64,000 nucleotides of DNA, from the sequence record OK570374. One strand, written 5' to 3'. This stretch comes from Escherichia phage UoN_LG358_1. Under the pieces are notes generated by a model. That model saw only the letters and a list, made by a program, of their open reading frames with translations. It was not told where the DNA came from and made no database searches. Positions 1 through 64,000 of this stretch are shown here, piece by piece. The position numbers and the translations under genes are program-made. Within the stretch, counting starts at the first letter, position 1; the number at the start of each line of letters is the position of its first letter.

Positions 1-2317
<2,317 letters not shown>

Positions 2318-2347
2318 TACTAAAGCACACATCTAGAGGATTTATTC

Positions 2348-4324
2348 ATGGCTTTACTCTCGCCGGGCGTTGAGCTCAAAGAAACTAGTGTACAAAGCAC
2401 TATTGTTAATAATGCTACAGGCCGTGCCGCTATCGCTGGTAAATTTCAATGGGGTCCTGCATTTCAGGTAATTCAGGTAACCAATGAAGTTGAACTCGTC
2501 GATTTATTTGGTACTCCTAATAGCGAAACTGCTGATTATTTTATGTCAGCTATGAACTTCTTGCAATACGGTAATGATTTACGTGTAGCACGTGCAGTTA
2601 ATCGTGACGTGGCGAAAAACTCTTCTCCTATTGCAGAAAATATTGAAACCACAATTTCCGCGGCTGGTTCTAACTATACAGTTGGCGATGTTATCCGTGT
2701 ACGTCATAATATGGATGTAATTGAAACTGCTGGTAAAGTTACTCGTGTAGATGCTGACGGTAAAATTCTGGGAGTGTATATTCCTACTGGTAAAATTATC
2801 GCTTATGCGAAAAGTACTAACCAATATCCAGACCTAGGTCCAAACTGGACTGCAGAAATAGCTTCAAGTTCTTCTGGCGTATCTGGTACTATTACTCTTG
2901 GAAAAATTATCACTGATTCTGGTATTTTGTTAACTGAACCTGAAAATGCTTATGAAGCTATTCGTAATACCACTTTCCAGAACAATTTGAAAAAATATGG
3001 TATGCCGGGTGTAGTTGCTCTTTATCCAGGTGAAATCGGCTCTCAACTTGAAATTGAAATTGTTTCAAAAGCTACGTATGAAAAGGGCGCGGCATCTGAA
3101 CTTTCAATTTATCCAACGGGCGGAACTCGAGTTACTACCGCGCGGGCAGTATTTGGTTATGGTCCACAAACTGATGACCAATACGCGATTATTGTTCGCC
3201 GTGATGGAGCAATTGTAGAGTCAGCTGTTCTTTCAACTAAAGAAGGCGAAAAAGACATTTACGGAAATAACATCTATATGGATGATTATTTTGCCAAAGG
3301 TTCTAGTAACTATATTTTTGGAACAGCAATAGGCTGGCCTAAAGGTTTTTCTGGCATCATCAAATTGAACGGCGGCATTTCTGCGAACTCAGCTGTTACC
3401 GCAGGCGATGTAATGCAAGCATGGGATTTATTTGCTGACCGCGAAGCATTGCACGTTAACTTACTTATTGCTGGCGCGTCTGCAGGCGAAAGTTTAGAAT
3501 TTGCTTCTACTGTGCAGAAACACGTAGTTTCTATTGCCGACGAACGCCAAGATTGTCTTGCTTTAATTTCTCCTCCGCGTGAAATTATCGTAAATATTCC
3601 GTTAACTCGTGCTATTGATAACTTGGTTAACTGGCGTACAGCATCGGCAGCTTATACCGACGATAACATGAACATCAGTTCAACTTACGCATTTATTGAT
3701 GGTAACTATAAATATCAATATGATAAGTACAATGATGTTAACCGTTGGGTGCCACTTTCTGCTGATATGGCGGGTCTGTGCGCTCGTACTGATAATGTTA
3801 GTCAACCTTGGATGTCTCCAGCTGGTTATAACCGTGGTCAAATTCTGAACGTAATTAAACTAGCTGTTGAAGCTCGTCAACCGCAACGTGACCGTTTGTA
3901 TCAAGAAGCAATTAACCCGGTTACTGGCACAGGTGGTGATGGTTTTGTTCTGTTTGGCGATAAAACTGCTACCAAAGTTCCAACTCCATTTGACCGTGTT
4001 AACGTTCGTCGTTTGTTTAATATGCTGAAAACGAATATCGGTAATTCATCGAAATATCGTCTGTTTGAGATTAACGATAACTTTACTCGTTCTTCTTTCC
4101 GCATGGAAACTAGCCAGTATCTGCAGGGAATTAAAGCTCTTGGTGGTATGTATGAGTATCGCGTAGTTTGTGATACTACTAATAACACCCCATCGGTCAT
4201 CGATCGTAATGAGTTTGTTGCAAGCTTTTATGTGAAGCCCGCGAGATCGATAAATTATATTACCCTCAACTTCGTTGCAACTGCGACTGGTGCGGATTTC
4301 GACGAATTGATCGGACCGCAATAA
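2348..4324 (+). CDS. 18: contractile tail sheath protein
   Basis: 658 aa (T4 gp18 is about 659); TATAAATA box about 30 nt upstream; position after gene 17. Confidence 0.95.
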   Translation: MALLSPGVELKETSVQSTIVNNATGRAAIAGKFQWGPAFQVIQVTNEVELVDLFGTPNSETADYFMSAMNFLQYGNDLRVARAVNRDVAKNSSPIAENIETTISAAGSNYTVGDVIRVRHNMDVIETAGKVTRVDADGKILGVYIPTGKIIAYAKSTNQYPDLGPNWTAEIASSSSGVSGTITLGKIITDSGILLTEPENAYEAIRNTTFQNNLKKYGMPGVVALYPGEIGSQLEIEIVSKATYEKGAASELSIYPTGGTRVTTARAVFGYGPQTDDQYAIIVRRDGAIVESAVLSTKEGEKDIYGNNIYMDDYFAKGSSNYIFGTAIGWPKGFSGIIKLNGGISANSAVTAGDVMQAWDLFADREALHVNLLIAGASAGESLEFASTVQKHVVSIADERQDCLALISPPREIIVNIPLTRAIDNLVNWRTASAAYTDDNMNISSTYAFIDGNYKYQYDKYNDVNRWVPLSADMAGLCARTDNVSQPWMSPAGYNRGQILNVIKLAVEARQPQRDRLYQEAINPVTGTGGDGFVLFGDKTATKVPTPFDRVNVRRLFNMLKTNIGNSSKYRLFEINDNFTRSSFRMETSQYLQGIKALGGMYEYRVVCDTTNNTPSVIDRNEFVASFYVKPARSINYITLNFVATATGADFDELIGPQ

Positions 4325-4333
4325 TATCTCACT

Positions 4334-4350
4334 GGGCCTTCGGGCCCTTT
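4334..4350 (+). terminator. hairpin terminator after gene 18
   Basis: GGGCC-ttcg-GGCCC followed by TTT. Confidence 0.6.
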
Positions 4351-4359
4351 GGATTAAAA

Positions 4360-4980
4360 GTGATTATCTCTAAAACTGTTAAGATAAAAATCGTTCCTCA
4401 GAACTTCAAGTACTTCTCTAATCTTGGATATAAACTATCTCCGCTTGGAGCAGTTAAACATGGATTTGAATATTATTCTATCGATGTTAGTGTAGAGCAT
4501 CTAAAACCTGGATCAAATATTGATGTAGAATGTGTATGTGATAAATGCAGTGAGCATTATACTCAAAGATTTTGTAGAAATACTGATGTATGTTATGAAT
4601 GTAGAAGTGGAAAATTTAAGCTCGGCAATAAAATTGGAACTAAGAACAAAGGAAAAATCTTGGTTTCTATGCACGGCGAAAATCATCCTCGTTGGAATCC
4701 AAACAAATCAGACTACAATAAGTACGCTTCTGAAGTTCGTCGCATAACCAATAGAAATAAATCGATTTATTCAAAGTGGGAAAATTTCGATAAAATCGGA
4801 TTATGTGGTGTAGAAGGAGCTTATCAGTTAGATCACAAGGTTTCTATCAAATACGGATTTTATCATCATATACCAGCAGAAATTATAGGGTGTATTGACA
4901 ATTTAGAGATAATCACTTGGGAATCCAATAGAGATAAGTCCGGTAAATCTAGTATCGATTTATGGGATTTACTTAAGTGA
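4360..4980 (+). CDS. putative HNH-type homing endonuclease (free-standing)
   Basis: 206 aa between genes 18 and 19; Cys cluster CVCDKCSEH..CYECR, HGENHPRWNP, and DHKV..IDNLEIITWESNRDK resembling an HNH core; track start is GTG; hairpins on both sides. Confidence 0.5.
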   Translation: MIISKTVKIKIVPQNFKYFSNLGYKLSPLGAVKHGFEYYSIDVSVEHLKPGSNIDVECVCDKCSEHYTQRFCRNTDVCYECRSGKFKLGNKIGTKNKGKILVSMHGENHPRWNPNKSDYNKYASEVRRITNRNKSIYSKWENFDKIGLCGVEGAYQLDHKVSIKYGFYHHIPAEIIGCIDNLEIITWESNRDKSGKSSIDLWDLLK

Positions 4981-5088
4981 TCATAGAATTAACTTAGGGA
5001 CCTTCTAACGAGGGTCCATAAATATATACAGATCACACAATTTAATTCGTCTCGATGGTTCTGGTGAATCTGGAGCTATATAAATAAA

Positions 5089-5096
5089 CACATAGA
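5089..5096 (+). promoter_or_regulatory. late promoter box for gene 19
   Basis: TATAAATA upstream of the ATG at 5104. Confidence 0.7.
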
Positions 5097-5103
5097 GGTT
5101 ATT

Positions 5104-5595
5104 ATGTTTCTTGATGACATGACTCGTGCATTTGAGTCTGGCGACTTAGCTCGTCCTAACTTGTTTGAAGTAGAAATTCCGTACCTTGGCAGAAACTTTA
5201 GCTTTAAATGTAAAGCTGCTCCAATGCCCGCTGGTATCGTAGAAAAAGTACCAGTTGGTTATATGAACCGTAAAATCAACTTAGCTGGTGACCGTACATT
5301 TGATGATTGGACTGTGACTATCTATAACGATGATGCTCATACTACTCGTCAAGCTATCGTTGACTGGCAGGCTATCTGTCATGGTCAAGGCAACGAAATT
5401 ACTGGCGGTACTCCGGCTGAATATAAGAAAACTGCGGTTGTTCGTCAATACCATCGTGATGGTAAGACAGTAACTAAAGAAGTAACAATCACCGGGCTGT
5501 GGCCAACTAACGTTGGTGAAGTACAAATGGATTGGGATTCGAATAACGAGATAGAAACGTTTGAAGTAACGTTTGCGATGGACTGGTGGTTGTAA
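5104..5595 (+). CDS. 19: tail tube protein
   Basis: 163 aa, same length as T4 gp19; TATAAATA 8 nt upstream region; position. Confidence 0.9.
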   Translation: MFLDDMTRAFESGDLARPNLFEVEIPYLGRNFSFKCKAAPMPAGIVEKVPVGYMNRKINLAGDRTFDDWTVTIYNDDAHTTRQAIVDWQAICHGQGNEITGGTPAEYKKTAVVRQYHRDGKTVTKEVTITGLWPTNVGEVQMDWDSNNEIETFEVTFAMDWWL

Positions 5596-5600
5596 TAAAT

Positions 5601-5632
5601 ATATTCAAACCTCAACTTCATTGTTTGAATAT
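5601..5632 (+). other. AT-rich hairpin downstream of gene 19
   Basis: Perfect 10-bp inverted repeat ATATTCAAAC / GTTTGAATAT with 12-nt loop. Confidence 0.4.
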
Positions 5633-5655
5633 ATTGCACTTATCTTACAATTTAT

Positions 5656-5684
5656 ACGGGGAATAAACTTCCCCGTCATTTTTT
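5656..5684 (+). terminator. rho-independent terminator after gene 19
   Basis: ACGGGGA-ataaact-TCCCCGT then TTTTTT. Confidence 0.7.
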
Positions 5685-5701
5685 AGATGCTGCAAAACTG
5701 T

Positions 5702-5709
5702 TATAAATA
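5702..5709 (+). promoter_or_regulatory. late promoter box for gene 20
   Basis: TATAAATA about 35 nt upstream of the ATG at 5744. Confidence 0.7.
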
Positions 5710-5743
5710 AGTATATGCTTATTACCCTTTCACGGAGACTCTA

Positions 5744-7309
5744 ATGAATTTCAATATTTTAAGTCTTTTTGCTCCTTGGGCGAAAGAAGACGAACAAAAT
5801 TATAAAGAACAAATTAAAAATGACTTAGAGTCTATTACTGCTCCAAAACTGGATGACGGTGCGCATGAGATTGAGTCTTCAGCCAATGAAGCTTCTTATA
5901 ACGGCCTGTTCCAAAAAATGCTAGGAAGTCATGAACCTGGCATGAAAAATACCAGGGAGCTTATCAATACATACCGTAATTTGATGAATAATTACGAAGT
6001 TGATAACGCTGTACAAGAAATAGTAATGGATTCTATCGTATACGAAGACGGTCATGAAGTTGTTGCTATTGAGCTTGATACAACGGATTTTAGTCAACGT
6101 ATAAAAGACCGGATTATTGAAGAATTTAACGAAGTTTTAAATTGTCTTAATTTTCAAAGAAAAGGCGCTGATCATTTTAGGCGTTGGTATATCGATTCCA
6201 GAATTTTCTTTCACAAAATAATAAATCCAAAAAACGTCAAAGAAGGAATTCAGGAGCTCCGTCGTTTAGACCCACGAAATGTTCAATATATCAGAGAAGT
6301 TGTAACTGATATGGAACAAGGAGTAAAAATTGTAAAAGGGTATAAAGAATATTTTATATACGACACCGGCAATGAGTCTTATCAATGCGACGGCAGAACG
6401 TATGATGCCGGCACAAAAATAAAAATTCCTAAATCTGCTGTAGTATATGCTCATTCTGGTCTAGTAGATTGTACTGGACAAAATATAATCGGATATTTGC
6501 ATCGGGCTGTTAAACCGGCTAACCAACTGAAATTGATGGAAGATGCTTTAGTTATTTACCGTATTACCCGTGCTCCTGACCGTCGTGTATTTTATATTGA
6601 TACAGGGAATATGCCTTCACGAAAGGCTGCGCAACACATGCAAAATATCATGAACACGATGAAAAACCGTGTTGTATATGATGCATCTACAGGTAAAATT
6701 AAAAATCAGCAACACAATATGTCCATGACGGAAGATTATTGGTTGCAACGTCGTGACGGAAAAGCAGTAACAGAAATTGATACTCTTCCGGGTATGTCAG
6801 GAATGAGTGATATGGATGACGTTCGTTGGTTCAGAAACGCTCTTTATATGGCTTTACGAGTTCCATTATCTCGTATTCCTAACGACCAACAAGGCGGAGT
6901 TCAATTCGATGCCGGCACATCTATCACTAGAGACGAATTAAGTTTTACAAAATTTATCCGTGAGCTTCAGCATAAATTTGAAGAAATCTTCTTAGACCCT
7001 CTTAAAACTAATTTAATTTTAAAAGGCGTAATTACTGAAGATGAGTGGAATGATGAAATAAATAATATTAAGATTTCATTCCACCGCGATTCATATTTCT
7101 CCGAGCTTAAAGACGCTGAAATCATGGAACGCAGAATCAATATGCTTCAGATGGCCGAACCATTTATTGGTAAATATATTTCGCATCGTTCAGCTATGAA
7201 AGATATTCTTCATATGAGCGACGAGGAAATTGAACAAGAGGCTAAGCAAATTGAACAAGAGTCTAAAGAGGCTCGTTACCAAGACCCAGAAAATCAAGAG
7301 GATTTCTAA
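5744..7309 (+). CDS. 20: portal vertex protein
   Basis: 521 aa; late promoter upstream; position between 19 and 67. Confidence 0.95.
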
Positions 7310-7551
7310 TGGAAAGTCAATTTATTTCCGCATGCTTATCCAACGACCTCGTTCAGGCACGTAAGCTTTTTGAAAGCATCATGCTTGAAAGGACTACGGA
7401 TTTAATTGGCGAACGCAAAGTTGAAATTGCGCGTTCGTTTTTAATTGAAGGCGAAGAGCCAAAAGACGAAGATGAGTCAGATGAAAAAGATAAAAAAGAA
7501 TCTGACGACGCCGATGAAGGCGATGACGAAGATGAAGATGAGGATGACTAA
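7309..7551 (+). CDS. 67: prohead core protein with poly-acidic C-terminus
   Basis: 80 aa; TAATG overlap with gene 20 stop; C-terminal run [28 protein letters not shown]. Confidence 0.7.
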
Positions 7552-7976
7552 TGTTTCTTATCCCTGAAGACCATGAATTAGTAATCGAAAATGTCGAGAC
7601 TCTTATTCCAGAAGCTCAGGGCCGTTACGAGTCATTATCAAAAGCGTTAAGCAAAGACGATATAAATACAATTGTAGAAAACATGATTGAAACCGATACC
7701 GATTTAGCAATTGCACTCGGTTCAATTAACGAAGATATGCAAATTAACGAATTTATCGTTAAGCATGTTTCAAGTAAAGGCGAAATAACTCGAACTAAAG
7801 ACCGAGCTACTAGAGCTAGAAACGCATTTCAAACTACAGGATTGTCTAAAGCTAAACGCCGCCAAATTGCTCGTAAGGCAACCAAGTCAAAACGTGCTAA
7901 TCCGTCAGGACAAGCTCGTGGACTTCGTAAACGTAAGAAAGCTATGAAGCGCCGCAAAGCGTTAGGATTAAGCTAA
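7551..7976 (+). CDS. 68: prohead core protein
   Basis: 141 aa; TAATG coupling to gene 67; basic C-terminus; position before the protease gene. Confidence 0.65.
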
Positions 7977-8581
7977 TGAAAAAATATGGTAACCACAGAA
8001 AAATTTGGGAAGCAGTTAATGGTCCTATACCATTAGATGAATTTGGACGTAGTTACCATATACATCATATTGACGGAAATCCAGCGAACAATGAATTATC
8101 AAATTTATTATGCTTAAGCCCAAATGACCATTTTGAATTACACAGGTCTCAAGGCGATTTCGGGGCAGCGTTTTTATTACTGAATAACCATTTATCTTTA
8201 TCCGCAGAAGAGCGCTCTGATATTATATCTAAGGCAAATTCAAATAGATGGAAAAATTATTCTGATGCTGAACGCAAAAGCATAATAAATAAAAATAGAA
8301 ATTCAAATATATTTACTTGGTCTTCTGAAAGGCTTCGAAGAGAGACTGGTGCTAAAATTAGTGCATCACACTCAGCCAGGACCAAAGAGCAGAAAGAGCA
8401 AGAATCAATATTAAGATCTTCTTCTATAAAATCTGCTTGGAAATCTAGTTCATTTGACGCTCAAAGAGAACATATGTCAACTAAAGTTGTATGTCCTCAT
8501 TGCGGAAGGGAAGGACAAAAAGCTGCTATGAGCAGATACCATTTTGACAGGTGCAAATATGGAAGAGCAGTTATTAATTGA
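7976..8581 (+). CDS. HNH homing endonuclease-like protein
   Basis: 201 aa; motif YHIHHIDGNPANNELSNLLCLSPNDHFELH; inserted between 68 and 21 and overlapping the gene 21 start. Confidence 0.7.
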   Translation: MKKYGNHRKIWEAVNGPIPLDEFGRSYHIHHIDGNPANNELSNLLCLSPNDHFELHRSQGDFGAAFLLLNNHLSLSAEERSDIISKANSNRWKNYSDAERKSIINKNRNSNIFTWSSERLRRETGAKISASHSARTKEQKEQESILRSSSIKSAWKSSSFDAQREHMSTKVVCPHCGREGQKAAMSRYHFDRCKYGRAVIN

Positions 8582-9200
8582 GAACTGGGGTTTACCCGGT
8601 GAGATAAAAGAAGGAAAACCTCTAATTGAATCAGTAGATTCAAACGGAGAAAAATTGCCTCCTGGCTTGTATATTGAAGGAATATTCCTCCAAGCTGAAG
8701 TTGTGAACCGTAATAAGCGTCTTTATCCAAAACGTATCTTGGAAAAAGCTGTCGCTAATTACATGAAAGAACAGGTTCAGACTAAGCAAGCATTAGGAGA
8801 ATTAAACCATCCACCTCGCGCTAATGTTGACCCTATGCAAGCCGCTATAATTATAGAAGATATGTGGTGGAAAGGAAACGACGTATACGGACGAGCTCGT
8901 ATTATTGAAGGTGACCACGGTCCCGGAGATAAATTAGCAGCTAATATCCGAGCAGGTTGGATTCCGGGTGTTTCAAGTCGTGGACTTGGTTCTTTGACTG
9001 AAACTAACAAAGGTTATAAGATTGTGAACGAAGGTTTTAAACTTACTGTAGGCGTTGATGCAGTATGGGGACCTTCCGCTCCAGATGCTTGGGTGACTCC
9101 GAAACAAATTTCGGAAGGCACACAAGATTCGGCACCAGCTGCCAAGAAAAGTGCTGATGAAGCATTTAAGACTCTCGCAGAGAGTTTAAAAGCATTATAA
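8559..9200 (+). CDS. 21: prohead core scaffold protease
   Basis: Track ORF begins at TTG 8544; the ATG at 8559 gives MEEQLLIENWG, matching the T4 gp21 N-terminus; conserved GELNHPPRANVDPMQAAIIIEDMWWKGNDVYGRAR. Confidence 0.9.
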   Translation: MEEQLLIENWGLPGEIKEGKPLIESVDSNGEKLPPGLYIEGIFLQAEVVNRNKRLYPKRILEKAVANYMKEQVQTKQALGELNHPPRANVDPMQAAIIIEDMWWKGNDVYGRARIIEGDHGPGDKLAANIRAGWIPGVSSRGLGSLTETNKGYKIVNEGFKLTVGVDAVWGPSAPDAWVTPKQISEGTQDSAPAAKKSADEAFKTLAESLKAL

Positions 9201-9203
9201 ATA
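9196..9203 (+). promoter_or_regulatory. late promoter box for gene 22
   Basis: TATAAATA overlapping the gene 21 stop, 30 nt before the ATG. Confidence 0.7.
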
Positions 9204-9233
9204 ATAATGTAACTTAACAACAGGAACATCAAA

Positions 9234-10055
9234 ATGCTGAAACAAGAACTTATTGCTGAATCCGGTGCGCTGGAAATCGCGGTAGAACTCGACAGCGTTT
9301 TCGAATCAGTTGAACTTTCTCCGGAAGTAAAAGCTAACTTCAGCACTGTATTCGAAGCCGCAGTTAAAAAAGGTGCCGCTGACCTGGCAGAAAAACGTAT
9401 TAATGCTCTGGTAGAAGCAGCAGAAGAAAAAGTTAAAGACGAAAAAGAAAAAGCCGAAGAAGAAGCTGAAAAGAAAATCACAGAAGCTGCTTCTAAATTT
9501 TTCGACCATTTGGCCAAACAATGGCTGAGCGAAAACCAGATTGCTGTTGACCGTGGTATTAAATCTGAGTTGTTCGAATCTATGCTTTCTGGAATGAAAG
9601 AACTCTTCATTGAACACAACGTTGTAGTCCCAGAAGAAAGTGTCGACGTTGTCGCTGAAATGGAAGAAGAACTAGCTGAGCAGAAAGAAGAAACTGCGCG
9701 TCTGTTCGAAGAAGTTTCAATGCGTGATGCTTATATCAATTATGTAAGTCGTACCGTTGCTGTTAATGAAGCCGTTAAAGACCTGACTGAATCTCAGAAA
9801 GAAAAAGTTGAATCTTTAACTGAAGGTATGGAATATTCTGATGCTTTTGGTTCCAAACTTGAAGCAATCGTAGAAATGGTTAAAGGTAGTTTTTCAGAAA
9901 ATGCGGCAGTAAATGAAAGCATAAATACTGTTGATACTGAGGCAACTGGCCTTAATTTCGTAACTGAAGCGGTCGCTGAACCGTCTGATCCGGCAGAAAA
10001 AGTAGTAGCTCCTTCAATGGCAGCATACTTAGCTGGTGCAAAACGTCTCTATTAA
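9234..10055 (+). CDS. 22: prohead scaffolding protein
   Basis: 273 aa, acidic, coiled-coil-like; TATAAATA at 9196..9203; position. Confidence 0.85.
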   Translation: MLKQELIAESGALEIAVELDSVFESVELSPEVKANFSTVFEAAVKKGAADLAEKRINALVEAAEEKVKDEKEKAEEEAEKKITEAASKFFDHLAKQWLSENQIAVDRGIKSELFESMLSGMKELFIEHNVVVPEESVDVVAEMEEELAEQKEETARLFEEVSMRDAYINYVSRTVAVNEAVKDLTESQKEKVESLTEGMEYSDAFGSKLEAIVEMVKGSFSENAAVNESINTVDTEATGLNFVTEAVAEPSDPAEKVVAPSMAAYLAGAKRLY

Positions 10056-10076
10056 TTTAACAAGGTTATACAACAC

Positions 10077-11636
10077 ATGAAAAAGAATAAACTCGTAGAA
10101 AAATGGCAGCCGCTGCTGGAAAACGAAGAACTGCCGGAAATTGTTGGTGCTAGTAAAAAAGCTCTGATTGCTAAAATTCTTGAAAACCAGGAAGCAGATT
10201 TTAAAGTATCTCCGGAATACCGTGATGAGAAAATCGCTCAAGCTTTCGGTTCTTTCTTGACTGAAGCTGAAATTGGCGGAGACCACGGTTACGATGCTCA
10301 GAATATCGCTGCAGGTCAGACTTCTGGCGCAGTAACTCAGATTGGGCCGGCTGTTATGGGTATGGTCCGTCGTGCTATCCCTAACCTGATTGCTTTTGAT
10401 ATCTGTGGCGTTCAGCCAATGAACAGCCCTACCGGTCAGGTTTTCGCTCTTCGTGCTGTATACGGTTCTGACCCGCTGGCTGATAAAGCAAAAGAAGCTT
10501 TCCATCCGATGTATTCTCCGGACGCAATGCATTCTGGTCAAGGTGCCGCTGAGAAATTCGCTAAATTGACCGCTGGCGTTGCTATCACTGAAGGCGATAT
10601 CGTTGTTCATGATTTTGCTGAAACAGGTCGCGCTTATCTGCAGGCTGTAGTTGCTGTAACTCCAGATGCTGGCGCTACTGACCCGGCTAAACTCGACGCT
10701 GCTGTAGTTGCTCTGATGGAAGCTGGTCAGCTGGCTGAAATCGCTGAAGGCATGGCTACCTCTATCGCTGAACTTCAGGAAGGATTTAACGGTTCCCAGA
10801 ATAACTCTTGGAATGAAATGGGTTTCCGTATCGATAAACAAGTTATCGAAGCTAAATCTCGCCAACTGAAAGCTGCATATTCCATCGAATTGGCACAGGA
10901 CCTCCGTGCTGTTCACGGTATGGATGCTGACGCTGAACTGAGTGGTATTTTGGCTACTGAAATCATGCTGGAAATTAACCGTGAAGTTGTAGATTGGATT
11001 AACTTCTCTGCACAGGTTGGTAAATCTGGTATGACCCAGACTGTTGGTTCTAAAGCTGGTGTATTTGACCTTCAGGACCCTATCGATATCCGCGGTGCTC
11101 GTTGGGCTGGTGAAAGCTTTAAAGCTCTTCTGTTCCAGATTGACAAAGAAGCTGCAGAAATTGCACGTCAGACTGGCCGCGGTGCTGGTAACTTCATCAT
11201 CGCTTCCCGCAACGTAGTTAACGTTCTGGCTGCTGTTGATACTTCCGTATCTCCTGCTGCTCAGGGTCTGGGTCGTGGTTTTGAAACTGATACCACTAAA
11301 GCAGTATTCGCTGGTGTTCTTGGCGGTAAATATCGCGTCTATATTGACCAGTATGCTCGTCAGGACTACTTCACCATCGGTTATAAAGGCGCTAACGAAA
11401 TGGATGCTGGTATTTACTACGCTCCTTACGTTGCTCTTACTCCGCTTCGTGGTTCCGATCCGAAGAACTTCCAGCCGGTCATGGGGTTCAAAACTCGTTA
11501 TGGTATCGGTATTAACCCGTTCGCTGATTCTGCTGCACAGCAACCTAAAGGCCGTATCGTTTCCGGTATGCCTTCTCTGGTTAACTCTGTTGGTAAGAAC
11601 GCTTACTTCCGTCGAGTTTACGTCAAAGGAATTTAA
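10077..11636 (+). CDS. 23: major capsid protein
   Basis: 519 aa (T4 gp23 about 521); strong hairpin plus T-run terminator after the stop. Confidence 0.95.
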   Translation: MKKNKLVEKWQPLLENEELPEIVGASKKALIAKILENQEADFKVSPEYRDEKIAQAFGSFLTEAEIGGDHGYDAQNIAAGQTSGAVTQIGPAVMGMVRRAIPNLIAFDICGVQPMNSPTGQVFALRAVYGSDPLADKAKEAFHPMYSPDAMHSGQGAAEKFAKLTAGVAITEGDIVVHDFAETGRAYLQAVVAVTPDAGATDPAKLDAAVVALMEAGQLAEIAEGMATSIAELQEGFNGSQNNSWNEMGFRIDKQVIEAKSRQLKAAYSIELAQDLRAVHGMDADAELSGILATEIMLEINREVVDWINFSAQVGKSGMTQTVGSKAGVFDLQDPIDIRGARWAGESFKALLFQIDKEAAEIARQTGRGAGNFIIASRNVVNVLAAVDTSVSPAAQGLGRGFETDTTKAVFAGVLGGKYRVYIDQYARQDYFTIGYKGANEMDAGIYYAPYVALTPLRGSDPKNFQPVMGFKTRYGIGINPFADSAAQQPKGRIVSGMPSLVNSVGKNAYFRRVYVKGI

Positions 11637-11653
11637 GATTTAACCTTAATTAA

Positions 11654-11677
11654 GGGAACCTTCGGGTTCCCTTTTTT
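11654..11677 (+). terminator. rho-independent terminator after gene 23
   Basis: GGGAACC-ttcg-GGTTCCC then TTTTTT. Confidence 0.85.
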
Positions 11678-11699
11678 CGTTTTTGATGTAAAACAATAT

Positions 11700-11707
11700 T
11701 ATAAATA
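11700..11707 (+). promoter_or_regulatory. late promoter box for gene 24
   Basis: TATAAATA 26 nt upstream of the ATG at 11733. Confidence 0.7.
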
Positions 11708-11732
11708 AAATATATCACAAAAGGAAAGCGCA

Positions 11733-13016
11733 ATGGCAAAGATTAACGAATTACTGCGCGAGTCAACTACAACTTCTAGCAGCTCTTTAGCTCGTCCTAA
11801 TTTGGTTGCTTTGACCCGTGCTACCACTAAATTAATTTACAGCGATATTATCGCAGAACAACGTACCAATCAACCTGTAGCGGCTCTTTATGGAGTAAAA
11901 TATCTAACTCCAGATAATGAGTTTAGTTTTCAAACTGGTGCTACTTATGGCGGACAAATCAGTGAAAAAGACCGTGAAACTATTCCAGAATTAACTAGTA
12001 AAACTCAAACACTTGCGGTTGGTGATTATTTTAAATATCAAAATGTTGTGTATAAAGCTTTACAAGCTAATCCGTTAGCATCTACAAGCGCAACAGATTT
12101 ATCAGACGCACTGCAAGAAGGATTAATTTCTCTTACTTGCCGTTTAGTTCCAGACGCTGCTAATACTGAAAAATTTGAAGATACCGACGTTGAAATTAGT
12201 AGTGCTGTATTTGAAGTAAATAAATGGAATGCTCCTGTTAAAACTCGTAAATTGAAAACCTCGTTGACTGTCGAACTTGCGCAGGATATGGAGTCAAACG
12301 GGTTCGATTCTCCAGCATTTTTAGAAGATTTATTGGCTACAGTTATGGCTGATGAAATTAATAAAGATGTTCTTCAGTCACTGATTACGGTGTCTAAGCG
12401 GTACAAAGTTACAGGTGTTTCTGATAATGGTATTGTAGACTTGAGTTACGCAAATGCCCCGGAAGCTTCACGCAAACTGTATGAAATTGTGTGTGAAATG
12501 AATTCAGAAATTCAGAAAACAACTTCTTATTCGGGTACTTACGTAGTAGCTTCTTCTAGAGCAGCCGCATTGCTGGCAGGTTCAGGCTGGTTAAAACATC
12601 GTCCAGAAGATGATGAATGGTTGCCTTCTACCGCGTATGGATATCTGTTAAATGGGCTTCCTGTATTCTGCGATGTAAATAGTCCTCTGGATTATGTGAC
12701 GGTAGGCGTTAAAGAAAACTACGGTGGAAAAGAAGTAGTTGGTTCTATTTTTTACGCTCCATACACAGAAGGATTAGACCTAGATGACCCGGACCATATC
12801 GGTGCATATAAGGTAATTGTTGACCCAGATAGTTTGCAACCATCAATTTCATTGATGATACGTTATGCTTTGTCTGCTAACCCGTATACAGTAGCTAAAG
12901 ATGAGAAAGAAGCTCGCATCATAGATGCTACTGACATGGATAAAATGGCTGGACAAAGTGATATGTCATATTTGGTTGGGGTTAAACTGCCTAAAATAAT
13001 TTATGAGGCGCCTTAA
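11733..13016 (+). CDS. 24: capsid vertex protein
   Basis: 427 aa; N-terminus MAKINELLRESTTT.. matches remembered T4 gp24; TATAAATA at 11700..11707. Confidence 0.9.
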   Translation: MAKINELLRESTTTSSSSLARPNLVALTRATTKLIYSDIIAEQRTNQPVAALYGVKYLTPDNEFSFQTGATYGGQISEKDRETIPELTSKTQTLAVGDYFKYQNVVYKALQANPLASTSATDLSDALQEGLISLTCRLVPDAANTEKFEDTDVEISSAVFEVNKWNAPVKTRKLKTSLTVELAQDMESNGFDSPAFLEDLLATVMADEINKDVLQSLITVSKRYKVTGVSDNGIVDLSYANAPEASRKLYEIVCEMNSEIQKTTSYSGTYVVASSRAAALLAGSGWLKHRPEDDEWLPSTAYGYLLNGLPVFCDVNSPLDYVTVGVKENYGGKEVVGSIFYAPYTEGLDLDDPDHIGAYKVIVDPDSLQPSISLMIRYALSANPYTVAKDEKEARIIDATDMDKMAGQSDMSYLVGVKLPKIIYEAP

Positions 13017-14296
13017 TGCAAAAAATAGATAATTTAATTAGAGAATCTACTGTCTCATCGGCCAACTCGCTTGGCCGTCCTAATTTATTGTCATATACAA
13101 AAGCTACAAATAAGCGTATTTTCAAATCTCTCGTTGCTGAACAGAAAACTAATCAGCCGATTGCTGCGTTATATGGAATACGCGTTCTTAATCCAGTTGA
13201 TAAAATGACATATTTAGGCGGCGCTACTTATGCTGGTCAAATTGGTTTGTCTGAACGCGAATCACTACCTTTAGCTTCTACTCCATCCCAATCTTTTAAT
13301 AAAGGTGAGATGTTTTTATTTGAAGATGTTGTTTTTAAAGCGTTAGAAGATAATCCATTCGCTGGAACAGCTGAGACTGATATGAGAGAAGTTATTTCAG
13401 AAGCTATCGCTGCTGGACATATCAGAATGGTATCTGATGCCGCTAACACAAACAAGTTTGAAAATGGTCACCCAGAAATTGCCGAAGCTGGATTTCGTAT
13501 TGATAAATGGCAAACTGAAGTTAAATCCCGTAAATTGAAAACCTCAATAACTGTTGAGTTAGCACAGGATTTAGAGTCTAATGGTTTTGACGCTCCAAAT
13601 TTTATCGAAGATGTTTTAGCAGTACAAATGGCTGAAGAAATTAATAAAGATGTTCTTCAGTCATTGATTACAGTGTCCAGCCGGTTTAAAGTACAAGGTA
13701 TATCGGAAAAAGGTGTTTTAAATTTAACCGATCCTAAATACGATAATGCTCAAGACCGCGCGCGTACTCTTTATTATTATATGTGCGAAATGAATTCCGC
13801 AGTTCAGAGACAAACATCATTTTCTGGTACATACGCAGTAGCTTCATCTCGATGTGCCGCGATTTTAGCTGCATCCGGTTGGGTTGAAAAATCAGAAGAC
13901 CAAGATGAGTTAGCATATGGTGTATTAAAAAATGGTTTGCCACTCTATGCTGATGTAAACAGCCCATGTGATTACGTTATTGTCGGTGTAAATGCTGATT
14001 TAGGTGAAGGACAGACGGTTGCATCACTGTATTATGCTCCGTATGTTGAGGGGCTAGATGATGTTGATGAAGAAGGTGATACTTCTGTTGGCGAGTTCAA
14101 AGTAATTGTTGACCCAGATAGTTTACAGCCTACTATTGCTCTTTTAGCTCGGTATGCATTAACTGCTAATCCATATACAGTAGCTAAAGATGAGAAAGAG
14201 GCACGAGTTATTGATGGTGCTGACATGGATAAAATGGCTAATCAAAGCCAATTAAGTTCTTATCTTGGCGTTAAGTTACCACCGCTTGAGAAATAA
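13016..14296 (+). CDS. second gp24-like vertex protein paralog
   Basis: 426 aa; colinear similarity to the preceding ORF (LIRESTVSS..GRPNL, VKSRKLKTSITVELAQDLESNGFDAPNF, ANPYTVAKDEKEAR); TAATG start/stop overlap. Confidence 0.8.
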   Translation: MQKIDNLIRESTVSSANSLGRPNLLSYTKATNKRIFKSLVAEQKTNQPIAALYGIRVLNPVDKMTYLGGATYAGQIGLSERESLPLASTPSQSFNKGEMFLFEDVVFKALEDNPFAGTAETDMREVISEAIAAGHIRMVSDAANTNKFENGHPEIAEAGFRIDKWQTEVKSRKLKTSITVELAQDLESNGFDAPNFIEDVLAVQMAEEINKDVLQSLITVSSRFKVQGISEKGVLNLTDPKYDNAQDRARTLYYYMCEMNSAVQRQTSFSGTYAVASSRCAAILAASGWVEKSEDQDELAYGVLKNGLPLYADVNSPCDYVIVGVNADLGEGQTVASLYYAPYVEGLDDVDEEGDTSVGEFKVIVDPDSLQPTIALLARYALTANPYTVAKDEKEARVIDGADMDKMANQSQLSSYLGVKLPPLEK

Positions 14297-14317
14297 GAAA
14301 AAAGGGCCTTCGGGCCC
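14297..14317. terminator. bidirectional hairpin terminator between the second gene 24 copy and the minus-strand block
   Basis: GGGCC-ttcg-GGCCC with an A-run on the plus side (U-run for minus transcripts). Confidence 0.6.
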
Positions 14318-14881
14318 TTATAAACTAAATATATCAAACTTCGGAGCATACTGTTCTTGTAGCTCTTCGAAAACTTTCTTATCATTCAAATTTGTACAAG
14401 GTATTCCGTGTTGTCTTGCAATACGAGTAGCTATACGAGTTCCACCCTGTTCTTCCCCATTTCTTACTGGACACCAATAATAAACGCGGTCAACCGGTGA
14501 CATACAATCTTCTCCCAAAACTTGCATCGCATTTCGACAGAACAATGTCTTTATAATATCTCGTTCAGAATCCAGCCCTGGATAAGCTTGCTTAGCTTTG
14601 ACGTAACTCTTTATACGAGATTCATTACTTAAATCAGACCAGCAAACCACACCAATACCGGTGTGGCAATGATTAAACCCATCATAAGGAATAATCCTAA
14701 GCGAAAGATGTCTATCATATCTGCTCAACCAAGCTTCGTCTGAGCCTGGAGCTCCACCAGAATAAGAGAAATGACCAGCCTCCGAAAAGGCCAATCCCAT
14801 TAAACTCATTAAGTCAAGATACTTTCTTGGTGCTTCTCTTGACCCGATTAATGCTAATCTTAACTTACGATTTCTAGCCAT
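14318..14881 (-). CDS. DprA/Smf-like (SLOG-type) Rossmann-fold protein, function unknown
   Basis: 187 aa; [10 protein letters not shown] .. [11 protein letters not shown] resembles the DprA/SLOG glycine-rich nucleotide-binding pattern; start overlaps rnlB stop by 22 nt. Confidence 0.45.
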
Positions 14882-15867
14882 TTTTCTCTGATAGTATTAC
14901 TCACAACAGTCTGAAGTTCTCGTTTTACGAGGTCCGGATTATCAGCATGAACAATATCAACACCTTCTCGTTTAGCTTCAATAAAGATATCCTGTATTGT
15001 CAGACCCATAACCTTACCGAAGTCTTTAGCTTTAACTTCGCCAATATGACTAATCACGTTAGATACACGGTTCCACGTAGAGTATTCACAGAGGTTCGCC
15101 AGAACGGTCGAGTCGTTACTAGTTAATACAGCTTTAGGTTTAATTGGCTTATCAGATTTTTTCTTCTCAGTGAATCTGGAGTTCTTAGATTTAATTGCAA
15201 TGCGGGTGCCATTATTAAAGAAATCAGGATAAACTGGTTTTAGTACGTAACCTTCAGCAACATTATCATCTGTCACTAATGGGTCAAATACACACAAATT
15301 GACTTCTTTCAAATCATCTTTTGCTGCTTCGTTATAAGCTTTGATTACAGATGTAAAATTATTTGGTAATTGAATAAGTTCATCAAAAGAACCACATCCA
15401 ATAAATGGAGCCATTTTAAATCCGAATTCGTTACAGAACGAAGTCATCATCATATCGTCCATATAAAGAACATTACCATTTTGAGTATTTACTAGAATGT
15501 CAAATACATAAAAGTCTTTTTCACCATAATCAACTTCTTTCTGAATTCCTTGACCCGCGAACTCACCAAAAATTTGATAAGAACTTACTGAACCAAGTTC
15601 ATTCGCATTCATGCATCGTTGAATAGTTTTAATAGACTCGTCATAATTCTTCAATATAATTTCGTGGCCATAGAATGATTCACTAGGAAGAATGGGACCA
15701 CTGCGCTTGCACGCAGAAACTGAGTCTTTGGATACGATGATTGAGAAATTAGTGCCATGAATTTTTTCACGAGCTACCCACAGACCACCATCTTTACCTT
15801 CAAACCGAATTTTAGAAATAAATTTATTGTTGTAGTGGTTTTCAAGAGAGGAGTACTTCTTAAACAT
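14860..15867 (-). CDS. rnlB: RNA ligase 2
   Basis: 335 aa; N-terminus [13 protein letters not shown] and KIHGTN adenylylation motif match remembered T4 Rnl2. Confidence 0.9.
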
Positions 15868-15982
15868 TTTTTCACCATTATAAATAGATTAAATAGAGAA
15901 CTTCTATTCTTTTCCGGCAGAGTGTAATGGTTACTAGATATTATCCTTGAAACCATTATACACCATAAATTCTTAAAGCATT

Positions 15983-16228
15983 TTACCACGTAATCATAAT
16001 ATACGTGCCGGAAATTTGGCATTGGTTCCAGTATGCCGTAAATCCTTCATCTTTTAACCATGACATGATATTTCCTTTGAAATTAGTTTCTTTTGGGTAG
16101 AAAACCAGTTGAGTCTTCCCATTTTTGGCAGCATTATTAATTGATTCTTCAATTAGTTCTTTTTGCTTAACAAATCCTTCATTGTTATAAGAATCTGCTA
16201 AGTTACGGTATTTTTCTGATAATAACAT
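15983..16228 (-). CDS. hypothetical protein
   Basis: 81-aa ORF in the rnlB-hoc interval, same strand as neighbours. Confidence 0.45.
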   Translation of the reverse strand: MLLSEKYRNLADSYNNEGFVKQKELIEESINNAAKNGKTQLVFYPKETNFKGNIMSWLKDEGFTAYWNQCQISGTYIMITW

Positions 16229-16585
16229 TTAGACCTCGCTTGGAATAATACGAATATCGATGAAACTAAAATCTTTTGATTGTCGTAATTCAATCTGATT
16301 TTTATCACCAACTTCAATAACCACTATTTCATTTAATTCGATTTCAGCGATATTAAAAGCAAATCGGTTTTTAATTATGTTATAAAGTATCACAAGATAA
16401 TGTTCATTGTAAAACGAACTACTATCTCCAAAAGAATACGATAATTTTTTCATAAAATCTTTGATTGAACACCATTTGTTCACACCAAGCGATGCTGGAG
16501 CAAACAAATTTTCATACAGCATATAATCAATGATGTCAGTAACAACTAGTTCCGAGTCTATCAGCACTTGAGTTAAGTTTTTCAT
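16229..16585 (-). CDS. hypothetical protein
   Basis: 118-aa ORF; 4-nt overlap with the upstream ORF. Confidence 0.45.
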   Translation of the reverse strand: MKNLTQVLIDSELVVTDIIDYMLYENLFAPASLGVNKWCSIKDFMKKLSYSFGDSSSFYNEHYLVILYNIIKNRFAFNIAEIELNEIVVIEVGDKNQIELRQSKDFSFIDIRIIPSEV

Positions 16586-16824
16586 ACTATTCCTCTCATT
16601 TTATTAACAAGTTTCTTACGACGAATATTAACATCAATATTTGATAAGTGTTTACGATAAACAATCTTCTCTTTGTTTTTCGCTTTATCTCTTGCGGCCT
16701 CAACTTTAGTAAACATCAAAGCCGCATCAAAAGCACTTATTCCACCTATCATTTTAGCAATATCTTTAAATGACTTGCCGTTTTCATGCATCATGTGCAC
16801 TTTAATTTCTGTTTTCATAATCAT
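16582..16824 (-). CDS. hypothetical small basic protein
   Basis: 80-aa ORF; K/R-rich C-terminus. Confidence 0.45.
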   Translation of the reverse strand: MIMKTEIKVHMMHENGKSFKDIAKMIGGISAFDAALMFTKVEAARDKAKNKEKIVYRKHLSNIDVNIRRKKLVNKMRGIV

Positions 16825-16868
16825 CTCTTCGTTGGAATTGAATTCATTGTAATCATACTTTAGAAAAG

Positions 16869-16889
16869 CAAAAAGGGCCGCAAGGGCCC
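16869..16889 (-). terminator. terminator downstream of hoc
   Basis: GGGCC-gcaag-GGCCC; minus-strand U-run from the plus A-run. Confidence 0.6.
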
Positions 16890-16895
16890 TTCATG

Positions 16896-17990
16896 TTATG
16901 GATAAATAATACCAGCTTCTAAAGCAGAACGATGCACAATATATCCATTTCTAGATTCCTGAACATCAACTTCTGGATAATCATTAAGCATTTTTGCTAA
17001 TACCGCAAGATGACAATAATATGGTGTATCAGCTTCGGTAGCTGTTTTCCAATCTTTACCTTCTTCAGTGAGCTTCTGGATGGCATCCATAACCCACCAG
17101 CCAACCCAAATATAAGCTGAATGACGTTGTGGAAGAGGATGAACATAAATCAGTGGGCATTCTTCCGGAACAACAGGTTCTGCTGCTTCAACAGTAACAG
17201 ACACATTACCGGTTTTAACTGAATCTGTAAATCCAGATTGTGACACAGTAACTTCACAAGCATATGTCTTCAAGCCTTCAGTAGATTCAGATACTACTCT
17301 TGTGGCTTCTGTCGAGTTGTCATCCCATTTATACGCAAGAGTAGCACCAGGAATAGCAGGGTTTATAGAAGCTGTCAAATTGAACGGAACATCAACTGTT
17401 GCAGTAGACGGGCTCGAAATGTCAACAGTGAACTCAGGGAACGTATTATTTTCAACAGTAATAACTACCGCGTCTGGCGTTATAGTTTGATTGTTATAAT
17501 CCGTTGCAGAAACGGTAATTAAACAAGTCAAAGAAACAGGTCCCGCGACAGTAGCAGTACGAGTAATATCTTTAGTAGTTTCACCAGTAGACCACAAATA
17601 ATCAAATGTTGCACCACTTGGGGCACCTTCAACATTTGCAGAGGCTTTATATTCCTGTCCAACTTTAACCGTTGGAGTAGAAGTTGATAATGTACCGGTT
17701 GCAGTCATAGTTTTATTATTGACTGTAATGGTAGTTTGAGCTTCTGCTGTTTCAGGTTCTCCTTCTGCCGGGGTTGTGGTCGCCACAACCTTAACTACTT
17801 TCGAACCCGCCGGACTAGCCGCGATGTAATCCATGGTAGCAATAACAGAACTCTGTGGAACCCCATCAACGGTCCATACAAATGATTCTGTGCCCTCAAC
17901 TGTAGCACCCGCAGCGGTAGCAGTAAATTTAGTTGTTGCTCCTACGACAGCTGTAGGCGTTAAAGGGGCAATTGTTACGGTAAATGCCAT
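16896..17990 (-). CDS. hoc: outer capsid decoration protein Hoc (Ig-like domains)
   Basis: 364 aa; N-terminus MAFTVTIAPLTPTAV and C-terminus YVHPLPQRHSAYIWVGWWVMDAIQKLTEEGKDWK match remembered T4 Hoc; T/S/V-rich repeats. Confidence 0.85.
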   Translation of the reverse strand: MAFTVTIAPLTPTAVVGATTKFTATAAGATVEGTESFVWTVDGVPQSSVIATMDYIAASPAGSKVVKVVATTTPAEGEPETAEAQTTITVNNKTMTATGTLSTSTPTVKVGQEYKASANVEGAPSGATFDYLWSTGETTKDITRTATVAGPVSLTCLITVSATDYNNQTITPDAVVITVENNTFPEFTVDISSPSTATVDVPFNLTASINPAIPGATLAYKWDDNSTEATRVVSESTEGLKTYACEVTVSQSGFTDSVKTGNVSVTVEAAEPVVPEECPLIYVHPLPQRHSAYIWVGWWVMDAIQKLTEEGKDWKTATEADTPYYCHLAVLAKMLNDYPEVDVQESRNGYIVHRSALEAGIIYP

Positions 17991-18025
17991 ATTTCCTCCA
18001 AGGGGCTTTCACCCCTTTGTTATTT

Positions 18026-18676
18026 TTAATATAAACGTATAAAAGATGAGTTGCGAGTTTCGCGAACAAGAATAAATCCGTCACGATTTATATAATAAAT
18101 CAAACTTAAAAGTGTTTGATGCGCCGTAGCATGTGGAAAAGACAATGGTCTTTCTTTCCAGTCAGGATTTTCAGAAATCCATTGGTAAATCCACCAAGGT
18201 AAAGTATAATAACCTGGATTTTTACCCATCAGTTGAAAATGTGGATTAAACGATTCAGGAAGAGAAAAGCTTTTATTTTCAACAACCGCCGTATCATTAA
18301 TAATCTTCATGATTTCGACAGCAGAGACAGTTTCTGGAATTTCTTTGGTTGTCACTTCTAAAACATTAATAATGTCTTCAGTCGGAGAATCAATAATAAG
18401 CTCTTTGACTTCTACTTTATCTTCGGGTTGAACCAAATCTTTTTGTTCTTCTTTATCAATATCAATTAAGTCAGAAATTGATATTCCTTCGTTTTCTTCG
18501 GGCAGAGGTTCATCCGCCAAATTCTCGTATTCAGTTTGAAGGTCAATAAGCATATTTTCAAATGACTTAGTTTTCTTCAATTTAATACCGAATTGCATTG
18601 CATACTCATCGAGCTTATCTTTAGCTTCTTTCTTTTCAAGTACACGGATTTCTTCTATATAATTCATGTCTAGCAT
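18026..18676 (-). CDS. inh: inh-like protein (putative prohead protease inhibitor)
   Basis: 216 aa at the position of T4 inh between hoc and uvsW; acidic central region; assigned by position and size only. Confidence 0.5.
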   Translation of the reverse strand: MLDMNYIEEIRVLEKKEAKDKLDEYAMQFGIKLKKTKSFENMLIDLQTEYENLADEPLPEENEGISISDLIDIDKEEQKDLVQPEDKVEVKELIIDSPTEDIINVLEVTTKEIPETVSAVEIMKIINDTAVVENKSFSLPESFNPHFQLMGKNPGYYTLPWWIYQWISENPDWKERPLSFPHATAHQTLLSLIYYINRDGFILVRETRNSSFIRLY

Positions 18677-18693
18677 AGTCTTGCCTCTCGTTG

Positions 18694-18701
18694 TATAAAT
18701 A
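18694..18701 (+). promoter_or_regulatory. late promoter box for uvsW
   Basis: TATAAATA 30 nt upstream of the ATG at 18731. Confidence 0.65.
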
Positions 18702-18707
18702 TACTTG

Positions 18708-18715
18708 TATTTATA
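18708..18715 (-). promoter_or_regulatory. late promoter box for inh-like gene
   Basis: TATTTATA on plus = TATAAATA on minus, upstream of the minus-strand ATG at 18676. Confidence 0.55.
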
Positions 18716-18730
18716 ACTAAGGATTTCAAG

Positions 18731-20233
18731 ATGTCAGACATCCAAGTAAATTTTCATGATTTTAGTCATGTTCGTATCGATTGCGAAGAATCGATATTTC
18801 ACGAATTAAGAGACTATTTTAGTTTTGAAGCAGACGGATATAAATTTAATCCACGCTATCGCTATGGTAACTGGGATGGCAGAATTCGTCTTTTAGATTA
18901 CAATCGTCTTTTACCTTTCGGTTTAGTTGGTCAAATTAAAAAGTTTTGTGATAACTTCGGATACAAATTTTGGATTGACCCTAAGATTTTTGAAAAAGAA
19001 GACTTGTCCCGTAAGGACTTTGATGAATGGTTAGGGAAGCTCCAGATATACTCTGGGAACACCAAAATTGAACCACATTGGTATCAAAAGGATGCTGTAT
19101 ACGAAGGGATAGTGAACCGCAGGCGTATTCTAAATTTACCCACCTCCGCCGGTAAATCTCTAATTCAGTGTCTGTTAGCCCGGTACTATATAGAAAATTA
19201 CGAAGGTAAAATTCTCATTATCGTCCCGACTACAGCCCTTGTTGACCAGATGCAAAACGATTTTTGTGATTATCGTTTATTCAGTAAACAACATATACTC
19301 GGTATCCGTTCAGGAACAAAACGTGATTCCGACGCTATAATTTATGTGGCAACTTGGCAGACTGCAATAAAGCAGCCAAAAGAGTGGTTCAATCAGTTTG
19401 GTTTGATGATGAATGACGAGTGCCATTTATCTACGGGAAAATCGATAGCTTCTATCGTATCAGGTCTTAATAATTGCATGTTCAAATTCGGTCTTTCTGG
19501 TTCTCTGAAAGATGGTAAAGCTAATATCATGCAGTATGTTGGAATGTTCGGTGAAATTTTTAAACCAGTTTCAACTGCTAAATTAATGGAAGACGGTCAA
19601 GTAACAGAGCTTAAAATTAATTCTATCTTCTTGCGTTACCCAGATGAAGCTACAGTTAAGATGAAAGGTAAAACATATCAAGAAGAAGTTAAAGCTGTCA
19701 CTGGATTTAAAAGAAGAAATAAATGGGTAGCGGCTCTAGCCAAACGATTAGCTGATAAAGGCGAAAATGCTTTTGTTATGTTTAAATTTACTGCTCACGG
19801 TAAAGAGCTTTATCAAATGATTAAAGACCTTGGACATGAAAAAGTTTATTATGTTTCAGGCGAAGTGTCAACAGAAACTCGTAATGCTCTCAAAGAAATG
19901 GCGGAAAACGGTAAAGGAATTATTATTGTAGCTTCTTACGGAGTATTCTCTACCGGTATTTCTGTTAAGAACCTTCATCACGTTATTTTTGCTCATGGTG
20001 TAAAATCTAAAATTACTGTATTGCAATCAATTGGCCGAGTTCTACGTAAGCATGCGTCAAAAAGCTTAGCTACTGTTTGGGATTTAATTGACGATTTAGG
20101 TGTTAAACCGAAGTCAGCCAACACAAAGAAAAAATATGTTCATATTAATTATTTGCTGAAGCATGGTTTAGAGCGTATTCAACGATATGCTGATGAAAAA
20201 TTCAATTACGCTATGAAAACTATCGATCTTTGA
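18731..20233 (+). CDS. uvsW: UvsW DNA/RNA helicase
   Basis: 500 aa; Walker A PTSAGKS, DECH box; late promoter upstream. Confidence 0.9.
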   Translation: MSDIQVNFHDFSHVRIDCEESIFHELRDYFSFEADGYKFNPRYRYGNWDGRIRLLDYNRLLPFGLVGQIKKFCDNFGYKFWIDPKIFEKEDLSRKDFDEWLGKLQIYSGNTKIEPHWYQKDAVYEGIVNRRRILNLPTSAGKSLIQCLLARYYIENYEGKILIIVPTTALVDQMQNDFCDYRLFSKQHILGIRSGTKRDSDAIIYVATWQTAIKQPKEWFNQFGLMMNDECHLSTGKSIASIVSGLNNCMFKFGLSGSLKDGKANIMQYVGMFGEIFKPVSTAKLMEDGQVTELKINSIFLRYPDEATVKMKGKTYQEEVKAVTGFKRRNKWVAALAKRLADKGENAFVMFKFTAHGKELYQMIKDLGHEKVYYVSGEVSTETRNALKEMAENGKGIIIVASYGVFSTGISVKNLHHVIFAHGVKSKITVLQSIGRVLRKHASKSLATVWDLIDDLGVKPKSANTKKKYVHINYLLKHGLERIQRYADEKFNYAMKTIDL

Positions 20234-20240
20234 GGAAACT

Positions 20241-20468
20241 ATGGAATTTAAACAATTTATACGTGAAGCGAGCATTGGTTCATTTATGAATAAAATCGCT
20301 CAATGTCAAACATTAGATGGTTTAAATGAGCTAGAAGCTTATTACAAGAAAAGAATTAAAACAACTGAAATCAATGACACTGATGATATCTCTATTCGAG
20401 ACGCTTTGGCGGGAAAAAGAATGGATTTTGAATCAGATGATGAGTCTGAAGTTGAAGAAGATTTCTAA
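20241..20468 (+). CDS. uvsW.1: UvsW.1 small acidic protein
   Basis: 75 aa immediately after uvsW; acidic C-terminus. Confidence 0.65.
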   Translation: MEFKQFIREASIGSFMNKIAQCQTLDGLNELEAYYKKRIKTTEINDTDDISIRDALAGKRMDFESDDESEVEEDF

Positions 20469-20471
20469 TAC

Positions 20472-20499
20472 AAAAAAGCCCCAACCGCGAGGAAGGGGC
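20472..20499 (-). terminator. terminator downstream of the uvsY block
   Basis: GCCCC..GGGGC stem with minus-strand U-run (plus AAAAAA 20472..20477). Confidence 0.55.
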
Positions 20500-20529
20500 A
20501 AAACCAACAAGTTGGCTATCAACACTAGA

Positions 20530-20694
20530 CTAAATTAGCAATTGAGTTTCGTTTAAATGCTCTTCTGTATTTTCAGATACCGGCAATTCAACGACATAAT
20601 TATAACACGGCCCAGGATGAACAGGACCTTTATCTGTGTGAACAACCAATGCCGAATCGATCGGTTGCTTACAAACAGCGCAGATTTCAGACAT
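20530..20694 (-). CDS. small Cys-containing protein (54 aa) downstream of uvsY
   Basis: Not in ORF track; ATG preceded by AAAGGAGACAAACA and a minus-strand TATAAATA box (20724..20731); followed by hairpin terminator; contains CAVC..PGPC. Confidence 0.45.
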   Translation of the reverse strand: MSEICAVCKQPIDSALVVHTDKGPVHPGPCYNYVVELPVSENTEEHLNETQLLI

Positions 20695-20723
20695 TGTTTG
20701 TCTCCTTTAGTTAATTACATATC

Positions 20724-20731
20724 TATTTATA
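20724..20731 (-). promoter_or_regulatory. late promoter box for the 54-aa ORF
   Basis: Minus-strand TATAAATA 30 nt upstream of the ATG at 20694. Confidence 0.55.
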
Positions 20732-20734
20732 CAG

Positions 20735-21148
20735 TTATTTACCCGCCTCAAACTGTCTCATCTCAATAACATGCTTAATTCCAAAACCTCTGGATTTAAT
20801 AGCATCCATTGCTCCTGAGCAAAATTCAAGCAAAATTCCCCAGTATTGTAAACTAGTGTCAATTTTAAGAACTTCAGAATCAGCTCCCAAAACTGTTTTC
20901 ATTTCAGACTTTTCGTAACGGTCCATGCTAAAATCATCTCCATCACCACGTCCCGTGTAGTAGTCCAATTTCTTTTTAAGAGCTGATTTTTTCTGTGCTT
21001 CAATACGAAGCATTTCTTTACGAATTGATGAATGCTTATTTAACCATTTTCCATACAAAACTGGATTATTAGCAGCTTCGTATTGTAATTTAGTTGAGTC
21101 TAAGATTAAATCTTGTTTCAACTCTTCTTGTAAATCCTCGAGTTTCAA
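20735..21148 (-). CDS. uvsY: recombination mediator UvsY
   Basis: 137 aa, same as T4 UvsY; translation (M)KLEDLQEELKQD.. matches; track start is TTG. Confidence 0.85.
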   Translation of the reverse strand: MKLEDLQEELKQDLILDSTKLQYEAANNPVLYGKWLNKHSSIRKEMLRIEAQKKSALKKKLDYYTGRGDGDDFSMDRYEKSEMKTVLGADSEVLKIDTSLQYWGILLEFCSGAMDAIKSRGFGIKHVIEMRQFEAGK

Positions 21149-21238
21149 TTCATTACCTCTTTCTTGTTCATTTGTAATCTTGTTGTTATTGATTGAAAGG
21201 AATTAAGACCATTATAACCATTAATCACTGAAAGCGTA

Positions 21239-21634
21239 TCATCTATTACTTGAAGCAAGTTGTAGTTTAATCTGCTCGATATCATCCGGATTATCAACAA
21301 CGCTGAATTGAACTTCCACTATAAGCGTGTAATCATCATAAACTGGAGTGACATTAACTGCTAAATATCTAATCCTCGGCTCGTATGCTCGTATAGAAGA
21401 TTCTATATTTCGTTGAACAGTGTCAGCAGTCAATGGCGTCATATTTTCAAATAATTGGTCCGTAAGCGAGCAACCAAAATTTGGGTCAAAAGGCCTGCTT
21501 CCTTTTCTAGTTGTTATAATACCTAAAAGAGAGTTTTTAATTGCCCGAAGCCCGCGTGAGCGCGCTACGTCTTTATCCCAGTCCATTTTAAATTCTGGGT
21601 CAATATCTGAATACAAATTTTTTATATCAGCCAT
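21239..21634 (-). CDS. 25: baseplate wedge protein
   Basis: 131 aa; MADIKNLYSDIDPE.. matches remembered T4 gp25. Confidence 0.9.
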   Translation of the reverse strand: MADIKNLYSDIDPEFKMDWDKDVARSRGLRAIKNSLLGIITTRKGSRPFDPNFGCSLTDQLFENMTPLTADTVQRNIESSIRAYEPRIRYLAVNVTPVYDDYTLIVEVQFSVVDNPDDIEQIKLQLASSNR

Positions 21635-22263
21635 TATATTAACTTAAAGAATTCTTTAAGCCCCTTTATGATATGAACATGATTTTCTCCGCATTCACTG
21701 CATTTAACCGGAACTGCGAGTTGTACTGTGGGTTTTAGCAGGAGATTTTTAATATTAATGATATCGTCTTCTGTTATAGCAGAATATAAATCTTCTATTT
21801 CTCTGCTGTTTAAATCTTCAATACCGATAGTTTCGCCATTAACGTGAATGGTTTGAATACACGACGATATCATAGAAGCAATGTTCTCATCCTCGAAAAG
21901 ATTTGGATATCTGAGTTTTATTTTAAAATGTCTCAGGTTATACCAGAGCTCCTCTGGTTCATCGATACATGCGAATGTAAAGTTAATCGGCACTTGTGTT
22001 TCATGTCCGCAGGAACACACCCATGTATTCTGGTGATTAACCTCACCTAAACTGTGAGACCACAAATTTACTAACAATAATTCAGATTCTTGCTTGTTCA
22101 AATTTTTAGCATTTGTACAGTTTTTAATCAAATCTAATACGTTTTGCTTTACATGACCATTTTGTTTAGCTATGATTAGATTTTTATATTCTTCTAGTGT
22201 AAAAGCCCTGCACTCGATGGTCTTTTCACCGATTAGGACTTCAAAATTATAGTCATAGTTCAT
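21634..22263 (-). CDS. 26: baseplate hub protein
   Basis: 209 aa; position between 25 and 51; late promoter at 22285..22292. Confidence 0.8.
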   Translation of the reverse strand: MNYDYNFEVLIGEKTIECRAFTLEEYKNLIIAKQNGHVKQNVLDLIKNCTNAKNLNKQESELLLVNLWSHSLGEVNHQNTWVCSCGHETQVPINFTFACIDEPEELWYNLRHFKIKLRYPNLFEDENIASMISSCIQTIHVNGETIGIEDLNSREIEDLYSAITEDDIINIKNLLLKPTVQLAVPVKCSECGENHVHIIKGLKEFFKLI

Positions 22264-22284
22264 GATTTACTCCTCTTATTACTT

Positions 22285-22292
22285 TATTTATA
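22285..22292 (-). promoter_or_regulatory. late promoter box for gene 26
   Basis: Minus-strand TATAAATA upstream of the ATG at 22263; overlaps the gene 51 box. Confidence 0.6.
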
Positions 22293-22296
22293 AATA
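22289..22296 (+). promoter_or_regulatory. late promoter box for gene 51
   Basis: TATAAATA upstream of the ATG at 22315; part of palindrome TATTTATAAATA. Confidence 0.65.
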
Positions 22297-22314
22297 TTAA
22301 TAAAGGAGACCACA

Positions 22315-23067
22315 ATGGCTAATATCATACGATGTGTGCTTCCTGATGGTGTTCACCGTTTCAAACCGTTTACAGTCGCAGATTATCGAGATTTTCTGCT
22401 TGTTAGAAACGATTTACTGAACAAGTCATCGGACGAGCAGACTAATATACTAAATGAACTTTTAAATGATTATTTTCCCGAATTTCCCGAAACTTGGAGA
22501 CCTCATATTTTTCTTAAAGTTTTTACCGGGTCAATAGGAAAAACAAAAATACCAATTGCGTTTTCATGCCCGGTTTGCGAAAAGAAGAAACAAACATTAT
22601 TTGATTTGCATTTGAATGATTTAAAATCTCCAGAAGTAGAAGTTGCTGGTATTAAAATTTATTTTAATTTTCCTAATAAATTTTATGAAGATAAAGCCCA
22701 ACAAATTAATGATAATATAAAGTCTGTTTTATATAACGGAACAGAAATTTTATGGGAAGATTTATCAGAAGACGATAAGTTACAAGTTATCGACGCTATA
22801 GATATTGACACATTAGAAAAAATAATAAGTCAAATGACACCAATGAGTTTAACTCTTAAAATGAAATGCTGTAAAACTACCACTATAAAATATGAAGATT
22901 TTTTAAATATATTTTGTCTTCTATTAAATCCAGATGAAGTTTTTAGTTTTTATCAGATTAACCATATGCTGGTAAAGAACCAATACGATATGAACAGTAT
23001 AATGAATATGATACCTGTAGAACGAAGCATAGCTCTTTCGTTGGTGGAGAAGGATAATAGCAAATGA
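22315..23067 (+). CDS. 51: baseplate hub assembly protein
   Basis: 250 aa; divergent from gene 26 across a shared late-promoter region. Confidence 0.8.
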
Positions 23068-24206
23068 TAACACAAATTCCAGGTTTTCCCAATTTAAGTA
23101 TAAAACTTTATCAAGATTATGATTCTTGGCAAACCAACCGATACGTCGAGCTTGCGGCTACCGTAATAACTTTAACAATGCGCGACGGTCTATATGGTAG
23201 AAATGAAGGTGTATTGCAATTCTTCGATTCAAAGAATTTACACACTTTAATGGACGGCAGACAAATAATACAAATATCCGTAGCTAATTCAAATACAAAG
23301 AAAGTGCAAAACAGAATTTATGGATGTAAACACTATAGCGTATCTGTTGATTCCAAAGGAGATAATATTTTAGCTATAAATTTAGGACTGATACATGAAA
23401 TAGAAGACCTAAAATTTAGCAGATGCTTTTTTAATGATGCTGGTGAATCACTTAAAGAAATGATCGGTGTCATATATGAAGATAAACCTTTAATAGCTCC
23501 TGCTATCAACACAATCAACACATACGTTCCTCGGGTTCCGTGGACTAGCAATATAACAACTTATAAGCAATACGTCCGAGATATAGGTTTAGCTGTAGAT
23601 AATGACCAATTTGTTTTTGTATGGGAAGACATTTATGGTTTAAACATGATGGACTATAACACTATGGTAAATCAAGAGACCACAAAAGTTGTAGTTGGTG
23701 AACCTAGGACAATAGGACAATTTGTTAATGAGCTTGAGTATAATTTAGCTTATGATTTTGAGTGGCTAACTAAAGCCAACTCTCATGTACGAGACCCTAT
23801 TTTTAACGCTACTATATATTCACACTCATTTATGGATAATGAAATTCCAAGAATAGTAACTGGAGATGGTAGCAATAGTATTTTTGTTTCTAGGTCTGGT
23901 GCGTATTCGGAGATGACATACAGGAACGGATATGAAGAAGCAGTTCGTATCCAAACTATGGCGCAATATGATGGTTATGCTACCTGTAAAATGGTCGGAG
24001 ATTTTGAAATGACTCCAGGCGATAAAATAAATTTCTTCGATACAAAGAGACAGTTCAGAGCTGATTTTTATATCGATGAAGTCATTCATGAAGTTTCCAA
24101 TAATCAAAGTATAACTACTCTGTATATGTTTACTAATTCTCGTAGAATAGAGAATGTTGAACCAATTAAGGTGAAAAATGAACTTAAACCTGATACTTCC
24201 AATTAA
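23064..24206 (+). CDS. 27: baseplate hub subunit
   Basis: 380 aa; ..GYPNLS..RFVELAATxxTLTMRD.. matches remembered T4 gp27. Confidence 0.9.
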
Positions 24207-24705
24207 GAAAATAAAATGCAATAATAAAGAAATATCTATTCCTAAGCTCGGTTTAAAACATCATCATTTAATAAAAGAAGTGAGAGACCTATCAGAAAAT
24301 ATGGGGATTTTGTTGGATTCAATCCACCCAGGCCTCACTGCAGCAGAATCCGACTTAGTGTGTCTTCATTTATTAGAATTCAACGGTAAATTAAAGTCTA
24401 CTGTAACAAAGGACGGTTTTACTTACAATATAAATGACATTTATATATGCCAACGGTTAGAATTTCAATATCAAGGAATTACATTTTATTTTCGTTCTCC
24501 TGAGAGGTACGAAGTTTTTACCACAGTAGATAAAATGCTGTCTTCTTGTTTTATTAAAACTAATTTATCCGACGAGGCACCTGATTTCCTTAGAATGCCA
24601 GCATTTGTTTCAAAATGGGCAGATGATATAACAAACATGATAGCAATTCCTGGTCCACATGAACCTATCAAAGGAACCTCTAAAATATTAGGGCTATTTG
24701 AATGA
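24178..24705 (+). CDS. 28: baseplate hub distal subunit
   Basis: 175 aa; position; overlaps gene 27 end. Confidence 0.75.
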
Positions 24706-26435
24706 AAACCGAAAACATGACATCCTTTAGACGCCGCAAAGTTATTGCTGATTCTAAAGGAGAAAGAGATGCAGCCGCGGCTGCATCAAATCAAGTTGAA
24801 TCATTAGATTCCATAGGGTACAAATTAGACTCAGTTCAATCTGCTACGGAGCTCACATCTGAGGCAATTGAACAGAAATCCAATGATATTATATCCGCTG
24901 TGAATGACACTACAGCTGGTGTTGAATTAACAGCCGAATTTGCTGAGAATACTTCAAAGACGGTAAGAGAATTAACTGATGTAACATCTGCTATAAGCGA
25001 CAAAATATCTAAATTGACAGATATGCTTGAGCAGAAAATACAGGCAGTTCAACAAAAATTTGTTGATAGCTCAAAGGTTACCGATGATACTCTTAAAGTC
25101 ATTGGAGACAGCATTCCTGAGCCCGTTGAAAGTAATTTACCTGCAATCCCGGAAAAAATATTCGATAAACCTGAAGAAAATAATTCTCCGGATGCTGATT
25201 TCTTTCCAACTTTACCAAGTAAAGCCGAAGAAGTTGATAACAAAAAAGACTCCGATAAAAAAATTCTTGACACTGAAAATTTGTTAAAAGATTTAGTCGG
25301 GACTACAAAGACTGGGTTCAAAGCAACAGTTTCAATAACAGATAAGATATCAAATATGTTATTCAAATATACTGTGTCTGCTTTAGCTGAATCGGCAAAA
25401 TTAGCTGGAACTATTTTTGCTATTGTACTTGGTATAGATTTGCTTAGAGCCCATTTTAAATATTGGAGCGATAAATTCAGCAGCAACTTTGACGAATTCA
25501 GTCAATCCGCCGGAGAATGGGGTAGTTTATTGCAATCTGTTCTGGGTTCTTTACAAGAAATTAAAAAATTCTGGGAAAATAATGACTGGTCCGGGTTAGC
25601 TGTGGCAATAGTTAAAGGTCTTGCTGATGTTCTTTATAATTTAAGCGAATTAATGTCTTTAGGCATTTCAAAAATATCCGCCGCTATTTTAAGCGCTCTT
25701 GGATTTGATAATGCTGCTCTATCAATTAAAGGTGCTGCTCTTGAAGGATTTCAAGCAAGAACAGGAAATGAGCTGAATGAAGAAGACCAAGATACATTAG
25801 CTCGTTATCAAACTCGCCGAATTCAAGAAGGGCCGGATGCTTTTGATAAATTTTCCGAATATAAGACTAGAGCTTTTGATTTTATAACAGGACGAGATAA
25901 TAAAAACACCACAACAACGGAACAAGAACGGGAAGCTGAAGTTAAGAAGTTAAAATCTCTTCCAGAAGAAGAATTAAACGAGATTAATAAAAAGAGCAAT
26001 AACGCTAGAGCCGCTTTAGTTAGATTTGAAAAATATATGGGTGATGTTGACCCTGAAAATGCGACTAATATTGAATCTCTGGATAAAGCTTACAATAATG
26101 TTAAATCTCTTGTTAATGATTCTGAACTGAATAAAGCCCCAGCTATTAAAAAGGAATTAGAAGTACGTTTACAAAAAGCTGAAGCTAGATATCAGAAAAT
26201 TAAAACTGAGTCTAAGCCTGAACCTGCTGCCCCATCAGCCTCTGAAGACGTGCAGAAAGTTCAAAACATCGAAAAGGCAGAGCAAGCTAAAAAATCAGAT
26301 GCTAATCAGAACAGTTCATCTAGCGTTGTTAATGCCCAAGTTAATAACGTAAATAATAGTAGAACAATTCAAACTATTAATCCTGTTACTGCTACACCTG
26401 CTCCAGGTGTATTTAAAGCAACGGGCGTAAACTAA
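24702..26435 (+). CDS. 29: tail length tape-measure / hub protein
   Basis: 577 aa, low-complexity and helical; position. Confidence 0.8.
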   Translation: MKTENMTSFRRRKVIADSKGERDAAAAASNQVESLDSIGYKLDSVQSATELTSEAIEQKSNDIISAVNDTTAGVELTAEFAENTSKTVRELTDVTSAISDKISKLTDMLEQKIQAVQQKFVDSSKVTDDTLKVIGDSIPEPVESNLPAIPEKIFDKPEENNSPDADFFPTLPSKAEEVDNKKDSDKKILDTENLLKDLVGTTKTGFKATVSITDKISNMLFKYTVSALAESAKLAGTIFAIVLGIDLLRAHFKYWSDKFSSNFDEFSQSAGEWGSLLQSVLGSLQEIKKFWENNDWSGLAVAIVKGLADVLYNLSELMSLGISKISAAILSALGFDNAALSIKGAALEGFQARTGNELNEEDQDTLARYQTRRIQEGPDAFDKFSEYKTRAFDFITGRDNKNTTTTEQEREAEVKKLKSLPEEELNEINKKSNNARAALVRFEKYMGDVDPENATNIESLDKAYNNVKSLVNDSELNKAPAIKKELEVRLQKAEARYQKIKTESKPEPAAPSASEDVQKVQNIEKAEQAKKSDANQNSSSSVVNAQVNNVNNSRTIQTINPVTATPAPGVFKATGVN

Positions 26436-26444
26436 GGAAAAATT

Positions 26445-27497
26445 ATGATTGTTAAAGAGCTTAAAGATACGGCTAAAGAACTATGGAATAAAGGCGAAAA
26501 AATTTCTGCTGGTCAAAGTTCTCAATCATCTAAAATTAAAAGTACTGTAACTGTACAATACCCGTCTGAGCGTTCAGCTGGTAACGATGTTACAGGCAAC
26601 TTGAGAGTTCACGATTTATATAAAAACGGTCTTTTATTTACCGCATACGATATGAATTCTAGAACCTCTGGTGATATGAGAAATATGCGTCTGGGAGAAC
26701 TCAGACGTACTTCACAAGATATAGTCAAATCCGTGACCGGTAAAAATACTAAACAGGTTGATAAAATACCTGTTGCTAATATTCTTTTGCCTAGGTCTAA
26801 ATCTGACGTTGATTCGACTTCGCATAAATTTAATGACGTTGCTGATTCTTTAATTTCAAGAGGCGGGGGAACTGCTACGGGAGTTTTAAGTAATGTTGCG
26901 TCAACTGCTGTATTTGGTGCGTTGGAGTCTGTAACTCAAGGACTAATGGCTGATAATAATGAGCAGATATACAATACGGCTAGAAGCATGTATGCTGGCG
27001 CTGATAACCGTACAAAAGTATTCACTTGGGACTTAACTCCGCGTTCTGTTCATGACCTTATAGCTATTGTTGAAATATACGAATATTTTAATTATTATTC
27101 TTATGGTGAAACTGGTAATTCAACTTTTGCAAAAGAAGTTAAATCTACTTTAGATGAATGGTATAAATCCACTTTTTTAGATACTTTAACACCTACCGGT
27201 GCTCCTCAAAACGATACAGTGTTTGAGAAAATAACTTCATTTTTAAGTAACGTTATTGTTGTAAGTAACCCTACCGTGTGGTATGTAAGAAACTTTGGTA
27301 ATACTTCTAAATTTGATGGTAAAACTGATATTTTTGGACCGTGCCAGATACAAAGCATACGATTTGATAAAACTCCTAACGGAATTTTCAATGGTCTGGC
27401 TGTTGCACCAAACTTACCGAGTACTTTCACTTTAGAAATAACAATGCGCGAAATACTTACACTCAACAGGTCGTCAATATATTCGGAAGGTTTTTAA
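26445..27497 (+). CDS. 48: baseplate-tail tube junction protein
   Basis: 350 aa; position. Confidence 0.8.
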   Translation: MIVKELKDTAKELWNKGEKISAGQSSQSSKIKSTVTVQYPSERSAGNDVTGNLRVHDLYKNGLLFTAYDMNSRTSGDMRNMRLGELRRTSQDIVKSVTGKNTKQVDKIPVANILLPRSKSDVDSTSHKFNDVADSLISRGGGTATGVLSNVASTAVFGALESVTQGLMADNNEQIYNTARSMYAGADNRTKVFTWDLTPRSVHDLIAIVEIYEYFNYYSYGETGNSTFAKEVKSTLDEWYKSTFLDTLTPTGAPQNDTVFEKITSFLSNVIVVSNPTVWYVRNFGNTSKFDGKTDIFGPCQIQSIRFDKTPNGIFNGLAVAPNLPSTFTLEITMREILTLNRSSIYSEGF

Positions 27498-28414
27498 TGT
27501 ATACTTTAGATGAATTTAAAAATCAGGCAGCTAATATAGACTTCCAAAGAACAAATATGTTTAGCTGCGTCTTTGCGACTACTCCTTCTGCGAAATCCCA
27601 GCAGTTATTGGACCAATTTGGAGGGATGCTATTTAATAATCTTCCACTGAATAATGACTGGCTTGGGTTAACGCAAGGAGAATTTACTCAGGGCTTAACA
27701 AATATAATAACTTCTGGTACAAGAGATTTAACTAGAAAATCTGGCGTATCCAAATATCTCATTGGAGCTATGAGTAACCGAGTTGTTCAATCTTTATTAG
27801 GCGAATTTGAAGTAGGAACATACCTGATTGATTTTTTCAATATGGTTTATCCTCAATCGGGCTTAATGATTTATTCTGTTAAAATACCAGAGAATAGATT
27901 GTCACATGAAATGGACTTCATGCACAATTCTCCTAATATAAAAATAACTGGCAGAGATTTAGAACCGTTAACAGTGTCATTCAGAATGGACCCAGAAGCT
28001 TCAAATTATAGGGCTATGCAGGATTGGGTTAATGCTGTTCAAGACCCGGTAACAGGGCTTAGAGCACTTCCAACTGATGTTGAAGCTGATATACAAGTCA
28101 ATTTACACGCTCGTAATGGAATACCTCACACTGTTATTATGTTCACTGGGTGCATACCAATTAGTTGTGGAGCCCCTGAATTGACATATGAGGGAGATAA
28201 CCAGATTGCTGTTTTTGATGTAACATTTGCTTATAGAGTGATGCAGGCGGGAGCCGTTGGACGTCAGGCAGCGATAGATTGGTTAGAAGATAAAACTGTC
28301 GATTCAATAGATAAGATAAATCCCGATTTATCTCTAAACGGAAGTTTAAGCAGACTTTCGAGATTAGGAGGAGCTGGCGGGGGTATTTCTAATATTGTAA
28401 ATAGAGTATTCTAA
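27497..28414 (+). CDS. 54: baseplate-tail tube initiator
   Basis: 305 aa; TAATG coupling to gene 48; hairpin terminator after stop. Confidence 0.8.
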   Translation: MYTLDEFKNQAANIDFQRTNMFSCVFATTPSAKSQQLLDQFGGMLFNNLPLNNDWLGLTQGEFTQGLTNIITSGTRDLTRKSGVSKYLIGAMSNRVVQSLLGEFEVGTYLIDFFNMVYPQSGLMIYSVKIPENRLSHEMDFMHNSPNIKITGRDLEPLTVSFRMDPEASNYRAMQDWVNAVQDPVTGLRALPTDVEADIQVNLHARNGIPHTVIMFTGCIPISCGAPELTYEGDNQIAVFDVTFAYRVMQAGAVGRQAAIDWLEDKTVDSIDKINPDLSLNGSLSRLSRLGGAGGGISNIVNRVF

Positions 28415-28446
28415 AATAAAAGGGGACCAACGCGGTCCCCTTTTTT
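28415..28446. terminator. bidirectional terminator between gene 54 and the alt-proximal ORF
   Basis: GGGGACC-aacgc-GGTCCCC flanked by an A-run and TTTTTT. Confidence 0.8.
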
Positions 28447-28448
28447 AG

Positions 28449-28739
28449 TTAACGAAATACAACAAATCCTACTACATTAGATATTTGATTGTCCTCAGCG
28501 ATAATACTAATTGCACACGGAACTTCACCAACTAAATTACCCGACAATACGCCAGAAATATAGTTATCAGCTTGTCCTTCTTTTACCCCAAATCTCGGTA
28601 AAGGGTGTAATTGAAAATTTTTGTCAGTTCCATACAATTCTTGAAGCAGTTCATATGCTGCTTCATTAAATTCACGCGAATCAGGTTTAGCATTTTCAAT
28701 TACAATTTCAGTGCTTGCAATACGTAAAATAGATTTCAT
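28449..28739 (-). CDS. hypothetical protein (alt-proximal)
   Basis: Track start 28787 lies upstream of the early promoter at 28768..28797; ATG at 28739 (MKSILRIAS..) has GAGGAA RBS and is downstream of that promoter. Confidence 0.45.
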   Translation of the reverse strand: MKSILRIASTEIVIENAKPDSREFNEAAYELLQELYGTDKNFQLHPLPRFGVKEGQADNYISGVLSGNLVGEVPCAISIIAEDNQISNVVGFVVFR

Positions 28740-28767
28740 AATATGTTCCTCATGTTGATTTAGTATA

Positions 28768-28797
28768 ATTATAACACATCCTTCCATGGATGTAAAC
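28768..28797 (-). promoter_or_regulatory. early-type promoter (-35 GTTTACA, 17-nt spacer, -10 TATAAT)
   Basis: Read on the minus strand; drives the ORF 28449..28739. Confidence 0.6.
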
Positions 28798-28799
28798 GG

Positions 28800-30908
28800 T
28801 CAATCGACAAAACGATTTGGTGTATCGTCGAGGTCTATAAACGAAGCTAAAAGAGATAAAACACTGGTCTCTTCAGATATTTTCGCGGATTTGACAAAAT
28901 TACCAAAATCAATCAATCCAGCGCCCAAACTCCCTCGTTCTGTATCATCTGAATACTCTATAACTTCACCAGTTTCCATTAAATGGTCCCCGTCATAAAC
29001 AACAGTACATTCAGAAAGTTGTTCTGATGTCATGATTTCAGCTTGAATGAATTTTTGATTGCTGTATTCCATTCCGTCATTATATGAAGCATCTGTGATT
29101 TTGTTAATTTGAACCATCGTACCACGAGGTAAAATGATTTCCATTTCACTAGTCATGTTACTTAAATCACCTGGATAAATCACATTAACTTTATGAGCGC
29201 CGTCAATAGCCCAACCAACATTAACTTTAATACGCTCTTGTTTAACTGGGTCCATTTTAGACTCATAATCGTCTAATTTAACGTCTTCAATGCCACCGTC
29301 AATATTCAATACATTCCTAGTAGCGTCAGACGTAAATGCGACACCCTGATTACCTTTCCACCCGCCAAAAATAATCGGAGCTAAAGAAGTTGATACGTAA
29401 TTCCTAAAATAGAATACTCTGTTTTTAACCAAAGCTTCATATATCGGTTTGCGAATTGTTTGAGAACGCCAAATTGTGATTCCTTCTGGTAGTCTATCGC
29501 CTCTTAAAAAAGCTTTATCTAAACTAGAAATCGCCTTTTTGACTTCTTTTTCTGTTAATGTATCATAGTTGTCGATAGTGTATCGACCGAGTAACATATT
29601 ATTGATATCAGAATACGCAGAACCAACATATTCTTTTATGCCCTGACGCTCTTCTTTAGTATATTGCTTTGGAGTGCGGTACATAGTAATATCACGAATA
29701 TTACGAGATACTGTTTTAGCATAACCTTGCAATAGCTCTTTTATAAGCTTAACTCTTTGCATGTTCCATGCGCGTTCAGCGTGTTCTTGCTTTTCTAAAG
29801 CAGACATACCGTAAGGAGCTGATTTTATTTGAGCCTCAATGAAATTATGCTTATTTTCTTCTAATCTGTCAAGCATAGTCTGCACAAATGCTTGCATACT
29901 TTTGACAGAAGTTAAATTATCATCGCCAATTCGCTTTAAAAGCTCCTTTTGAACATTTTTTTCTTCTCTTTCAAAATCCGTAAATGTCTTACCTACGATT
30001 TTGGAAACATGATAGACAATTTCACCTGATGCAGTAAGAGCTGATACAGCCTTTGAAGCTTTTGAGCTTATAGCATTTAAAATCTCTTTGGATTCTGGAA
30101 TTATTTTCGCCGTAGCAGGTTTACTAAATTCAGCGGCGGTAGCTTCATAGCGTTCAAAATCTGGGCCTTCAAAACGTTCAGTTTCCAAAGACTGTGACAT
30201 CGCGACCTGGCGACGAGAAATTTTAGCTCGAGAAATTACGCTTTGAACTGAACGAGTGTCATTTTCCTTTGCAATAGATGAAGCAATTGCCGTGTTTTTG
30301 GAAACTTGATTGCCGGTTTTAACATCAACGTAAACTTCGCCTACAGCAGTATCAACCTTCTTGAACTCATCCGTTGATATCTCTGGGACCCCTGGAACGG
30401 TTGAGAGGTCAATATTTTTACGATGAATAAGAATATATGCGTACTTCTTATCATAATCCCAGAGTTCTTTGAGTATAACGTATTTACCTCCAGTGCGGCT
30501 ACGGACTAATCGGTCCATGATAATCTGGAGTTGACGGGCTTGTCCGCCAATTTTAGATTTAGTGATACGGAACAACACTGCATCAATTTTATATTGACGC
30601 ATAGATGAATAAACAATATTGAATACGGTAGAAATAGTTCCGATTGGGTCTGGACCCAAGTTTTTCATTTTAACCAAAGAACCTTTTTCGCTCAAAGATA
30701 ACATAACTACGTGCGCCATCTTATCGCCAGGCTTAATATTTTTATTAGTATCGCCGCCTGACGTATAAGTACACATACGAAAAGCCGGCGTCGTACCTTG
30801 GTCAATTTCGCCAATAGCAAAAATCTGTGGTATTTTCGTTTTTGGATAAAGATTTGTAACCGGAAGGTCCAACTTATCTTCATCAAAAACTTCATTTAAT
30901 TCTAACAT
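28800..30908 (-). CDS. alt: ADP-ribosyltransferase Alt
   Basis: 702 aa; R..STS..EME ADP-ribosyltransferase-like triad in the C-terminal part (YVSTSLAP, SEMEIILP); T4 alt position; own minus-strand TATAAATA box. Confidence 0.8.
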   Translation of the reverse strand: MLELNEVFDEDKLDLPVTNLYPKTKIPQIFAIGEIDQGTTPAFRMCTYTSGGDTNKNIKPGDKMAHVVMLSLSEKGSLVKMKNLGPDPIGTISTVFNIVYSSMRQYKIDAVLFRITKSKIGGQARQLQIIMDRLVRSRTGGKYVILKELWDYDKKYAYILIHRKNIDLSTVPGVPEISTDEFKKVDTAVGEVYVDVKTGNQVSKNTAIASSIAKENDTRSVQSVISRAKISRRQVAMSQSLETERFEGPDFERYEATAAEFSKPATAKIIPESKEILNAISSKASKAVSALTASGEIVYHVSKIVGKTFTDFEREEKNVQKELLKRIGDDNLTSVKSMQAFVQTMLDRLEENKHNFIEAQIKSAPYGMSALEKQEHAERAWNMQRVKLIKELLQGYAKTVSRNIRDITMYRTPKQYTKEERQGIKEYVGSAYSDINNMLLGRYTIDNYDTLTEKEVKKAISSLDKAFLRGDRLPEGITIWRSQTIRKPIYEALVKNRVFYFRNYVSTSLAPIIFGGWKGNQGVAFTSDATRNVLNIDGGIEDVKLDDYESKMDPVKQERIKVNVGWAIDGAHKVNVIYPGDLSNMTSEMEIILPRGTMVQINKITDASYNDGMEYSNQKFIQAEIMTSEQLSECTVVYDGDHLMETGEVIEYSDDTERGSLGAGLIDFGNFVKSAKISEETSVLSLLASFIDLDDTPNRFVD

Positions 30909-30931
30909 AAACAGTCCTCTATAGTTTATTA

Positions 30932-30939
30932 TATTTATA
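30932..30939 (-). promoter_or_regulatory. late promoter box for alt
   Basis: Minus-strand TATAAATA 24 nt upstream of the alt ATG, then GAGGA RBS. Confidence 0.6.
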
Positions 30940-30943
30940 GACG

Positions 30944-30962
30944 AAAAAAGCCCCGAAGGGCT
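30944..30962 (-). terminator. terminator between gene 30 block and alt promoter
   Basis: AGCCC-cgaa-GGGCT with minus-strand U-run. Confidence 0.55.
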
Positions 30963-31141
30963 TAATACATTTTTGTTACTTGTCGCCAGATTTTAATTCC
31001 CGGAGCTTCTTCAAATGATACTACATCTTCAAAATACTTATCGGCTATATCCCAACTATTAAATTCGAGCTGGTTTGTTGTGATAGCTACATTACCATTG
31101 TCTGATAGAACAGTAACTTCTAATAAAATATCGTAACTCAT
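30962..31141 (-). CDS. small ORF (59 aa) between gene 30 and alt
   Basis: Not in track; ATG overlaps gene 30 stop (ATGA); stop lies in the terminator hairpin. Confidence 0.35.
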   Translation of the reverse strand: MSYDILLEVTVLSDNGNVAITTNQLEFNSWDIADKYFEDVVSFEEAPGIKIWRQVTKMY

Positions 31142-32595
31142 AATCCAGTAACCTCATGGAAATCACCCCAGATATCTGCAAACGTATTAGCAACATCTTT
31201 ATCACGCCGCATCTTTATCGCAATAGGAAGAAACAGTTTAACATAATCGGTGCGACCATCAGCGGCCAACCAACCATTACATTCACTTTCCAATACGCTT
31301 CCGATATATTCTTCTTGGTTTTCCCAAATGCGCGTACGGTCCAGTTCGTGAGCATCTTTTCCGGGCTTGTCTTTTAAGCCTGAACCAGCTTTAACTTTAA
31401 TTAACCCGCATTCCGATTCAAGATAAAAACCACCAGCTTTTCCTGGGTGTTTACTATGAGGATAAATTCCAACAATACGAAGGTCAACAGTAATTACTTC
31501 TTTAAATTTATATTGGTTTTTTGAACGAGCATTCTCCCAAAAACCACCAATATTCTTAAGAATAATCCCTTCGAGTCCTTTATCAACATATTTGCGATAA
31601 ACGACTTTAGCTTCGTCAAGATTGTGGACGATATGGTTCTCAATGAGAATCATCTGAGAGTAGTCTTGAACCATTAGTTCCAGCGCTCGGAAACGAACAT
31701 CATACGCAAAACCAGGTTCTTTTCCATCGGAATATACTACATCCAATGGAACATAATCCCACACTTGAAACTTCATACCTGCAGCTTCTTTGGCTGAGAT
31801 AGTTCCTTTCAGAGATTTGTTGGCTAGTCCGTTTGACGCAGTTCGAGATTCGTTTTCTTCTGATTTACTCAATTCAGTCAAATCACCAAACATGCCATCT
31901 AGTGGTCCAGAAGGTTCTTTCGCAGCATGATAAACCAACTCACCGTCAATCATCACCCCGCCCGGATGACGTTCACGAGCTTCTTTGGTCATATCAATAA
32001 GTTGCTGTTTTAACAAATCTAAACCAAGATATTCGTTACCAGCGCGAGACAGAATTTTTACATCATCTAATTCATCACCACGAACTTCGGCAAACGCCCT
32101 TGCGCCATCGGCCTTAAGCTGTGCAAATGCAGGGAATTTAATATTCTTAAGAATATCTTTTTCGTTATAAGACGAAGCAAGCATTTGTGGTTGTTCTGGA
32201 ATTAATCCAGCCCAAACTTTATTTGCAATAGAACGGGATGCACCACAACGAAGGTCACGAAGAAGAACCTTTTTCAATACTTCGCGGTCAGATTCATTCA
32301 TTCGTTGTAATGTAGAAGCTAATTTGTCTAAAGCTGCATTTCCAGTTATTTTACGAGTAGCGAACAAATTCTCTAAAACATCTAAAGCAGAATTCAAAGA
32401 AAATTGAGTTGCATTAGGCAGATAGCAATCTGGATTATTCCACTTCTTGATGTAATATTGAAGTTTTCCGTCATAAGTCATTCGAAATACGCGCTTTAAA
32501 ACTTCATTATCTTTATTGCGACGAATGATTGCTTCTTTTTCTTTGGTAGAACCTATGGCTGCAATTTCATTAATAATATCTAAAATCATATTCAT
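31138..32595 (-). CDS. 30: ATP-dependent DNA ligase
   Basis: 485 aa; KADGAR adenylation motif; translation matches remembered T4 ligase along its length. Confidence 0.95.
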   Translation of the reverse strand: MNMILDIINEIAAIGSTKEKEAIIRRNKDNEVLKRVFRMTYDGKLQYYIKKWNNPDCYLPNATQFSLNSALDVLENLFATRKITGNAALDKLASTLQRMNESDREVLKKVLLRDLRCGASRSIANKVWAGLIPEQPQMLASSYNEKDILKNIKFPAFAQLKADGARAFAEVRGDELDDVKILSRAGNEYLGLDLLKQQLIDMTKEARERHPGGVMIDGELVYHAAKEPSGPLDGMFGDLTELSKSEENESRTASNGLANKSLKGTISAKEAAGMKFQVWDYVPLDVVYSDGKEPGFAYDVRFRALELMVQDYSQMILIENHIVHNLDEAKVVYRKYVDKGLEGIILKNIGGFWENARSKNQYKFKEVITVDLRIVGIYPHSKHPGKAGGFYLESECGLIKVKAGSGLKDKPGKDAHELDRTRIWENQEEYIGSVLESECNGWLAADGRTDYVKLFLPIAIKMRRDKDVANTFADIWGDFHEVTGL

Positions 32596-32646
32596 CTTCT
32601 CTGTTTATAAGGATACAACTATTTTATCATATCCAGATTAAAGCTT

Positions 32647-33267
32647 TTAAATATTCACGTCATGCCAGCTTTTGACGTAATTGCACTCTAATTTAGGTTC
32701 ATGGTTCCTTTCACCGCGAGGCATGTAAAACACCTTCGCTCGAGAATTATACTGTTTGAACACCGCTGCTGCGGAATCAGTATGTTTGCCCAAGTCATCA
32801 ACGTAACAAACGACACGCTCACCATATTTTTCCATTACCTGGGTTAATAGAGCATCCTTAGATGCATTATAATCACATACTAATATTTCTTTAAATGCTC
32901 CCGGAAAAAGCGCATTTAAATTAAACTGGCGATTTAGATGAGCATCAACTGAGTTACCTAACGCAGTAACCGCAACGAAATCATAAGTTTTCTTTAATTC
33001 GTTAACAACTTTCAACGCATCTTCATAAACTGATAGATACCGTATAAAATCTGAGTTGTTATATTTTAACAAAAGTTTGGTTGCGAATTCTTCTGAACAA
33101 TTAAAAAGAACTCCAGGAGCAATAAATTTTTCATCAACCATCATTTCAAGAATGTGGTTTAATGGAAGATTATATTTCTGGGCAAAATATGGCAAACCGC
33201 TTTGCCACTTAACCAAAATTCCATCAACGTCAGTAACAATTACTGGCTTTTCTTGTTCCAAAATCAT
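32647..33267 (-). CDS. putative HAD-superfamily phosphatase/nucleotidase
   Basis: 206 aa; N-terminal VIVTDVDGIL resembles HAD motif I (DxDG). Confidence 0.45.
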   Translation of the reverse strand: MILEQEKPVIVTDVDGILVKWQSGLPYFAQKYNLPLNHILEMMVDEKFIAPGVLFNCSEEFATKLLLKYNNSDFIRYLSVYEDALKVVNELKKTYDFVAVTALGNSVDAHLNRQFNLNALFPGAFKEILVCDYNASKDALLTQVMEKYGERVVCYVDDLGKHTDSAAAVFKQYNSRAKVFYMPRGERNHEPKLECNYVKSWHDVNI

Positions 33268-33461
33268 ACAAGTTCTCTTAACATTGTAATAGGAGAAAGT
33301 TCTTGTTCCATGTGCACAGACCGATTTCCGTCAACCCAATCAATTTCATATGCAGCTAAAACACCGTACTTAGCAATAGGTTTAATCACATGGCAGATAG
33401 TTCCAGGAATGCCAGATGATTTAAGTTGTACTGTCTGAAGTTCTTTGTATTTTGCTTTCAT
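33264..33461 (-). CDS. hypothetical protein
   Basis: 65-aa ORF; 4-nt overlap with downstream gene. Confidence 0.35.
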   Translation of the reverse strand: MKAKYKELQTVQLKSSGIPGTICHVIKPIAKYGVLAAYEIDWVDGNRSVHMEQELSPITMLRELV

Positions 33462-33703
33462 ACTTTTTCAACCTTAGCCAAAATAACATCACTCCATATG
33501 CCAAACGGAGGGAGAGCTTCCTTAACTTTGTGGAATTCTGTTGTTTTATCTTCCCAGAACCATAGTTTTATTTCTCTAGTTACTTGGAAAGAATCCAGCC
33601 CCCGACCTGATGGTGAAACATCAATTACATCAAATGTTAACTTGTAAGTTGGATAAAGACGCTTAATTAACTTAGTCAATAATTTCATAATACAACCACC
33701 CAT
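33458..33703 (-). CDS. hypothetical protein
   Basis: 81-aa ORF; overlapping coupling. Confidence 0.4.
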   Translation of the reverse strand: MGGCIMKLLTKLIKRLYPTYKLTFDVIDVSPSGRGLDSFQVTREIKLWFWEDKTTEFHKVKEALPPFGIWSDVILAKVEKV

Positions 33704-33846
33704 GACGGAATTTCAAAGAAATCGGGAGCATCAATTTCATACTCAACCGAATGATTGCGCACACGTACTTCAATTACATCAATCATTGGGCAATTAATCA
33801 TACGTTCAAATTTGGCAGCTACAGATTTAGCAACAGATACAATCAT
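33694..33846 (-). CDS. small ORF (50 aa)
   Basis: Not in track; GAGGAA 6 nt upstream of ATG; stop overlaps the next ORF start. Confidence 0.35.
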
Positions 33847-33865
33847 TTTAAATTCCTCAAGTGTT

Positions 33866-33879
33866 GGGCCCGAAGGCCC
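33866..33879 (-). other. GC hairpin without clear U-run
   Basis: GGGCC-cgaa-GGCCC between ORF 33885..34244 and the 50-aa ORF. Confidence 0.35.
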
Positions 33880-33884
33880 TTTAA

Positions 33885-34244
33885 TTAAAATTCAATTTCG
33901 TTAGCAACAACATCCCAAAGTGCTTCAAGTTGTTCTTCAGTAGCTCTTTTACCAATAGCCCGCCGTAGATAAAGCTTGACCAAAAGAGCCCGATTAGTTT
34001 TCCAAGAAGGATGAGTACTTAAATCGCGCCTGAATATTTCATCATGAAAACCAACCTTTATTTCTGAACCATTGAACTGAACATCTAAAGTTGGACCATT
34101 TTCAAAACTGATGAAAACGTAATTATCTTCCCAGTACATATCAATCTGTGCTACTGTACCGTTGTTATGTTCCCACAATAAAGTGGTAGAAATATCCCAA
34201 TCGTTGTTTTGAACGTATTTACGTCTAAAGTTAGTGAAGTCCAT
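33885..34244 (-). CDS. hypothetical early protein
   Basis: 119 aa; own early promoter (34283..34312) and GGAG RBS. Confidence 0.5.
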   Translation of the reverse strand: MDFTNFRRKYVQNNDWDISTTLLWEHNNGTVAQIDMYWEDNYVFISFENGPTLDVQFNGSEIKVGFHDEIFRRDLSTHPSWKTNRALLVKLYLRRAIGKRATEEQLEALWDVVANEIEF

Positions 34245-34282
34245 GTTATTCTCCGTTATATCTGTTTGTTTATTGAGTTTAT

Positions 34283-34312
34283 ACTATAACACATACAACG
34301 GAGGATGTAAAC
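34283..34312 (-). promoter_or_regulatory. early-type promoter (GTTTACA-N17-TATAGT)
   Basis: Minus strand; upstream of ORF 33885..34244; inside a 23-nt repeat. Confidence 0.6.
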
Positions 34313-34314
34313 GG

Positions 34315-34803
34315 TTAGACAAAACTTATTTTGACAGTTTTCTTAGCTTCTAGCTTAAGCTCTGTGATAAAAACACGATAATTATCACTTGGTGCCATAC
34401 GTAGTTCTTCTGCAATTTTCTTGGCTTTTTCTAAAGTAAAGAGGTTCTTTTCATTTTCTTTAAAAACGACTGCACTTCCACATTCAAGAGAGCGAACAAC
34501 CATGAATGTTTCAGGTCCTTCAGTCTCAGATTTAAACTCAATTTTTCCTTGATATACTTCATCAAAATCAAACAGGTTCCAGCCATTCCACTGCGAACCA
34601 CAATCTGCACCATCATAACGACCGCGAAATTGAGCGTCCAAAAATTCTACTTCAGTGATACACTTTCCACCAACGGATACTTTAGTGGCTTTAAGCCAAG
34701 CATTTCCGAACAAACATTTGATTTTGGCGTCAAATGAGTTCAAATCGACATCCCATTTATCAGTCATACGGAATACATCACCAACTTCAAAACATGTTTT
34801 CAT
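34315..34803 (-). CDS. hypothetical early protein
   Basis: 162 aa; own early promoter (34853..34882) and GAGGAA RBS. Confidence 0.5.
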   Translation of the reverse strand: MKTCFEVGDVFRMTDKWDVDLNSFDAKIKCLFGNAWLKATKVSVGGKCITEVEFLDAQFRGRYDGADCGSQWNGWNLFDFDEVYQGKIEFKSETEGPETFMVVRSLECGSAVVFKENEKNLFTLEKAKKIAEELRMAPSDNYRVFITELKLEAKKTVKISFV

Positions 34804-34852
34804 AATTTCCTCATTAAATTTAAACTAAGGCGGTATTGGTTATTGAGTTTAT

Positions 34853-34882
34853 ACTATAACACACTTTTATGCTGATGTAAAC
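34853..34882 (-). promoter_or_regulatory. early-type promoter (GTTTACA-N17-TATAGT)
   Basis: Minus strand; upstream of ORF 34315..34803; same 23-nt repeat as 34271..34293. Confidence 0.6.
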
Positions 34883-34898
34883 GGCAGACTTTAGAAAC

Positions 34899-34924
34899 AA
34901 AAAAGGGACTCCCGAAGGAGTCCC
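34899..34924 (-). terminator. rho-independent terminator after the small basic ORF
   Basis: GGGACTCC-cgaa-GGAGTCCC with minus-strand UUUUUU. Confidence 0.8.
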
Positions 34925-34934
34925 TAACATTGCT

Positions 34935-35114
34935 TTATGCTTTCTTACGCGGATTACCAAAAGCAGCATCATGAGCAAGAACTTTACGAGCACGAGATGC
35001 TAGCTGGTCAGCCAATGGATTGATACGAGAGTTAGACCCACGCTTGTAGCCAGCGCGTTTAGAGGTACCAACAACTTCTTTTACTGCGGTTTTTGCTTTA
35101 GATTGCTTAGCCAT
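34935..35114 (-). CDS. small highly basic protein (59 aa)
   Basis: Not in track; MAKQSKAKTAVKEVVGTSKRAGYKRGSNSRINPLADQLASRARKVLAHDAAFGNPRKKA; strong hairpin plus U-run terminator right after the stop. Confidence 0.5.
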   Translation of the reverse strand: MAKQSKAKTAVKEVVGTSKRAGYKRGSNSRINPLADQLASRARKVLAHDAAFGNPRKKA

Positions 35115-35267
35115 TTTAATATTCCATATTCGGAGTAATACAACGAACTGGTCTTATTGACATTGCCAGTTCTCAAGCCCTCGAAGGGTACTTAGCACTT
35201 TGGTAGCTTACACCCAAGGTTTTGAATTGTTAACGTGGTGATAACCTTGAACGTCCACATCATACAG

Positions 35268-35516
35268 TTACTTCAAAGTAACCACAAAATGACGAACTGC
35301 CTTACGAGCTGAACTGCATAAGCCTTTAGCGAATTTTAATTCGTCTTTTAAAAGAAGAGCATCACGAAAATCAGCTTGCACTGGATTAAGGTGTTTAAAC
35401 CCTTTCAGTACTTCAAGAGCTTCGGCCAATACATCAATTGATGCGCCGTAGTTTTCATGACCTGCATTCCAGGCAGTGCGTTGCAGAGAAAGAGCGTGTT
35501 CAAGTTGTTTGTTCAT
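35268..35516 (-). CDS. rIII: rIII-like protein
   Basis: 82 aa (T4 rIII is 82 aa) at the T4 rIII position beside gene 31. Confidence 0.6.
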   Translation of the reverse strand: MNKQLEHALSLQRTAWNAGHENYGASIDVLAEALEVLKGFKHLNPVQADFRDALLLKDELKFAKGLCSSARKAVRHFVVTLK

Positions 35517-35545
35517 TTAAAAAGCCTCAAATGAGGTGAATAAAA

Positions 35546-35582
35546 GGAAGGCGGTATAAGAAGTTTAATCCCTGCGCCTTCC
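35546..35582 (-). other. long-loop stem between gene 31 and rIII
   Basis: 8-bp stem GGAAGGCG / CGCCTTCC with 21-nt loop; T-rich tract follows on minus strand. Confidence 0.3.
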
Positions 35583-35617
35583 ACCATGTAATCAGAAAGA
35601 TTACAATAATATTTATA

Positions 35618-35941
35618 TCACTTATAAACGCACGCTAACGATTTATAATGACAAGTAACAAATTTTTGTTTAATTTCTTTAGGCTGCTTAATGCCTAACG
35701 CAACCAATGGATGAGTTACATTGCGAATATTACCAACTGGTAGCGGAGTTAAATCACCAACTTCTACGAAGCCAGCGGGTACATCAGCACCAATTGAATA
35801 TACTTCACACATTTCAGGAAGTTGGCCCTGAATTTCTTTACCCAAGAAAATACCCGAATCTGAAATTTTTTCATCACCAGATTGTGCTGGTTCTGATACC
35901 AAAATAACAAATTCGCCTAGAGCTTTAATAGGAAGTTCCAT
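35618..35941 (-). CDS. 31: GroES-like co-chaperonin
   Basis: 107 aa; ..[15 protein letters not shown].. and C-terminus [16 protein letters not shown] match remembered T4 gp31. Confidence 0.9.
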
Positions 35942-36002
35942 TCTTACAGTTTACCTTGCTTGTTAACATGAATTAATAATAACACGAATTTCTTAAAGCA
36001 AA

Positions 36003-36314
36003 TTACTGAGTAACCAATTGGACCAAATGTTCAGCCTTTACGCCATTAACAGAAATTAGTTTATCAAAACTAAAGGCGCGCCAACCTTCACTTTCCGTGT
36101 CATAAACTGGAAGCATATCAACAGCTTCTTTTCGTTTAACTTGAGATTCTTTGACTAATTCAAAATCACTAGGAAGAATATCTCGGTCACGAGTGCAACG
36201 CATTGAACGAATGGTTCCGTCTGCTTTTTCAAAAACCACCTGAGATTCGCCATTACTCAACACGGCTTTCAGAGTTTCACGAAGTTGTACTTTTTGTTCA
36301 GTTGTAAGTTTCAT
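36003..36314 (-). CDS. hypothetical protein
   Basis: 103-aa ORF at the T4 31.1 position. Confidence 0.45.
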   Translation of the reverse strand: MKLTTEQKVQLRETLKAVLSNGESQVVFEKADGTIRSMRCTRDRDILPSDFELVKESQVKRKEAVDMLPVYDTESEGWRAFSFDKLISVNGVKAEHLVQLVTQ

Positions 36315-36318
36315 TTTA

Positions 36319-36552
36319 TTAACCTATAACAGTTTTAATTTTATGTGCGCCACGAACCTTTAATGCTTCATGAAGTTCTTGACAACGTTTAAGCCGCTCT
36401 TCAATTTTGGCTTTATTATCGATAGATACATAATCAGTTTGATAAAGTACTTTCCATTTAGAAAAGAAGTTTTTCTTATATTCTACTGAGTATCCAATAT
36501 TAACTTTAGCATAAGAACTCAATCCAGTTATTTGTACTAATCGAGTTTTCAT
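36319..36552 (-). CDS. hypothetical protein
   Basis: 77-aa ORF at the T4 31.2 position. Confidence 0.45.
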   Translation of the reverse strand: MKTRLVQITGLSSYAKVNIGYSVEYKKNFFSKWKVLYQTDYVSIDNKAKIEERLKRCQELHEALKVRGAHKIKTVIG

Positions 36553-37115
36553 TCTTCAATTCCGCAGTATTCATTAATATTATGCCAGTTCAATTTACCG
36601 AGGCTTTTCTTGGGAACATTGAACACCTCTATACCAGCTGACTTCAAGATATTATCCCAGCCGGGTTCATTTTTATCGTAAGTTTCGCAATAAACTAATG
36701 TTTTAATTCCAGATTGAGCGATAGCTTTTGCACAGTCTGGACATGGAGAAAGAGTTACGTACATTGTAGCTCCTTCAATTGATGAACCATTACGAGCAGC
36801 GAACAAAATAGCATTTAATTCTGCATGAATTTCATTCACTTTTGACCAAGCGCTATGAGCTGCTCTATGTTTGCTAGATAAACCAACTCTCGTAGGTTTC
36901 CATGCATCTTGACGCTGGCCTGACCATTTTTCTGTGATTAACCAACCTTGGTCATCTGCGTGGTCGCAACAGTTAACTCCTCCTGCCGGAGAACCATTAT
37001 ATCCGGTAGAAATAATGCGACCATTTTTCTCAATAACTGCTCCTACTTTCCAAGAGCAACATTTCGATTCCTGAGAAACTAAGTAAGCAATTTGGAGCAC
37101 TGTTGAAGCTTTCAT
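36549..37115 (-). CDS. cd: dCMP deaminase
   Basis: 188 aa; zinc-binding HAELNAI and PCPDCAKAI. Confidence 0.9.
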   Translation of the reverse strand: MKASTVLQIAYLVSQESKCCSWKVGAVIEKNGRIISTGYNGSPAGGVNCCDHADDQGWLITEKWSGQRQDAWKPTRVGLSSKHRAAHSAWSKVNEIHAELNAILFAARNGSSIEGATMYVTLSPCPDCAKAIAQSGIKTLVYCETYDKNEPGWDNILKSAGIEVFNVPKKSLGKLNWHNINEYCGIEE

Positions 37116-37459
37116 TATTTTATCACCAAATAAGTTGAACGATGTGTTTTGACAAGACTTATTTCACTAAACAGTTTTTCAACTGAAAGTACTGTCCCAA
37201 TAATTATATAACAGCCATCTTTAAAGCGTTCTTTCTTATCTAATAACACATCGCCTGCAAATCTTTTACCTACTTCAATTTCTTCAGTAACCCAAGGAAC
37301 ATCTCCGAGCAGCACAGCATCGTATGTTGACGGGTCTATTGAATTAAAGCACCGGTCAAAATGCAAAAGAGTTTTTATTTCTTGGACGCCGTCTTCAGAC
37401 AAGTAAGGGCGATATTCAGTTTCACGAATTCTTTTAATAGCTTCAACTAGTGTAATCAT
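37115..37459 (-). CDS. hypothetical protein
   Basis: 114-aa ORF; 1-nt overlap with cd. Confidence 0.4.
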   Translation of the reverse strand: MITLVEAIKRIRETEYRPYLSEDGVQEIKTLLHFDRCFNSIDPSTYDAVLLGDVPWVTEEIEVGKRFAGDVLLDKKERFKDGCYIIIGTVLSVEKLFSEISLVKTHRSTYLVIK

Positions 37460-37692
37460 AAATTTCCTAAAATATTTGTCATGGTAACTGAACCATCACG
37501 ATTTAACTTTAACCCGGTGTGTTGAGATTTAAATCCTTGCTCAACTGAAATAATAACACCATTAGTTAACGGGTCATTTCGCATAGTAACTGAACCTCCA
37601 GGAATTTTGTTAGCAACCTGCTGCGCAAATTTTTTAGCAAGTTCTGTAAATTCAGTTCGACTAAATGTTTTATCTGATGTCATTATTCCCAC
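37456..37692 (-). CDS. hypothetical protein
   Basis: 78-aa ORF; 4-nt overlap. Confidence 0.4.
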   Translation of the reverse strand: MGIMTSDKTFSRTEFTELAKKFAQQVANKIPGGSVTMRNDPLTNGVIISVEQGFKSQHTGLKLNRDGSVTMTNILGNL

Positions 37693-37979
37693 CCATACAC
37701 TATTTTGAAACTAATAAAATCTTCATTAGAACTATTAAAATCATCATTATCGCATGGATAAACAATGAAGTCAAACGTATAAGAATATGAGTCGTATGAA
37801 GTTATGATACTATACTTTATATCTTTCCATAGAACACCAAAAATCGACTTGATATCAGCATCCATACGTAAGTACAGTGCATTACTTGGGCCTTGGTTAA
37901 TATAATTATCCATCACGTAAGAAATAATTTCTTTAGCAATGCCAGTATATGACAGACTACTATTTGCTCTTACTTTCAT
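37683..37979 (-). CDS. hypothetical protein
   Basis: 98-aa ORF; overlapping chain. Confidence 0.4.
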   Translation of the reverse strand: MKVRANSSLSYTGIAKEIISYVMDNYINQGPSNALYLRMDADIKSIFGVLWKDIKYSIITSYDSYSYTFDFIVYPCDNDDFNSSNEDFISFKIVYGWE

Positions 37980-38194
37980 TAGTGCACCGTATGTACGTTG
38001 ACTTTAACTACGAATTGAGTTACAACTTCTCCAATAGGATTAAACTCAACATGATACTCGCCCTTATAGCGAGAATTTAAATCTGTTCGAATTTGGGCAA
38101 GCTTATTGATAAGCGCTGGTGTCATACTCATACCTACGCATTGCTGTAAAAGCTTGTATGCTTCTTCTTCAACTTCATGATGTTTGTTATACAT
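37979..38194 (-). CDS. hypothetical protein
   Basis: 71-aa ORF. Confidence 0.4.
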   Translation of the reverse strand: MYNKHHEVEEEAYKLLQQCVGMSMTPALINKLAQIRTDLNSRYKGEYHVEFNPIGEVVTQFVVKVNVHTVH

Positions 38195-38402
38195 TATATT
38201 CTTCCAAATATTCTAGCACAATTTCAACGGATTTAAAAATCCCGCCACCAATGAGTTCTTCATTGTCATAGTCCATTATGTCTAAACCAATAGTTCCATC
38301 GTTTAAACAATATGCACAAAACAGATATTCTTGTTTCTTTTCAATTTCTGTAATTAAATCAAAAATCTCTTTAAGATTATTCATAAGTCGTAGGTTTTCC
38401 AT
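38187..38402 (-). CDS. hypothetical acidic protein
   Basis: 71-aa ORF. Confidence 0.4.
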   Translation of the reverse strand: MENLRLMNNLKEIFDLITEIEKKQEYLFCAYCLNDGTIGLDIMDYDNEELIGGGIFKSVEIVLEYLEEYNV

Positions 38403-38584
38403 GGTAGAGGGATTTTAGTTTTCTTAACAGTTAACTCAATACCGGGATTTAATTTTCTCAACCTAAGACATTCATCCCATGCTTTAATTTCACTGGAAAA
38501 TGAATAAAACATACCATCTACAGTAACAATACGTTTTTCATTATTCATATTAACAATAGCCCAGATTTCATGATGAGTTGCCAT
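38381..38584 (-). CDS. hypothetical protein
   Basis: 67-aa ORF; stop adjacent to pseT. Confidence 0.4.
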   Translation of the reverse strand: MATHHEIWAIVNMNNEKRIVTVDGMFYSFSSEIKAWDECLRLRKLNPGIELTVKKTKIPLPWKTYDL

Positions 38585-39474
38585 TAAAAATCTCCAAAGT
38601 TAACTTGCCAGCATTCGACGCCAATACGTCGCCACATTTCTACCACTTGAGACCTGTCATCAACGGCAAGAACTACATTATACTTATCAGCAATATGGGT
38701 CCAAAAGATTTCTTCTTTAACTACATCATCTTTGCGAGAATCACCTTGTGCCCGCTGAAAATGGTCTTCTGGAACACAGATATGATTATCCCATAACCAA
38801 TGAAGAGTATGAATACGATACTTTAACGGTTCATCTTTAGTTCCAGATTCTCTACCAGATACAGTTATGATTTTATATCCTTTATCTGAAAGCATTTTAA
38901 GAAAATTAACAACCATTTCCCTAGGAGTATCTTCCCTAAGTTTTTCTAAGTCGAAAGGAGAACGACGGCTGTTATCTGCAAGTGTTCCGTCAAGGTCAAA
39001 GATAACTGCCTTTGGTTTAGACAAATCCGGAACGTACATTTTCTCAACTTCCATCAACTGATAGAAATGACGCAGAATATCGATTGGAACAGCCTTTTCA
39101 CCACGATACTGGTTACGCTTAAGAAGCTCAGTCCATGGTACACTAAATTTCTTGAACTCAATTTTATATTGTTCTTTAAAACGAAGTTCCCACTTTTCTG
39201 TGGTTTTTGGGTTCAAGTTCGTGTCTGCAATAATGACACCTTTGGTATGCTCCAAATTAAGTAAAGACTCCGCCGACGACATCTGAGCTGTAGTCACAGC
39301 TTTTTCGCGCTGCTTGGAACATTTGTAATTATTCCGCGCATTTAGGCCAAACAATTTCTCACGGAAATCATCTCGGCTTAGAATATACCAACCCTGGTTC
39401 TTTGATACAAACTCATTCGCCCAAGTGCTTTTACCTGAACCGGGGCAACCAACAGTCATAATAATCTTTTTCAT
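38584..39474 (-). CDS. pseT: polynucleotide 5'-kinase/3'-phosphatase
   Basis: 296 aa; Walker A GCPGSGKST; HAD phosphatase DLDGTL; C-terminus matches remembered T4 Pnk. Confidence 0.95.
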   Translation of the reverse strand: MKKIIMTVGCPGSGKSTWANEFVSKNQGWYILSRDDFREKLFGLNARNNYKCSKQREKAVTTAQMSSAESLLNLEHTKGVIIADTNLNPKTTEKWELRFKEQYKIEFKKFSVPWTELLKRNQYRGEKAVPIDILRHFYQLMEVEKMYVPDLSKPKAVIFDLDGTLADNSRRSPFDLEKLREDTPREMVVNFLKMLSDKGYKIITVSGRESGTKDEPLKYRIHTLHWLWDNHICVPEDHFQRAQGDSRKDDVVKEEIFWTHIADKYNVVLAVDDRSQVVEMWRRIGVECWQVNFGDF

Positions 39475-39517
39475 TTTTCACCTAAGAATTATTCAAGAGC
39501 TTCGATTTTATTATCCA

Positions 39518-39533
39518 AAGGGCCGAAGCCCTT
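39518..39533. other. hairpin between spanin genes and pseT
   Basis: AAGGGC-cgaa-GCCCTT. Confidence 0.35.
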
Positions 39534-39599
39534 ATTTTGTAAAAAGTTTTACTGTATAATACACGGTTACACAAATAATTAAAACAACTAATGGGTCCA

Positions 39600-39890
39600 T
39601 CATTTACACCGCTCTTCATTTAAGTCTTTACGATAATAACATATCGTAGCATTAGCATCTTTTACGTATCTGCTTACATCATTTAACCAAATCCTCATTT
39701 CTTGAGATTCGGCAAAAGGCATTCCAACCCAAGCTTCTCCGTCGATAACTTTAACTTCCCACTTCCCATTCCATGCTGTTATTGGTTCGGGCCATGATGG
39801 ATGGATTAATGGTTTAGGGACAGCCTCTGGCTTGCTAGCACACCCTATTAGTAAAGCCATAGATACTATCAGTAACATGTTCCGAATCAT
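39600..39890 (-). CDS. pseT.2: outer-membrane spanin (lipoprotein)
   Basis: 96 aa; signal peptide with lipobox LLIGC; ATGA overlap with the upstream ORF; gene symbol assigned by position from memory. Confidence 0.65.
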   Translation of the reverse strand: MIRNMLLIVSMALLIGCASKPEAVPKPLIHPSWPEPITAWNGKWEVKVIDGEAWVGMPFAESQEMRIWLNDVSRYVKDANATICYYRKDLNEERCK

Positions 39891-40234
39891 CTAGTTGATT
39901 CCTGTAAATCTCTGGCAAATGAATTAAAACTCTCGTTGATTTGTTTTTCGACGAGTCTTGGCTTTGCAGCCACCACGTTGCTTTTCTTCGCGTCTTTATG
40001 CATTTTCGCATTAGAAGTTTCCGTGATTAATCTATTTGAACTACGTTTCTCATCTAAAATTTTTATATTTTTAAAATCTTCTTTGAGTTGGTCAATAGAT
40101 TTGGCCTGCTCATCTGCAACTTCTTTTACTGCATGCAAATCTTCTTTTAACCCTTCTACCCGCTGTGAAAGGTAAAAAATAGAACCTGCAACAACAATTC
40201 CAGCTATTGCTAGCGTTTTTATACTTATTTGCAT
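39887..40234 (-). CDS. pseT.3: inner-membrane spanin
   Basis: Start taken at MQISIK (track starts at 40282 inside alc); N-terminal TM segment then coiled-coil periplasmic domain; directly before the lipoprotein. Confidence 0.6.
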   Translation of the reverse strand: MQISIKTLAIAGIVVAGSIFYLSQRVEGLKEDLHAVKEVADEQAKSIDQLKEDFKNIKILDEKRSSNRLITETSNAKMHKDAKKSNVVAAKPRLVEKQINESFNSFARDLQESTR

Positions 40235-40725
40235 AATTTGACAATTACCTCTACAATATCGTCTTGAGATAATCCATTCCATAAGACGTGATTTGGAGCA
40301 TCTGACTGGGACACTTTAAATCCTTGAATTTCATCTGCCATTTCTGACGAATCCATATACGGATTATGAATACCTAAGCGATGCTTACCATAAATTGGGT
40401 CAACCGTTATATAGCATTTACAATCATTAATAAGCACGTTAGGCTGAGTGATATTAATAATCACTTCTGCTCCATATTTTGTAAGCTGATTTTCAAGAAA
40501 ATTTTTCATTTCTTCAACAGCTTCAGGCATCGCTTCTTGGCGAGCCTCTGTAACTTTATTGTTGTACTCTTTTTGCTTTTTGCGCTTTTTCTGATCCGTG
40601 GCGAATGCCTTTCTGAGGTCAGTTAAGTATCCAACCCGCCGGGAACCTTTGAATACCGAGATACCGTCGTGATGAGTACCATACTTTTCTACTAAAGCTT
40701 CGTTAGTGATAAGTTGTAAGTTCAT
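40225..40725 (-). CDS. alc: Alc-like protein (host transcription shutoff)
   Basis: 166 aa (T4 Alc about 167) at the T4 alc position; early promoter at 40756..40785; no motif confirmation. Confidence 0.5.
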   Translation of the reverse strand: MNLQLITNEALVEKYGTHHDGISVFKGSRRVGYLTDLRKAFATDQKKRKKQKEYNNKVTEARQEAMPEAVEEMKNFLENQLTKYGAEVIINITQPNVLINDCKCYITVDPIYGKHRLGIHNPYMDSSEMADEIQGFKVSQSDAPNHVLWNGLSQDDIVEVIVKLCK

Positions 40726-40755
40726 TGTTAATCTCCGTTTAGTTGGTGTAAGAAC

Positions 40756-40785
40756 ATAGTATCATAACAAAACGGAGATGTAAAC
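40756..40785 (-). promoter_or_regulatory. early-type promoter (GTTTACA-N17-TACTAT)
   Basis: Minus strand; upstream of alc-like ORF. Confidence 0.5.
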
Positions 40786-40789
40786 GGTC

Positions 40790-41920
40790 TTATTCGTATT
40801 CTTTTGGAATGAACGTTTTGTGGTTCTTCATGAACAGTTCATTGACCTTCTTGATAGTTGTATCATAGTCCATGTTGTCATTGAACATCAACATCAAAAT
40901 TGTAAACAAGAACGGTAAACGTTCAGCATCAGCCAGTCTCTTTGCCTCGCCTGCGTATGTTTTACGGTCTAAACCACGAAGTTTTTGATACGACGTAGAG
41001 ATAAACGACAATGAACGGCGCAGATAATCAAGATAAACTTCTTCGAACTTATTAATTTTCTTTAAAGAATAAGCATCGTTAGAAAAAAGTCCTTTGAGGT
41101 CATCAGAAGCGTTATTCACAATAACTTCAAATAGTCTATCATTTTTTGTGATAGAGTCCTTGGTGTGATGTAAAGCTGTGTACCAATCAGTCTTTAACTT
41201 AAATCGAAGACCATTGTCCATCACAAAAACATAACCTTCAATCCCTTCCATTGCTTTAATATCGGATACAAAATCTCCTTCCGGAATTTCATACGACTCT
41301 ACCAAATACTGACGAAGAACAGGGTCTTTAGCGATTTCGTTGTATGGAACATAAGCTCCAGTATCGTTTTCCCGGATATTCAAAAGAATAAGGTCTTTTT
41401 TCTGATAAGCGAGAACAATACGATTTTCAGGAGATACGTATTCAAAGTTAGCTGTAAAACCATCACGAGCTAGTTCAAGAAGTCTCCACAACAACGCTTC
41501 ATGAGTAATGCTAGTAAGCATAGCAGAAGACAAATAAGCTTGTTCAGATTTAAGCGAAGACTTTGATTTAAAGCGAAGAATATTGCCATCCAAATAGCTT
41601 GACACCAAAGAACCATCTTCTTTCTTCATCATATGAACCGCGTTAGAAAGATCGAGGTTCATTGTAAATGGAGTTTCATTTAAATTAAAGAATTTTTCCA
41701 TTGGTCTAGAAGCAATTCTTACTGGTACTCCGTCAATCATTTCAAACATAATGCCTCGACACTCTAAAGCATCTGGAAGCAACCAATCTGAATATGAAGC
41801 ATAGTTATAACTAAAAATTCTGTACTTTAGCCCAGACGGAGAAATATCATCACGATAAAAGAATCGTGATTCGTCCGTATCATTACATAAATTCATCAAA
41901 TTGTTGAATAGCTCTTTCAT
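40790..41920 (-). CDS. rnlA: RNA ligase 1
   Basis: 376 aa; KEDGSL adenylylation motif; translation matches remembered T4 Rnl1. Confidence 0.9.
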   Translation of the reverse strand: MKELFNNLMNLCNDTDESRFFYRDDISPSGLKYRIFSYNYASYSDWLLPDALECRGIMFEMIDGVPVRIASRPMEKFFNLNETPFTMNLDLSNAVHMMKKEDGSLVSSYLDGNILRFKSKSSLKSEQAYLSSAMLTSITHEALLWRLLELARDGFTANFEYVSPENRIVLAYQKKDLILLNIRENDTGAYVPYNEIAKDPVLRQYLVESYEIPEGDFVSDIKAMEGIEGYVFVMDNGLRFKLKTDWYTALHHTKDSITKNDRLFEVIVNNASDDLKGLFSNDAYSLKKINKFEEVYLDYLRRSLSFISTSYQKLRGLDRKTYAGEAKRLADAERLPFLFTILMLMFNDNMDYDTTIKKVNELFMKNHKTFIPKEYE

Positions 41921-42330
41921 GGTTTAGCCTTGTGTTGAGTGTTCCATGGAGGATTAAATCTTTTAATAAACATAGGTTCTTCAAGAGACATCGTCTCTAC
42001 CGACATTGTACCAAGCTCATTGGTCATGCTCAAGTTAAAGCATTGACGAGCCCAGAATTCAACTTTTTTACCTTCCATTAAAGCTTCTAAAATCTTTGCT
42101 GATTTTACGGAATCTGAAGTCTGGTCTTTTCTGTTTATAGCAGTACGATAATAATTTATACGCTTACGAAGATTTTTTGTTTTTCCAATATAAACAAGTT
42201 CATCATCAACAGCAATTGCATAAACTACATTCTTCTTATTGGGAACCTCTATAGTTTTAATAGAGGCATCTTCTAGTAATTCAAGCTCAGCGTATTTTAT
42301 AAATGAAAATTCATTAGCAATATCTTTCAT
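41917..42330 (-). CDS. denA: endonuclease II (GIY-YIG)
   Basis: Start taken at ATG 42330 (137 aa; T4 DenA is 136); GIY-YIG core VYAIAV..LVYIGKT..RINYY; track start is an upstream TTG. Confidence 0.75.
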   Translation of the reverse strand: MKDIANEFSFIKYAELELLEDASIKTIEVPNKKNVVYAIAVDDELVYIGKTKNLRKRINYYRTAINRKDQTSDSVKSAKILEALMEGKKVEFWARQCFNLSMTNELGTMSVETMSLEEPMFIKRFNPPWNTQHKAKP

Positions 42331-42333
42331 ATT

Positions 42334-42355
42334 AAAAAAGGGGCCGAAGCCCTTT
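42334..42355 (-). terminator. terminator after nrdB, abutting denA start
   Basis: GGGC-cgaa-GCCC plus flanking pairs; minus-strand UUUUUU runs straight into the denA ATG. Confidence 0.6.
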
Positions 42356-42358
42356 ACC

Positions 42359-43537
42359 TTAGAAATATTTTTTGAAACCAATAATTACATTGTCGTCAAC
42401 GTCGCTGTCGATTTGAGCTACTAAGTAACTTGAAATTTCAACTTCCTGTGGAGCAGATTGTACCGCATCTGAGTTTAAGTATTCACGAATCCATGGAATT
42501 GGATGACGAGTAGGAGCATCGACTATTGGACATGGAAGACCACAACTACGCATACGAGAAACTGTCAAATAGTCAACAAAATCATGCAGAATTTTTACAT
42601 TCAGACCTGGCAACCCGCCATCTTTGAACAAGTGAATAGCCCATTCTTTTTCTTGACGGTTGATTTCCATAAAAATATCAACCGCTTCTTGTTCGCATTC
42701 ACGAGTAATCTGAACCCATTCGTCCCCATCTGCGCCTTGTTGAAGCTGACGAATAATATATTGAGTACCCTTAAGATGCAACTGTTCATCACGAGCGATG
42801 AACTTCATAATCTTGGAGTTGCCTTCCATTATTTCCATATTCTTATGGAAGTTAAAGGTACAAGCAAAACTCACATAAAAACGAATTGCTTCAAGACCAT
42901 TGATGACATGCAAACACAAATAAAGCGCTTTCATTAAGTCATGCTTGCATTGGTCTACGTAATCTTTAGCAGCTTGAACGAATTCTTCGTCATGGTCAGT
43001 GCCTTCATAAAACTCTAAATCAGCTTTAGAATTTTCCCAGTAACGAGTTTTACGAATAACATCATCATAGTAACGGCCAATTGATTCAGCTCGAGCCATA
43101 ATAGCATCATCTAAAACAATTTCATCAAAAATTTTGGCCGGGTCCGCAAACAGGTTACGCATAATATGCGTGTAAGAACGAGAGTGAATCGTTTCAGAGA
43201 AAGTCCAAGTCTGGTTCCAAGTATCTAATGACGGGTCAGAAATCAAAGCAGAAAGAACTGCAGCAGGTGCCCGTCCTTGAATACTGTCTAAAAGAGACTG
43301 ATATTTCAAGTTGTTAATAAAAATATTTTTTTGATGCTCTGGGAGTTTATCAAATTGAGCTCTGTCAGTCATCAAGTTAACTTCTTCTGGGCGCCAGAAA
43401 AATGAGAGCTGCTTTTCAATCAGTTCTTCAAATGTACGGTGACGCTGAATATCATACCGTGCTAAACCAAGACCGCTTCCGAAGAACATCGGTTCATTCA
43501 AAACATTAACTGGTTGTGTATTAAAAACTGTACTCAT
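42359..43537 (-). CDS. nrdB: ribonucleotide reductase small subunit
   Basis: 392 aa, uninterrupted; position; hairpin terminator after stop. Confidence 0.95.
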   Translation of the reverse strand: MSTVFNTQPVNVLNEPMFFGSGLGLARYDIQRHRTFEELIEKQLSFFWRPEEVNLMTDRAQFDKLPEHQKNIFINNLKYQSLLDSIQGRAPAAVLSALISDPSLDTWNQTWTFSETIHSRSYTHIMRNLFADPAKIFDEIVLDDAIMARAESIGRYYDDVIRKTRYWENSKADLEFYEGTDHDEEFVQAAKDYVDQCKHDLMKALYLCLHVINGLEAIRFYVSFACTFNFHKNMEIMEGNSKIMKFIARDEQLHLKGTQYIIRQLQQGADGDEWVQITRECEQEAVDIFMEINRQEKEWAIHLFKDGGLPGLNVKILHDFVDYLTVSRMRSCGLPCPIVDAPTRHPIPWIREYLNSDAVQSAPQEVEISSYLVAQIDSDVDDNVIIGFKKYF

Positions 43538-44262
43538 TTATTCACCTTTGCTCTTCCTCTTATCCATCCTTCAGGAATAGTTTCAGAGGATTCAATTAAT
43601 TTATTCTTAAACCCGTCGTTTATACAAATTTTACCACGGGCTCCTTTATAATTTCGTGGTTTTATTTTATCAAAATTAGGAGTAAGCGAATACGACCATC
43701 TGAATCCGTAAGCATACTGGAAATGGCCTTCAGCGCAATATTTGATATTAGAACCGTTCCCATTAACTGATTTAGCAGCTTCGGATATAGAAGGAAATGT
43801 CTCTATGAAATTACCGTCTAAATCAAATTTGTGTATAGTTACAGAAACTTCTTCTGCCCTTTTAATTAATGGTAATTTAATCTTTTCTAAAGAATCTTTA
43901 GAGTGCTTTTTGCCAAGCATTCCCTTGGGGTGTGGGTTATTAGCTAAATATTCTTTCATATATTTAGAGGATTCTTCGGAAAATCTCTCTCGGTGCCAAG
44001 CATATAATCTATTATTAATTCTATTTCCGGATTTATCGGTGCACATTAAAGTGATAGCACATAATAAACCGTATGTTTTATGAATTTTATAAAGCAACTG
44101 ATGCGCAATAAAGTGTTCTCTTGCGCTCAATGCCACTAAGTTATCTTTATCATCTGAACCACCCATGCATCGGGGAATGATGTGGTGATTTTCGGTATAG
44201 CCGATGAAAGGAGAGGCTTTTCGCCTCTCCATTAAGCTATCATATATTCTTTGATAGTTCAT
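43534..44262 (-). CDS. mobE: HNH homing endonuclease (MobE-like)
   Basis: 242 aa; ENHHIIPRCMGGSDDKDNLVALSAREHFIAH; sits between nrdA and nrdB as T4 mobE does. Confidence 0.8.
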   Translation of the reverse strand: MNYQRIYDSLMERRKASPFIGYTENHHIIPRCMGGSDDKDNLVALSAREHFIAHQLLYKIHKTYGLLCAITLMCTDKSGNRINNRLYAWHRERFSEESSKYMKEYLANNPHPKGMLGKKHSKDSLEKIKLPLIKRAEEVSVTIHKFDLDGNFIETFPSISEAAKSVNGNGSNIKYCAEGHFQYAYGFRWSYSLTPNFDKIKPRNYKGARGKICINDGFKNKLIESSETIPEGWIRGRAKVNK

Positions 44263-46517
44263 TATAATTTACAAGCTGCACAGTCATCTGCTTTTGGTTG
44301 CTCAACTTCATAGTCATCTGTGCCAGAACCATCTCTAGTGTTATGATAATAGAGACTTTTTCCGCCAAAATACCAGAAGTAAAGTAGGTCATCAAGCATC
44401 ACGCTCATTGGTACTTTACCCTTTTCATAATTCTGAGGGTCATAGTAAGTATTAGCGGAAGCGCTTTGACACAAGAACTTGGTCATGATAGCAACTTGAG
44501 TTAGGTAAGGTTTGTTACCCTGTTTAGCCAATTTCCACGCATAATCATAAAGGTCTATGTTGTGCTCAATATTGGGCACGACTTGATTAAAGGAACCCTC
44601 TTTTGACTCTTTAACAGAGACTGGTCCACGCGGAGGTTCGATACCGTTTGTACTATTTGATACTTGGCTGCTTGACTCGCATGGCATGAGTGCAGATAAG
44701 GTGCTATTACGGATGCCGTAGTTAACCAAGTCTTTCCGCAGGCTCTCCCAGTCACACACATAATTGGGCGCTGCGATTTGGTCAATCTTTTTATTGTACC
44801 AGTCGATAGGTAATTCGCCTCTAGACCAACGAGTTTCTGAATAATATTCGCAAGGTCCTTTTTCTTTGGCGAGTTTAATTGAGGCTTTAATAAGTGCATA
44901 TTGTAATCTCTCAAATAATTCATGAGTTAAATCATTTGCGTCGGCATATGATGCAAAATTATCAGCCAACCAAGCAGCGTAGTTTGTAACACCTACACCT
45001 AATGCCCGCCGCTTCTTAGCTTTCAATGCTTCTTTTACAGGATAACCTTGATAGTCCAATAAATTATCTAAAGCACGAACTTGAACTTCTGCAAGTTCTT
45101 CAATCTTGTCTTGGTCCTGCCAGTCAAAATTACCCAACACAAATGCAGCTAATGTGCACAACGCAATTTCAGGGTCATCACTACCAACGTCTTTGGTCGG
45201 TAAAGCAATTTCTAAACAAAGATTACTCTGTTTAATTGGCGATGTTTCACGAATGAACGGAGTATAACGGTTCATATTATCAGTGAACGCTGGATACACT
45301 CGAGCCGTGCCAGAACGTTCTGTCATGAACAATTCAAACAATTCAAGAGCTTTGATGCGTTTCTTGCGAATAATTGGATTTTTTTCTAGTTCTTCATACA
45401 ATTCACGGAATTTATCTTCATCCCGGAAATAAGAATCGAACAATTCGCCATTAGCCACATCTGGACTGAACAGTGTGATGTACCCATTTTTACCGAGACG
45501 TTCCATCATCAAATCATTGATTTGCAGACCATAGTCTAGATGACGAATACGGTTTTCATCTACGCCTTTGTTGTTCTTTAATACCAACAGGTTTTCAACC
45601 TCAAGATGCCACATTGGATAATAAAGAGTAGCTGCACCACCACGTACACCGCCTTGAGAACAAGATTTTACTGCAGTCTGAAAATGTTTCCAGAAAGGAA
45701 TTACGCCAGTATGTTTTACTTCGCCATTACCAATTTTTGAGCCTTCAGCTCGAATCATACCGGCGTTGATGCCGATACCAGCTCGCTTGCTGATATACTT
45801 AATAATACTGTTACTTGCCGCATTAATAGAATTCAGTGAATCGCCAGCTTCAATAACTACACAAGAACTAAACTGACGAGTAGGAGTACGAGCCCCTGCC
45901 ATAATCGGTGTAGGCAATGAAATCTGTCGAGTAGATACAGCGTCATAAAAGCGAATAATATGAGCCAGACGATTTTCTGGTTCTTCTTGGTGTAGTGCCA
46001 TACCAATTAGCATGAATGCAAATTGAGGTGTCTCGTAAATTTTACCAGTTGAACGGTCTTTAACCAGATATTTTTCTTTGAGCTGCATCGCCCCAGCGTA
46101 AGTTAAATCAAAATCACGTTCGTGTTTGATTTTTGATTCCAAGAAAGTGATTTCTTCAGCTGAATACTTGGAGAGTAATTCTGAATCATATTTACCCTCA
46201 TTAACACAATAAGAAATGTGGTCAATAAAAGACGGCGGTTCGAATTGCCCGTACACTTCTTTGCGTAATGCGAACATAGCCAGGTTAGAAGCAACATATT
46301 GATAATCCGGTTCTTCTTTTGAAATGGAGTTTGCAGCTACTTTAATAGCAGCTTGTTGAATATCCTTAGTGCTGATTCCATCTTGGATATGGCTTTTAAT
46401 ACGCTCATATAATTCATATGGGTCAATTGAAGTACCTTCAGCGGCCCATACTAAAATCTTTTGAAGTTTGGATGGAATAAATTCCTGTTTAATTCCCGAT
46501 GATTTTACTACTTGCAT
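44262..46517 (-). CDS. nrdA: ribonucleotide reductase large subunit
   Basis: 751 aa (T4 NrdA about 754); position. Confidence 0.95.
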   Translation of the reverse strand: MQVVKSSGIKQEFIPSKLQKILVWAAEGTSIDPYELYERIKSHIQDGISTKDIQQAAIKVAANSISKEEPDYQYVASNLAMFALRKEVYGQFEPPSFIDHISYCVNEGKYDSELLSKYSAEEITFLESKIKHERDFDLTYAGAMQLKEKYLVKDRSTGKIYETPQFAFMLIGMALHQEEPENRLAHIIRFYDAVSTRQISLPTPIMAGARTPTRQFSSCVVIEAGDSLNSINAASNSIIKYISKRAGIGINAGMIRAEGSKIGNGEVKHTGVIPFWKHFQTAVKSCSQGGVRGGAATLYYPMWHLEVENLLVLKNNKGVDENRIRHLDYGLQINDLMMERLGKNGYITLFSPDVANGELFDSYFRDEDKFRELYEELEKNPIIRKKRIKALELFELFMTERSGTARVYPAFTDNMNRYTPFIRETSPIKQSNLCLEIALPTKDVGSDDPEIALCTLAAFVLGNFDWQDQDKIEELAEVQVRALDNLLDYQGYPVKEALKAKKRRALGVGVTNYAAWLADNFASYADANDLTHELFERLQYALIKASIKLAKEKGPCEYYSETRWSRGELPIDWYNKKIDQIAAPNYVCDWESLRKDLVNYGIRNSTLSALMPCESSSQVSNSTNGIEPPRGPVSVKESKEGSFNQVVPNIEHNIDLYDYAWKLAKQGNKPYLTQVAIMTKFLCQSASANTYYDPQNYEKGKVPMSVMLDDLLYFWYFGGKSLYYHNTRDGSGTDDYEVEQPKADDCAACKL

Positions 46518-46588
46518 TTTATATCCTTAGTTATCAGATAATTTATTTTATCATCAAAGACTTTTAGCTTATCGTTTCCTCAAAGACT

Positions 46589-46611
46589 AAAATGGCAGCC
46601 CGAAGGCTGCC
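46589..46611 (-). terminator. hairpin upstream of nrdA
   Basis: GGCAGCC-cgaa-GGCTGCC; short minus-strand U-run. Confidence 0.45.
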
Positions 46612-46631
46612 TGTAGTGTTATATTTATTAT

Positions 46632-46820
46632 TTAAGCTTCTATTAATACAACAACTTTAACTGGACTTCTGTTCATATCAATACTCAGAAATATTGATTG
46701 GATAATATAAAAATATCCATTAATCATTATTTGACCGCCTTCTTTCAATTCGCGACCAATATCACTTTCAGTTTCGGCAAATACTTTATCACCATGCTCT
46801 GATGTAAATTTAATAAGCAT
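46632..46820 (-). CDS. hypothetical protein
   Basis: 62-aa ORF with GAGGAA RBS between td and nrdA. Confidence 0.4.
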   Translation of the reverse strand: MLIKFTSEHGDKVFAETESDIGRELKEGGQIMINGYFYIIQSIFLSIDMNRSPVKVVVLIEA

Positions 46821-46829
46821 AATATTCCT

Positions 46830-46907
46830 CTATAGAAACAGATTCAACGAAATAATTATAATAAGAAAAATGATAAGCGCAATAGTTAGTTTGTTCATAG
46901 CAGTCAT
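46830..46907 (-). CDS. putative 25-aa hydrophobic peptide
   Basis: Not in track; MTAMNKLTIALIIFLIIIISLNLFL; ATG overlaps td stop (ATGA). Confidence 0.25.
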   Translation of the reverse strand: MTAMNKLTIALIIFLIIIISLNLFL

Positions 46908-47215
46908 ACGGCCATTTTTCCTTTAATTACTGGGTGGCTTTCATAGTTTTTAAGAATAAAGTCGTTTATCTTCATATGAGTACAAACCCAATATAACTGC
47001 ATTTCAGTATCCCAATCTTCAAAACTATCTGGAAAATTAATTTCCAGTTCGCATAACTCTTTTGGCTCTCTGCAAAGAATTTCTTTACACTGTTCTGTAT
47101 GGTTCAAATATATGTGGGTATTGCCGCCAGTAAATACTAGATGCCCTGGTTTTAACCCAGTCATTTTAGCTATGATATGAATTAAAGCTCCGTAAGACGC
47201 GATATTAAATGGTAG
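46904..47215 (-). CDS. td: thymidylate synthase, exon 2
   Basis: Begins LPFNIASYGAL.., continuing the ..QRSVDVFLG end of exon 1 (ThyA FLGLPFNIASY junction). Confidence 0.9.
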   Translation of the reverse strand, partial: LPFNIASYGALIHIIAKMTGLKPGHLVFTGGNTHIYLNHTEQCKEILCREPKELCELEINFPDSFEDWDTEMQLYWVCTHMKINDFILKNYESHPVIKGKMAV

Positions 47216-48227
47216 CATTGTGTTCAGCTGAGGACGTTAATCTCAGCCCGGAATTTATCCAGCTGCATGTCACCATGCAGAGCAGACTATATCTTCATCT
47301 CAATGAGATGTCTATCGTTTCGAGCCACTTGGCCCTACTCCCTAAAGGGATAGTCGTTCGGCATTTAGCAATAAAACCAGTTCCATTTATCAGATTTTAC
47401 ACGGTATGTAACTAAGCCTGAAGAAATCTCAAAATGTCTAGCAGCATCTGCGGCGCATTCAAAAATAATACCATCACATGAAATTTTCTTAATATTAGAT
47501 GGCTTTCTGCCCTTTGCCTTGTTAGACAATATTTCTCGTGTTTCTTTTGAATGTTCTTTACCGAAGAACGGATTACTTTGTCCTGAACGGTCTCTACAAT
47601 TTGAACAAGTTTTAAATGCTGGGCTTATTCTTTTCCCGCACTTGCAAAACTTATGTTTTTCTGGGTTCCACCGTCCATTTAATTCACCTGGTTTACCATA
47701 AATTACTTTACGTCCATCAATACCAAGTTTTTCCATCTTAGCTTTAACAGTAGCAGCTCGCTTTTTTATAATTTCTTTCTTTAATGGATAATTAGTAAAA
47801 ACATCTCCAAAAGAAGCATCTGCGATGTTATAACCATTTTGTTTTGAATTTAGTGTTTTAATCCAGAAATTTTCTCGTTCAATAATTATATCTTTTTCGT
47901 ATGGAACTTCTTCCAATACAGAACATTCAAATACATTACCATGTTTATTATAAGACCGTTGGAGTTTTATAGAATGATGTGCATTATTAGATAAATCGGA
48001 AAAATGACGTTTCCATCTTTTATCAAAATCCTTTGCACTTCCAACATAAATCTTATTGTTTAAAACATTTTTAATTTGATAAATTCCACTTTTCATAAAC
48101 ACCTCTAAATTATAGAAGTATTTATTAAAGGGCGGTCCTACACATTTAGCACGGGATTGTCTACGAGAGAGGTTCCCCGTTTAGATAGATTACAAGTATA
48201 AGTCACCTTATACCCAGGCCTAAATTA
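47216..48227 (-). mobile_element. group I self-splicing intron in td, carrying a homing endonuclease gene
   Basis: Intron 5' end reads TAATTTAGGCCTGGGTATAAGGTGACTTATACTTGTAATCTATCTAAACGGGG on the minus strand, matching the remembered T4 td intron; 3' end ..ATG before CTACCATTTAAT; about 1012 nt. Confidence 0.9.
47365..48096 (-). CDS. I-TevI: intron-encoded GIY-YIG homing endonuclease I-TevI-like
   Basis: Start at ATG 48096 (MKSGIYQIKN..KIYVGSA GIY-YIG); track ORF begins at an upstream GTG; C-terminal ..VTYRVKSDKWNWFY. Confidence 0.9.
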   Translation of the reverse strand: MKSGIYQIKNVLNNKIYVGSAKDFDKRWKRHFSDLSNNAHHSIKLQRSYNKHGNVFECSVLEEVPYEKDIIIERENFWIKTLNSKQNGYNIADASFGDVFTNYPLKKEIIKKRAATVKAKMEKLGIDGRKVIYGKPGELNGRWNPEKHKFCKCGKRISPAFKTCSNCRDRSGQSNPFFGKEHSKETREILSNKAKGRKPSNIKKISCDGIIFECAADAARHFEISSGLVTYRVKSDKWNWFYC

Positions 48228-48776
48228 ACCCAAGAAAACATCGACACTGCGTTGATACCACTGGAGGTCCAGAAACCCATTTCTTACGTTAAATTGATAT
48301 ACCATATGGCATGGTGGAAGCGCCATCTTAGAGAGCTCTAGAGGGTTCCAAGCTGTCACAATCTGCCTTCGGTCTGCCGGCATTTCTTTTATTCTATCAA
48401 TGACTAACTTCAATTGGTCCACGCCCATGAAATCACGCCATTGTTTACCATAAACCGGTCCTAGTTCACCGTCAGTATAACCCATCGAAACAGCTTGATT
48501 TTCATAATTATCATCCCAGACGGTTTTCCCTTCTGTTCGAGAACCATGTTGAATTTCGCGGAGGTCATCTACATTTGTTGAGCCAGATAAGAACCACAGC
48601 AATTCAGCAATGCACGATTTCCACGCGAGTTTCTTTGTTGTTACTGCGGGAAATCCTTCTTGTAAATCAAACCGAAGCTGAGTGCCAAATACAGCAATTG
48701 TTCCCGTGCCCGTACGATCATCAGTCTCATAGCCTTCGTCAAAAATGTGTTGAATTAGTTCTTGATATTGTTTCAT
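48228..48776 (-). CDS. td: thymidylate synthase, exon 1
   Basis: 183 codons ending ..DVFLG; stop codon of the track ORF is the first intron triplet; PPCH active-site motif. Confidence 0.9.
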
Positions 48777-49123
48777 TGTTTTCCAACTTTAAAGAGAATT
48801 TCAGCGCCTTTCTTTTCAAAACGTCCTTGCATCCAAAGGAGACCATTTTCAACTTTCATATAACCAAGATTAATATAGTCCAACATTTGACGATTACTGA
48901 AAAACGCTTTAAATGTTCCATGGTTAGAACGTACATATATACCATTAGTGCACGCAGAGTGGATATTCTCCAACGGCGCCCTAACCTCATAAAACCCGTG
49001 AGGAATAGTAACATATTTCTCTGGATTTCGTTTAAACTGGTCAATCGTAGGGGCCATTCCATCGATAACCAAAGCCCAGTTCTTTTGCTTCTCTTCAACA
49101 ATTAAATCTAATTTAGCAGTCAT
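48773..49123 (-). CDS. hypothetical protein inserted between frd and td
   Basis: 116-aa ORF; stop overlaps td start (ATGA); 12 nt after frd stop. Confidence 0.5.
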   Translation of the reverse strand: MTAKLDLIVEEKQKNWALVIDGMAPTIDQFKRNPEKYVTIPHGFYEVRAPLENIHSACTNGIYVRSNHGTFKAFFSNRQMLDYINLGYMKVENGLLWMQGRFEKKGAEILFKVGKQ

Positions 49124-49135
49124 ATTATTTCCAGT

Positions 49136-49729
49136 TTAAATTTTTACATAAACATCTTCTGAAATATTAGTAAGTTCGTCAATATTATACCAATGAGTCT
49201 CAACAAGTTCCATATCTTCACTGATATTCCATATAAAATCTGCTGAGAGTTTAATATCAGAATTTACACGGTGTTTTTTGCGAATAGTTGTGCATATAAT
49301 TTTATCTGCGTAAATTCTTGAATGCTCAATAATATGTGCGCCACCAATAACAGAATAATTGGCATCATCGCGTTGAATAAAACAATTATACCCAAAATCA
49401 TGCCCAGAAACTTGAACTTTATTACCTTCTAAAAATTGTTGAAACTGTGTTTCATTAATATAGAGCTCGGCAGTTTGTCCTGATTTAGTTTTTGCATAAG
49501 GACGAGAAAAATCTTGCACTACAATATGAGAACGTCCATGAAGTTTTCCTCTTAAGCTCATAAATGTTTTTGCACCCATAATAAGAACAGTATCTTTAGT
49601 TCTGGAAGCAAAATTTTGCATGTCTTGCTTGATATGTCCCCATGGAAGACCAGTGTTTAACCCAAACGCAAATTCATTTTTATTGTCGACAGTTTTAGTA
49701 GGGCAATACGCAAAAATTAACTGAATCAT
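49136..49729 (-). CDS. frd: dihydrofolate reductase
   Basis: 197 aa (T4 Frd 193); position upstream of td. Confidence 0.9.
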   Translation of the reverse strand: MIQLIFAYCPTKTVDNKNEFAFGLNTGLPWGHIKQDMQNFASRTKDTVLIMGAKTFMSLRGKLHGRSHIVVQDFSRPYAKTKSGQTAELYINETQFQQFLEGNKVQVSGHDFGYNCFIQRDDANYSVIGGAHIIEHSRIYADKIICTTIRKKHRVNSDIKLSADFIWNISEDMELVETHWYNIDELTNISEDVYVKI

Positions 49730-49824
49730 TATCCTTGCCTCATTTTACAATTAGGACAAATTCCACCTGCGAACAAAAGTCCGCTGCCGCAATATTTACA
49801 CTCCCAGTCGGTTAAAATTTTCAT
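49729..49824 (-). CDS. putative 31-aa zinc-ribbon peptide
   Basis: Not in track; MKILTDWECKYCGSGLLFAGGICPNCKMRQG with two CxxC pairs; AGGAA RBS; ATGA and TAATG overlaps with neighbours. Confidence 0.3.
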   Translation of the reverse strand: MKILTDWECKYCGSGLLFAGGICPNCKMRQG

Positions 49825-50030
49825 CTTAAGTTCCTAATACGTTCACGGATGATATTCAAAAACTGCCGTGTCATTTCGATGTTAGCTTCTCGCCATAAGA
49901 AGTTACTATTCATATCATTATATTCCGCGGTCACATTGTCGTTAAGCTCACATAATGCACACAATTTGCCGTGTTTTACTGCATCAGAAATTGCTTTATC
50001 AAACTCTTCTTTTGACATTGTAATTTGCAT
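49821..50030 (-). CDS. hypothetical protein
   Basis: 69-aa ORF. Confidence 0.4.
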   Translation of the reverse strand: MQITMSKEEFDKAISDAVKHGKLCALCELNDNVTAEYNDMNSNFLWREANIEMTRQFLNIIRERIRNLR

Positions 50031-50356
50031 TATTTGTTTGAACCCTTTTTAGAGGCTAAAACCATGGTACGAAGCATTCTAAGGCCTTTATCAACAGCTT
50101 CAGCAATTTCGCCCGCCACGTTCTCATTGAATAGACCGAGAGTTCCTGATTTGATATCTTCCATTAAAATGTAGTTTATGTCATTTTCAGTTAAAGAAAT
50201 TTCTGGACCATTTCCACACGAAAAATTAATCTTACAAAATACATTCTGTCCACGTTGTTCTTGGTAGCGAATATTAATGTGTGTCACACCAGGAACATGG
50301 TCAAACTGACAACGAACATTAACTTCAGGAGCAGCAGAACACCAGATATCAGCCAT
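50030..50356 (-). CDS. hypothetical protein
   Basis: 108-aa ORF; 1-nt overlap. Confidence 0.4.
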   Translation of the reverse strand: MADIWCSAAPEVNVRCQFDHVPGVTHINIRYQEQRGQNVFCKINFSCGNGPEISLTENDINYILMEDIKSGTLGLFNENVAGEIAEAVDKGLRMLRTMVLASKKGSNK

Positions 50357-50631
50357 TATAATTCTTCCTTAGCTTCTTTAAATGATTTTTTGAAATCTTC
50401 AACATATTCGATAGGAATCCAGAACCCAGAACCATAACCGTCTTCATAGCATGGGCACATATCGCAAAACTGTTGCCAATGAACAGTTTTACCTTCTACG
50501 GTGAAGGGAGCTTCCATTTCGCACAAAGACTCTTCAATAAGTTCAATCATCGCTGGATTTTTATCATAGATGCAGAAATTCCAAACACCTTTAACTGTGG
50601 AATCTTTAATGCTTTCACGCTGTAATTTCAT
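50356..50631 (-). CDS. hypothetical acidic Cys-rich protein
   Basis: 91 aa; early promoter 50662..50691; GAGGA RBS. Confidence 0.45.
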   Translation of the reverse strand: MKLQRESIKDSTVKGVWNFCIYDKNPAMIELIEESLCEMEAPFTVEGKTVHWQQFCDMCPCYEDGYGSGFWIPIEYVEDFKKSFKEAKEEL

Positions 50632-50661
50632 TTTATTATCCTCATTTGTTTTGATAGGGTT

Positions 50662-50691
50662 ATAGTATCATAACCATAACCCGTTGTAAAC
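50662..50691 (-). promoter_or_regulatory. early-type promoter (GTTTACA-N17-TACTAT)
   Basis: Minus strand; within 45-bp repeat 50646..50691. Confidence 0.5.
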
Positions 50692-50693
50692 GG

Positions 50694-51074
50694 TCATTTG
50701 AAAATTTTTTGTAAAAGTTCAATGATTTCGTCTACGTTTTGTTTTGTAACAACACAATGAATTTTAGTTACACCGTCAGTATCTTTACATTCGTCGTCAA
50801 GAACTGGTTCTTCATATTCGCGAAAGCAATAGAACTCATTATCGTAAAGTTCAAAATAACAATCACCTAGACCATCGTCGCAAAAGCACTCACCATTAGC
50901 GCAGACAATTTCAGTTACAAAATATTGGTTGTCAAATAATTCTATAGATTTTACTTCAAACCAACCGCCATTTTCGTGGATAATATCTACCATCTCAGTA
51001 TTATTCAAAGGGCTTAAGCCAATAAAATCATTAATAAGCTCTGGGACTAGTTCGTATTTTTTGCCTATTTTCAT
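50694..51074 (-). CDS. hypothetical acidic Cys-rich protein
   Basis: 126-aa ORF, D/E- and C-rich. Confidence 0.45.
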   Translation of the reverse strand: MKIGKKYELVPELINDFIGLSPLNNTEMVDIIHENGGWFEVKSIELFDNQYFVTEIVCANGECFCDDGLGDCYFELYDNEFYCFREYEEPVLDDECKDTDGVTKIHCVVTKQNVDEIIELLQKIFK

Positions 51075-51088
51075 TTTGATTTCCTCAA

Positions 51089-51316
51089 TTATTCTTTAAT
51101 CAAACCCATGTAAAACATTTTATCTTCAGGTTCCATGCCATCGCAGTACTCAATTTCCATAAAACGATTAATAGCTTTTAAAGGACCATTAATGACAACG
51201 TTCATGTTCCATGATTTGGAATTCTGTGAATTAGCGATACGAAGTTCTGGGTATCGATTACGAATAACTTCTTCAATGTATTCAAAATCTACAACATCAA
51301 TATCAACACTAGCCAT
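51089..51316 (-). CDS. hypothetical acidic protein
   Basis: 75 aa; early promoter 51347..51376; GAGGAA RBS. Confidence 0.45.
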
Positions 51317-51346
51317 TTTATTTTCCTCGTTTGTTTTGATAGGGTT

Positions 51347-51376
51347 ATAGTATCATAACCATAACCCATTGTAAAC
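51347..51376 (-). promoter_or_regulatory. early-type promoter (GTTTACA-N17-TACTAT)
   Basis: Minus strand; within the second copy of the 45-bp repeat (51331..51376). Confidence 0.5.
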
Positions 51377-51378
51377 AA

Positions 51379-51636
51379 TTAATTGATATCACTCATATAC
51401 ATTTCGATATCTTCATATTCGCAAATTTCCAAATACTCACGGATATCTTCAACTTCACCAATGATTTCAACTAAAGGCCATCCGCCAGCGGGTCCACGTT
51501 CTGCTATAACGTTAAACTCCAATTTACCAGGAAGAATTTCCATGAACCGAGTGCAATCATCAAATTCTAAATCAATAATCATTCCGCCTTCGTCTTTGAT
51601 AATTTCACATACTAAGTCAAGTTCTAAACGTGCCAT
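51379..51636 (-). CDS. hypothetical acidic protein (MARLELD paralog A)
   Basis: Start at second ATG (AAGGAA RBS); MARLELDLV..GGWP; own early promoter. Confidence 0.45.
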   Translation of the reverse strand: MARLELDLVCEIIKDEGGMIIDLEFDDCTRFMEILPGKLEFNVIAERGPAGGWPLVEIIGEVEDIREYLEICEYEDIEMYMSDIN

Positions 51637-51667
51637 GATATTTTCCTTCATTTGTTTTGATAAGGTA

Positions 51668-51697
51668 ATAGTAACACAGTTTAAAGCGGATGTAAAC
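51668..51697 (-). promoter_or_regulatory. early-type promoter (GTTTACA-N17-TACTAT)
   Basis: Minus strand; upstream of MARLELD paralog A. Confidence 0.5.
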
Positions 51698-51795
51698 AGT
51701 TAATTGCAAATTTCTGCATCAACTTTACTCTTTCACAACTTAATTCATTGCCTAGAAAAATCATATACAATAGTCATTTGAACTCAATAACATCG

Positions 51796-51826
51796 TATGA
51801 GGTTATACCATAACTATAACCTCATA
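51796..51826. other. perfect 12-bp hairpin/palindrome
   Basis: TATGAGGTTATA-ccataac-TATAACCTCATA; no flanking U-run. Confidence 0.45.
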
Positions 51827-51840
51827 ATGTAGTATACGTA

Positions 51841-52101
51841 TTATTGTTCCATAAATTCATCTAGCAACCAATCAATGTCTTCCCATTGATTATCTTCAAG
51901 CCATTTGCGGATATTTTTTTCAGACCCGCGAAGATAAATCACTGGCCAGCCGCCGCCGGTGCCTTCTTCGATTATAAGGTCAAAATCAAGACCATGGTCA
52001 ACATCATAAAAACGGCTTCCATCCTCAAAAATTAAATCAGTTGCAATTCCACGCTCATTGCGGTGAACTTCAGCTACAATATCAAGTTCTAAACGTGCCA
52101 T
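51841..52101 (-). CDS. hypothetical acidic protein (MARLELD paralog B)
   Basis: Start at second ATG (GAGGAA RBS); MARLELDIV..GGWP; own early promoter. Confidence 0.45.
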   Translation of the reverse strand: MARLELDIVAEVHRNERGIATDLIFEDGSRFYDVDHGLDFDLIIEEGTGGGWPVIYLRGSEKNIRKWLEDNQWEDIDWLLDEFMEQ

Positions 52102-52132
52102 TTTCAATTTCCTCATTTGTTTTGATGAGATA

Positions 52133-52162
52133 ATAGTAACACAGTTTTTGGAGGATGTAAAC
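52133..52162 (-). promoter_or_regulatory. early-type promoter (GTTTACA-N17-TACTAT)
   Basis: Minus strand; upstream of MARLELD paralog B. Confidence 0.5.
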
Positions 52163-52184
52163 GGTTAGCTCCAGAAACAACAAA

Positions 52185-52204
52185 GGAGCCCGTAGGCTCC
52201 TTTT
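52185..52204 (-). terminator. hairpin downstream of gene 32
   Basis: GGAGCC-cgta-GGCTCC; U-rich flank is weak on the minus strand. Confidence 0.45.
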
Positions 52205-52208
52205 ATTA

Positions 52209-53114
52209 TTAAAGACCGTTCAAAATGTCGTCCAGGTCATCATCGTCAGATGAACTAACATCTGAAGTAGAATTGTTAGTTGTAGAACCAGATGAGAAAG
52301 CTTCCATATCTTTATCAAAAGCGTCCAGGTCATCAGCTACTTTATCAGCCTGTCGTTCAGCTTTTGCTGCGGCACCGCCCATAGCAGCAGTTCCCATAAC
52401 TTTCTCAAATTTCTTTTGGTTGTCGTCAAAAGATTTAAATTTATCTTTAGAGGTCATTTCAGTTAAATCAACCATCTGGTCATTGAGAGATTTCTGAACA
52501 GATTCATCGTCAATATTTGGGATTTCAGATTGGCCCAAGAATTTCGATTCGTCGTAGTTACTAAAGCCTGATACTTTCTTAACTTTCAGTACAAAGTTTG
52601 CGCCTTCATAAGGACAAGTTACATCAACTGGAGTTTCACCCATATCAGTATCAACTGCAATCATTGCGTTGATTTTGTCCCAAATTTTCTTACCAAAACG
52701 ATATTTGAAAACTTTACCTTCATTTTCTGGAGCAGCCGGGTCTTTAATAACCAGGATATTCGCCCAGTAAGAAGTTTTGCGTTTCAGTAGTTTATATTCT
52801 TCTTGGTTTGTGTTATAGCTGTCGTTTTTAGACAGATGCTGGCATACCGGGCAAGAATCGTAATCACCGTGTGTAGATGTGCAATTTTCAATATACCACT
52901 GATTATTTTTCTTAAAGCCATGATTAATCAAAATTGCAAACGGAGCAGCTTCTTCATTTTTGGAAGGCAGAAAACGAATCACCGCTTGGCCATTACCTGC
53001 ATTATCGAGCTTAAGTTTCCATTCACCTTTATCTGAATCTTGGAAACCACCTTTGTTACCAGACAGAGCGGCCAGTTGAGCTTGAAGTTGAGCGGGATTT
53101 TTGCGTTTAAACAT
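52209..53114 (-). CDS. 32: single-stranded DNA-binding protein
   Basis: 301 aa; zinc site [11 protein letters not shown]; translation matches remembered T4 gp32. Confidence 0.95.
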
Positions 53115-53128
53115 GGGTATTTACCTTA

Positions 53129-53782
53129 TTAATATTTACAGTTTTTTACAGTTTTTATGAACAGTTGTTTTGCTTCTAATGCATCAACATCAAGAATTTT
53201 CTTGTATGCGTTGAGCTTAGTTGAATAATTTGACCAAACTAAATTATCTGTCGCCTGGTCATGATTATTTATAATATCCAAAAATGAATCAAGAATTATA
53301 AAAGTTTCGAAAGAAATAATACTACTTTGAAGTAGTTTAAACACATATGATGTGTTGATTTTGTTATTATATACAAATATTTCGTTTAGCGTTTTAACTT
53401 CAACTTTTTTGCTAAAGTAATAAATGTTTCTGACATCTTCTTCAAACGTGCTTTTAATCATTTTCAATTTGCCGATATATTCTCTATAGAATACCAAAGC
53501 ATCGGCGTCACTGATATCTCCAATCCAAGCATCTTGGTTAGCAACCAGATTGCTCACGAAGATTATTGCAAGCTCTTTAAGCTTATATTTTTCTGACAGT
53601 TTTTCAAAGAAATATTTATCGCGGCGCTTCTGATACGCCTTATCAGAAACCCGCATACGCCAGTTGTATTTTATTACATCATATCTGCCAGCGAAATGAT
53701 TTTTTAACATCAAATACAGCAAATAGACTGATTTTCCATTGATGTATCTATCACCATCAGGCGGCATGCGGATTTTAATCAT
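53129..53782 (-). CDS. 59: helicase loader
   Basis: 217 aa, same as T4 gp59; MIKIRMP..GKSVY.. matches. Confidence 0.85.
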   Translation of the reverse strand: MIKIRMPPDGDRYINGKSVYLLYLMLKNHFAGRYDVIKYNWRMRVSDKAYQKRRDKYFFEKLSEKYKLKELAIIFVSNLVANQDAWIGDISDADALVFYREYIGKLKMIKSTFEEDVRNIYYFSKKVEVKTLNEIFVYNNKINTSYVFKLLQSSIISFETFIILDSFLDIINNHDQATDNLVWSNYSTKLNAYKKILDVDALEAKQLFIKTVKNCKY

Positions 53783-54102
53783 AACAGAAATTCTAATGTA
53801 TTAGTTTTTTCACCACGAGAAACACTAGGCCTTAACATGTGTTCATCTATAGCTTCAGACCTAATTTTTTCAATAATACCAGATGGAACAAATTTAGAGT
53901 ACATTGTTTCTGGAATAGAATTTTCTTCCATCCACATAGTAGTGGCTTCTAAATATCCCAGTCCATTTTCTTCAACTAAAGTTTCAATAATAAATCCGTT
54001 TTGCTGCTTATCTAGCAGCTCATTTAGTTTATCATTTTTTTCTTTAGCGGATGAAATCGGAGTTGTTTCGTCATTTAGTGAAAATAGAGTCATAAATTTC
54101 AA
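53779..54102 (-). CDS. 33: late transcription co-activator
   Basis: 107 aa at the T4 gene 33 position. Confidence 0.7.
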   Translation of the reverse strand: MKFMTLFSLNDETTPISSAKEKNDKLNELLDKQQNGFIIETLVEENGLGYLEATTMWMEENSIPETMYSKFVPSGIIEKIRSEAIDEHMLRPSVSRGEKTNTLEFLL

Positions 54103-54358
54103 CTACCTTATCTTTTTCTTCTTCAAATTGTTCACGAGTGTCTTTATGATACATCGCCAGCAGTTGGTTAAAAGCTTTTGAATCAACACCGAGGTCGTCT
54201 TTGGCGGATGTTTTCAAATCAGCAATTAGTACTCGATAACCGGAAATTTTCAGAAGATGGTCAGAAGCTTCTTTAATTTTCTTACGGAGGTCTTCACCAT
54301 GAATAGCTTCATCAAATTCTACAGCAACTTTCTTTTCTTTGGCCATTTTAAAACTCAT
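54071..54358 (-). CDS. dsbA: dsDNA-binding protein
   Basis: 95 aa between 33 and rnh; assigned by position and size. Confidence 0.6.
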   Translation of the reverse strand: MSFKMAKEKKVAVEFDEAIHGEDLRKKIKEASDHLLKISGYRVLIADLKTSAKDDLGVDSKAFNQLLAMYHKDTREQFEEEKDKVVEIYDSIFTK

Positions 54359-55277
54359 TAATATGATTAGTTAATTTAGAAAGACCCGACTTCACAAAGT
54401 AAGAATAAATCTTACCGCGAGGAGGTGTTTTGTATAATTCATAATATTCTATAATCGGTTTAGCAATTTCTTCTGGAATATAACTAAAATCGATAAGAAC
54501 TCTATTTTCAAGATAACGATTATATTCGGCTTCTGTTAAAAGCGATTTCATTCCTTCTGGACCAGCATCTAAGCACTGCTCGAGAAGCTTAGTTGAAAAT
54601 GAAGGAGTTCGTTCACCATCAATTTTAGTGTACCAATAATCAGAACGCACTTTAACAGACGCGACGTTATCTTTGCGATCGCCTTTTAATACTTTAGTTA
54701 AACATTCAAGTTCAGCGTCCCCGGTTTTGCATACAACGAATTTCTTCTGCATCGGTGACCATTGTTTAACATTAGGATATCTGTGAAGCTGTTTAAAGTC
54801 GCCATCAGAAGAAACAATCATAATTTTGTGTCCCTTCAAAGAAAGATGAGGAACAAGAATACCGATATGGTCATCCGCTTCATATTTGTCAATATTCATA
54901 ATAGTGTAAGGCATATATTTTTGAAATTCATCGATAATTGTGCGAATTCCAGTAAAATATCCTTCCCAATCCCATAATGACTCTTCCCGGCCTTGTTTAC
55001 GGTTCTTTTTATAATAATACGCAATATCGCGTCGCCAATAACCAGACTTAGCGTTATCAGTACAAATTACAACTTTTTCATAACCTTGTTTGCGAAATTG
55101 TAAAACATTCTTTTTAAGAGTGCTTAGAACCAGATGCCGCATCATTGCGGGTTGAATTTTCTCTTTATCAGAGAATGTATTCAGCGCTGCAGCCAAAGCA
55201 ATTTGGGATAAATCCACTAACACAACACCTTCTTTCGTTTGGTCTTCTTCGCCAAACAGACAATCTAGATTTGACAT
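54348..55277 (-). CDS. rnh: RNase H / flap 5'-3' exonuclease
   Basis: 309 aa (T4 RNase H 305); position before gene 34. Confidence 0.85.
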   Translation of the reverse strand: MSNLDCLFGEEDQTKEGVVLVDLSQIALAAALNTFSDKEKIQPAMMRHLVLSTLKKNVLQFRKQGYEKVVICTDNAKSGYWRRDIAYYYKKNRKQGREESLWDWEGYFTGIRTIIDEFQKYMPYTIMNIDKYEADDHIGILVPHLSLKGHKIMIVSSDGDFKQLHRYPNVKQWSPMQKKFVVCKTGDAELECLTKVLKGDRKDNVASVKVRSDYWYTKIDGERTPSFSTKLLEQCLDAGPEGMKSLLTEAEYNRYLENRVLIDFSYIPEEIAKPIIEYYELYKTPPRGKIYSYFVKSGLSKLTNHINEF

Positions 55278-55310
55278 TGAATAATCTCATTCAGTAGTTA
55301 ACAGAACTAT

Positions 55311-55318
55311 TATAAATA
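55311..55318 (+). promoter_or_regulatory. late promoter box for gene 34
   Basis: TATAAATA about 30 nt upstream of the ATG at 55347. Confidence 0.7.
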
Positions 55319-55346
55319 CATTCTATAATAGCAAACAGGAGCAATC

Positions 55347-58300
55347 ATGGCCGAATTAAAACGTAAATTCAGAGCGCAAGAAGGTCTGGACGCTGCGGGT
55401 GAGAAAGTCATCAATGTTGCCAAGGCAGATCGGACGGTCATGTCTGACGGTGTTAACGTTGAATATCTCATCCAAGAAAACACATTACAACAATATGACA
55501 GCACTCGTGGTTATCCTGCGCAGTTTGCAGTCATTTATGATAACCGCATTTGGGTATCAAATCGTGAAATTCCTGAACCAGCTGGTGATTTCACCGAGCT
55601 TTACTGGAATTCCGTTCGTACTGATGCAAAATGGAAAACAGTATCGTCTGGAACCACAAATTTGAAATCAGGTGATTTTATTTCGGCTGACACTGCCGGA
55701 AGAACGGATATGAAATTTATTCTTCCAAGTAATCCGCAAGATGGTGATACAATTTTTATTAAAGATATCGGCGGTCAGCCAGGTTACGCTTCTCTTACCG
55801 TAGATGCTTCAGTTCAATCAATACTTTGGCTTGGAAAACAAGTTAGAACTGTACAGATGACGCATCCATATTCACAAATGGTTTTTGTTTTTAGCAATCG
55901 TTTGTGGCAGCTTTACATAAGTGATAATGAAAGAGTAGCAATTACTATTACTCCCGCATCTATTCATGAAGCACAAGCTAATGAATTCTTAGTTCGTCGC
56001 TATACTTCTGGCGCTCCGGTACGTGTTAAATTACCTAAGTATGCCAACAATGGTGACATGATTAATTTCACTGATTTAGATGCTATGAATCCGCAATTTC
56101 ATCTTTATGTTGATACTTATGATGAGAATACAAGCATTGGTTCAGTTGGAACTCACCAGTTAATTTCACGCACTTCAGGTGATGGATTTATAATATTCGA
56201 TGATTCTGAAAACTTGTGGCGCGTATGGGATGGTGATCTTCGTACTCGTCTTCGTATTATTCGTGAAGACACTATTGTTAGGCCTAATGACCATGTTATG
56301 GTATTTGGTGTAAATAACACTGAAGTAAAAACAGTGACTGTCACTTTACCACCAACTCCTGCAATTGGTGATACTGTAAAAATTTCTCTGAACTATATGA
56401 GAAAAGGTCAAACTGTTAATATAACTGCATCTGGCACAGATACAATTGCATCAAATGTTGCTTTACTTCAATTTCCTAAGCGTTCTGAATATCCGCCAGG
56501 AACAACTTGGGTACAAAACAAGACAATTTCATTTAATGGCGATACGTCTTATGTTCCAGTATTAGAACTATCTTACATTGAAGATAGTTCTTTAAAATAT
56601 TGGGTTATTGCTGAAAATAATCCTACAGTTGAACGAGTCGATTCAACAAGCGATTCAACCCGTAATCGTCTTGGTGTAATTGCTTTAGCTACTCAAGCTC
56701 AGGCAAACGTAGATTATGAAAATAATCCAGAAAAAGAAAGAGCTATAACTCCAGAAACTTTGGCTAATCGTATTTCTACTAAAATTCGCCGAGGTATTGC
56801 TCGTTTGGCTACTCAAGCTGAGCTTGAAGTTAAAACTGGTGGAACTCTACTTGATGACGTTATCGTTACTCCGAAAGTTTTGAATGACCGTATTGCTTTA
56901 GAAGACAGACAAGGACTTGCTGAATTAGCAACTCAGTCGGAAACTAATGATGGTGTAGACGATTCAAGAATTGTCACTCCTAAGAAACTTAATAATCGTA
57001 AAGCTTCTGAAATTTTAACTGGTATTATCGCTTTAGTAAAAACTGGTATAAGCACTTTAGCTGGTATAAATCGTGATACGAAAGGCACAAACGTATATGA
57101 CTATACTGATAATGAAAAAGCTGTAACTCCTGCTTCTTTGTTTGAAAATAAAGCTACATATACTTCGCAAGGCGGTTCTTATTTAGCTACAGAAACTGAA
57201 GTTATTCAAGGTACTCCTCATGACCCTAAAGTACCTACAGTTGTAACTCCGGTTGAATTACAAAAGAAAACTGCTACTGAAACTCGTATTGGTTTTACTG
57301 AAACTGCTACTCAAGTTGAAGTTGACGCAGGTACAGATGATTTCAGATATGTTACTCCTAAAAAATTAAATGGACGTAATGCTACTGAAACTTTAACTGG
57401 TATTTCACGAATTGCTACAGACTCTGAATTTTCAGCTGGCACATTAGATAATGTTATTTCAACTCCGTTGAAAATTAAAAATTACTTTTCTTCTGTTGCT
57501 CGTCATTCTGTTATTCCTGAATCTGGACTAGTTGAAACAGGGAACTTCTGGGACCATTATAACCTCGATATTCAAAAAGCATCTGAAACCCAACGAGGCA
57601 CACTCGCGTTGGCAACTCAGGTGTTGACTGATGCTGGTGTTGATGATACTACAGCTGTTACTCCTAAAAAGCTTCAAGCTAAAAAGACATCTGAAACTTC
57701 TGAGGGTATTATTCAAATAGCAACTCAGGCTGAGACTGTAGCTGGTATCGTTGGTAATAAAGCTGTTCCGCCAAAGCATTTGAAGTATGCTATACAGGTA
57801 CAAGCGGATTGGGAAGCAACACCTTTACGTAGAGGCCCAATTAAATTAACGGAAGGCGCATTAAGTTTTGTCGGTGATAAAGTATTTGGTTCGGGTGTTC
57901 AATTTAATGCTTTAACCGGTCTCTATGAAAACGATGATGCTAAATTAGCGTTAGGAAATTATTTCAAATCAGGTTATGCTGTATCTCCGTTTGAAATGAA
58001 CAAGACACTTCAAAACTTTTTGCCGATAAATGCAATTGCTGTTAATTCACACAAGTTAGATAATCTTGATTCAACCCAGTTCATTCGAAGAGATATCGAT
58101 CAGACAGTTGAAGGTTCTTTAACGTTAACCAAACAAACCAACACCAGTGCACCTCTAGTATCCTCTAGTACTGCGAAGTTTGTTAGTATGTTGGTTACCA
58201 CAGAAGCTACTATCGGTGACTCTACAAGTCACTCTGTGATTAATTTGGATGCGAAAACCAATAAATGGGTTATTGATGGCCAAGCTGATTCTTTATACTT

Positions 58301-59168
58301 GGATTTCACAGCAGGCGCTACTGATGTCCTTAAGCTGAAACGTGATGGTGATGTTAACGTAGCTCAAACACTTTATGCTGGAAATAAAGTAGATGCTTCT
58401 AAAGGCTTTAGCGTTGAAGGTGGTACAATGGTTATTAACCCTACCGCCACTAATATTCAAATTGGTTCTCAATCTAAAGCTACCAATATCCAAACAACGG
58501 ATGCTGGTAATTTACAAGTAACTGACCCGTCTGGCTCGTCTGTAGTTCTGACTACGAAAAACGCAATTACTATCGTCGGTAATAATTTCGTTAATAAAGC
58601 CGGAGACTCCATGTTTGGCCGATTGGATGTTTCTGCTGCTGTGAGCGCGGTTATTACTCAGGCTAAAGCTACTGGTCCTCTTACTAATGAAACGGTAGGT
58701 AGTTGGTCTTCTGAAATAATTGACCCGTTAATTTATAACACTTTGCCTGGATTTATGGTTCCGATTTATTCAGATGAAGACGGCGGGAAAGTTATAGTTG
58801 GATACGTTGATTATGACCCGGCAGATGCTTCTAAACGTGGTATAAGAGCTCCAGGTATACTGTCTCAGATTGGAACGAGTAAAAAGGAATTTACATATCA
58901 AATATGGAACCCTCGTCCAGCTACGGCTTATCCAGATGCTAAATCTTCTCTGTGGATTAGAACTTATGACCCAGTTAAAGGCGCATTTAACGAATGGGGA
59001 AGAGTTTATACTACGGAAGCACCAGTTACATCTGCTGAAATAGGAGCTGTTTCTACTGCTGGTTCTGCGTTTAATAACTTAACAATCAGAGATTGGTTAC
59101 AGATTGGTAATGTTCGTATTACTCCTAATCCTGCAACGCAATCTGTTGATTTTACTTGGGTGCCTTAA
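55347..59168 (+). CDS. 34: long tail fibre proximal subunit
   Basis: 1273 aa; late promoter; internal about 40-aa repeats (LATQ..VTPKKL). Confidence 0.9.
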   Translation: MAELKRKFRAQEGLDAAGEKVINVAKADRTVMSDGVNVEYLIQENTLQQYDSTRGYPAQFAVIYDNRIWVSNREIPEPAGDFTELYWNSVRTDAKWKTVSSGTTNLKSGDFISADTAGRTDMKFILPSNPQDGDTIFIKDIGGQPGYASLTVDASVQSILWLGKQVRTVQMTHPYSQMVFVFSNRLWQLYISDNERVAITITPASIHEAQANEFLVRRYTSGAPVRVKLPKYANNGDMINFTDLDAMNPQFHLYVDTYDENTSIGSVGTHQLISRTSGDGFIIFDDSENLWRVWDGDLRTRLRIIREDTIVRPNDHVMVFGVNNTEVKTVTVTLPPTPAIGDTVKISLNYMRKGQTVNITASGTDTIASNVALLQFPKRSEYPPGTTWVQNKTISFNGDTSYVPVLELSYIEDSSLKYWVIAENNPTVERVDSTSDSTRNRLGVIALATQAQANVDYENNPEKERAITPETLANRISTKIRRGIARLATQAELEVKTGGTLLDDVIVTPKVLNDRIALEDRQGLAELATQSETNDGVDDSRIVTPKKLNNRKASEILTGIIALVKTGISTLAGINRDTKGTNVYDYTDNEKAVTPASLFENKATYTSQGGSYLATETEVIQGTPHDPKVPTVVTPVELQKKTATETRIGFTETATQVEVDAGTDDFRYVTPKKLNGRNATETLTGISRIATDSEFSAGTLDNVISTPLKIKNYFSSVARHSVIPESGLVETGNFWDHYNLDIQKASETQRGTLALATQVLTDAGVDDTTAVTPKKLQAKKTSETSEGIIQIATQAETVAGIVGNKAVPPKHLKYAIQVQADWEATPLRRGPIKLTEGALSFVGDKVFGSGVQFNALTGLYENDDAKLALGNYFKSGYAVSPFEMNKTLQNFLPINAIAVNSHKLDNLDSTQFIRRDIDQTVEGSLTLTKQTNTSAPLVSSSTAKFVSMLVTTEATIGDSTSHSVINLDAKTNKWVIDGQADSLYLDFTAGATDVLKLKRDGDVNVAQTLYAGNKVDASKGFSVEGGTMVINPTATNIQIGSQSKATNIQTTDAGNLQVTDPSGSSVVLTTKNAITIVGNNFVNKAGDSMFGRLDVSAAVSAVITQAKATGPLTNETVGSWSSEIIDPLIYNTLPGFMVPIYSDEDGGKVIVGYVDYDPADASKRGIRAPGILSQIGTSKKEFTYQIWNPRPATAYPDAKSSLWIRTYDPVKGAFNEWGRVYTTEAPVTSAEIGAVSTAGSAFNNLTIRDWLQIGNVRITPNPATQSVDFTWVP

Positions 59169-60355
59169 TGGAAAAAATGATGGCGAGTTTTGGTAATGGA
59201 TATACCAAAACTCAAGTTATTTCTGAAAATAATTCCATCAAATACAAAATTTCATTTGCTGCGGGGTCGGTATTTTCGACCCCATCTTCTGCATATTTCA
59301 CCTTTCAGGATACTCCTATAGGTGACCAGCAAGATGGTGCTGGTATAAATGTTAGAATTTTTAACCCAGCATTGAATACTGTATCTACAAAGAAAACATT
59401 CTTATTAACGGCTAATGATGCTGATCCAGGAAATACCGCGTTTATTGATTATTTGGCATCGTTTACACAAGATAATACAAATTTGTTAATATTCACTACA
59501 TCAGGTGATATTAAAACTAGTACTTTAATAGAGAATAAATTTAAGTCAATTTATTCAACTATGTGGCCTAATAAATGGATAACTTCACGATATAGCTGTA
59601 CTTATTGCGGATTGTTTTCTATTAAAAATAACAAAATGATTGCTGAAAACGTAACTTATTCTGATGGGGTTCTTCGTGATGAAGATATAAGGCCTGCGTT
59701 AGAATTTGTTTACGATAAAGCAAATGATATAGGAGCTACCGGATTTTCTTATAGAGCGTTGGAAGATTTTAATGAATATACTAGTTCTTCTGCTACAATA
59801 AAAAGATATCCAATAGATTCAGTGTCAGGTGTAGACATTAGTACTATCGGAATAACACCAGGAGATATTCTTTTTTGGTCATTTGAATTTTTACACGGAG
59901 ACAATATGCCTCCAGAAGTACCCGGAACAAATGACAATAAAATAAGAATAGAAATAAGATGGTTGAATTCAGCTGGAAATTGGATTAAATCTGTTAACGT
60001 AGATTCTAATCATGCAAATGCTGGAAAATGGATAAAGCATGAGCAAACCGTTGAAGTTCCAGCTGACGCAGCTCGAATAGTTGTTCTTGCTTCTAAAACT
60101 ACTCCTAGCGATACTGTCGGAACAGGCGGGGTCCGCAACATGATATTAACTGAGACTTCGAGAGCAGTTGAACCAATGACTTCTCCGGCGGCAATATCGG
60201 TCAACGGAATTCGTTTGAATTCTATAGTATCCGGCACTTACCCAACATTGCTTATTTTACCAGCAAATGAATTTGATTCATCGGGTAAACCATTACCTGG
60301 CGAAGATATTTCTGGTATAATTTATAGCTCCGATTGGAGAGAGTTTGAAAAATAA
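59156..60355 (+). CDS. 35: long tail fibre hinge protein
   Basis: 399 aa; overlaps gene 34 end; terminator after stop. Confidence 0.75.
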   Translation: MGALMEKMMASFGNGYTKTQVISENNSIKYKISFAAGSVFSTPSSAYFTFQDTPIGDQQDGAGINVRIFNPALNTVSTKKTFLLTANDADPGNTAFIDYLASFTQDNTNLLIFTTSGDIKTSTLIENKFKSIYSTMWPNKWITSRYSCTYCGLFSIKNNKMIAENVTYSDGVLRDEDIRPALEFVYDKANDIGATGFSYRALEDFNEYTSSSATIKRYPIDSVSGVDISTIGITPGDILFWSFEFLHGDNMPPEVPGTNDNKIRIEIRWLNSAGNWIKSVNVDSNHANAGKWIKHEQTVEVPADAARIVVLASKTTPSDTVGTGGVRNMILTETSRAVEPMTSPAAISVNGIRLNSIVSGTYPTLLILPANEFDSSGKPLPGEDISGIIYSSDWREFEK

Positions 60356-60358
60356 TTA

Positions 60359-60379
60359 AGGGCCGCAAGGCCCTTTTTT
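60359..60379 (+). terminator. rho-independent terminator after gene 35
   Basis: AGGGCC-gcaa-GGCCCT then TTTTTT. Confidence 0.8.
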
Positions 60380-60427
60380 CTTTTATAAAATAGCAAATAA
60401 ATATGAATATACTCTAGAGGACTTCAT

Positions 60428-61093
60428 ATGGCCGATTTAAAATCAAATAGTACAGTAGGCGGAGCTCCTATATGGCATAAAGGAAATTTTCCTTTATCTC
60501 CAGTAGGTGACACTCTGCTTTATAAGACTTTTAAAGTCTACACAGAATTCGATAAACCTCAGGCAGTAGATAACGATTTTGTTTCTAAAGCTGCTGGAGG
60601 AGAATATTTAAAAAACGTTAATTTTAAAGAAGGTTTATCATTTAGTGATAAAGCTGGTGCTCCGATTTTTATTGGAGTTCCTAAAAATACCACGGCGGCA
60701 GCTACTTATACAGCATCGATAAAATTAACTGGGTCATTCGCTTTAGAAACTCCCGATAATAAGCCATTTATCATATTCAACCCAATAGAAACATTCGGTC
60801 CTGATATATACCGGTTGACTGTCATGGGTGATATGATTGCTCGTCAAATTTATGACGAATCAGGTAGAGTTTTTTCTCCAGGAAATACTCCATCTAAAGC
60901 GCAGGTCGGTTTAGGATTAGTTGATAACGCAAAACAAGTTCAACTTGAGCAATCAGCCGTACAAACAATGACAGGTGTTTTGGCTGCACCGAACTTTATA
61001 AGTACTAATCCGGCGACAGCTGATAACCACGTAGCTCGTTTTGACCAGATTGTAATAAAAGACTCAATTCAAGATTTTGGATATTATAGCTAA
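60428..61093 (+). CDS. 36: long tail fibre distal-half proximal subunit
   Basis: 221 aa, same as T4 gp36. Confidence 0.8.
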   Translation: MADLKSNSTVGGAPIWHKGNFPLSPVGDTLLYKTFKVYTEFDKPQAVDNDFVSKAAGGEYLKNVNFKEGLSFSDKAGAPIFIGVPKNTTAAATYTASIKLTGSFALETPDNKPFIIFNPIETFGPDIYRLTVMGDMIARQIYDESGRVFSPGNTPSKAQVGLGLVDNAKQVQLEQSAVQTMTGVLAAPNFISTNPATADNHVARFDQIVIKDSIQDFGYYS

Positions 61094-61101
61094 GAGGACA
61101 T

Positions 61102-63321
61102 ATGGCTACTATAAAGCAAATTCAATTTAAAAGAACAAAAGTAGCAGGCTCTCGTCCTACTGCAGCTCAACTCGCTGAAGGCGAACTTGCTATTAACTTA
61201 AAAGACCGCACTATTTTTACAAAAGATGATTTGAACCAAATTATCGATTTAGGTTTTGCTAAAGGCGGCGAAGTATCAGGAGATATCACGCAGGTTGGTA
61301 ATTATACCCAAACCGGAAATTATAATCTAACTGGTGATGCTAATGTATCTGGTAAAATTACCACCAACGCATTAGATGTCAGTACTATTTCAGACCTAAG
61401 ACAAACTAACTTTAGACCTGTATTAAGCACAACAGCGGGTTCTAATTTTATTATATCAAACTCCGGCGGTTTAATCAAACCAATTACTTTGACAGTAGAA
61501 GGAACAGCAACAAGCTCAAACACTATTCTTCGTCATACTGTTGATACTACTGTGGCTGCTAGCGGATTTATTGATTCAATTAATGTTTCTCTTAATCCCA
61601 CTGACGGGGCTCTGGTTACAGCTCTTAATGGTACGGTGAATATCGGTAGTTCCCTTAAAACTCCTAAACTTTCTGTTTCCGGCGCCGAAACTATTTTAGG
61701 AGATTATAGCATTTCAATCGGTGATAATGATACCGGATTTAGATGGTCTTCTGATGGAATATTCAATACAGTAACTAATGGAACTTCGATTTACACTCAT
61801 TCTAATGGGATTACTTATTCTAACCGTCCAACACATTTCCGCTATACATCAGATAATGATGCTATGACGCCAACCGCCGTGTTTGATGGCGGTTATTTAG
61901 CTTTGGTAGATACTTCCACTGATGGCAATGCTTATGGCGACGCAATGAGCTATCTCGGTTATAAAGATGCTGCTGGTTATAGTTTTTATTTCCGTGGCGG
62001 TGGAACATTTAATGTAGCTTCTAAAGGCGGATTTAATGTAGATACAGCTGCTGCTTTTTCCAAAACGGTTGATGTATCTGATATTCTAACATGCAGCTCT
62101 ATTATTAAAGCTAAAGGCCCAGGTCAAGTTGACGTTACTAGTGCTGGTAATATTGCACTTGGCGGAACTATTCAATGGGTGCCTTCGTATATGAGCGGAA
62201 GCCCAAGTAAAGCACGAGATACTATAGCTATGGCGGCGTGGGGCGATGGGGCGCAACGAGTAAACGTACTTGAGACATCTGATTCATCTGGCTGGTGGTA
62301 TTATATTCAGCGAGCGTCTCCTAGTATTTCTCCTACCGGTGTAGAAGGTCGTATTAACGGGACGTGGCAAGCTTCAGATTTAATTTCTGATAATACTCTT
62401 AAAGTGGCAGGAGCTTTCACCTGCACTAGAAGAAACTCAGCGTCATGGGGTGATAACGCTGGATGGTATGCAGGAGCAACTCCTGTTGTAGTTAATCAAG
62501 GAAACATCCAAGAAATGGACCCGGGCGTAGGAGGTTTTTATCCTGGATTTGCCCAATATAACGTGAATGGAACCGGATGGAAACAAGCGTTTATGCTAGG
62601 TTTATTAGGTCAAGGTGTACAAAGATGGCGGCGAGGAGTATTAGCTCTTAGAGGTGATGGTCCCGTTGATGCTGGACAACAAATAGCACGTTGGTATTTT
62701 AGTCAAGAAGACGGAAGTTTAGAATCAGAAGGTCCACTGAAAGCTCCTAGCGTTCAGGCCGGTCAAATAACATCTTTTGGTGTGAACGTTACAAACGCGT
62801 TAGGTAGTGCGTCTATAGCCATTGGCGATAATGATAGCGGGTTGCGCTGGGTCAGTGACGGTATTATACAACTTATGGCGAATGGAGGACCTGTTGCAAC
62901 ATGGGATTCGGGTTCATTTTATACGGCAGAGGGAAAAGGGCTTTCATCTAACGGAGCAATGTGGTGCCGCGATAACTTAGACGTCAATGATGTTTATATT
63001 CGTTCTGACATTAGAGCTAAATCAAATATCAAACTGATTGAAAATGCTCAAGAAAAATCTAAGAAATTAGGCGGTTACACTTATCTGCTGAAAAACACTG
63101 AATCTGGTGAAATAAAACCTTCTGCTGGATTGATAGCTCAAGAAGTTCAAGATGTTTTACCTGAGTTGGTCACTAAAGACAAAGACACTGGGTATTTGCG
63201 TCTGAACTATAACGGTATTATTGGTTTAAATACTGCTACAATCAACGAACATACAGATGAAATTAATTCACTTAAATCTGAAATCGCTGAACTTAAAGCA
63301 CTTATTAAATCATTAATGTAA
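61102..63321 (+). CDS. 37: long tail fibre distal subunit with C-terminal intramolecular chaperone domain
   Basis: 739 aa; N-terminus MATIKQIQFKR.. matches T4 gp37; C-terminal ..YIRSDIRAKSNI..GGYTY..GLIAQEVQDVLPELV.. resembles the autocleaving chaperone domain (T2-type organisation). Confidence 0.85.
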   Translation: MATIKQIQFKRTKVAGSRPTAAQLAEGELAINLKDRTIFTKDDLNQIIDLGFAKGGEVSGDITQVGNYTQTGNYNLTGDANVSGKITTNALDVSTISDLRQTNFRPVLSTTAGSNFIISNSGGLIKPITLTVEGTATSSNTILRHTVDTTVAASGFIDSINVSLNPTDGALVTALNGTVNIGSSLKTPKLSVSGAETILGDYSISIGDNDTGFRWSSDGIFNTVTNGTSIYTHSNGITYSNRPTHFRYTSDNDAMTPTAVFDGGYLALVDTSTDGNAYGDAMSYLGYKDAAGYSFYFRGGGTFNVASKGGFNVDTAAAFSKTVDVSDILTCSSIIKAKGPGQVDVTSAGNIALGGTIQWVPSYMSGSPSKARDTIAMAAWGDGAQRVNVLETSDSSGWWYYIQRASPSISPTGVEGRINGTWQASDLISDNTLKVAGAFTCTRRNSASWGDNAGWYAGATPVVVNQGNIQEMDPGVGGFYPGFAQYNVNGTGWKQAFMLGLLGQGVQRWRRGVLALRGDGPVDAGQQIARWYFSQEDGSLESEGPLKAPSVQAGQITSFGVNVTNALGSASIAIGDNDSGLRWVSDGIIQLMANGGPVATWDSGSFYTAEGKGLSSNGAMWCRDNLDVNDVYIRSDIRAKSNIKLIENAQEKSKKLGGYTYLLKNTESGEIKPSAGLIAQEVQDVLPELVTKDKDTGYLRLNYNGIIGLNTATINEHTDEINSLKSEIAELKALIKSLM

Positions 63322-63324
63322 TAA

Positions 63325-63340
63325 AGGGCCTTCGGGCCCT
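63325..63340 (+). other. hairpin between genes 37 and 38
   Basis: AGGGCC-ttcg-GGCCCT followed directly by GGAGG and the gene 38 ATG; no T-run. Confidence 0.45.
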
Positions 63341-63350
63341 GGAGGTTATT

Positions 63351-64000
63351 ATGGCAGTTGTAGGAATTCCAGGAAATATAGGGTCATCCGCCAAGGCAGA
63401 AACAGGACAAGCAAGCATGTCAGCTGCTGCGGTACAATTAAGACTACCTGCTACCGATGTATGGATGTCGCAATTTGCTGGTCTCTCTAAAGAAGAAATT
63501 TGGGAATGGACTGGTCCAAATCACAGTTTTAATAAAGATTGGTTAATAGGCGAACTTCGTAATAGAGGCGGTACTCCTGTGGTAATTAATATAAGAGCTG
63601 ACCAGGTTTCGCATACAGCAGGAGTTCCCTTGTTTGAATTTCCTGGAGACCTTCCAAACGCGTATGTTACACTCAACATTTATGCTACTATATACGGTAG
63701 AGGCGGTAATGGAGGAGGTCGCGGTAATGGAGATAAAGGCGGCGATTGTATTCATAACTGGATAGGGAATCGGTTAAGAATTAATAACCAAGGATGGATA
63801 TGCGGCGGTGGCGGCGGCGGCGGCGGGTCATATTGGGACCCAGGTTGGGGAAATCCGCAATACGGAGCCGGTGGTGGCGGCAGACCATTTGGTGTAGCTC
63901 CTTGGACTAATTTTAATACCCCAGCAACCAATGGTACACTCGAAGCGCCAGGCCATGGTTCAAGAGGAGGCAACTTTGGCGGTGGCGACGGTGGTCAGAC
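63351..64000 (+). CDS. 38: tail fibre adhesin with glycine-rich motifs (partial, runs off window)
   Basis: Not in track (no stop in window); GGAGG RBS then ATG 63351; MAVVGIPG.., GRGGNGGGRGNGDKGG, CGGGGGGGGSYWDPGWGNPQYGAGGGGRPFG. Confidence 0.75.
   Translation, partial: MAVVGIPGNIGSSAKAETGQASMSAAAVQLRLPATDVWMSQFAGLSKEEIWEWTGPNHSFNKDWLIGELRNRGGTPVVINIRADQVSHTAGVPLFEFPGDLPNAYVTLNIYATIYGRGGNGGGRGNGDKGGDCIHNWIGNRLRINNQGWICGGGGGGGGSYWDPGWGNPQYGAGGGGRPFGVAPWTNFNTPATNGTLEAPGHGSRGGNFGGGDGGQ
63803..63826 (+). repeat. GGC/GGT triplet tract encoding a poly-glycine run in gene 38
   Basis: gcggcggtggcggcggcggcggcggg coding for GGGGGGGG. Confidence 0.6.

Follow-up and report, generated by a model that had tools for sequence, protein, structure and literature searches.

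A Gelderlandvirus orthologue of T4 gene 30.9, a predicted terminal cistron behind a structured RNA leader

The minus-strand open reading frame (ORF) at 34935..35114 of the window, by which we mean the whole 64,000-nt (64-kb) stretch of DNA that was analysed, is on the evidence of its sequence and surroundings the Gelderlandvirus (S16-like Salmonella phage) orthologue of T4 gene 30.9, and comparison with its relatives marks it as a selectively maintained protein-coding gene. Identity, coding status and the anatomy of the transcription unit make up the firm part of this account, and the biochemical role of the product the tentative one. A preliminary description of this DNA had presented the ORF as unannotated, which does not hold, since an identical 59-aa protein is deposited in GenBank as a hypothetical protein of Salmonella phage Melville (ATN93172.1 / YP_009615684.1) and the T4 counterpart has its own name and entry (gene 30.9, 130364..130540, AAD42450.1, UniProt P17310). 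The gene is already catalogued, its name in T4 is decades old, and its finding here is a rediscovery that adds no new element to the map. What is gained for gp30.9, a small conserved early gene product of the best-studied phage family, is a signature motif, a predicted arm-and-helix architecture, evidence of purifying selection and an operon context. The spacer upstream of the gene is more interesting than the ORF itself, being a mosaic of covariation-supported RNA structures outside Rfam, and the silent sites of the whole cassette evolve much more slowly than those of its neighbours; if these leader and silent-site features were linked to gp30.9, they would offer a direct experimental handle on its function. 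The gene, the parts of its product and the neighbouring genes are as follows:

34935..35114, minus strand: gene 30.9 orthologue, ATG start, TAA stop, 59 aa
Residues 1-32 of the 30.9 product: basic arm, K/R-rich, unstructured in AlphaFold models
Residues 18-32 of the 30.9 product: arm core S18-K-R-A-G-Y-K-R-G-S-N-S-R-I-N32, drawn from residue conservation
Residues 33-52 of the 30.9 product: amphipathic helix in AlphaFold models
35268..35516, minus strand: rIII
35618..35941, minus strand: gene 31 (gp31)
31138..32595, minus strand: DNA ligase, gene 30, with KADG motif
28800..30908, minus strand: alt

The region around 30.9 is 99.3-99.6% identical in phages SEA1 and Melville, and the ORF itself shares 99-100% DNA and protein identity with annotated hypothetical proteins of these two Salmonella phages. 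A homology search with the peptide by tblastn reached 1034 phage records, among which the matching gene carries the name '30.9' in the T2 and RB51 annotations, and the T2 and T4 proteins so named are 65% identical to the window protein over the core. The sole family match was phrog_1427 (E=1.9e-29, residues 1-58), a 'conserved hypothetical protein' of unknown function. The order 31, rIII, 30.9, 30.8/30.7 is common to Gelderlandvirus, Karamvirus, Jiaodavirus, Dhakavirus and Tequatrovirus and recurs in an unclassified Serratia phage, and in a distant 171-kb T4-like phage a 30.9 homologue lies directly after gene 31, between cd and the ligase, with a hairpin at its end too. A lack of conservation in related phages had been set beforehand as refuting, and the outcome is decisively the opposite, the gene being kept at this position across the five genera and in more distant T4-like phages. 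The window shows the position that characterizes the family, downstream of 31/rIII, last before a terminator and upstream of the gene 30 cluster; the coordinates of rIII, gene 31 and the ligase bear out the earlier placement between rIII and the gene 30 block. T4 gp30.9 shares with the window protein this position after rIII and before a terminator/early-promoter junction preceding 30.8-30, as well as its size (58-59 aa), the N-terminal arm and the core motif SKRAGYKRGSNSRIN.

The features for which the ORF was first singled out would not by themselves have distinguished it. The minus-strand frame of 59 codons, with its coordinates, start, stop and translation, is as described before, and so is its highly basic, K/R-rich character: K+R amount to 15 residues (25%) against 3 of D+E, which gives this 6.3-kDa protein of 59 residues a net charge of about +12 and a pI of 11.46. 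The 4.5 kb around the ORF contain 41 mechanical ORFs that reach 30 aa, and of the 142 that reach 50 aa in the whole window, counted by first ATG, four have a higher pI, so that in this A+T-rich window neither length nor basic composition is significant alone. It is conservation that raises 30.9 above chance, that is, the 1034 phage records, purifying selection, and a terminator found at 44 of 45 loci with compensatory changes.

Coding is indicated by the way in which the gene has changed. Across 45 loci the Met-Ala/Ser-Lys start and the stop position are kept, the open frame upstream of the start is not, and all indels are of whole codons and in frame. Among alleles sharing the same type of C-terminal helix the dN/dS ratio is 0.06-0.19, with dN 5-16 times below dS; the ratio has a median of 0.32 over 615 pairs. 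Moreover, distant members of 41-92 aa retain the peptide motif in DNA that has diverged. Amino-acid conservation against five relatives is 55-97%, and in four of these comparisons it does not exceed the values for rIII and gp31; the Karamvirus relative is the only one against which it is higher.

The 3' end of the gene is marked by two predicted elements on the same strand:

34898..34925, minus strand: intrinsic terminator ending the 31-rIII-30.9 unit; stem AGGGACUCC/GGAGUCCCU, UUCG loop, U6
34853..34881, minus strand: T4-early-type sigma-70 promoter; TTTACA, 17 nt, TGT-TATAGT

In the terminator hairpin (34925..34904) a UUCG tetraloop caps a perfect stem of 9 bp, 6 of them G-C, and UUUUUUG follows; the 48 nt after the 30.9 stop codon have a minimum free energy (MFE) of -20.2 kcal/mol. 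The GC stem and the UUUUUU run previously reported are both present, with the corrections that the stem is of 9 bp rather than 8 and begins 9 nt past the stop codon instead of immediately after it. One terminator-like site was counted in 1.4 kb, and shuffled sequences gave a mean of 1.1; it is the comparison among phages that is more telling. A perfect hairpin with a core of 8-10 bp and a U-run, 0-8 nt past the 30.9 stop codon, occurs at 44 of 45 loci in 24 variants, with the core stem perfect in all of them. Compensatory changes distinguish the stem cores (GGGACUCC, GGGGCUCC, GGGAUUCC, GGGAGAC, GGGAACC and a 7-bp GGGACUC), examples of which are A-U to G-C (locus L010), C-G to U-A (L006) and the cores GAGAC/GUCUC and GAACC/GGUUC, and the T4 element, GGACUCC-UUCG-GGAGUCC, is identical to that of the window. 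In its sequence and pattern of change, the element after 30.9 has the marks of a genuine intrinsic terminator.

The promoter, TTTACA-17 nt-TGTTATAGT, starts 22 nt past the stem and has 10 of 12 consensus matches and a TG extension; GTTTAC...TATAGT/TATGAT is kept after the terminator in most relatives. From this anatomy of terminator and downstream promoter, 30.9 would be the last cistron of the 31/rIII unit. A similar arrangement is known from the PeSL cassettes of T4-like phages (PMC2839356, PMC4122927), in which the early promoter consensus in T4 and PST is TTTACW-N17-TAYWAT (PMC4122927). The likeness lies in a stem-loop with a TTTACA-N17-TATAGT promoter not more than about 20 nt behind it, whereas the -10 hexamer is one base off TAYWAT and the stem-loop after 30.9 is single-copy in the window, unlike the repeated sets of PeSLs. 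Together, terminator and promoter look, as far as their sequence goes, like a PeSL-type terminator/promoter cassette. Gene content right behind it varies among close relatives, Melville having an extra ORF and four others (L008, L009, L011 and L015) a different gene.

The proposed course of expression is that of an early 31-rIII-30.9 transcript with 30.9 at its end, in which ribosomes would start on 30.9 at a weak and partly sequestered binding site, transcription would stop at the conserved terminator past its stop codon, and the T4-early-type promoter would restart it toward the 30.x and ligase genes. Published T4 data are compatible with the early part of this scheme, since 30.9 RNA was classed as early (PMC9697503, supplementary file 4). 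Time-resolved proteomics of T4 gave no protein class for 30.9 (PMC9697503), which is weak evidence against translation because a K/R-rich 6-kDa protein yields few usable tryptic peptides. Knock-down of T4 30.9 with dCas13d had no fitness effect (score 0.04, p 0.26, 'Not Fit'; PMC11879866, supplement), and at one locus (L062) the ORF has been naturally replaced by another gene, which is consistent with 30.9 being dispensable; gp30.9 would then be a 6.3-kDa accessory protein that the phage can do without in the laboratory. A 2003 paper devoted to 30.9 expression in vivo is listed as reference 74 of PMC9409239, and in the searchable literature we found no paper on a function for the gene.

The protein family could be delimited by a profile search of 1.84 billion representatives, which returned 17 clusters, 16 of them genuine and all of small basic proteins; the seventeenth (P0057, 617 aa) was rejected as a homologue, its match being a spurious low-complexity repeat. 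Wherever the genomic context of a family cluster was readable, it was that of a T4-like phage. In 20 diverse aligned members M1, R20, G22, Y23, K24, R25 and R30 are invariant and N28 and R43 nearly so, which gives the near-invariant motif R-x-G-Y-K-R-x-S/T-N-x-R; outside this alignment, the member from L021 has K in place of G22 (RAKYKR). Membership was defined by [ST]-K-R-A-G-Y-K-R-x-[ST]-N-x-R-[IV]-[ND] followed by a helix ending in ..A-R-x-x-[LI], and the window protein reads S18-KRAGYKRGSNSRIN-32 and R41-A-R-K-V-L46 at the two places. AlphaFold2 run with the family alignment, deeper than the one used for an earlier model of the 30.9 product, predicts residues 1-32 to be without regular structure (pLDDT about 58-61) and residues 33-52 to form one confident helix (pLDDT 85-91). 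Conservation in the helix extends to a hydrophobic stripe (I31, L34, L38, A42, V45/L46) and to basic residues (R41, R43, K44), and the helix comes in two allelic forms, PLADQLASRARKV... and QTVEKIMRRARAV..., distributed as a mosaic across genera, such that the window and Karamvirus have PLADQLASRARKVLAHDAAFGNPRKKA where T4, T2 and the Klebsiella phages have QTVEKIMRRARAVLRDDASRFGKQKA. Within the protein, conservation is strongest in the charged disordered arm rather than in the helix.

Outside this family little else was recognized. Pfam, NCBIfam and PADLOC searches with the 30.9 product gave nothing meaningful, no nucleic-acid-binding or ribosomal profile of Pfam or NCBIfam matched the query at E<=10, and the 20 family members gave scattered, mutually inconsistent Pfam/NCBIfam matches at E>=0.014. 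A sequence search of the PDB returned nothing, and a 26-residue helix match to SlmA in a PDB profile search (E=0.12) was rejected as chance. By these searches the 30.9 family is a narrow orphan.

The reading that we tentatively prefer, without holding it to be probable, is that gp30.9 acts by binding nucleic acid, RNA or the ribosome being likelier than DNA. The preliminary description had already suggested nucleic-acid binding from composition, and to this is added the prediction of a disordered basic arm with one helix. The Arg/Lys/Tyr/Asn-bearing arm, with its conserved motif, would make the nucleic-acid contacts, the targets might be host or phage transcripts or the ribosome, and the helix may serve for self-association or for docking to a partner. 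On the other side of the balance, no homology to any nucleic-acid-binding family emerged from the Pfam, NCBIfam, PADLOC and PDB searches, basic composition is common among the spurious ORFs of this AT-rich window, and a basic protein would fit an acidic protein surface equally well. The N proteins of lambda and P22, made early in infection, are small and very basic, are disordered for the most part and have an arginine-rich segment that folds on RNA. The 30.9 product would be analogous in its small size, basic charge and predicted disorder, and in a transcription unit with structured RNA and a terminator, but no search detected sequence similarity between them, and the 30.9 motif contains Gly, Tyr and Asn and is predicted to be non-helical. 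A further analogy may be drawn with bL35, bS21 and the jumbo-phage ribosome binders (PMC10914614), which are comparable to gp30.9 in size and charge and likewise have an extended basic segment with many K, R, G and aromatic residues, whereas the 30.9 product matches no Pfam ribosomal family even at E<=10.

The main rival to nucleic-acid binding, which we consider rather unlikely, is that gp30.9 targets a host protein, the helix docking on a host factor while the arm fills an acidic or nucleic-acid-binding groove, so that the protein would inhibit or modulate a host enzyme or an anti-phage defence. Early expression in T4, dispensability on the laboratory host together with natural loss in one lineage (L062), confinement to T4-like phages in a region of accessory genes, and the hydrophobic stripe conserved on the helix would all suit such a role, these being traits typical of host-takeover and counter-defence proteins. 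It is weakened by the lack of likeness to known anti-defence or defence-associated proteins in PADLOC and PHROGs, and by the charged disordered arm being more conserved than the helix.

Other possibilities depend on the RNA that precedes the gene. The spacer between rIII and 30.9 contains the following elements:

35115..35267, minus strand: rIII-30.9 spacer of 153 nt, the 30.9 5' leader inside the co-transcript (relatives compared)
35215..35258, minus strand: module A, H-type pseudoknot (covariation, covariance model)
35258..35255 with 35238..35235, minus strand: module A stem S1, GUGG with CCAC
35249..35243 with 35221..35215, minus strand: module A stem S2, CAAGGUU with AACCUUG
35178..35188, minus strand: hairpin E, CCCU-UCG-AGGG, then CUUGAG (kept in most relatives)
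35145..35172, minus strand: hairpin F, GAACUGG, 14-nt loop CAAUGUCAAUAAGA, CCAGUUC (relatives compared)
35122..35135, minus strand: predicted weak Shine-Dalgarno (SD) sequence GGA(A) at 35125..35122, pairing with upstream CUCC at 35135..35132

In relatives the spacer is 120-398 nt long and assembled from shared modules, no ORF within it being conserved; that of T4 is longer than that of the window (244 nt vs 153 nt) and differs in module content. Module A is present at 43 of 45 loci, with conserved loops AUC.. and CGUUAA...CAAA. In 27 distinct sequences its stem S1 (3-4 bp) is paired in 100%, with two covarying pairs and the versions GUG/CAC, GAC/GUC, GUC/GAC, GUU/AAC and GGC/GCC, and double changes are seen at four pairs of its stem S2 (5-7 bp). 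Pairing amounts to 82.4% of cells overall, compared with 66.8% in column shuffles and 36-52% in slid registers, and none of 500 shuffles reached the pairing and covariation score. Searched with a covariance model of module A, the window gave a single strong hit (58.6 bits), and the T4 spacer likewise contains one copy. Hairpin E takes the form GCCU/AGGC in L040 and directly follows the rIII stop codon in Karamvirus. At the position of hairpin F every relative has a hairpin, with stems as different as GCAGG/CCUGC in T2, GGGAGC/GCUCCC in Klebsiella phages and GAGAGGU/ACCUCUC in Karamvirus. Around the SD, too, a small hairpin is predicted for most relatives, its sequence changing from one to another (CUCC/GGAA in the window, UUUUCG/GAGAA-type in T2, CCUC/GAGG in L040), and the SD of 30.9 may be sequestered in this way. 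In relatives the spacer also includes a 135-nt multi-helix module supported by covariation. The MFE of the window leader does not differ from that of shuffled sequences (z=-0.5), and for this reason the case for its structure rests on covariation.

The leader matched no known RNA. With the transcribed strand of the window and seven related loci Rfam gave no match at E<=1, the best scores being 11-15 bits against gathering thresholds of at least 42, and the hits to Atu_C8, PsrR1 and Transposase-1 in the leader/terminator region were set aside as sub-threshold noise. A preQ1-I riboswitch, considered for module A by likeness of topology, was dropped since no Rfam preQ1 model matched; no tRNA or tmRNA was found in the spacer, and nothing in the leader resembled rnaC or rnaD, the stable RNAs of T4. 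Neither in Rfam nor in the searchable literature did we meet a description of these leader structures. A TATGAT before module A was rejected as a promoter, being weak in the window (8/12) and absent as a hexamer in T4 (GAATGATG), and so was a mini-ORF ATGATG... at module A, of which neither length nor sequence is conserved. In T4 there is no promoter-like -10 before module A, which places the T4 spacer inside the rIII-30.9 co-transcript.

In the most far-reaching reading, leader, ORF and terminator would form a conserved RNA-protein regulatory cassette, with gp30.9 a new kind of small, leader-recognising RNA-binding protein, or else the transcript would be a dual-function RNA. We judge this to be improbable; if true, it would account for a conservation far above that of the flanking genes, both in the structured spacer and at the silent positions of 30.9. 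The narrower proposal of an autogenous translational regulator, in which gp30.9 would by analogy bind module A and the hairpins of its own leader and control the weak ribosome-binding site, is decidedly improbable. A covariation-supported pseudoknot with several hairpins precedes the gene at 43 of 45 loci, an IMG/VR reverse scan found the module-A copies with full stem context to lie upstream of a 30.9 homologue in all but two cases, and gp30.9 is suitably small and basic. T4 also offers a precedent of pseudoknot-mediated autoregulation in gene 32 (PMC3014915), whose leader likewise has a conserved H-type pseudoknot roughly 60-100 nt upstream of the start codon; the gene is a different one, the sequence of the 30.9 leader is unrelated, hairpins lie between its pseudoknot and the ribosome-binding site where gene 32 has an unstructured A/U-rich tract, and a copy of module A is also found in a tRNA array. 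Synteny alone accounts for the co-occurrence of leader and 30.9, however, and the two can be parted: at L062 rIII and the leader are retained while 30.9 is replaced beyond its first ~15 codons, in a phage contig (L071) module A stands between tRNA-Asp and tRNA-Pro with no 30.9 gene nearby, and distant 30.9 homologues are without the leader. Furthermore, no co-variation was seen between protein allele and leader type. The copy of module A in the tRNA array hints that this module might mark a site of RNA processing.

Silent sites within the gene are unusually conserved. In four genome pairs dS is 0.12, 0.35, 0.53 and 0.50 in 30.9, against saturation, 1.8, 1.4 and 1.4 in rIII for the same pairs and 1.2-1.7 in gene 31. 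At identical residues the same codon is used in 76-91% of cases in 30.9 vs 47-62% in the neighbours (Fisher p 1.7e-7 to 0.075). The core TCT AAA CGC GCT GGY TAC AAG CGT is near-invariant as DNA in 35 sequences and is able to form an invariant 6-bp hairpin. These observations, along with the strong terminator and the lack of a protein class in T4 proteomics, would be expected if the ORF were untranslated and conserved as an RNA or DNA element, for instance a non-coding or 3'-end-derived RNA, yet this is very improbable in view of the frame, start and stop kept with in-frame indels only, the excess of dS over dN among close alleles, the peptide motif held by distant homologues in diverged DNA, and the failure of RNAalifold to find any covariation inside the ORF. 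The sequence might still serve twice, as coding region and as RNA. T4 internal proteins carry a capsid-targeting/prohead-protease signal, and the idea that gp30.9 condenses DNA or sits inside the virion with the packaged genome, for which only small size and very basic composition speak, is hardly credible for a protein beginning MAKQ..., unlike such a signal, and encoded by an early rather than late transcript from an early accessory cluster whose knock-down has no fitness effect. The silent-site conservation of 30.9, undescribed as far as the searchable literature shows, could come from recent lateral exchange of the leader-ORF-terminator-promoter cassette, from a function at the RNA level or from codon selection.

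The spacer between rIII and gene 30.9, the orthologue of the T4 gene of that name encoding a 59-residue basic protein (window 35115-35267, minus strand), is on sequence comparison a mosaic of predicted conserved RNA modules, which are backed by compensatory changes across the 27 to 45 related loci compared and matched no family in Rfam. The following elements make up this leader of 30.9:

35215-35258, minus strand: module A, an H-type pseudoknot with compensatory changes
within 35115-35267, minus strand: hairpins D and E, both small
within 35115-35267, minus strand: hairpin F, larger than D and E
within 35115-35267, minus strand: a predicted hairpin that would sequester the weak Shine-Dalgarno sequence of 30.9

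At the upstream edge of this region, an inverted repeat, GTTAC-TTTGAA-GTAAC (window 35262-35281, minus strand), spans the final codons of rIII and its stop codon. Relatives also carry the GTAAC arm followed by (N)GTATGATG, and there it closes a distinct hairpin, which covaries and reads CCAUG-UGUACG-CAUGG in Klebsiella phages and CUCUG-UGUACG-CAGAG in the related locus L025.

Directly ahead of module A, T2 and several relatives carry an insert of about 43 nt relative to T4 (TACTATCATGCGTCAGAAAAGTGTTATCTGTGTAAGTCTTGGTGGTATGATG; L002:1295-1337, compared with the T4 locus, L050), which looks like a promoter of the form GTTATC-17-TGGTATGAT, whereas T4 has GAATGATG at the same site. Therefore, the presence of a dedicated promoter for 30.9 may differ from phage to phage. 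A second insert, module B (CGGCAAGUGCAUGCUACC...GGUGUGCAACAGAUAAGAG), occupies about 135 nt of the rIII-30.9 spacer in Klebsiella, RB69-like and other phages; it was found at L004:943-1077 and in 18 further related loci, is absent from the window, and can precede or follow module A. For module B, RNAalifold predicted 39 base pairs, 13 of them with compensatory double changes, and Rfam returned no match for it. In its behaviour, module B resembles a mobile structured RNA element.

Module A also occurs away from this spacer. A near-perfect copy (57.3 bits) at L071:6794-6847 (IMGVR_UViG_3300020045_002265) fills part of the 58-nt gap from tRNA-Asp to tRNA-Pro in an array of 12 tRNAs, and no 30.9 gene lies near the copy on this phage contig. 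Such a location hints that module A serves the processing or stability of RNA and is not a gene-specific operator.

Within 30.9 itself (34935-35114), silent-site divergence is 3 to 10 times lower than in rIII and gene 31 (35268-35941) for the same phage pairs, and the DNA of the core codons is nearly unchanging among the phages compared. The reading frame could also form an invariant hairpin, CGCGCU-GGCUACA-AGCGUG.

Right after the terminator/promoter cassette (window 34804-34852; L001:2007-2447), gene content varies among close relatives. The first downstream gene of the window (34315..34803, 162 aa) had no counterpart in the examined loci of T2, Kpn6N, Bp7, fGh-Ecl01 and 92A1; Melville carries an additional 120-aa ORF behind the cassette, CPT_Melville_208, which the window lacks, and several Karamvirus-like loci have another gene behind the terminator, the promoter being missing. 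A natural replacement of 30.9 itself was seen in L062 (IMGVR_UViG_2706796796, ~11600-12000, minus strand), where the gene is cut off after about 15 codons and an unrelated gene (MSELKQYQSHKLVWAAPM...) is either joined to this remnant or stands in its place; rIII is intact there, as are modules E, A, D and F of the leader.

Follow-up and report, generated by a model that had tools for sequence, protein, structure and literature searches.

The dNTP synthetase complex was defined in phage T4, in which the genes for dihydrofolate reductase (frd) and thymidylate synthase (td) directly abut: in the T4 reference, frd spans positions 145109-145690 and td ends at 145112, so that the two overlap directly by 4 nt and no other gene separates them. 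Other T4-like phages carry members of the protein group PHROG 1928 at this junction, among them S16 (gp154/gp155), CC31 (CC31p238/p239), Moon (gp199/gp200) and T6 (AXN58269, 'RB32ORF229c'). The members in STP4-a, S16, CC31 and Moon are always annotated as hypothetical proteins and PHROG 1928 itself is listed as being of unknown function; a literature search on STP4-a, RB32ORF229c, phrog_1928 and the frd–td junction retrieved no functional information. The closest functional analogy found is to MotB and MotB.1 of T4, early proteins of T-even phages whose C-terminal domain is predicted to adopt an OB-fold; MotB binds DNA non-specifically (PMC7827196).

The locus described here lies in a 64,000-nt stretch of DNA from Escherichia phage UoN_LG358_1 (record OK570374), in the following called the window, a 7-kb region of which is 99.97% identical to Salmonella phage STP4-a.

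The 116-aa ORF and its junctions

The original prediction placed a 116-aa ORF between frd and td; its coordinates proved exact, and the strand, which had been left unstated, is minus (Table 1). In the minus-strand sequence the junction of frd with the ORF reads gtaaaaattTAA-actggaaataat-ATGact, in which TAA-actggaaataat-ATG delimits the 12-nt spacer from the frd stop to the ORF start, and the 3′ end of the ORF reads ggaaaacaATGAaacaa, in which its TGA stop overlaps the td start (caATGAaa). Both features had been described correctly, as had the direct succession of frd and td in T4. By tblastn the encoded protein was a 100% match to STP4-a and a 99% match to S16, and the identical protein sequence is deposited as AHJ86820.1 and AEO97157.1 (S16 gp154, UniProt M1EAS2). 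The STP4-a record already lists the ORF as STP4a_223, a 'hypothetical protein'. It matched no Pfam or NCBIfam family, in keeping with the earlier remark that no motif was recognised in it, and aligned to the phrog_1928 profile HMM with an E-value of 5.3e-38 (residues 2-116 on profile positions 3-121 of 126). With PHROG 1928 it shares its length, the invariant W, the G-x-Y and G-R-F-x-K-x-G motifs and the location between frd and td. The gene is therefore not new, being already annotated and a member of a known family, and as a discovery it matters little: the matching GenBank record and those of hundreds of relatives already list it as hypothetical, and it has been grouped as a PHROG.

The length of the ORF is on its own weak evidence for a gene. 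By chance, a shuffled 64-kb window is expected to contain approximately three runs of 116 or more codons without a stop, and the Shine-Dalgarno sequence is weak, as might be the case for an untranslated chance ORF. The substitution pattern, determined by the Nei-Gojobori method, argues strongly against such a reading, with five synonymous and no non-synonymous differences to S16 and dN/dS values of 0.11-0.30 overall (0.14-0.30 against SEA1 and STML-198, 0.12-0.29 in the deep comparisons with Moon, CC31 and Marfa). These values, together with homologues in 119 phage records (see below), indicate that the 116-aa ORF is a genuine gene. The very confident fold obtained by AlphaFold2 from only 29 sequences points the same way, and the probability of a chance ORF, already refuted by the conservation pattern, can be regarded as negligible.

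An antisense ORF of 176 aa (48575..49105, plus strand) overlaps both the 116-aa ORF and the 5′ end of td. In contrast to the 116-aa ORF, it is not conserved across the orthologous loci, being intact only in STP4-a, S16 and STML-198 and interrupted in SEA1, Moon, CC31, Marfa, X20, TG1 and 92A1, and it was for this reason ruled out as spurious.

Table 1. Features of the frd–td region of the window and secondary structure elements of the predicted 116-aa protein
Feature	Position	Strand	Basis and remarks
116-aa ORF	48773..49123	-	ORF listing; coordinates include the stop codon; ATG start; long-type PHROG 1928 member; equals STP4a_223 / S16 gp154
Spacer from frd stop to ORF start, 12 nt	49124..49135	-	Sequence; weak Shine-Dalgarno-like GGA
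frd, dihydrofolate reductase, 197-aa ORF	49136..49729	-	Pfam DHFR_1, E 1.5e-16; annotated STP4a_224; upstream gene of the unit
td exon 1, 183-aa ORF	48225..48776	-	Pfam Thymidylat_synt over its N-terminal two thirds (profile positions 1-175 of 266), E 1.2e-64; annotated STP4a_222
td exon 2	46904..47218	-	ORF translation; annotated STP4a_220, thymidylate synthase
I-TevI-like GIY-YIG homing endonuclease in the td intron	47365..48102	-	Pfam GIY-YIG, I-TevI_ZnF, I-TevI_DNA-bd; annotated STP4a_221; not part of the PHROG 1928 family
Sigma-70/T4-early-like promoter consensus match, TTTACA-17-TACTAT with TG	50662..50690	-	Consensus scan only; upstream of frd
Promoter consensus match closest to frd	49945-49917	-	Consensus scan
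Promoter consensus match	50382-50355	-	Consensus scan; others further upstream
Strand	Residues 3-10		AlphaFold2 model
Long loop with short helix	Helix, residues 27-36		AlphaFold2 model
Strand	Residues 43-50		AlphaFold2 model
Strands	Residues 54-56, 62-66, 70-73		AlphaFold2 model
Helix	Residues 77-86		AlphaFold2 model
Strands	Residues 89-92, 95-105		AlphaFold2 model
Strand	Residues 108-113		AlphaFold2 model

Distribution of the family and history of the junction

The homology search that had been recommended with the original prediction was carried out by tblastn against 50,697 phage records. The protein encoded by the ORF found homologues in 119 of these, while a short-type query (see below) found 610, including T6, RB18, Shfl2 and many other Tequatrovirus. 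The family occupied the frd–td slot in every locus examined, across Gelderlandvirus, Moonvirus, Karamvirus, Marfavirus, Winklervirus, Tegunavirus, Roskildevirus, Jiaodavirus and many Tequatrovirus. In T6 the slot contains the 115-aa gene AXN58269 (family profile E 2e-16, phrog_1928 E 8e-36), and in the Jiaodavirus Klebsiella phage vB_KpnM_GF (MK421971.1) an unannotated short-type member was detected at locus positions 2578-2895, in the 293-nt frd–td gap (family profile E 8e-21, phrog_1928 E 4e-29). Direct abutment of frd and td was seen in T4, Gaprivervirus CJ20, Slopekvirus KP15 and Biquartavirus SW69-9. T4 is atypical at this junction, and expectations based on T4 are consequently misleading there. 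The same slot is filled in Krischvirus ECD7 (gp230, 89 aa) and in Acinetobacter phage Ac42 (Ac42p234, 65 aa) by genes whose sequences are unrelated to the family and gave no match to its profile; small inserts are evidently tolerated at this junction.

Of 1.8 billion cluster representatives searched exhaustively with phmmer, 14 matched, and 12 of these were genuine clusters. The matches P0009, a low-complexity repeat, and P0012, a 1959-aa repeat protein aligning only over 'TIPHGxYEVR', were rejected. When 5.8 billion proteins were searched twice with profiles, only small standalone proteins were retrieved, with no fusions, Pfam domains or annotated homologues. The family is confined to phages. 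Within the window and the T4 frd–nrdA region no further paralogs were found.

Translation and alignment of the two small genes located between frd and td in S16, CC31, Moon and X20 showed that they are paralogs, and a neighbour-joining tree split the family into a long and a short clade. The long type, to which the 116-aa ORF belongs, comprises 115-123 aa, and the short type 103-113 aa, lacking a segment of approximately 20 residues ('ALVIDGxAPTIEQYKRNPxKY'). The motifs QKxW, HGxY and GRFxKxGxExxF are common to both, and W16, G43, G87, G100, F102, K104 and G106 are invariant in 36 sequences. Tandem paralogs are only about 25% identical to each other. Short-type, T6-type and Jiaodavirus-type proteins also match phrog_1928. 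The family seems to consist of two old tandem paralog types that have been repeatedly lost. In Erwinia phage Cronus (Roskildevirus) the two types, at locus positions 2530-3268, stand in the reverse order to that in S16, CC31, Moon and X20 (frd, a 144-aa long type, a 103-aa short type, td), which implies rearrangement or independent acquisition. In Klebsiella phage Marfa, where an unrelated 68-aa ORF (gp177) lies between the long copy and td, a 31-codon stretch in the 127-nt gap between frd and gp176 (locus positions 1922-2014) matched the family profile at E 5e-4 and 16 bits, and may tentatively be taken as a decayed remnant of the short paralog.

The original prediction regarded the gene as inserted into the operon. 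Compared with T4, whose frd and td overlap, the gene is indeed extra, but the comparison across T-even phages does not support an insertion: the slot is shared by at least nine genera, and in STP4-a (STP4a_223), S16 (gp154), CC31 (CC31p238) and Moon (gp200) an annotated, conserved counterpart of the gene lies next to td. The window phage in fact has one gene fewer at the junction than its closest relative S16. Alignment of STP4-a with S16, by blastn and at the junction itself, revealed a gap of approximately 310 bp, and the missing segment corresponds to the short paralog gp155, from the last frd codons to just upstream of the long copy; the locus is therefore reduced, not expanded, relative to its nearest relative. 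Through the deletion Frd acquired a different C-terminus (…DVYVKI versus …DVYERA) and the start codon of the long copy, which the junction alignment shows to be TTG in S16, became ATG in STP4-a and the window. The 12-nt spacer is the scar left by the loss of S16 gp155.

That a foreign or mobile gene has recently entered the frd–td operon of the window phage, as the absence of the gene from T4 and the mobile homing-endonuclease intron nearby in td could be taken to suggest, is very improbable in view of this deletion and of the survey of gene order, in which orthologs occupied the same, strictly syntenic position in nine or more genera and which in itself refutes the idea. In addition, neither Pfam nor NCBIfam revealed an endonuclease or transposase domain in the ORF, and its GC and GC3 lie between the values of the two neighbouring genes. 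The most economical reading would be an ancestral frd-[paralog(s)]-td arrangement followed by repeated losses, including that in T4. An old tandem duplication would have given rise to the long and short types, the family would be ancestral to the slot in Tevenvirinae-like phages, and its loss would have been complete in T4 and partial in STP4-a, where only the long copy was kept. Cassette exchange by recombination between the conserved flanking genes is conceivable as well.

Compared to other PHROG 1928 loci, that of STP4-a shows no essential difference; it has the long-type copy only, an ATG start in place of the TTG of S16, and a divergent loop patch. The long-type gene starts with TTG not only in S16 but also in SEA1 and STML-198. 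Some phage records leave members of the family unannotated or truncated; those of Salmonella phage SEA1 (locus positions 2501-2848) and phage CF-SP2 contain a truncated 93-aa annotation whose first residue is an internal Met, probably through a wrong choice of start codon. The loop patch, at approximately 48950-48970 on the minus strand, consists of a 3-nt indel and a cluster of substitutions, and reads 'ENIHSACTNG' in STP4-a and S16 versus 'EH[IV]WA[GA]DNG' in SEA1 and STML-198. It drops a Trp that is conserved in most long-type members, and is a hypervariable loop confined to this site, the rest of the protein being conserved.

Predicted fold and candidate functions

A structure search had likewise been suggested at the outset. 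AlphaFold2, run on a 29-sequence alignment, yielded a confident model (mean pLDDT 92.9, pTM 0.84, no residue below 70), the secondary structure order of which (Table 1) fits the β1-β2-β3-α-β4-β5 arrangement of the OB-fold (SCOP b.40). The structural matches of the model were weak and dominated by OB-fold domains, several of them protein–protein dimerisation modules (RPA14/32, Stn1–Ten1). This suggests that the protein is a small OB-like β-barrel. Family members are mostly basic (pI 8.5-9.5, though exceptions exist) and rich in aromatic residues, and conserved positions are found in the β1-β2 loop (Q13, K14 and W16), at the start of β2 (H42, G43 and Y45) and in the β4-β5 hairpin (G100, R101, F102, K104 and G106). 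In canonical OB-folds the β1-β2 loop, β2 and the β4-β5 hairpin form the ligand-binding face; the conserved residues may equally be structural in role. Basic pI and the location of the conserved residues are indirect hints of oligonucleotide or oligosaccharide binding on the β2-β3/L12/L45 face. The predicted strand-helix order, the basic pI and the conserved aromatic and basic residues at loop, β2 and hairpin are reminiscent of OB-fold nucleic-acid-binding domains (SCOP b.40.4), such as those of RPA, SSB, PriB, Stn1/Ten1 and the anticodon-binding domains of aaRS.

Sequence profiles did not provide a corresponding match. Scans of 29 family members against Pfam, NCBIfam and PADLOC gave nothing consistent, including among the OB families of Pfam; none of the PADLOC defence profiles was matched by the long or short paralogs; and a PDB sequence-profile search gave nothing better than a short chance match to endonuclease IV with an E-value of 1. 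T4 MotB and MotB.1 are alike in being small early proteins for which an OB-fold is predicted and in having adjacent paralogous genes, of variable copy number among phages, in a 'non-essential' region, while MotB differs in its genomic location, its additional KOW domain and its cold-shock/eIF5A-like OB subtype. Kinship to MotB, MotB.1 and MotB.2 was rejected, the family profile bit scores being -0.4 to -1.6.

As a tentative overall explanation, which we favour while rating it somewhat short of probable, the ORF would be a genuine and translated long-type PHROG 1928 gene, an accessory that T4-like phages can dispense with; it would belong to a repeatedly lost family, be transcribed with frd and td and be placed for translational coupling to td. 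Its product would be a small, mostly basic, aromatic-rich β-barrel with an OB-fold-like strand order, binding a ligand, for which a nucleotide-like molecule or single-stranded nucleic acid would be the most likely candidates. Contact would be made through the canonical OB face, built from the conserved QKxW loop, HGxY strand and GRFxKxG hairpin, and in the long type an enlarged β1-β2 loop with the motif PTIxQ[YF]KRxPxxY would add specificity. An OB-like ligand-binding protein co-produced with Frd and Td is the best-supported, albeit weakly supported, functional reading. The analysis establishes that the gene is real, how the family is composed and distributed, that its two types are paralogs, that a deletion took place, and that the fold model is confident, while we infer the OB-fold assignment, the binding of a ligand and whatever connection to thymidylate metabolism there may be. 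The confident model of an OB-like barrel would provide a testable nucleic-acid- or ligand-binding hypothesis for a widespread T-even gene.

The main rival to an OB-like ligand binder, to be taken seriously although we consider it unlikely, is a host-takeover or counter-defence factor, whereby the barrel would bind and neutralise a host protein, for example a defence sensor or an enzyme of nucleotide metabolism, and the adjacency to td would be accidental. The patchy occurrence among close relatives would be consistent with such a role, since T6 has the gene and T4 does not, and S16 has two copies and STP4-a one. The same applies to the low identity of the tandem paralogs (about 25%) and their reversed order in Cronus, to the replacement of the conserved Trp in the hypervariable patch of STP4-a and S16, to the strict restriction of the family to phages (12 real clusters among 1.8 billion representatives), and to the dimerisation modules among the OB-fold matches. 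However, the dN/dS values of 0.1-0.3 correspond to ordinary purifying selection, with no sign of positive selection overall, and the slot is conserved over deep divergence. Moreover, no similarity was found to the catalogued defence-related families of PADLOC or to any characterised protein.

Alternatively, the protein could be an accessory subunit or adaptor of the deoxynucleotide-synthesis complex that binds Td and/or Frd, or links them to gp32 or the replisome. The gene is always located between frd and td, inside the 32-frd-td-nrdA cluster, and its stop overlaps the td start in the window, S16, CC31 and Moon, with other members ending flush with td or a few nucleotides upstream; furthermore, some of the OB-like matches are heterodimerising subunits. 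A Td/Frd subunit role is nevertheless rather improbable, because T4 lacks the gene, as do KP15, CJ20 and SW69-9, and because direct coupling to td is missing in Marfa, where the unrelated 68-aa ORF intervenes, and in T6, where a 44-nt spacer with a promoter-like element precedes td.

A bolder proposal, for which we see only a slim chance, is that PHROG 1928 constitutes an unrecognised, highly divergent OB-fold family that binds single-stranded nucleic acid or the td/frd mRNA and thereby tunes or tethers thymidylate synthesis. If true, most T4-like phages would possess an OB-fold layer on thymidylate synthesis that has been missed because T4 lost the gene. By analogy with RPA14/32 and Stn1–Ten1, the long and short paralogs could also act as a heterodimer.

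Expression signals and the td neighbourhood

With its tight spacing and its ATGA overlap with td, the ORF conforms to the earlier view that it is embedded in the frd–td transcription unit; the two features imply co-transcription with frd and td and make translational coupling to td possible. Promoter consensus matches were found upstream of frd (Table 1), their total being not above shuffle expectation. No terminator-like site was detected between the upstream promoter matches and td exon 1, and no MotA-box middle promoter was found near the ORF, the total of such boxes in the window being at chance level.

The promoter-like cassette TTTACA-17-TACTAT after TG is present four times on the minus strand within 50662-52161, at 52161, 51696, 51375 and 50690, and the four copies stand upstream of small frd.1/.2/.3-like ORFs. 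In the same region blastn detected 63-nt internal repeats of 95% identity. Together these elements look like repeated early-promoter intergenic modules. In T6, the 44-nt spacer from the family member to td (locus positions 3349-3392) contains TAGCTTCA, followed approximately 12 nt later by TATAAT, an arrangement reminiscent of a MotA-dependent middle promoter lying just in front of td. A spacer of this kind is absent from T4 and STP4-a.

An Rfam scan of 46500-50000 at the gathering threshold gave no match, the td group I intron included. The td gene of the window (46904-48776, minus strand) is split, as in T4, by an intron with an I-TevI-like GIY-YIG homing endonuclease, and the exon 1 ORF as listed runs past the end of the exon into this intron. 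In S16 and STML-198, both very close relatives, td has no intron and measures 861 nt, and SEA1 has a split td with a gap of only 245 nt and no annotated endonuclease, so that the presence of the td intron and its homing endonuclease gene varies within Gelderlandvirus.

Follow-up and report, generated by a model that had tools for sequence, protein, structure and literature searches.

The interval between gene 32 and frd in this genome is a variable accessory block of a kind that is ordinary for T4-like phages, encoding small acidic early proteins that are gained and lost via repeated promoter cassettes. More specifically, we consider it, with a probability of roughly 80%, to be a hyperplastic region of four early transcription units, in which cassettes similar to the PeSL elements of hyperplastic regions in T4-type phages (Arbiol et al. 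2010, PMC2839356; Comeau et al. 2014, PMC4122927) serve as recombination homology and the products are small acidic accessory proteins. The block is thereby an expected T4-like feature, a hyperplastic early region with PeSL-type cassettes, and not a new system.

The window, i.e. the whole stretch of 64,000 nucleotides that was analysed, derives from a Gelderlandvirus, and over the whole interval it is 99.1% identical to Salmonella phage STP4-a and 97.3% identical to phage S16. All features described here lie on the minus strand. The upstream boundary of the block is gene 32 (52209..53114), a 301-aa ORF annotated as a single strand DNA binding protein in STP4-a and S16, and the downstream boundary is the dihydrofolate reductase gene frd (49136..49729). 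The sequence-only reading had placed seven ORFs of 69 to 126 aa and a 31-aa zinc-ribbon candidate between these two genes. All eight were found where it had placed them and are referred to here as A to H, counted from gene 32 towards frd. It was also right that this is more than in T4, where the interval holds only frd.1 to frd.3. However, its description of the block as expanded applies to the comparison with T4 and not to other T4-like phages, as Merlin (10 ORFs), S16 (11), CC31 (8) and KP179 (6) show. Indeed, 5 to 11 genes are usual for this interval in other T4-like genera; the window is typical in this respect, and T4 represents the minimum.

Each of the eight ORFs has a Pfam or PHROG match at E <1e-24. 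All eight match PHROG families without known function, and C, D, E and F additionally give full-length Pfam matches far over the gathering thresholds. ORFs C, D and E are full-length members of the families of T4 frd.3, frd.2 and frd.1, respectively, in the T4 order and position: the frd.3 homologue (51089..51316, 75 aa; Phage_FRD3, PF05798, E 6e-39, 132.8 bits against a cut-off of 28.1), the frd.2 homologue (50694..51074, 126 aa; FRD2, PF03197, E 3e-33, 114.9 bits against 29) and the frd.1 homologue (50356..50631, 91 aa; DUF5417, E 4e-40, 136.5 bits against 23.9). The Frd.1 homologue carries the conserved motif C-D-x-C-P-x-Y-E-D-G...G-F-W-I, whereas the T4 protein is shorter (80 aa) and has just the CxxC pair. 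The Frd.2 homologue is modelled as two helices, an SH3/Tudor-like barrel and a C-terminal helix. It had been considered that the ORFs might turn out to be ordinary conserved frd.x genes of known function; three of the seven are indeed ordinary frd.3, frd.2 and frd.1 by their Pfam matches, while the part about a known function was not borne out.

The remaining five ORFs (A, B, F, G and H) are additional to the T4 set. ORF F (50030..50356, 108 aa) matches DUF7247 (E 7e-42, 142.9 bits against a cut-off of 27). It is not in T4 and is precisely deleted in Melville, CF-SP2 and SEA1. ORF G (49821..50030, 69 aa; phrog_8520) was predicted by eye to be helical. ORF H (49729..49824, 31 aa; phrog_17317) is a zinc-ribbon candidate of the form CxxC-x10-CxxC, annotated in S16 (gp156.2). 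Against curated Pfam zinc-ribbon models it scored 14-16 bits (DUF1272, A2L_zn_ribbon, Zn_ribbon_LapB), under the cut-offs of 23-25; H may be too short to reach them. The shortness of the ORFs, and the fact that the 31-aa H is unannotated in STP4-a, could be taken to mean that some or all of them are not real genes. We regard this as extremely unlikely in view of the family matches described above, the protein-level conservation of the homologues across genera and the presence of an SD sequence or a coupled start codon for each ORF. Even H retains all four cysteines of its pattern (C9-x2-C12 ... C23-x2-C26) in S16, Melville, SEA1, CF-SP2 and Klebsiella phage Roth20; in the latter this occurs at 69% nucleotide identity, with 8 of the 19 changed codons being synonymous.

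Four early-type promoters had been proposed for the block, and the consensus matches agree with this proposal. A near-identical 47-nt cassette stands 5' of A (52116..52162), B (51651..51697), C (51330..51376) and E (50645..50691). It comprises a -35 element GTTTACA, a 17-nt spacer, a TG-extended -10 element TACTAT and a conserved 5' UTR ATCAAAACAAA, followed by an SD sequence and ATG; cassettes A and B are of the same subtype, and cassettes C and E each sit in a 73-nt repeat, with 90% identity between the two copies. The pattern GTTTACA-N14-TG-N-TACTAT-N3-C-N2-ATCAAAACAAA occurs exactly four times in the 64 kb, always within the block, where 0 occurrences are expected. All four cassettes also match TTTACW-N17-TAYWAT, the published PeSL promoter consensus for the T4/PST group (PMC4122927), which has 6 matches in the 64 kb, four of them inside the block, against 0.34 expected. 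By their sequence, the cassette elements are putative T4 early promoters of the sigma-70 type. At the 3' ends of the cassettes, the SD sequences GAGGAA, AAGGA, GAGGAA and GAGGAT stand 6-8 nt 5' of the ATG. A GAGGAA ribosome binding site had been assigned to both A and B; A has it, 7 nt upstream of its start, but B has AAGGA. The cassette layout predicts four transcription units, namely A, B, frd.3-frd.2 and frd.1-F-G-H, the last of which continues into frd. Cassette E is the predicted promoter of frd.1-F-G-H and, because the start codon of frd overlaps the stop codon of H, it probably drives frd as well.

The likeness to PeSL elements lies in the repetition of composite cassettes, each with a sigma-70-like early promoter that conforms to the T4/PST consensus, followed by SD and ATG; in their position 5' of small ORFs of unknown function with core genes on both sides; and in indels among close relatives whose crossovers fall within the stretch from the -35 element to the SD (PMC2839356). 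The hairpins, in contrast, differ. A canonical stem-loop upstream of the promoter was found at cassette A only, and this is the gene 32 terminator hairpin (52182..52203; a 9-bp stem with 5 GC pairs, then a T-rich stretch), which lies ~20 nt upstream of the cassette and whose region has a folding energy of -27.1 kcal/mol (z -4.1). Cassettes C and E have a 10-bp hairpin (z about -2.6) within the promoter, across the spacer and the -10 element, and not upstream of it. Folding at cassette B is not significant (z -0.13), and the nearest hairpin lies ~100 nt upstream. The cassettes therefore agree only in part with the anatomy published for PeSLs. A further hairpin is located 3' of ORF A (51796..51826; 11-12 bp stem, -15.8 kcal/mol, z -2.7). 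Since it resembles the hairpin inside cassettes C and E, it is possibly a degraded cassette or a terminator; in CGG4-1 its counterpart stands after the B copy. Neither of the two PeSL papers covers the 32-frd locus or Gelderlandvirus, and in one of them PeSL mini-circles were detected by inverse PCR on infected cells (PMC2839356).

Gene content in the interval was mapped in 13 phages, and about 10 families were found to be present or absent in varied combinations, also among close relatives. NP4 and CF-SP2 are without frd.3 and frd.2 owing to a 685-bp indel, and the two alignment blocks flanking it overlap by exactly the 63-nt cassette. The resulting hybrid cassette has a C-type 5' end and an E-type 3' end, and its crossover point in NP4 differs from that in CF-SP2. 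SEA1 is without A, the 465-bp indel having its junction in cassettes A and B; in CGG4-1 the 3' end of A is found on the B copy; and S16 has two frd.2 genes in tandem. Whether an event was a deletion or an insertion was decided by parsimony. These observations suggest that the repeated PeSL-like cassettes would act as portable homology for recombination, through which whole promoter-plus-gene modules could be deleted, inserted or stacked. Recombination of modules at the cassettes would explain why gene content varies among near-identical phages, and their stacking why divergent homologues occur in tandem, as for A and B in the window and frd.2 in S16. The junctions of the F indel and of the u1 insertion beside frd lack a cassette, and cassette recombination is therefore not the sole mechanism. 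The locus provides a clear case from nature of modules being lost and stacked via cassettes, in a genus outside the PeSL papers, with one 685-bp deletion showing two independent crossover points. STP4-a, NP4, CF-SP2 and SEA1 form a natural deletion series.

The tandem genes A and B had been described as paralogs, and this is confirmed by a protein alignment with 42% identity (E 2e-23) and by full-length matches of both to phrog_5922 (E 1e-43 for A, 1e-38 for B). ORF A (51841..52101) encodes 86 aa from MARLELD, a start that is backed by its SD sequence and by the N-termini of homologues, and ORF B (51379..51636) encodes 85 aa. The two genes are adjacent and co-oriented, share one cassette subtype and are 72% identical over 158 nt of DNA spanning the promoter and the 5' part of the coding region, as would be expected if they had arisen by a recent tandem duplication in situ that was selected for dosage gain, similar to the amplification of counter-defence genes. 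Such an origin is nonetheless very unlikely. A shares 87% identity with its Merlin counterpart and is the orthologue of the gene that Moonvirus and Jiaodavirus phages have directly after gene 32. B shares 58% identity with the only such gene in Citrobacter phage CkP1, yet A and B share only the 42% mentioned above and fall into separate clades of the NJ tree, which argues against a recent duplication. Moreover, each type is found alone in the equivalent slot in other genera, CkP1 having a B-type gene there. B copies with more than 80% identity were found in about 15 records, and the examples listed are all Gelderlandvirus phages of Salmonella. The A/B pair fits two diverged alleles that were stacked by recombination at the shared cassette, or else a very old duplication.

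A and B belong to a larger family than phrog_5922 alone. A profile search yielded 125 matches (representative clusters) with a common GPGGGWP motif, which reads GTGGGWP in A and GPAGGWP in B. The superfamily pattern consists of a beta-strand, a G-[PSA]-[GA]-G-W-P loop, a beta-strand ending in G, an amphipathic helix (I..WL) and an acidic C-terminus; in the AF2 model the loop is placed between strands 4 and 5. When the broad GPGGGWP profile was aligned with the profile of Frd.3, which lacks the motif, hhalign gave a probability of 96.3% (E 1.8e-9, 76 columns), and two proteins (P0155 and P0157) bridge the families by combining GPAGGWP with Pfam FRD3 matches at E 5.7e-6 and 1e-3. Apart from FRD3, a Pfam comparison of the 68 aligned sequences (A5) gave just three stray hits, each by a single member and each far short of its gathering score. 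By profile comparison, A, B and Frd.3 are thus members of one previously unannotated domain superfamily, newly recognised here, of which Frd.3 is a divergent, motif-less branch; the window therefore carries three tandem members. The proposed superfamily joins phrog_5922, Phage_FRD3 and more than 100 unannotated metagenomic clusters, and it provides a starting point for studying T4 frd.3 and a well-defined candidate for functional screening. Its members take the form of 70-80-aa beta-alpha-beta-beta-alpha proteins, of tandem repeats, or of C-terminal domains in proteins of 200-1700 aa. The domain is seen in three tandem copies here and elsewhere alone, repeated, or within large acidic proteins. 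It is conceivable, although we lean against it, that the domain is a widespread unrecognised phage effector module which binds a conserved host target, and that the stacking of its clades serves to broaden the host range or to cope with variant defences.

The block had also been described as rich in small acidic and Cys-rich ORFs. The acidity holds for A to E, which have pI values of 4.05-4.55 and 19-27% D+E; a pI below 4.6 is found for 5 of the 7 small ORFs in the block, whereas of the 30 small ORFs in the rest of the window 5 fall below this value (Fisher p=0.009). The Cys-richness holds for H (12.9%), D (5.6%), E (5.5%), F (3.7%) and B (3.5%), but A has no Cys at all. Among homologues the Cys residues are mostly variable, none of the 7 in Frd.2 being invariant, and those kept are the four of H and the CxxC of Frd.1.

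The net charges of A (-14), B (-17) and Frd.2 (-18), with pI values of 4.05-4.2, together with the predicted early promoters and a patchy distribution that tracks phage genus, would suit DNA mimics or other dedicated anti-defence proteins, a hypothesis already put forward in the sequence-only reading; such proteins would act early in infection against restriction or other immunity that targets nucleic acids. T7 Ocr, ArdA and T4 Arn are likewise small, of very low pI and expressed early, as the promoters predict for the block ORFs, and the gene of one multidomain GPGGGWP protein (P0027) adjoins an ArdA gene and an ART-PolyVal gene. However, no sequence or fold similarity to these three mimics was detected for the block proteins, and searches of PADLOC, NCBIfam and PDB sequences gave no match. 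ArdA was seen as a neighbour just once, the gene of another multidomain member being located beside a T4-type portal gene, and acidity is common in the small ORFs of this phage, with a pI below 4.6 for 10 of 37 in the whole window. We therefore consider a role as DNA mimics or other dedicated anti-defence proteins unlikely, if still worth weighing. The accessory products assumed in our preferred reading of a hyperplastic region would be early-expressed, non-essential, non-enzymatic small acidic proteins, which most likely bind host or phage macromolecules as modulators of host takeover, host range or counter-defence. Early promoters, patchy distribution and dispensability are as expected of accessory host-directed factors. 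The natural deletions, and the T4 fitness scores of frd.1 and frd.3 given below, speak for an accessory nature.

Lastly, the small proteins might not be host-directed and could instead serve the machinery for DNA precursors and replication that is encoded next to them (gp32, Frd, Td, NrdAB), as its auxiliary subunits or regulators. Consistent with this, synteny is strong, in that all 8 non-Gelderlandvirus phages examined outside Serratia phage PS2 have an A/B-type gene in the interval from gene 32 to frd, and in the window the block is translationally coupled into the frd-td operon. Nevertheless, such a role appears distinctly improbable, as the genes are naturally lost while the core genes are kept, PS2 has the family elsewhere (near rI and nrdC.10), and the structural matches were too weak to count. 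In addition, frd.1 and frd.3 were scored 'Not Fit' in T4 by CRISPRi-ART (PMC11879866). On the other side, T4 frd.2 was marginally 'Fit' (0.83, p 0.027) and was the sole gene of unknown function in this class (PMC11879866), which hints that at least one gene of the block may have a more central role. The frd.2 mRNA was detected at 5 min of T4 infection (PMC6070864).

A genome architecture of a known kind accounts for the anatomy of the block of small ORFs between gene 32 and frd, and only the link of its GPGGGWP-type proteins to Frd.3 and its well-resolved promoter cassette junctions are new. Over its 4.1 kb, the interval shares 99.1% identity with that of Salmonella phage STP4-a and 97.3% with that of S16, both Straboviridae of the genus Gelderlandvirus, and all genes considered are encoded on the minus strand. 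The ORF list and the sequence agreed with the eight small ORFs that the sequence-only reading had placed downstream of gene 32 (52209-53114), namely A (51841-52101, 86 aa) and B (51379-51636, 85 aa), both of phrog_5922; C (51089-51316, 75 aa), D (50694-51074, 126 aa) and E (50356-50631, 91 aa), with full-length matches to Pfam Phage_FRD3, FRD2 and DUF5417 (the T4 frd.1 family), respectively; F (50030-50356, 108 aa, Pfam DUF7247); G (49821-50030, 69 aa, phrog_8520); and H (49729-49824, 31 aa, phrog_17317), which is annotated in S16 as gp156.2 and absent from the STP4-a annotation. These are followed by frd itself (49136-49729, 197 aa). The objection that they might simply be ordinary frd.x genes thus applies to C, D and E (frd.3, frd.2 and frd.1), but not to A, B, F, G and H. 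The three phrog families, DUF7247 and the FRD families are all listed as being of unknown function, and scans of all eight ORFs against Pfam, NCBIfam and PADLOC returned DUF-type or FRD families and no functional ones. An Rfam scan of 45000-54500 revealed no RNA family within the block.

Four early-type promoters had been proposed, and a sigma-70 scan indeed predicted them, as TTTACA-17-TACTAT with a TG-extended -10 element, upstream of A, B, C and E. They belong to near-identical cassettes, here named after the ORF behind them, and a 73-nt direct repeat is present in four copies. A strict 47-nt pattern comprising the -35 and -10 elements and the conserved 5' UTR ATCAAAACAAA has exactly 4 matches in the 64 kb, where 0 are expected, and two cassette subtypes (A/B and C/E) can be distinguished. 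The promoter consensus of the promoter-early stem-loop (PeSL) elements of the T4/PST group, TTTACW-N17-TAYWAT (PMC4122927), is matched 6 times in the window, 4 of them in the block, with 0.34 matches expected; the other two are located at 28768-28796 and 40756-40784, both on the minus strand. The terminator hairpin of gene 32 precedes cassette A, a 10-bp hairpin spans the spacer and the -10 element in cassettes C and E, and no significant structure was found in cassette B. A hairpin after ORF A (51796-51826, minus strand; GAGGTTATAGTTATGGTATAACCTC) is similar to the one within cassettes C and E (GGGTTATGGTTATGATACTATAACCC) and may be a degraded cassette, or 'half PeSL'. In phage CGG4-1 the hairpin found here after A is placed after the B copy instead. 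No promoter of their own was found for D, F, G, H and frd, the start and stop codons of which abut or overlap. The predicted transcription units are therefore A; B; C-D; and E-F-G-H-frd.

We mapped the interval between gene 32 and frd in 13 phages. The block had been described as expanded, which holds in comparison with T4, where only 3 genes (frd.3, frd.2 and frd.1) are present, but not in comparison with the other mapped phages, which carry 5-11. About ten families (A/B, frd.3, frd.2, frd.1, F, G, H, u1, u4 and others) are combined in various ways, also in Gelderlandviruses whose aligned segments of the interval share 92-99% identity. NP4 and CF-SP2 are devoid of frd.3 and frd.2, and in their comparisons with the window the two alignment blocks overlap by exactly the 63-nt cassette, the junction cassette being of the C type on its 5' side and of the E type on its 3' side. 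In NP4 the crossover point falls in a 39-nt identical core, in CF-SP2 within the -35 region, which indicates that the losses were two independent events. SEA1 lacks A, with its junction at cassettes A and B, and the B copy of CGG4-1 bears the C-terminus of A. The junctions in these four phages are the signatures reported for PeSL-mediated shuffling, for which crossovers were mapped to positions between the -10 element and the SD or ATG (PMC2839356). Some events took place without cassettes, since cassette junctions are lacking both for the removal of F in Melville, CF-SP2 and SEA1, where the excision was precise at its overlapping start and stop codons, and for u1, which S16, Melville and NP4 have as an insertion between H and frd. 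S16 has two tandem frd.2 genes with 34% identity, gp159.1 and gp159 (2622-2996 and 3018-3398 of its locus), and the window and STP4-a have a single one; the insertion junction overlaps both the ribosome-binding site and the start region of frd.2 (51059-51093 in the window).

Alignment of A and B confirmed that they are paralogs, as was proposed (42% identity, E 2e-23). Their family was detected by tblastn in 206 phage records, with Klebsiella, Enterobacter, Salmonella, Citrobacter, Serratia, Raoultella, Cronobacter and Proteus as hosts, and Escherichia was not among the organism names listed. Among the listed matches, two copies were present only in phages of the Gelderlandvirus group (Salmonella hosts), and B-type copies of >80% identity in ~15 records. 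In a neighbour-joining tree, A groups with genes of Merlin, KP179 and Roth20, and B with a gene of Citrobacter phage CkP1 that occupies the same slot alone. The separate tree groups and the closer relation of B to the CkP1 gene (58% identity) than to A show that the pair did not arise by recent duplication. Most simply, recombination at the promoter cassette that A and B have in common would have stacked two diverged alleles. Other pairs of divergent homologues are found nearby, namely the frd.2 genes of S16 and, downstream of frd, a 116-aa family with 22-27% identity in Merlin and CC31, whose tandem copies are further stacked divergent homologues. The member of this family in the window is a basic 116-aa ORF (48773-49123, minus strand; phrog_1928) between frd and td, for which no Pfam match was found. 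Besides Serratia phage PS2 (Muldoonvirus), eight non-Gelderlandvirus loci were examined, and in all eight an A/B-type gene lies within the interval. In PS2 it does not adjoin gene 32 (4001-4252 of the PS2 locus) but belongs to another cluster of small ORFs close to rI and nrdC.10. This different location indicates that the A/B module moves between hyperplastic regions.

A profile built from 11 A/B-type sequences gave 125 matches among 1.84 billion representative proteins. Nearly all share a G-P-G-G-G-W-P loop, followed by a strand ending in Gly, an I..WL helix and an acidic tail. Most are stand-alone proteins of 70-100 aa; some (P0015 and P0018) have two domain copies, and the domain also occurs within acidic proteins of 200-1700 aa, 20 of which revealed no informative fused domain in Pfam scans. 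The only Pfam matches among the members of a 68-sequence alignment were to FRD3 and three isolated single-member ones, all far below gathering scores. The 68-sequence profile aligned with the Frd.3 profile over 76 columns (hhalign probability 96.3%, E 1.8e-9), whereas a narrow profile reached a probability of 28% only, and the link was seen only with the broader one. Two proteins, P0155 and P0157, combine a GPAGGWP loop with a full-length Pfam FRD3 match (E 5.7e-6 and 1e-3, respectively). Foldseek searches of viral models with that of A returned family members in T4-like and Erwinia phages, and weak matches (TM 0.47-0.59) to Frd.3, under the name '8.8 kDa protein in frd-Gp32 intergenic region'. 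Together, the profile alignment, the bridging proteins and the Foldseek matches place Frd.3 in this superfamily as a branch without the motif. The window thus has three tandem superfamily members (A, B and C), each after its own cassette. Distant members mostly reside on short metagenomic contigs. P0027 (567 aa, GPGGGWP) neighbours ArdA and ART-PolyVal-like genes on one 29.8-kb Logan contig (SRR25429143); one neighbour gene has 9 in-frame stops under table 11, and the contig probably derives from a stop-codon-recoded phage or mobile element. P0090 has a portal gene as neighbour. These single cases are hints, too few to generalise.

The acidic character that had been attributed to the small ORFs was confirmed for A-E (pI 4.05-4.55, Asp+Glu 19-27%). 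The window has 37 small non-overlapping ORFs, of which 10 are below pI 4.6, and 5 of these form the contiguous run A-E (Fisher p 0.009). The description 'Cys-rich' is correct for the composition of D, E, F, B and H, but the richness is mostly compositional and not a sign of metal sites, as conservation in alignments is confined to the four Cys of H and the CxxC of Frd.1. A metal-site signature was accordingly rejected for Frd.2, F, G and B, the Cys of which are not conserved. AlphaFold2 confidently modelled A as five strands and two C-terminal helices (pLDDT 84.4), and Frd.2 as two helices plus a small barrel with a C-terminal helix (pLDDT 86.0). For each model, the 60 matches listed include no Ocr, ArdA or Arn entry. 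Sequence searches of the PDB with A, Frd.2, Frd.1, F and the superfamily profile gave no significant match, and an ankyrin/DARPin likeness of Frd.2 was dropped, as it reflected one short helix of biased composition, of which 0 stretches passed. The literature on frd.1-frd.3, their DUFs and the GPGGGWP motif yielded only a T4 CRISPRi-ART screen, in which frd.1 and frd.3 were 'Not Fit' and frd.2 was marginally 'Fit' (0.83, p 0.027; PMC11879866), and a study in which frd.2 served as a qPCR control, its mRNA being present 5 min after infection (PMC6070864). These T4 data and the natural deletions suggest that the block encodes early, accessory, non-enzymatic small proteins. Their inferred mode of action is binding to macromolecules of the host or the phage; a role in host takeover or anti-defence as DNA mimics, the idea of the sequence-only reading for small acidic proteins, is conceivable but gained no support from these results.

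For A and B, the MARLELD starts chosen in that reading are preferable to the upstream codons of the public records (S16 2003-2323 and 1584-1859; STP4-a 1584-1859 and 2049-2321, in coordinates of the compared loci), because the SD overlaps the upstream ATGs and the homologues from other genera all start with M-[AGK]-[RKQ]-[LI]. This start is also supported by the homologue alignments and by the records of Melville, NP4 and CF-SP2. In STP4-a and S16, A is annotated from the ATG overlapping the SD, and S16 gp160.1 from a TTG within the promoter cassette.

Lastly, the thymidylate synthase gene td of the window is split (46904-48776) in the same arrangement as that of the T4 td intron. On the minus strand, the ORFs of exon 1 (48225-48776) and exon 2 (46904-47218) flank a 245-aa GIY-YIG ORF very similar to I-TevI (47365-48102) and a match to Rfam Intron_gpI (47263-47440; 42.6 bits versus a gathering score of 50, E 2.4e-8).

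Follow-up and report, generated by a model that had tools for sequence, protein, structure and literature searches.

A stretch of about 45 bp that carries a predicted promoter occurs twice in the variable interval that separates gene 32 from frd in the phage genome studied here, which raises the question of what these repeated elements are and whether, besides coordinating expression, they can shuffle genes. The original prediction had placed both copies in a family of eight early promoters and had held that such repeats can mediate recombination. The interval is bounded upstream by gene 32 (ssDNA-binding protein; 52209..53114, minus strand) and downstream by frd (dihydrofolate reductase; 49136..49729, minus strand). 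The window, i.e., the whole stretch of 64,000 nt that was analysed (OK570374), is that of a Gelderlandvirus, a T4-like Salmonella phage of the STP4-a/S16 group, with 99.3% identity to STP4-a and 97% to S16 over 49-53 kb. The window is mosaic: at 33-36 kb (compared over 33300-35800) it is nearest to SEA1 (99.2%; STP4-a 96.2%), and at 49-53 kb (compared over 49000-53000) it is nearest to STP4-a (99.3%), with SEA1 covering only 51% there.

Early promoters of T4 consist of an UP element, GTTTAC at -36 to -31, a TGn, and a sigma-70 -10 element (Hinton 2010, PMC2988021; Nolan et al. 2006, PMC1524935), and for the T4/PST pair the published early-promoter consensus is TTTACW-N17-TAYWAT. Promoters of T4-type phages also occur within a mobile regulatory cassette named PeSL ('promoter-early stem-loop'), described for RB49/phi1, T4/PST, and KVP40/nt-1 (Arbiol et al. 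2010, PMC2839356; Comeau et al. 2014, PMC4122927). For Gelderlandvirus (the S16/STP4-a group), a literature search turned up no report of either PeSLs or early promoters.

Eight predicted early promoters on the minus strand

The composite pattern GTTTACA-N14-TGn-TAnnnT has eight matches, all on the minus strand, compared with 0.02 expected from shuffled sequences, exactly the number that the original prediction had given. Half of them lie within 1.5 kb of the frd-32 interval (50662-50691, 51347-51376, 51668-51697, and 52133-52162) and the others outside it (28768-28797, 34283-34312, 34853-34882, and 40756-40785). In a relaxed scoring scan the eight sites formed a discrete top class, and the plus strand was without comparable sites. 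Every site has a -35 GTTTAC with 17 ± 1 nt to a TAnnnT -10, in line with the predicted 17-nt spacer, as well as a TGn extended -10, which had been overlooked. The -10 itself had been given as TAnTAT; this is correct for five sites, which have TACTAT (GTTTACA-N17-TAnTAT, five matches against 0.05 expected), and incorrect for the other three, which have TATAAT or TATAGT. A generic sigma-70 scan of the region (22 found versus 16.7 ± 4.4 expected) was neither enriched nor discriminating, and the eight sites were its only matches with a TG extension.

An ACC is conserved immediately 5' of GTTTACA, at -39 to -37, and a check for UP elements gave AT fractions upstream of the -35 of 0.59-0.86 (genome 0.63) and no consistent A-tract. 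The stop codon of the upstream gene lies 2-10 nt before the -35 at six sites, a terminator takes its place at the other two, and SD and ATG follow about 25-50 nt downstream of each promoter, so that all eight indeed precede a small ORF with an RBS. Orthologues of the T4 early genes alt.3, 30.7, alc, frd.1, and frd.3 are found downstream. T4 itself carries GTTTACA-N17-TACTAT before frd.3 and frd.1, at positions homologous to the cassettes B and A described below, and its frd.1 copy has the leader TACTATtaccctatcaaaac in common with the window. The T4 records NC_000866 and AF158101 hold no promoter annotation for cross-validation, and a literature search for transcript data on frd.1-frd.3 found nothing useful.

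It is extremely improbable that the sites are middle (MotA/AsiA-dependent) promoters, late promoters, or chance matches. The sigma-70-type -10 and the TGn are shared with T4 middle promoters; however, neither a MotA box (TGCTT) nor the late motif TATAAATA lies within 60-90 nt of any of the eight, which rules out a middle or late identity, and a full -35 GTTTACA at 17-nt spacing, in such excess over shuffled sequences, rules out chance. As a separate observation, the late motif has 11 plus-strand and six minus-strand occurrences across the whole window, and MotA-type middle-promoter matches number only two, both on the minus strand (36002 and 15982).

The match to the T4 consensus, the early-gene orthologues, and the absence of MotA box and late motif near the sites support the predicted early-promoter family. 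The eight sites are predicted T4-type early promoters, at which, judging from consensus and homology, transcription would initiate. Unmodified host sigma-70 RNA polymerase would read them right after infection, and each promoter, together with its own short leader and SD, would form a self-contained expression cassette before a small early gene.

Cassettes of the frd-32 interval and beyond

Four minus-strand cassettes crowd into the variable interval. Cassette A (50629..50701) stands upstream of the frd.1 homologue (50356-50631, minus strand; DUF5417) and comprises the stop codon TGA of frd.2 (50694-50696), the -35 GTTTACA (50685-50691), the TGn and -10 TACTAT (50662-50667), the SD GAGGA (50639-50643), and the ATG (50629-50631), with a hairpin (50657-50682) that overlaps spacer, -10, and discriminator. 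Cassette B (51314..51386) stands upstream of the frd.3 homologue (51089-51316, minus strand; FRD3 family, PF05798) and comprises a -35 at 51370-51376, a -10 at 51347-51352, a hairpin at 51342-51367, and an ATG at 51314-51316. Between A and B extends a module of 685 bp (50692..51376, minus strand), made up of the frd.3 homologue, the frd.2 homologue (50694-51074, minus strand; FRD2 family, PF03197), and one repeat copy.

Cassettes C and D precede two paralogues that are 40% identical and share the N-terminus MARLELD. Cassette C (51635..51707; promoter 51668-51697) is upstream of paralogue 2, is without a hairpin, and has the leader atcaaaacaaatga in common with A, B, and D. Cassette D (52100..52203) shows the classic terminator-then-promoter order: the gene 32 terminator hairpin (52182-52203) and its T-run come first, then the promoter (52133-52162), and then the SD and ATG of paralogue 1. 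The leader sequence atcaaaacaaatgagga is common to all four cassettes. In both MARLELD ORFs the first ATG lies inside the SD itself (aaATGAGGAaa; 52099-52116 and 51634-51651), and the second ATG (52101 and 51636), annotated as the start in Melville and AKM_NP4 and not in STP4-a and S16, is probably the true one. The small genes of the interval also include a DUF7247 gene. Paralogue 1 is followed by a 190-nt gap, in which lies a perfect 12-bp hairpin (51796..51826, minus strand; arms TATGAGGTTATA/TATAACCTCATA) that resembles the A/B stem but is without GTTTACA and TACTAT; it is probably a decayed ('half') cassette.

Gene identities at the four sites outside the interval were obtained by mapping onto the S16 annotation; all four are on the minus strand. 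The cassette of the gp130 homologue (34853..34925) repeats the order of cassette D, with a terminator hairpin (34904-34925) and T-run followed by the promoter (34853-34882). The cassette of the 30.7-like gene (34250..34312) has its promoter at 34283-34312, that of alc (40723..40785) has its promoter (40756-40785) directly after the rnlA stop, and the promoter of the alt.3-like gene (28768..28797), with a perfect TATAAT, comes directly after the alt stop.

Repeat identity and gene duplication

The two copies described as near-identical over 45 bp (50646-50691 and 51331-51376) match at 45 of 46 positions, and the repeat extends further than had been noted, to 63 bp with 3 mismatches (95%; 50629-50691 and 51314-51376). 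Taken over 73 nt, A and B are 90% identical, and weaker copies occur at 51635-51707 and 52100-52172. The second predicted pair, of 23 bp (34271-34293 and 34841-34863), is identical at all 23 positions and, when extended, at 96% of 28 nt; this segment of 23-28 bp is the -10/leader common to the sites at 34853-34882 and 34283-34312. Longer and more diverged direct repeats occur elsewhere in the window, namely, 290 nt at 70% (12153-12442 and 13436-13725), 149 nt at 79% (12810-12958 and 14099-14247), and three 110-nt copies at 63-71% (56917-57710). These probably represent internal duplications, either within structural or tail-fibre genes or between them.

Real promoters might be repeated merely as passive by-products of tandem gene duplication and of strong selection towards an optimal promoter, with no role in rearrangement, in which case the apparent deletions in relatives described below would be artefacts or unrelated events. 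For C and D, which precede the 40%-identical paralogues, an origin of the pair by tandem gene duplication is accepted here, and this fits such a passive history. The proteins behind A and B, in contrast, are unrelated, so that the A/B repeat is regulatory and a gene-duplication by-product can be ruled out for it; furthermore, its identity includes spacer and leader, on which RNA polymerase imposes no constraint.

Cassette-bounded differences among relatives

The frd-32 interval was compared with that of seven relatives. STP4-a is colinear with the window, and gene content differs in each of the other six. A check for deletions between the repeats in related phages, proposed along with the original prediction, was positive: AKM_NP4, CF-SP2, and SEA1 are all without precisely the A/B segment, and each retains one chimeric cassette. 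AKM_NP4 differs from S16 by one mismatch per flank (99.96%) and by the loss of 1,075 bp, the flank alignments overlap by exactly the 63-bp cassette repeat, and the segment that is gone is exactly the module between cassettes A and B. The single cassette of AKM_NP4 is chimeric, B-like upstream (aattaatt GTTTACAaT) and A-like downstream (gaggaTaataaaATGaaattaca), which places the crossover inside a 44-bp identical core. In CF-SP2 the same junction recurs in a Melville-like background, and identity shifts from 99.8% to 92.8% across the cassette, which indicates either a separate event or an exchange between lineages at the cassette. SEA1 is without the 685-bp A/B module and also without a 465-bp module between cassettes C and D; both are cassette-bounded, and a single cassette is kept at the A/B junction.

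The 23-bp pair is associated with similar differences. Melville and Merlin have a 30.8-like gene that the window is without, and the junction falls where the shared leader ends; the 30.7 cassette of CGG4-1 has a 30.8-type leader. This indel junction and this leader swap, together with the repeat-bounded deletions and chimeric cassettes at A/B, support the predicted capacity of the repeats for recombination and shuffling. In the frd-32 interval of CGG4-1, the -35 of cassette A marks the point from which the sequence is homologous to the window, three paralogue copies are present, and frd.3-frd.2 are absent; as this junction is not repeat-bounded, the absence is probably no assembly artefact. 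Given the order frd.3-frd.2-frd.1 in T4, the module is probably ancestral, and the differences of the relatives at A/B are probably deletions.

Not every difference in the interval is tied to a cassette. Among about eight distinct indel events, three to four are cassette-bounded. Four others lie away from cassettes, namely, those of gp155, gp156.1, and the DUF7247 gene and the duplication of frd.2, so that the cassettes are one route among several. The last of these events concerns S16, which has a tandem second frd.2 copy (gp159.1) bounded not by a promoter cassette but by a repeated 41-bp SD/start segment, whose window copy is at 51053-51093; this is a different, gene-start-based duplication route.

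That about half of the indels lie away from cassettes speaks for passive repeats, as does the fact that short-read assemblers can be misled by a 63-bp repeat; the deletions in AKM_NP4 and CF-SP2 could in principle reflect an assembler skipping the loop at that repeat, and for SEA1 an artefact is less likely because its flanks are divergent. However, the junction is common to three separately sequenced genomes of different backgrounds, the junction SNPs are chimeric, and the identity of CF-SP2 shifts across the cassette. Passive repeats with artefactual or unrelated deletions are thus considered very unlikely.

Very likely, then, the elements are T4-type early promoter cassettes of which the A and B copies recombine to excise or insert a module by the mechanism proposed for PeSLs. 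The 63-bp near-identical cassettes A and B would drive unrelated genes and flank the frd.3-frd.2 module, homologous recombination between them would excise or insert that module, and after the exchange one chimeric cassette would remain, still driving the next gene. Transcription initiation, its timing, and the recombination machinery used are what we infer from these sequence patterns.

Stem-loops and pairing between spacer and SD

An Rfam gathering search of the whole window gave no match, and a known structured RNA at the cassettes is thereby ruled out. By folding, cassette A has a hairpin of 10 bp that spans spacer, -10, and discriminator (z -2.6), cassette B a hairpin of the same type (z -4.4), and the T4 frd.1 promoter an equivalent hairpin at the position matching cassette A (z -3.7). 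The A/B hairpin is followed by UAUCAAAAC and not by a U-run. Canonical terminators (stem and T-run) were found at only two of the eight cassettes, just upstream of the promoters at 34853-34882 and 52133-52162, and folding of the cassette C site (51668-51697) gave no structure.

A scan of viral contigs yielded 29 distinct natural variants of the A/B type. Among these the spacer arm and the five bases that follow the -10 covary (AACCC/GGGTT, AGACC/GGTCT, AGCCC/GGGCT, and TACCC/GGGTA), and the anchored stem has a mean of 5.6 bp versus 3.56 ± 0.36 for permuted pairings, a value reached in 0 of 2000 permutations. The hairpin over the -10 is kept by compensatory change across T-even phages. Candidate roles for it are attenuator, RNA stabiliser, or DNA structure.

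A hairpin so maintained could also serve as the recognition element of a dedicated site- or structure-specific process that would take the place of general homologous recombination, and the authors who described PeSLs leave 'homologous or site-specific recombination' undecided. No recombinase is linked to the cassettes, though, and C and D recombined in SEA1 even though C is without a hairpin. The AKM_NP4 crossover may lie anywhere within the 44-bp identical core, as homology-driven exchange predicts. General recombination is, moreover, very active in T4-type phages. A dedicated process is therefore judged very unlikely, and the interpretation by homologous recombination between cassettes is retained.

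A second kind of pairing involves the SD. At 34283-34312 the spacer tcctccgttgtat can base-pair with the SD region ataacggaga (11 bp, z -4.5), and at 40756-40785 the spacer atctccgttt has its complement in the SD region aaacggagat (9-10 bp, z -2.5). Elsewhere in T-even phages such spacer-SD helices reach up to 14 bp. Among 61 distinct T-even cassettes, nine, in seven independent families, have a helix of at least 8 bp compared with 2.6 expected, a count reached in 0 of 1000 permutations. The SD at both window sites is GGAG, the target motif of RegB. The 5' arm of the helix precedes the predicted start, and masking of the SD would therefore be confined to read-through RNA.

Hairpins that mask the RBS and contain an internal promoter are known from the T4 genes e, soc, 49, and I-TevI (Uzan & Miller 2010, PMC3014915). 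As in these genes, the sites at 34283-34312 and 40756-40785 have, in silico, a helix that buries the SD and whose 5' strand is upstream of the predicted start. The T4 examples, however, involve late promoters (TATAAATA) and delay translation, whereas the promoters embedded in the window helices are of the early type. The spacer-SD sites of the window may therefore count as no more than a variant of the T4 e/soc/49/I-TevI kind, to which they do not themselves belong.

It is tentatively proposed, as a possibility that is more doubtful than not, that the cassette stem-loops are not incidental and that two subclasses of them insulate the cassettes transcriptionally and translationally. The first would be the hairpin over spacer, -10, and discriminator that is held by compensatory change. 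In the second, the spacer would pair with the downstream SD, often a GGAG target of RegB, such that transcripts from the cassette's own promoter would expose the RBS and read-through RNA from upstream would mask it. If true, insulation would explain how cassettes move between genomic contexts with expression undisturbed.

Relation to known systems and implications

Like T4 early promoters, the window sites have a GTTTAC(A) -35, a 17-nt spacer, a TGn, and a TAnnnT -10, and they lie on the early strand before early-gene orthologues. They differ from T4 early promoters in the ACC 5' of GTTTACA, in a preference for TACTAT, and in that an A-rich UP element is not evident everywhere. The resemblance to PeSLs concerns composition (an upstream stop codon, early promoter, stem-loop, SD, and ATG in one composite), location (clustering in a hyperplastic region, with decayed 'half' copies nearby), and topology, i.e., two flanking copies in one phage versus one chimeric copy in a close relative; the change from two cassettes to one was seen from S16 to AKM_NP4, from a Melville-like phage to CF-SP2, and in SEA1. 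The stem-loops are more diverse: those of T4/PST PeSLs are described as just upstream of the promoter, which holds for two of the eight window cassettes, whereas in two others the stem-loop covers part of the promoter at the -10, an arrangement also known from phi1/RB49, in a further two the spacer is paired with the SD, and one cassette has no stem-loop.

On the evidence of their sequences, the elements are of a known kind, T4 early promoters arranged as PeSL cassettes, predicted here in a genus for which no published description was found. Only the covariation of the hairpin and the spacer-SD pairing exceed published descriptions; they suggest post-transcriptional roles for the poorly understood 'stem-loop' half of the PeSL. 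The PeSL model is thus extended to another T4-like genus, and the cassettes add unannotated predicted early promoters to the genome annotation. The pair S16 and AKM_NP4 offers a clean natural case of gene loss mediated by a promoter cassette, with 1,075 bp lost at a 63-bp repeat. As this phage group is used for Salmonella biocontrol, the cassettes predict sites at which accessory genes may be gained or lost in production stocks.

Follow-up and report, generated by a model that had tools for sequence, protein, structure and literature searches.

The 3' part of the window (the whole stretch of 64,000 nucleotides analysed here) corresponds, with a probability that we put at about 0.93, to the far part of the g34-g38 long-tail-fibre operon, the one that recognises the host, in an S16-like T-even phage; it encodes an S16-type tip in which a gp38 adhesin would dock on a gp37 endowed with a self-removing chaperone. 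The evidence comprises the identities of the domains, the catalytic residues, the homology with the S16 complex, the near-identity with phage STP4-a and the constancy of a glycine count, and no evidence counter to this assignment was found. Chance is ruled out by Pfam scores far over the curated cut-offs and by the matches to PDB entry 6F45, with E-values of 3e-78 for gp38 (crystal structure of S16 gp38, 6f45_D) and 2e-42 for the C-terminus of gp37, which is homologous to the S16 gp37 construct (chain A). This entry, the (gp37)3-gp38 complex of the S16 long-tail-fibre tip, reportedly comes from Dunne et al. in 2018.

The window DNA is that of a Gelderlandvirus (S16-like T-even phage), the nearest genome being STP4-a (93.5% over 24 kb), followed by CGG4-1 and S16 (Gelderlandvirus). 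We recovered g34, g35, g36, g37 and g38 in this order with matching PHROG families. An internal late promoter for g38 (TATAAATA) was absent from 55319 to 64000. Minus-strand open reading frames over 63521-63973, one of them poly-proline, were dismissed as mirror images of the glycine codons of gene 38. The coordinates of the features are collected in Table 1.

Table 1. Features of the fibre-tip locus, in coordinates of the window.
Feature	Position	Strand	Basis or remark
Gene 37, long tail fibre distal subunit precursor, 739 aa	61102..63321	+	ATG open reading frame; phrog_1699
Block near-identical to STP4-a	62931..64000	+	1 mismatch in 1070 nt, at 63569
Predicted autocleavage R634^S635, codons CGT TCT	63001..63006	+	alignment to the S16 site
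Peptidase_S74 / intramolecular chaperone core, residues 635-691	63004..63174	+	PF13884; Lys640 codon 63019-63021
Heptad-repeat helix at the chaperone C-terminus, residues 714-739	63241..63318	+	direct reading; S16 alignment
Intergenic RNA hairpin A-GGGCC-UUCG-GGCCC-U	63325..63340	+	within the MFE fold; directly 5' of the g38 Shine-Dalgarno
Gene 38, receptor-recognising adhesin, 5' 650 nt	63351..64000	+	PF05268, PF21721, phrog_2056, 6f45_D
gp38 N-terminal attachment domain, residues 1-43	63351..63479	+	PF21721; predicted docking on the cleaved gp37 tip, after S16
GRM3, eight glycine codons, residues 152-159	63804..63827	+	GGC GGT GGC GGC GGC GGC GGC GGG

The gene 38 adhesin and its glycine tract

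The initial annotation had placed at this locus a host-range module cut by the window end, and gene 38 indeed runs in frame to the last base: of the 259 codons expected, the window has 216 and 2 nt more, the last 43 lying beyond its end. It had also read this gene as a T2-type gp38 adhesin with poly-glycine motifs, which we could confirm: the product matched PF05268 (GP38; 186 bits, cut-off 25), PF21721 (Gp38_N; 54.4 bits, cut-off 25, residues 1-43) and phrog_2056 ('tail fiber protein; host specificity', E 6e-79), and was 68% identical to S16 gp38, for which the role of the attachment domain has been described (PMC6851490). The motifs GRGGNGGG, GDKGG, GGGGGGGG, GAGGGGRPFG, PGHGSRGGN and GGGDGG align with those of S16, T6 and M1, and the variation among these gp38s is limited to the segments between the glycine-rich motifs. 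The rest of the motifs were seen only in the gp38 of STP4-a, whose gene has a single nucleotide difference in the region common to both; the C-terminal segment ..GGAAG.AV.G..P.W...G.I.G.. lies beyond the window end and corresponds to GGGASGHAVVGTSPQWINTGNIAGPWL in STP4-a. Since the stretch 62931-64000 is one base off STP4-a, the missing 3' end of gene 38 is almost certainly that of STP4-a, which would give a 259-aa adhesin of full organisation. By this proxy the adhesin organisation would extend to the complete gene, as the full-length STP4-a gp38 (259 aa) has the complete layout and can be aligned over its entire length with the adhesins of S16 and T6.

The triplet tract previously reported at 63803..63826 within gene 38 is real, and its coordinates were right to one base (codons 63804-63827). 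Tandem Repeats Finder returned a period-3 array at 63802-63826 (8.3 copies, 90% match), the DNA triplet repeat covering 63802-63827. The encoded GRM3 aligns with 151-GGGGGGGG-158 of S16, which forms helix 3, the central polyglycine-II (PGII) helix with saturated backbone hydrogen bonds (PMC6851490). The accompanying suggestion that the tract could expand or contract by slippage was not supported. Eight glycines were recovered at GRM3 at the DNA level in all five genes compared (the window, STP4-a, CGG4-1, STML-198 and one more distant gp38), with differing codons, and no indel in GRM3 was found among 115 full-length gp38s, which make up ten clusters of at least 90% identity; every difference in length among these 115 could be traced to the N-terminal module, to the choice of start codon or to a single variable loop. 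The eight-glycine run is a fixed-length structural element, the central helix of the sandwich.

One could still regard the tract, with its (GGC)5, as a contingency locus where slippage alters the number of glycines in gp38 and thereby host range, or switches the adhesin on and off. The period-3 repeat is genuine, it is more homogeneous in the window and STP4-a (five consecutive GGC) than in their relatives, and, in the gp38 family as a whole, the run at the GRM3 position has roughly 6 to 9 glycines. However, the conservation of eight glycines despite synonymous codon variation points to selection on protein length and not on the DNA repeat. The lack of GRM3 indels in the ten clusters, the saturated hydrogen-bond network of the central helix and the essentiality of individual GRMs in T6, established by deletion analysis (PMC3157838), also speak against it, and on/off switching is impossible since gain or loss of triplets preserves the reading frame. 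We thus consider a contingency locus very unlikely.

Some database records name homologues of this gp38 'long tail fiber assembly chaperone' or 'distal long tail fiber assembly catalyst', as if it were a T4-type assembly chaperone outside the finished fibre, with gp37 binding the receptor, but these labels are names inherited from T4. The gp38 of T4 has a very different sequence and is a folding/assembly chaperone absent from the finished fibre (PMC6851490; PMC3157838), whereas the protein encoded here belongs to the adhesin family PF05268, has the Gp38_N attachment domain and shares its 68% identity with a gp38 that was crystallised bound to the gp37 tip (PMC6851490). The gp37 tip is itself homologous in sequence to the S16 tip carrying the docked gp38, and the presence of an intramolecular chaperone makes gp37 independent of a T4-type gp38 for that role. 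An adhesin function located in a C-terminal extension of gp37 is a trait of T4 (PMC3157838), and the gp37 described here ends differently from T4 gp37, as had been noticed from the start. For S16 and T2-type phages, the literature describes gp38 as a virion component that occupies the fibre tip and binds the receptor. A T4-type function for this gp38 is therefore extremely improbable.

The gp37 chaperone and its predicted cleavage

The distal fibre subunit gp37 matched phrog_1699 ('long tail fiber protein distal subunit', E 7e-185) and showed ~87% amino acid identity to STP4-a gp240 in pairwise alignment. An exact-protein search with gp37 returned no record, and a 40-nt stretch from the variable part of g37 had no match among viral, genome and metagenome contigs. 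Its sequence contains ..DVYIRSDIRAKSNI.., ..GGYTY.. and ..GLIAQEVQDVLPELV.. and its C-terminal end is INEHTDEINSLKSEIAELKALIKSLM, in agreement with the initial reading of a 739-aa protein ending in a GGYTY module and a coiled coil. The autocleaving intramolecular chaperone proposed in that reading was recovered as a full-length match to PF13884 (51.9 bits, gathering cut-off 22, profile 1-58/58 at residues 635-691 of 739), in addition to the homology with S16 in 6F45. The C-terminal helix comprises about 3.5 heptads, with I at positions a (714, 721, 728 and 735) and H/L/L/L at positions d (717, 724, 731 and 738); it aligns with the helix of the S16 gp37 construct and is probably a trimeric coiled coil.

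The predicted site, DVYIR^SDIRAK, lines up with DLNVS^SDRRIKK of S16, at which gp37 autocleaves a 113-residue chaperone, exposing the docking surface for gp38 (PMC7917993; PMC7289586). The Ser-Lys dyad is present (S635-D-I-R-A-K640, aligned with S-D-R-R-I-K of S16), and both residues align with the dyad positions of MYRF chain 7dc3, in which the serine position is occupied by A, presumably an engineered substitution. Cleavage was predicted at DVYIR^SDGRLK in the fPS phages (PMC7917993) and autoproteolytic release was reported for the gp37 of T2/T6 (PMC3157838); by analogy with these homologues, the gp37 studied here would be cleaved as well. That its S74 domain is instead a degenerate remnant, uncleaved and retained on the fibre, is scarcely credible, with a Pfam match that spans the profile from end to end and scores over twice the gathering cut-off, Ser635 and Lys640 both present and aligned, 100% identity to the domain of the viable, broad-host-range STP4-a, about 11 differences from the coliphage VR5 chaperone in 105 positions, and an S16 gp38 that docks only on the cleaved gp37 tip (PMC7917993).

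Gene 38 adjoins the chaperone-bearing gene 37 on its 3' side, with a spacer of 29 nt from the stop of g37 (63321) to the ATG of g38 (63351). Its Shine-Dalgarno GGAGG is located at 63341-63345, the ATG following six bases further. The intergenic hairpin has a counterpart in S16 and STML-198, GAGCC-UACG-GGCUC, with a compensatory change in the stem and the UNCG loop retained. We rejected this hairpin as a terminator: the stem is followed by no U-run, and the MFE z-score of -1.0 over the 61-nt region is unremarkable.

We propose that gp37 would be made as a 739-aa precursor, the last 105 residues of which (635-739) would act as its S74-type intramolecular chaperone. The chaperone core and the heptad helix would put three gp37 chains in register and nucleate the trimeric beta-helical tip; Ser635, helped by Lys640, would then cut the R634-S635 bond, and the chaperone would leave. 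Cleavage would bare a flat tip ending in ...NLDVNDVYIR, on which one gp38 would dock via its three-helix N-terminal domain (residues 1-43), in the 1:3 gp38:gp37 ratio expected from the homologues. The rest of gp38 would form a beta-helix whose glycine-rich motifs fold into a polyglycine-II 'sandwich', and the variable loops between these motifs would touch a receptor in the outer membrane of Salmonella. This receptor class is suggested by the homologues; for STP4-a-type gp38, PMC7597861 does no more than infer the receptor from S16.

Relationships with STP4-a and other fibre tips

The block near-identical to STP4-a (KJ000058 / NC_026607; STP4a_240 for gp37 and STP4a_241 for gp38) takes in 24 codons at the end of mature gp37, then the chaperone domain, the hairpin between the genes and the part of gene 38 present in the window; the latter differs by 1 nt in 650, and gp38 is 100% identical over 216 residues. 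Identity to STP4-a in 200-column sliding windows ranged from 66 to 95.5% between 55347 and 62941 and from 99.5 to 100% from 62942 onwards, the last mismatch 5' of the block being at 62930. The block thus begins 24 codons 5' of the autocleavage site, while the neighbouring fibre genes are 5-34% diverged. In STP4-a, g34-g36 and the rest of gp37 are only 66-95% identical in DNA to the phage studied here, and gp37 has 740 aa instead of 739, with many substitutions between residues 60 and 610. Given this upstream divergence, the window phage is distinct from STP4-a but has its tip cassette, one nucleotide different. We read the block, from its sequence, as a host-range cassette that was probably shared or exchanged recently. 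In phage SEA1, the other junction type is joined to the same receptor-binding body. The block shared with STP4-a and the combination found in SEA1 support the idea of a joint transfer of three parts (gp37 tip, chaperone and gp38 attachment domain), with a gp38 receptor-binding body that is swappable on its own.

S16 resembles the window phage in its gp37, which is short, has a beta-helical tip and ends in an autocleaving chaperone, as well as in its monomeric gp38 composed of an attachment domain, a beta-helix and a polyglycine-II sandwich (an architecture described in PMC6851490, the authors' CASP13 account), GRM3 having eight glycines in both. Its junction cassette is of the other type, with DLNVS^SD and a 113-aa chaperone, compared to DVYIR^SD and 105 aa here. 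The gp38 N-termini also differ (MAVVGIPGNIG.. here, MAVQGPWVG.. in S16), N9 and S22 occupying positions where S16 has tryptophans. The variable loops of the window gp38 are longer and aromatic-rich (SYWDPGWGNPQY, APWTNFNTPATN), in contrast to FRVGHTEA in S16, so that receptor specificity may differ from OmpC.

The T2/T6-type systems (Dhakavirus VR5, T6 and the fPS Yersinia phages) share the DVYIR^SD motif and the gp38 family. The chaperone of VR5 and many coliphages is nearly the same protein (differing in VR5 at the positions counted above), and the DNA is ~79% identical. Their gp37 is much longer (1086 aa in VR5), with a shaft unrelated to that of the window gp37, and their gp38 body is only ~50-55% identical. 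T4 shares with the window phage the genomic position of g37/g38 and the proximal fibre parts (g34-g36), and its gp37 has 1026 aa. Endosialidase tailspikes (K1F), the T5 L-shaped fibre and MYRF share this Pfam domain; their cleavage site likewise has a Ser-Lys dyad and, as here, a helical trimerisation segment comes after the S74 domain (PMC7289586). Unlike in these proteins, the S74 domain of the window phage sits on a T-even long-fibre beta-helix, and its release would create a docking site for a separate adhesin instead of completing a stand-alone receptor-binding protein.

Docking of gp38 and significance of the cassette

The attachment domain of this adhesin type commonly has three tryptophan 'prongs', one at each helix apex, that plug into the gp37 tip. 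In the window gp38, the three presumed prong columns, assigned by inference from the S16 sequence and its description in PMC6851490, are occupied by N9, S22 and W38, with a single tryptophan. Among the homologue clusters, W/W/W was recovered at these columns in 72 of 97, with NWW, RAR, YYY and WWY as minority patterns. W/W/W is thus common but not universal in the gp38 family, and N9/S22 does not exclude membership. Given these two residues, the docking geometry may differ in detail from that of S16. It is conceivable, albeit unlikely, that a one-prong gp38 of the STP4-a type has only one fixed way of docking on the threefold gp37 tip, or docks there less firmly than S16 gp38, and that, together with the sharp breakpoint at 62931, it defines a portable cassette with docking rules of its own. 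As a weaker alternative to altered docking, the unusually pure (GGC)5 run may give rise to rare variants in glycine number.

The module is otherwise an ordinary and well-studied one. The tip arrangement of gp37 and gp38 has already been described (PMC6851490; PMC7917993), and there is no new biology in the window, since PDB 6F45 gives the solved architecture, the logic of cleavage has been described and the gp38 sequence is already in GenBank, from STP4-a. Its value is modest, that of a clean natural case of cassette exchange, of at least 1.07 kb. If the one-prong idea were true, the adhesin would be more readily exchangeable, or the azimuth of the aromatic-rich receptor loops would be set, and the minimal portable unit would be 'tip + chaperone + adhesin'. 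The module formed by the gp37 tip and gp38 sets which bacteria a T-even phage adsorbs to, and it is re-engineered for diagnostics and therapy.

Organization and transcription of the fibre genes

The T-even long-tail-fibre genes lie in the final 9 kb of the window, each assignment being backed by its PHROG family. A T4-type late promoter motif, TATAAATA, was present 29 nt upstream of g34, and no further canonical copy was found from g34 to the window end, which suggests that g34 to g38 form a single late transcript. Over the whole window, the motif was about twice as common as in shuffled sequences (17 versus 8). The g35 frame as listed starts with TTG and shares its first 13 nt (59156-59168) with the 3' end of g34. 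Since the annotated g35 of the Salmonella phage STP4-a begins at the g34 stop (ATGA-type overlap), the true start in the window is probably an ATG a few codons downstream (MEKMM...). A 73-aa minus-strand frame with a poly-proline run (63752-63973) was rejected as a composition artefact, because it reads the glycine codons of gp38 in reverse complement.

A conserved hairpin with a UNCG tetraloop stands directly 5' of the gene 38 ribosome-binding site; in S16 and STML-198 its stem shows a compensatory G:C to A:U change (S16 locus, ~3752-3770). Lacking a following U-tract, it is not an intrinsic terminator, and it may act in mRNA stability or in translation.

Features of the fibre region in the window
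Feature	Position	Strand	Product or content
Late promoter motif	55311-55318		TATAAATA
g34	55347-59168	+	1273 aa
g35	59156-60355	+	
g36	60428-61093	+	
g37	61102-63321	+	739 aa
Block shared with STP4-a	62931-64000		mature-fibre end, chaperone, intergenic region, gene 38
Island shared with coliphages	62968-63370		chaperone-coding segment and first g38 codons
Hairpin	63325-63340		
g38 open frame	ATG 63351 to window end	+	216 codons plus 2 nt
Presumed prong codons 9, 22, 38 of gp38	63375-63377, 63414-63416, 63462-63464		N9, S22, W38
Period-3 tract	63802-63826		8.3 copies (Tandem Repeats Finder)
Eight glycine codons	63804-63827	+	gp38 residues 152-159, GGGGGGGG

The gp37 chaperone and the gp38 adhesin

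The fibre tip is a textbook S16/T2-type arrangement, and the initial annotation was right in reading the end of gp37 as an intramolecular chaperone and the next gene as a T2-type gp38 adhesin. The gp37 motifs that it quoted were all present, and gp37 contains an S74 domain with its catalytic residues: Peptidase_S74 ("chaperone of endosialidase") covered residues 635-691 over the full profile (Pfam, 51.9 bits, cut-off 22), and the last 115 residues as sole query also retrieved human MYRF (7dc3) by its S74 domain, with Ser635 and Lys640 on the catalytic dyad positions. Residues 714-739, with I at all heptad a positions and H/L/L/L at d, fit a short coiled coil. The two proteins matched the two components of PDB 6F45, in which the gp37 tip of Salmonella phage S16 was crystallised in complex with gp38 (gp37 residues 565-738, E 2e-42; gp38 residues 10-215, E 3e-78).

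In S16, gp37 trimerises and then autocleaves its last 113 residues, the intramolecular chaperone, at DLNVS^SDRRIKK, which uncovers the gp38 docking surface; an equivalent cleavage has been predicted for DVYIR^SD tips (PMC7917993; PMC7289586). Proteolytic processing of gp37 followed by gp38 capping is long established for T2 and T6 (PMC3157838). The window motif, DVYIR^SDIRAK, should thus place the mature fibre end at R634 and release a 105-residue chaperone. We infer this cleavage, as well as stoichiometry and receptor, from homologues.

The g38 fragment matched the GP38 adhesin family (PF05268, 186 bits) and, at its N-terminus, the attachment domain PF21721 (54 bits). [quoted passage not shown] At the protein level, the fragment was 100% identical to STP4-a gp241, a complete adhesin of 259 aa aligning end to end with those of S16, T6 and M1, with the remaining GRMs and the conserved C-terminus. 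By this close proxy, the full-length gene would have adhesin organisation, contrary to the refuting outcome named in the initial annotation. The exact adhesin sequence is already published.

Conservation of the glycine count in the triplet tract

The GGC/GGT tract of the initial annotation is real, its coordinates being corrected by one base, and the suggestion that it could expand or contract by slippage was unsupported. The eight glycines align exactly with S16 151-GGGGGGGG-158, the central helix 3, which the authors of the S16 description highlight for the complete hydrogen bonding of its backbone with its neighbours (PMC6851490). Five genes were compared at the DNA level: those of the window, STP4-a, CGG4-1 and STML-198, plus a more divergent gp38 on an IMG/VR contig of 172,733 bp. 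All encoded eight glycines, but by differing codon strings, e.g., GGA GGC GGC GGT GGT GGC GGT GGT; what is conserved is the glycine count, not the DNA repeat. In the 97 homologue clusters, run lengths were mostly 7-9 residues and constant inside each sequence type. Ten clusters at 90% identity or more, with 115 full-length gp38s, showed no indel in the motif; all their length differences corresponded to a 2-residue N-terminal module-type difference, start-codon calls or one variable loop. Deletion analysis of T6 found individual GRMs to be essential (PMC3157838), which also argues against slippage. A role as recombination linkers is what has classically been proposed for these conserved stretches of glycine codons (PMC12032242; PMC3157838).

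Probable exchange of the tip cassette, and the presumed prong tryptophans

The window comes from a Gelderlandvirus, the closest genomes over 40000-64000 being STP4-a (93.5% identity), then CGG4-1, S16, Melville and others. Identity to STP4-a along g34-g37 was 66-95.5% per 200-column window; the 1070 nt beyond position 62930, where the final mismatch of that stretch falls, contain a single difference (63569; 99.9% identity). The shared block begins 24 codons ahead of the predicted gp37 autocleavage site. This abrupt switch at 62931 indicates that a cassette of tip, chaperone and adhesin was recently shared or exchanged between two otherwise diverged Gelderlandviruses.

Gelderlandvirus has two alternative gp37-gp38 junctions: in type B (window, STP4-a, CGG4-1), the site reads DVYIR^SD, the chaperone has 105 aa and gp38 opens with MAVVGIPGNIG; in type A (S16, SEA1, STML-198), the site reads DLNVS^SD, the chaperone has 113 aa and gp38 opens with MAVQGPWVG. 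The gp37 tip type and the gp38 N-terminal domain type always co-occurred, as docking compatibility would predict; PP01/T2 chimera experiments point to such compatibility too (PMC12892980). The SEA1 gene 38 (SEA1 locus 3278-4051, compared with window 63351-64000) is chimeric: its first 40-50 codons, like the gp37 chaperone before it, are S16-type, whereas its body matches the window at 93-100% identity from ~63467 and at 97-100% from ~63617. A second exchange point is thereby placed within gene 38, directly behind the attachment domain.

At the DNA level, the type B chaperone island shares ~79% identity with numerous T-even phages of E. coli and Shigella that belong to other genera, e.g., AlbertHofmann and the Dhakavirus VR5, whereas the flanking fibre sequences there have no detectable DNA similarity. 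This conserved island could act as a recombination linker.

The prong tryptophans of the attachment domain, which would plug into the gp37 tip, are presumed to be S16 W7, W20 and W36, from the S16 sequence and its published description (PMC6851490). These columns were W/W/W in 72 of the 97 homologue clusters and N/S/W in the window; CGG4-1 and CF-SP2 had N, W, W, and other minority sets tended to covary (RAR, YYY, RRK). As STP4-a is viable and has a broad host range (PMC7597861), the window arrangement works. Only the sharp boundary of the shared cassette and this reduced tryptophan set are mildly useful points.
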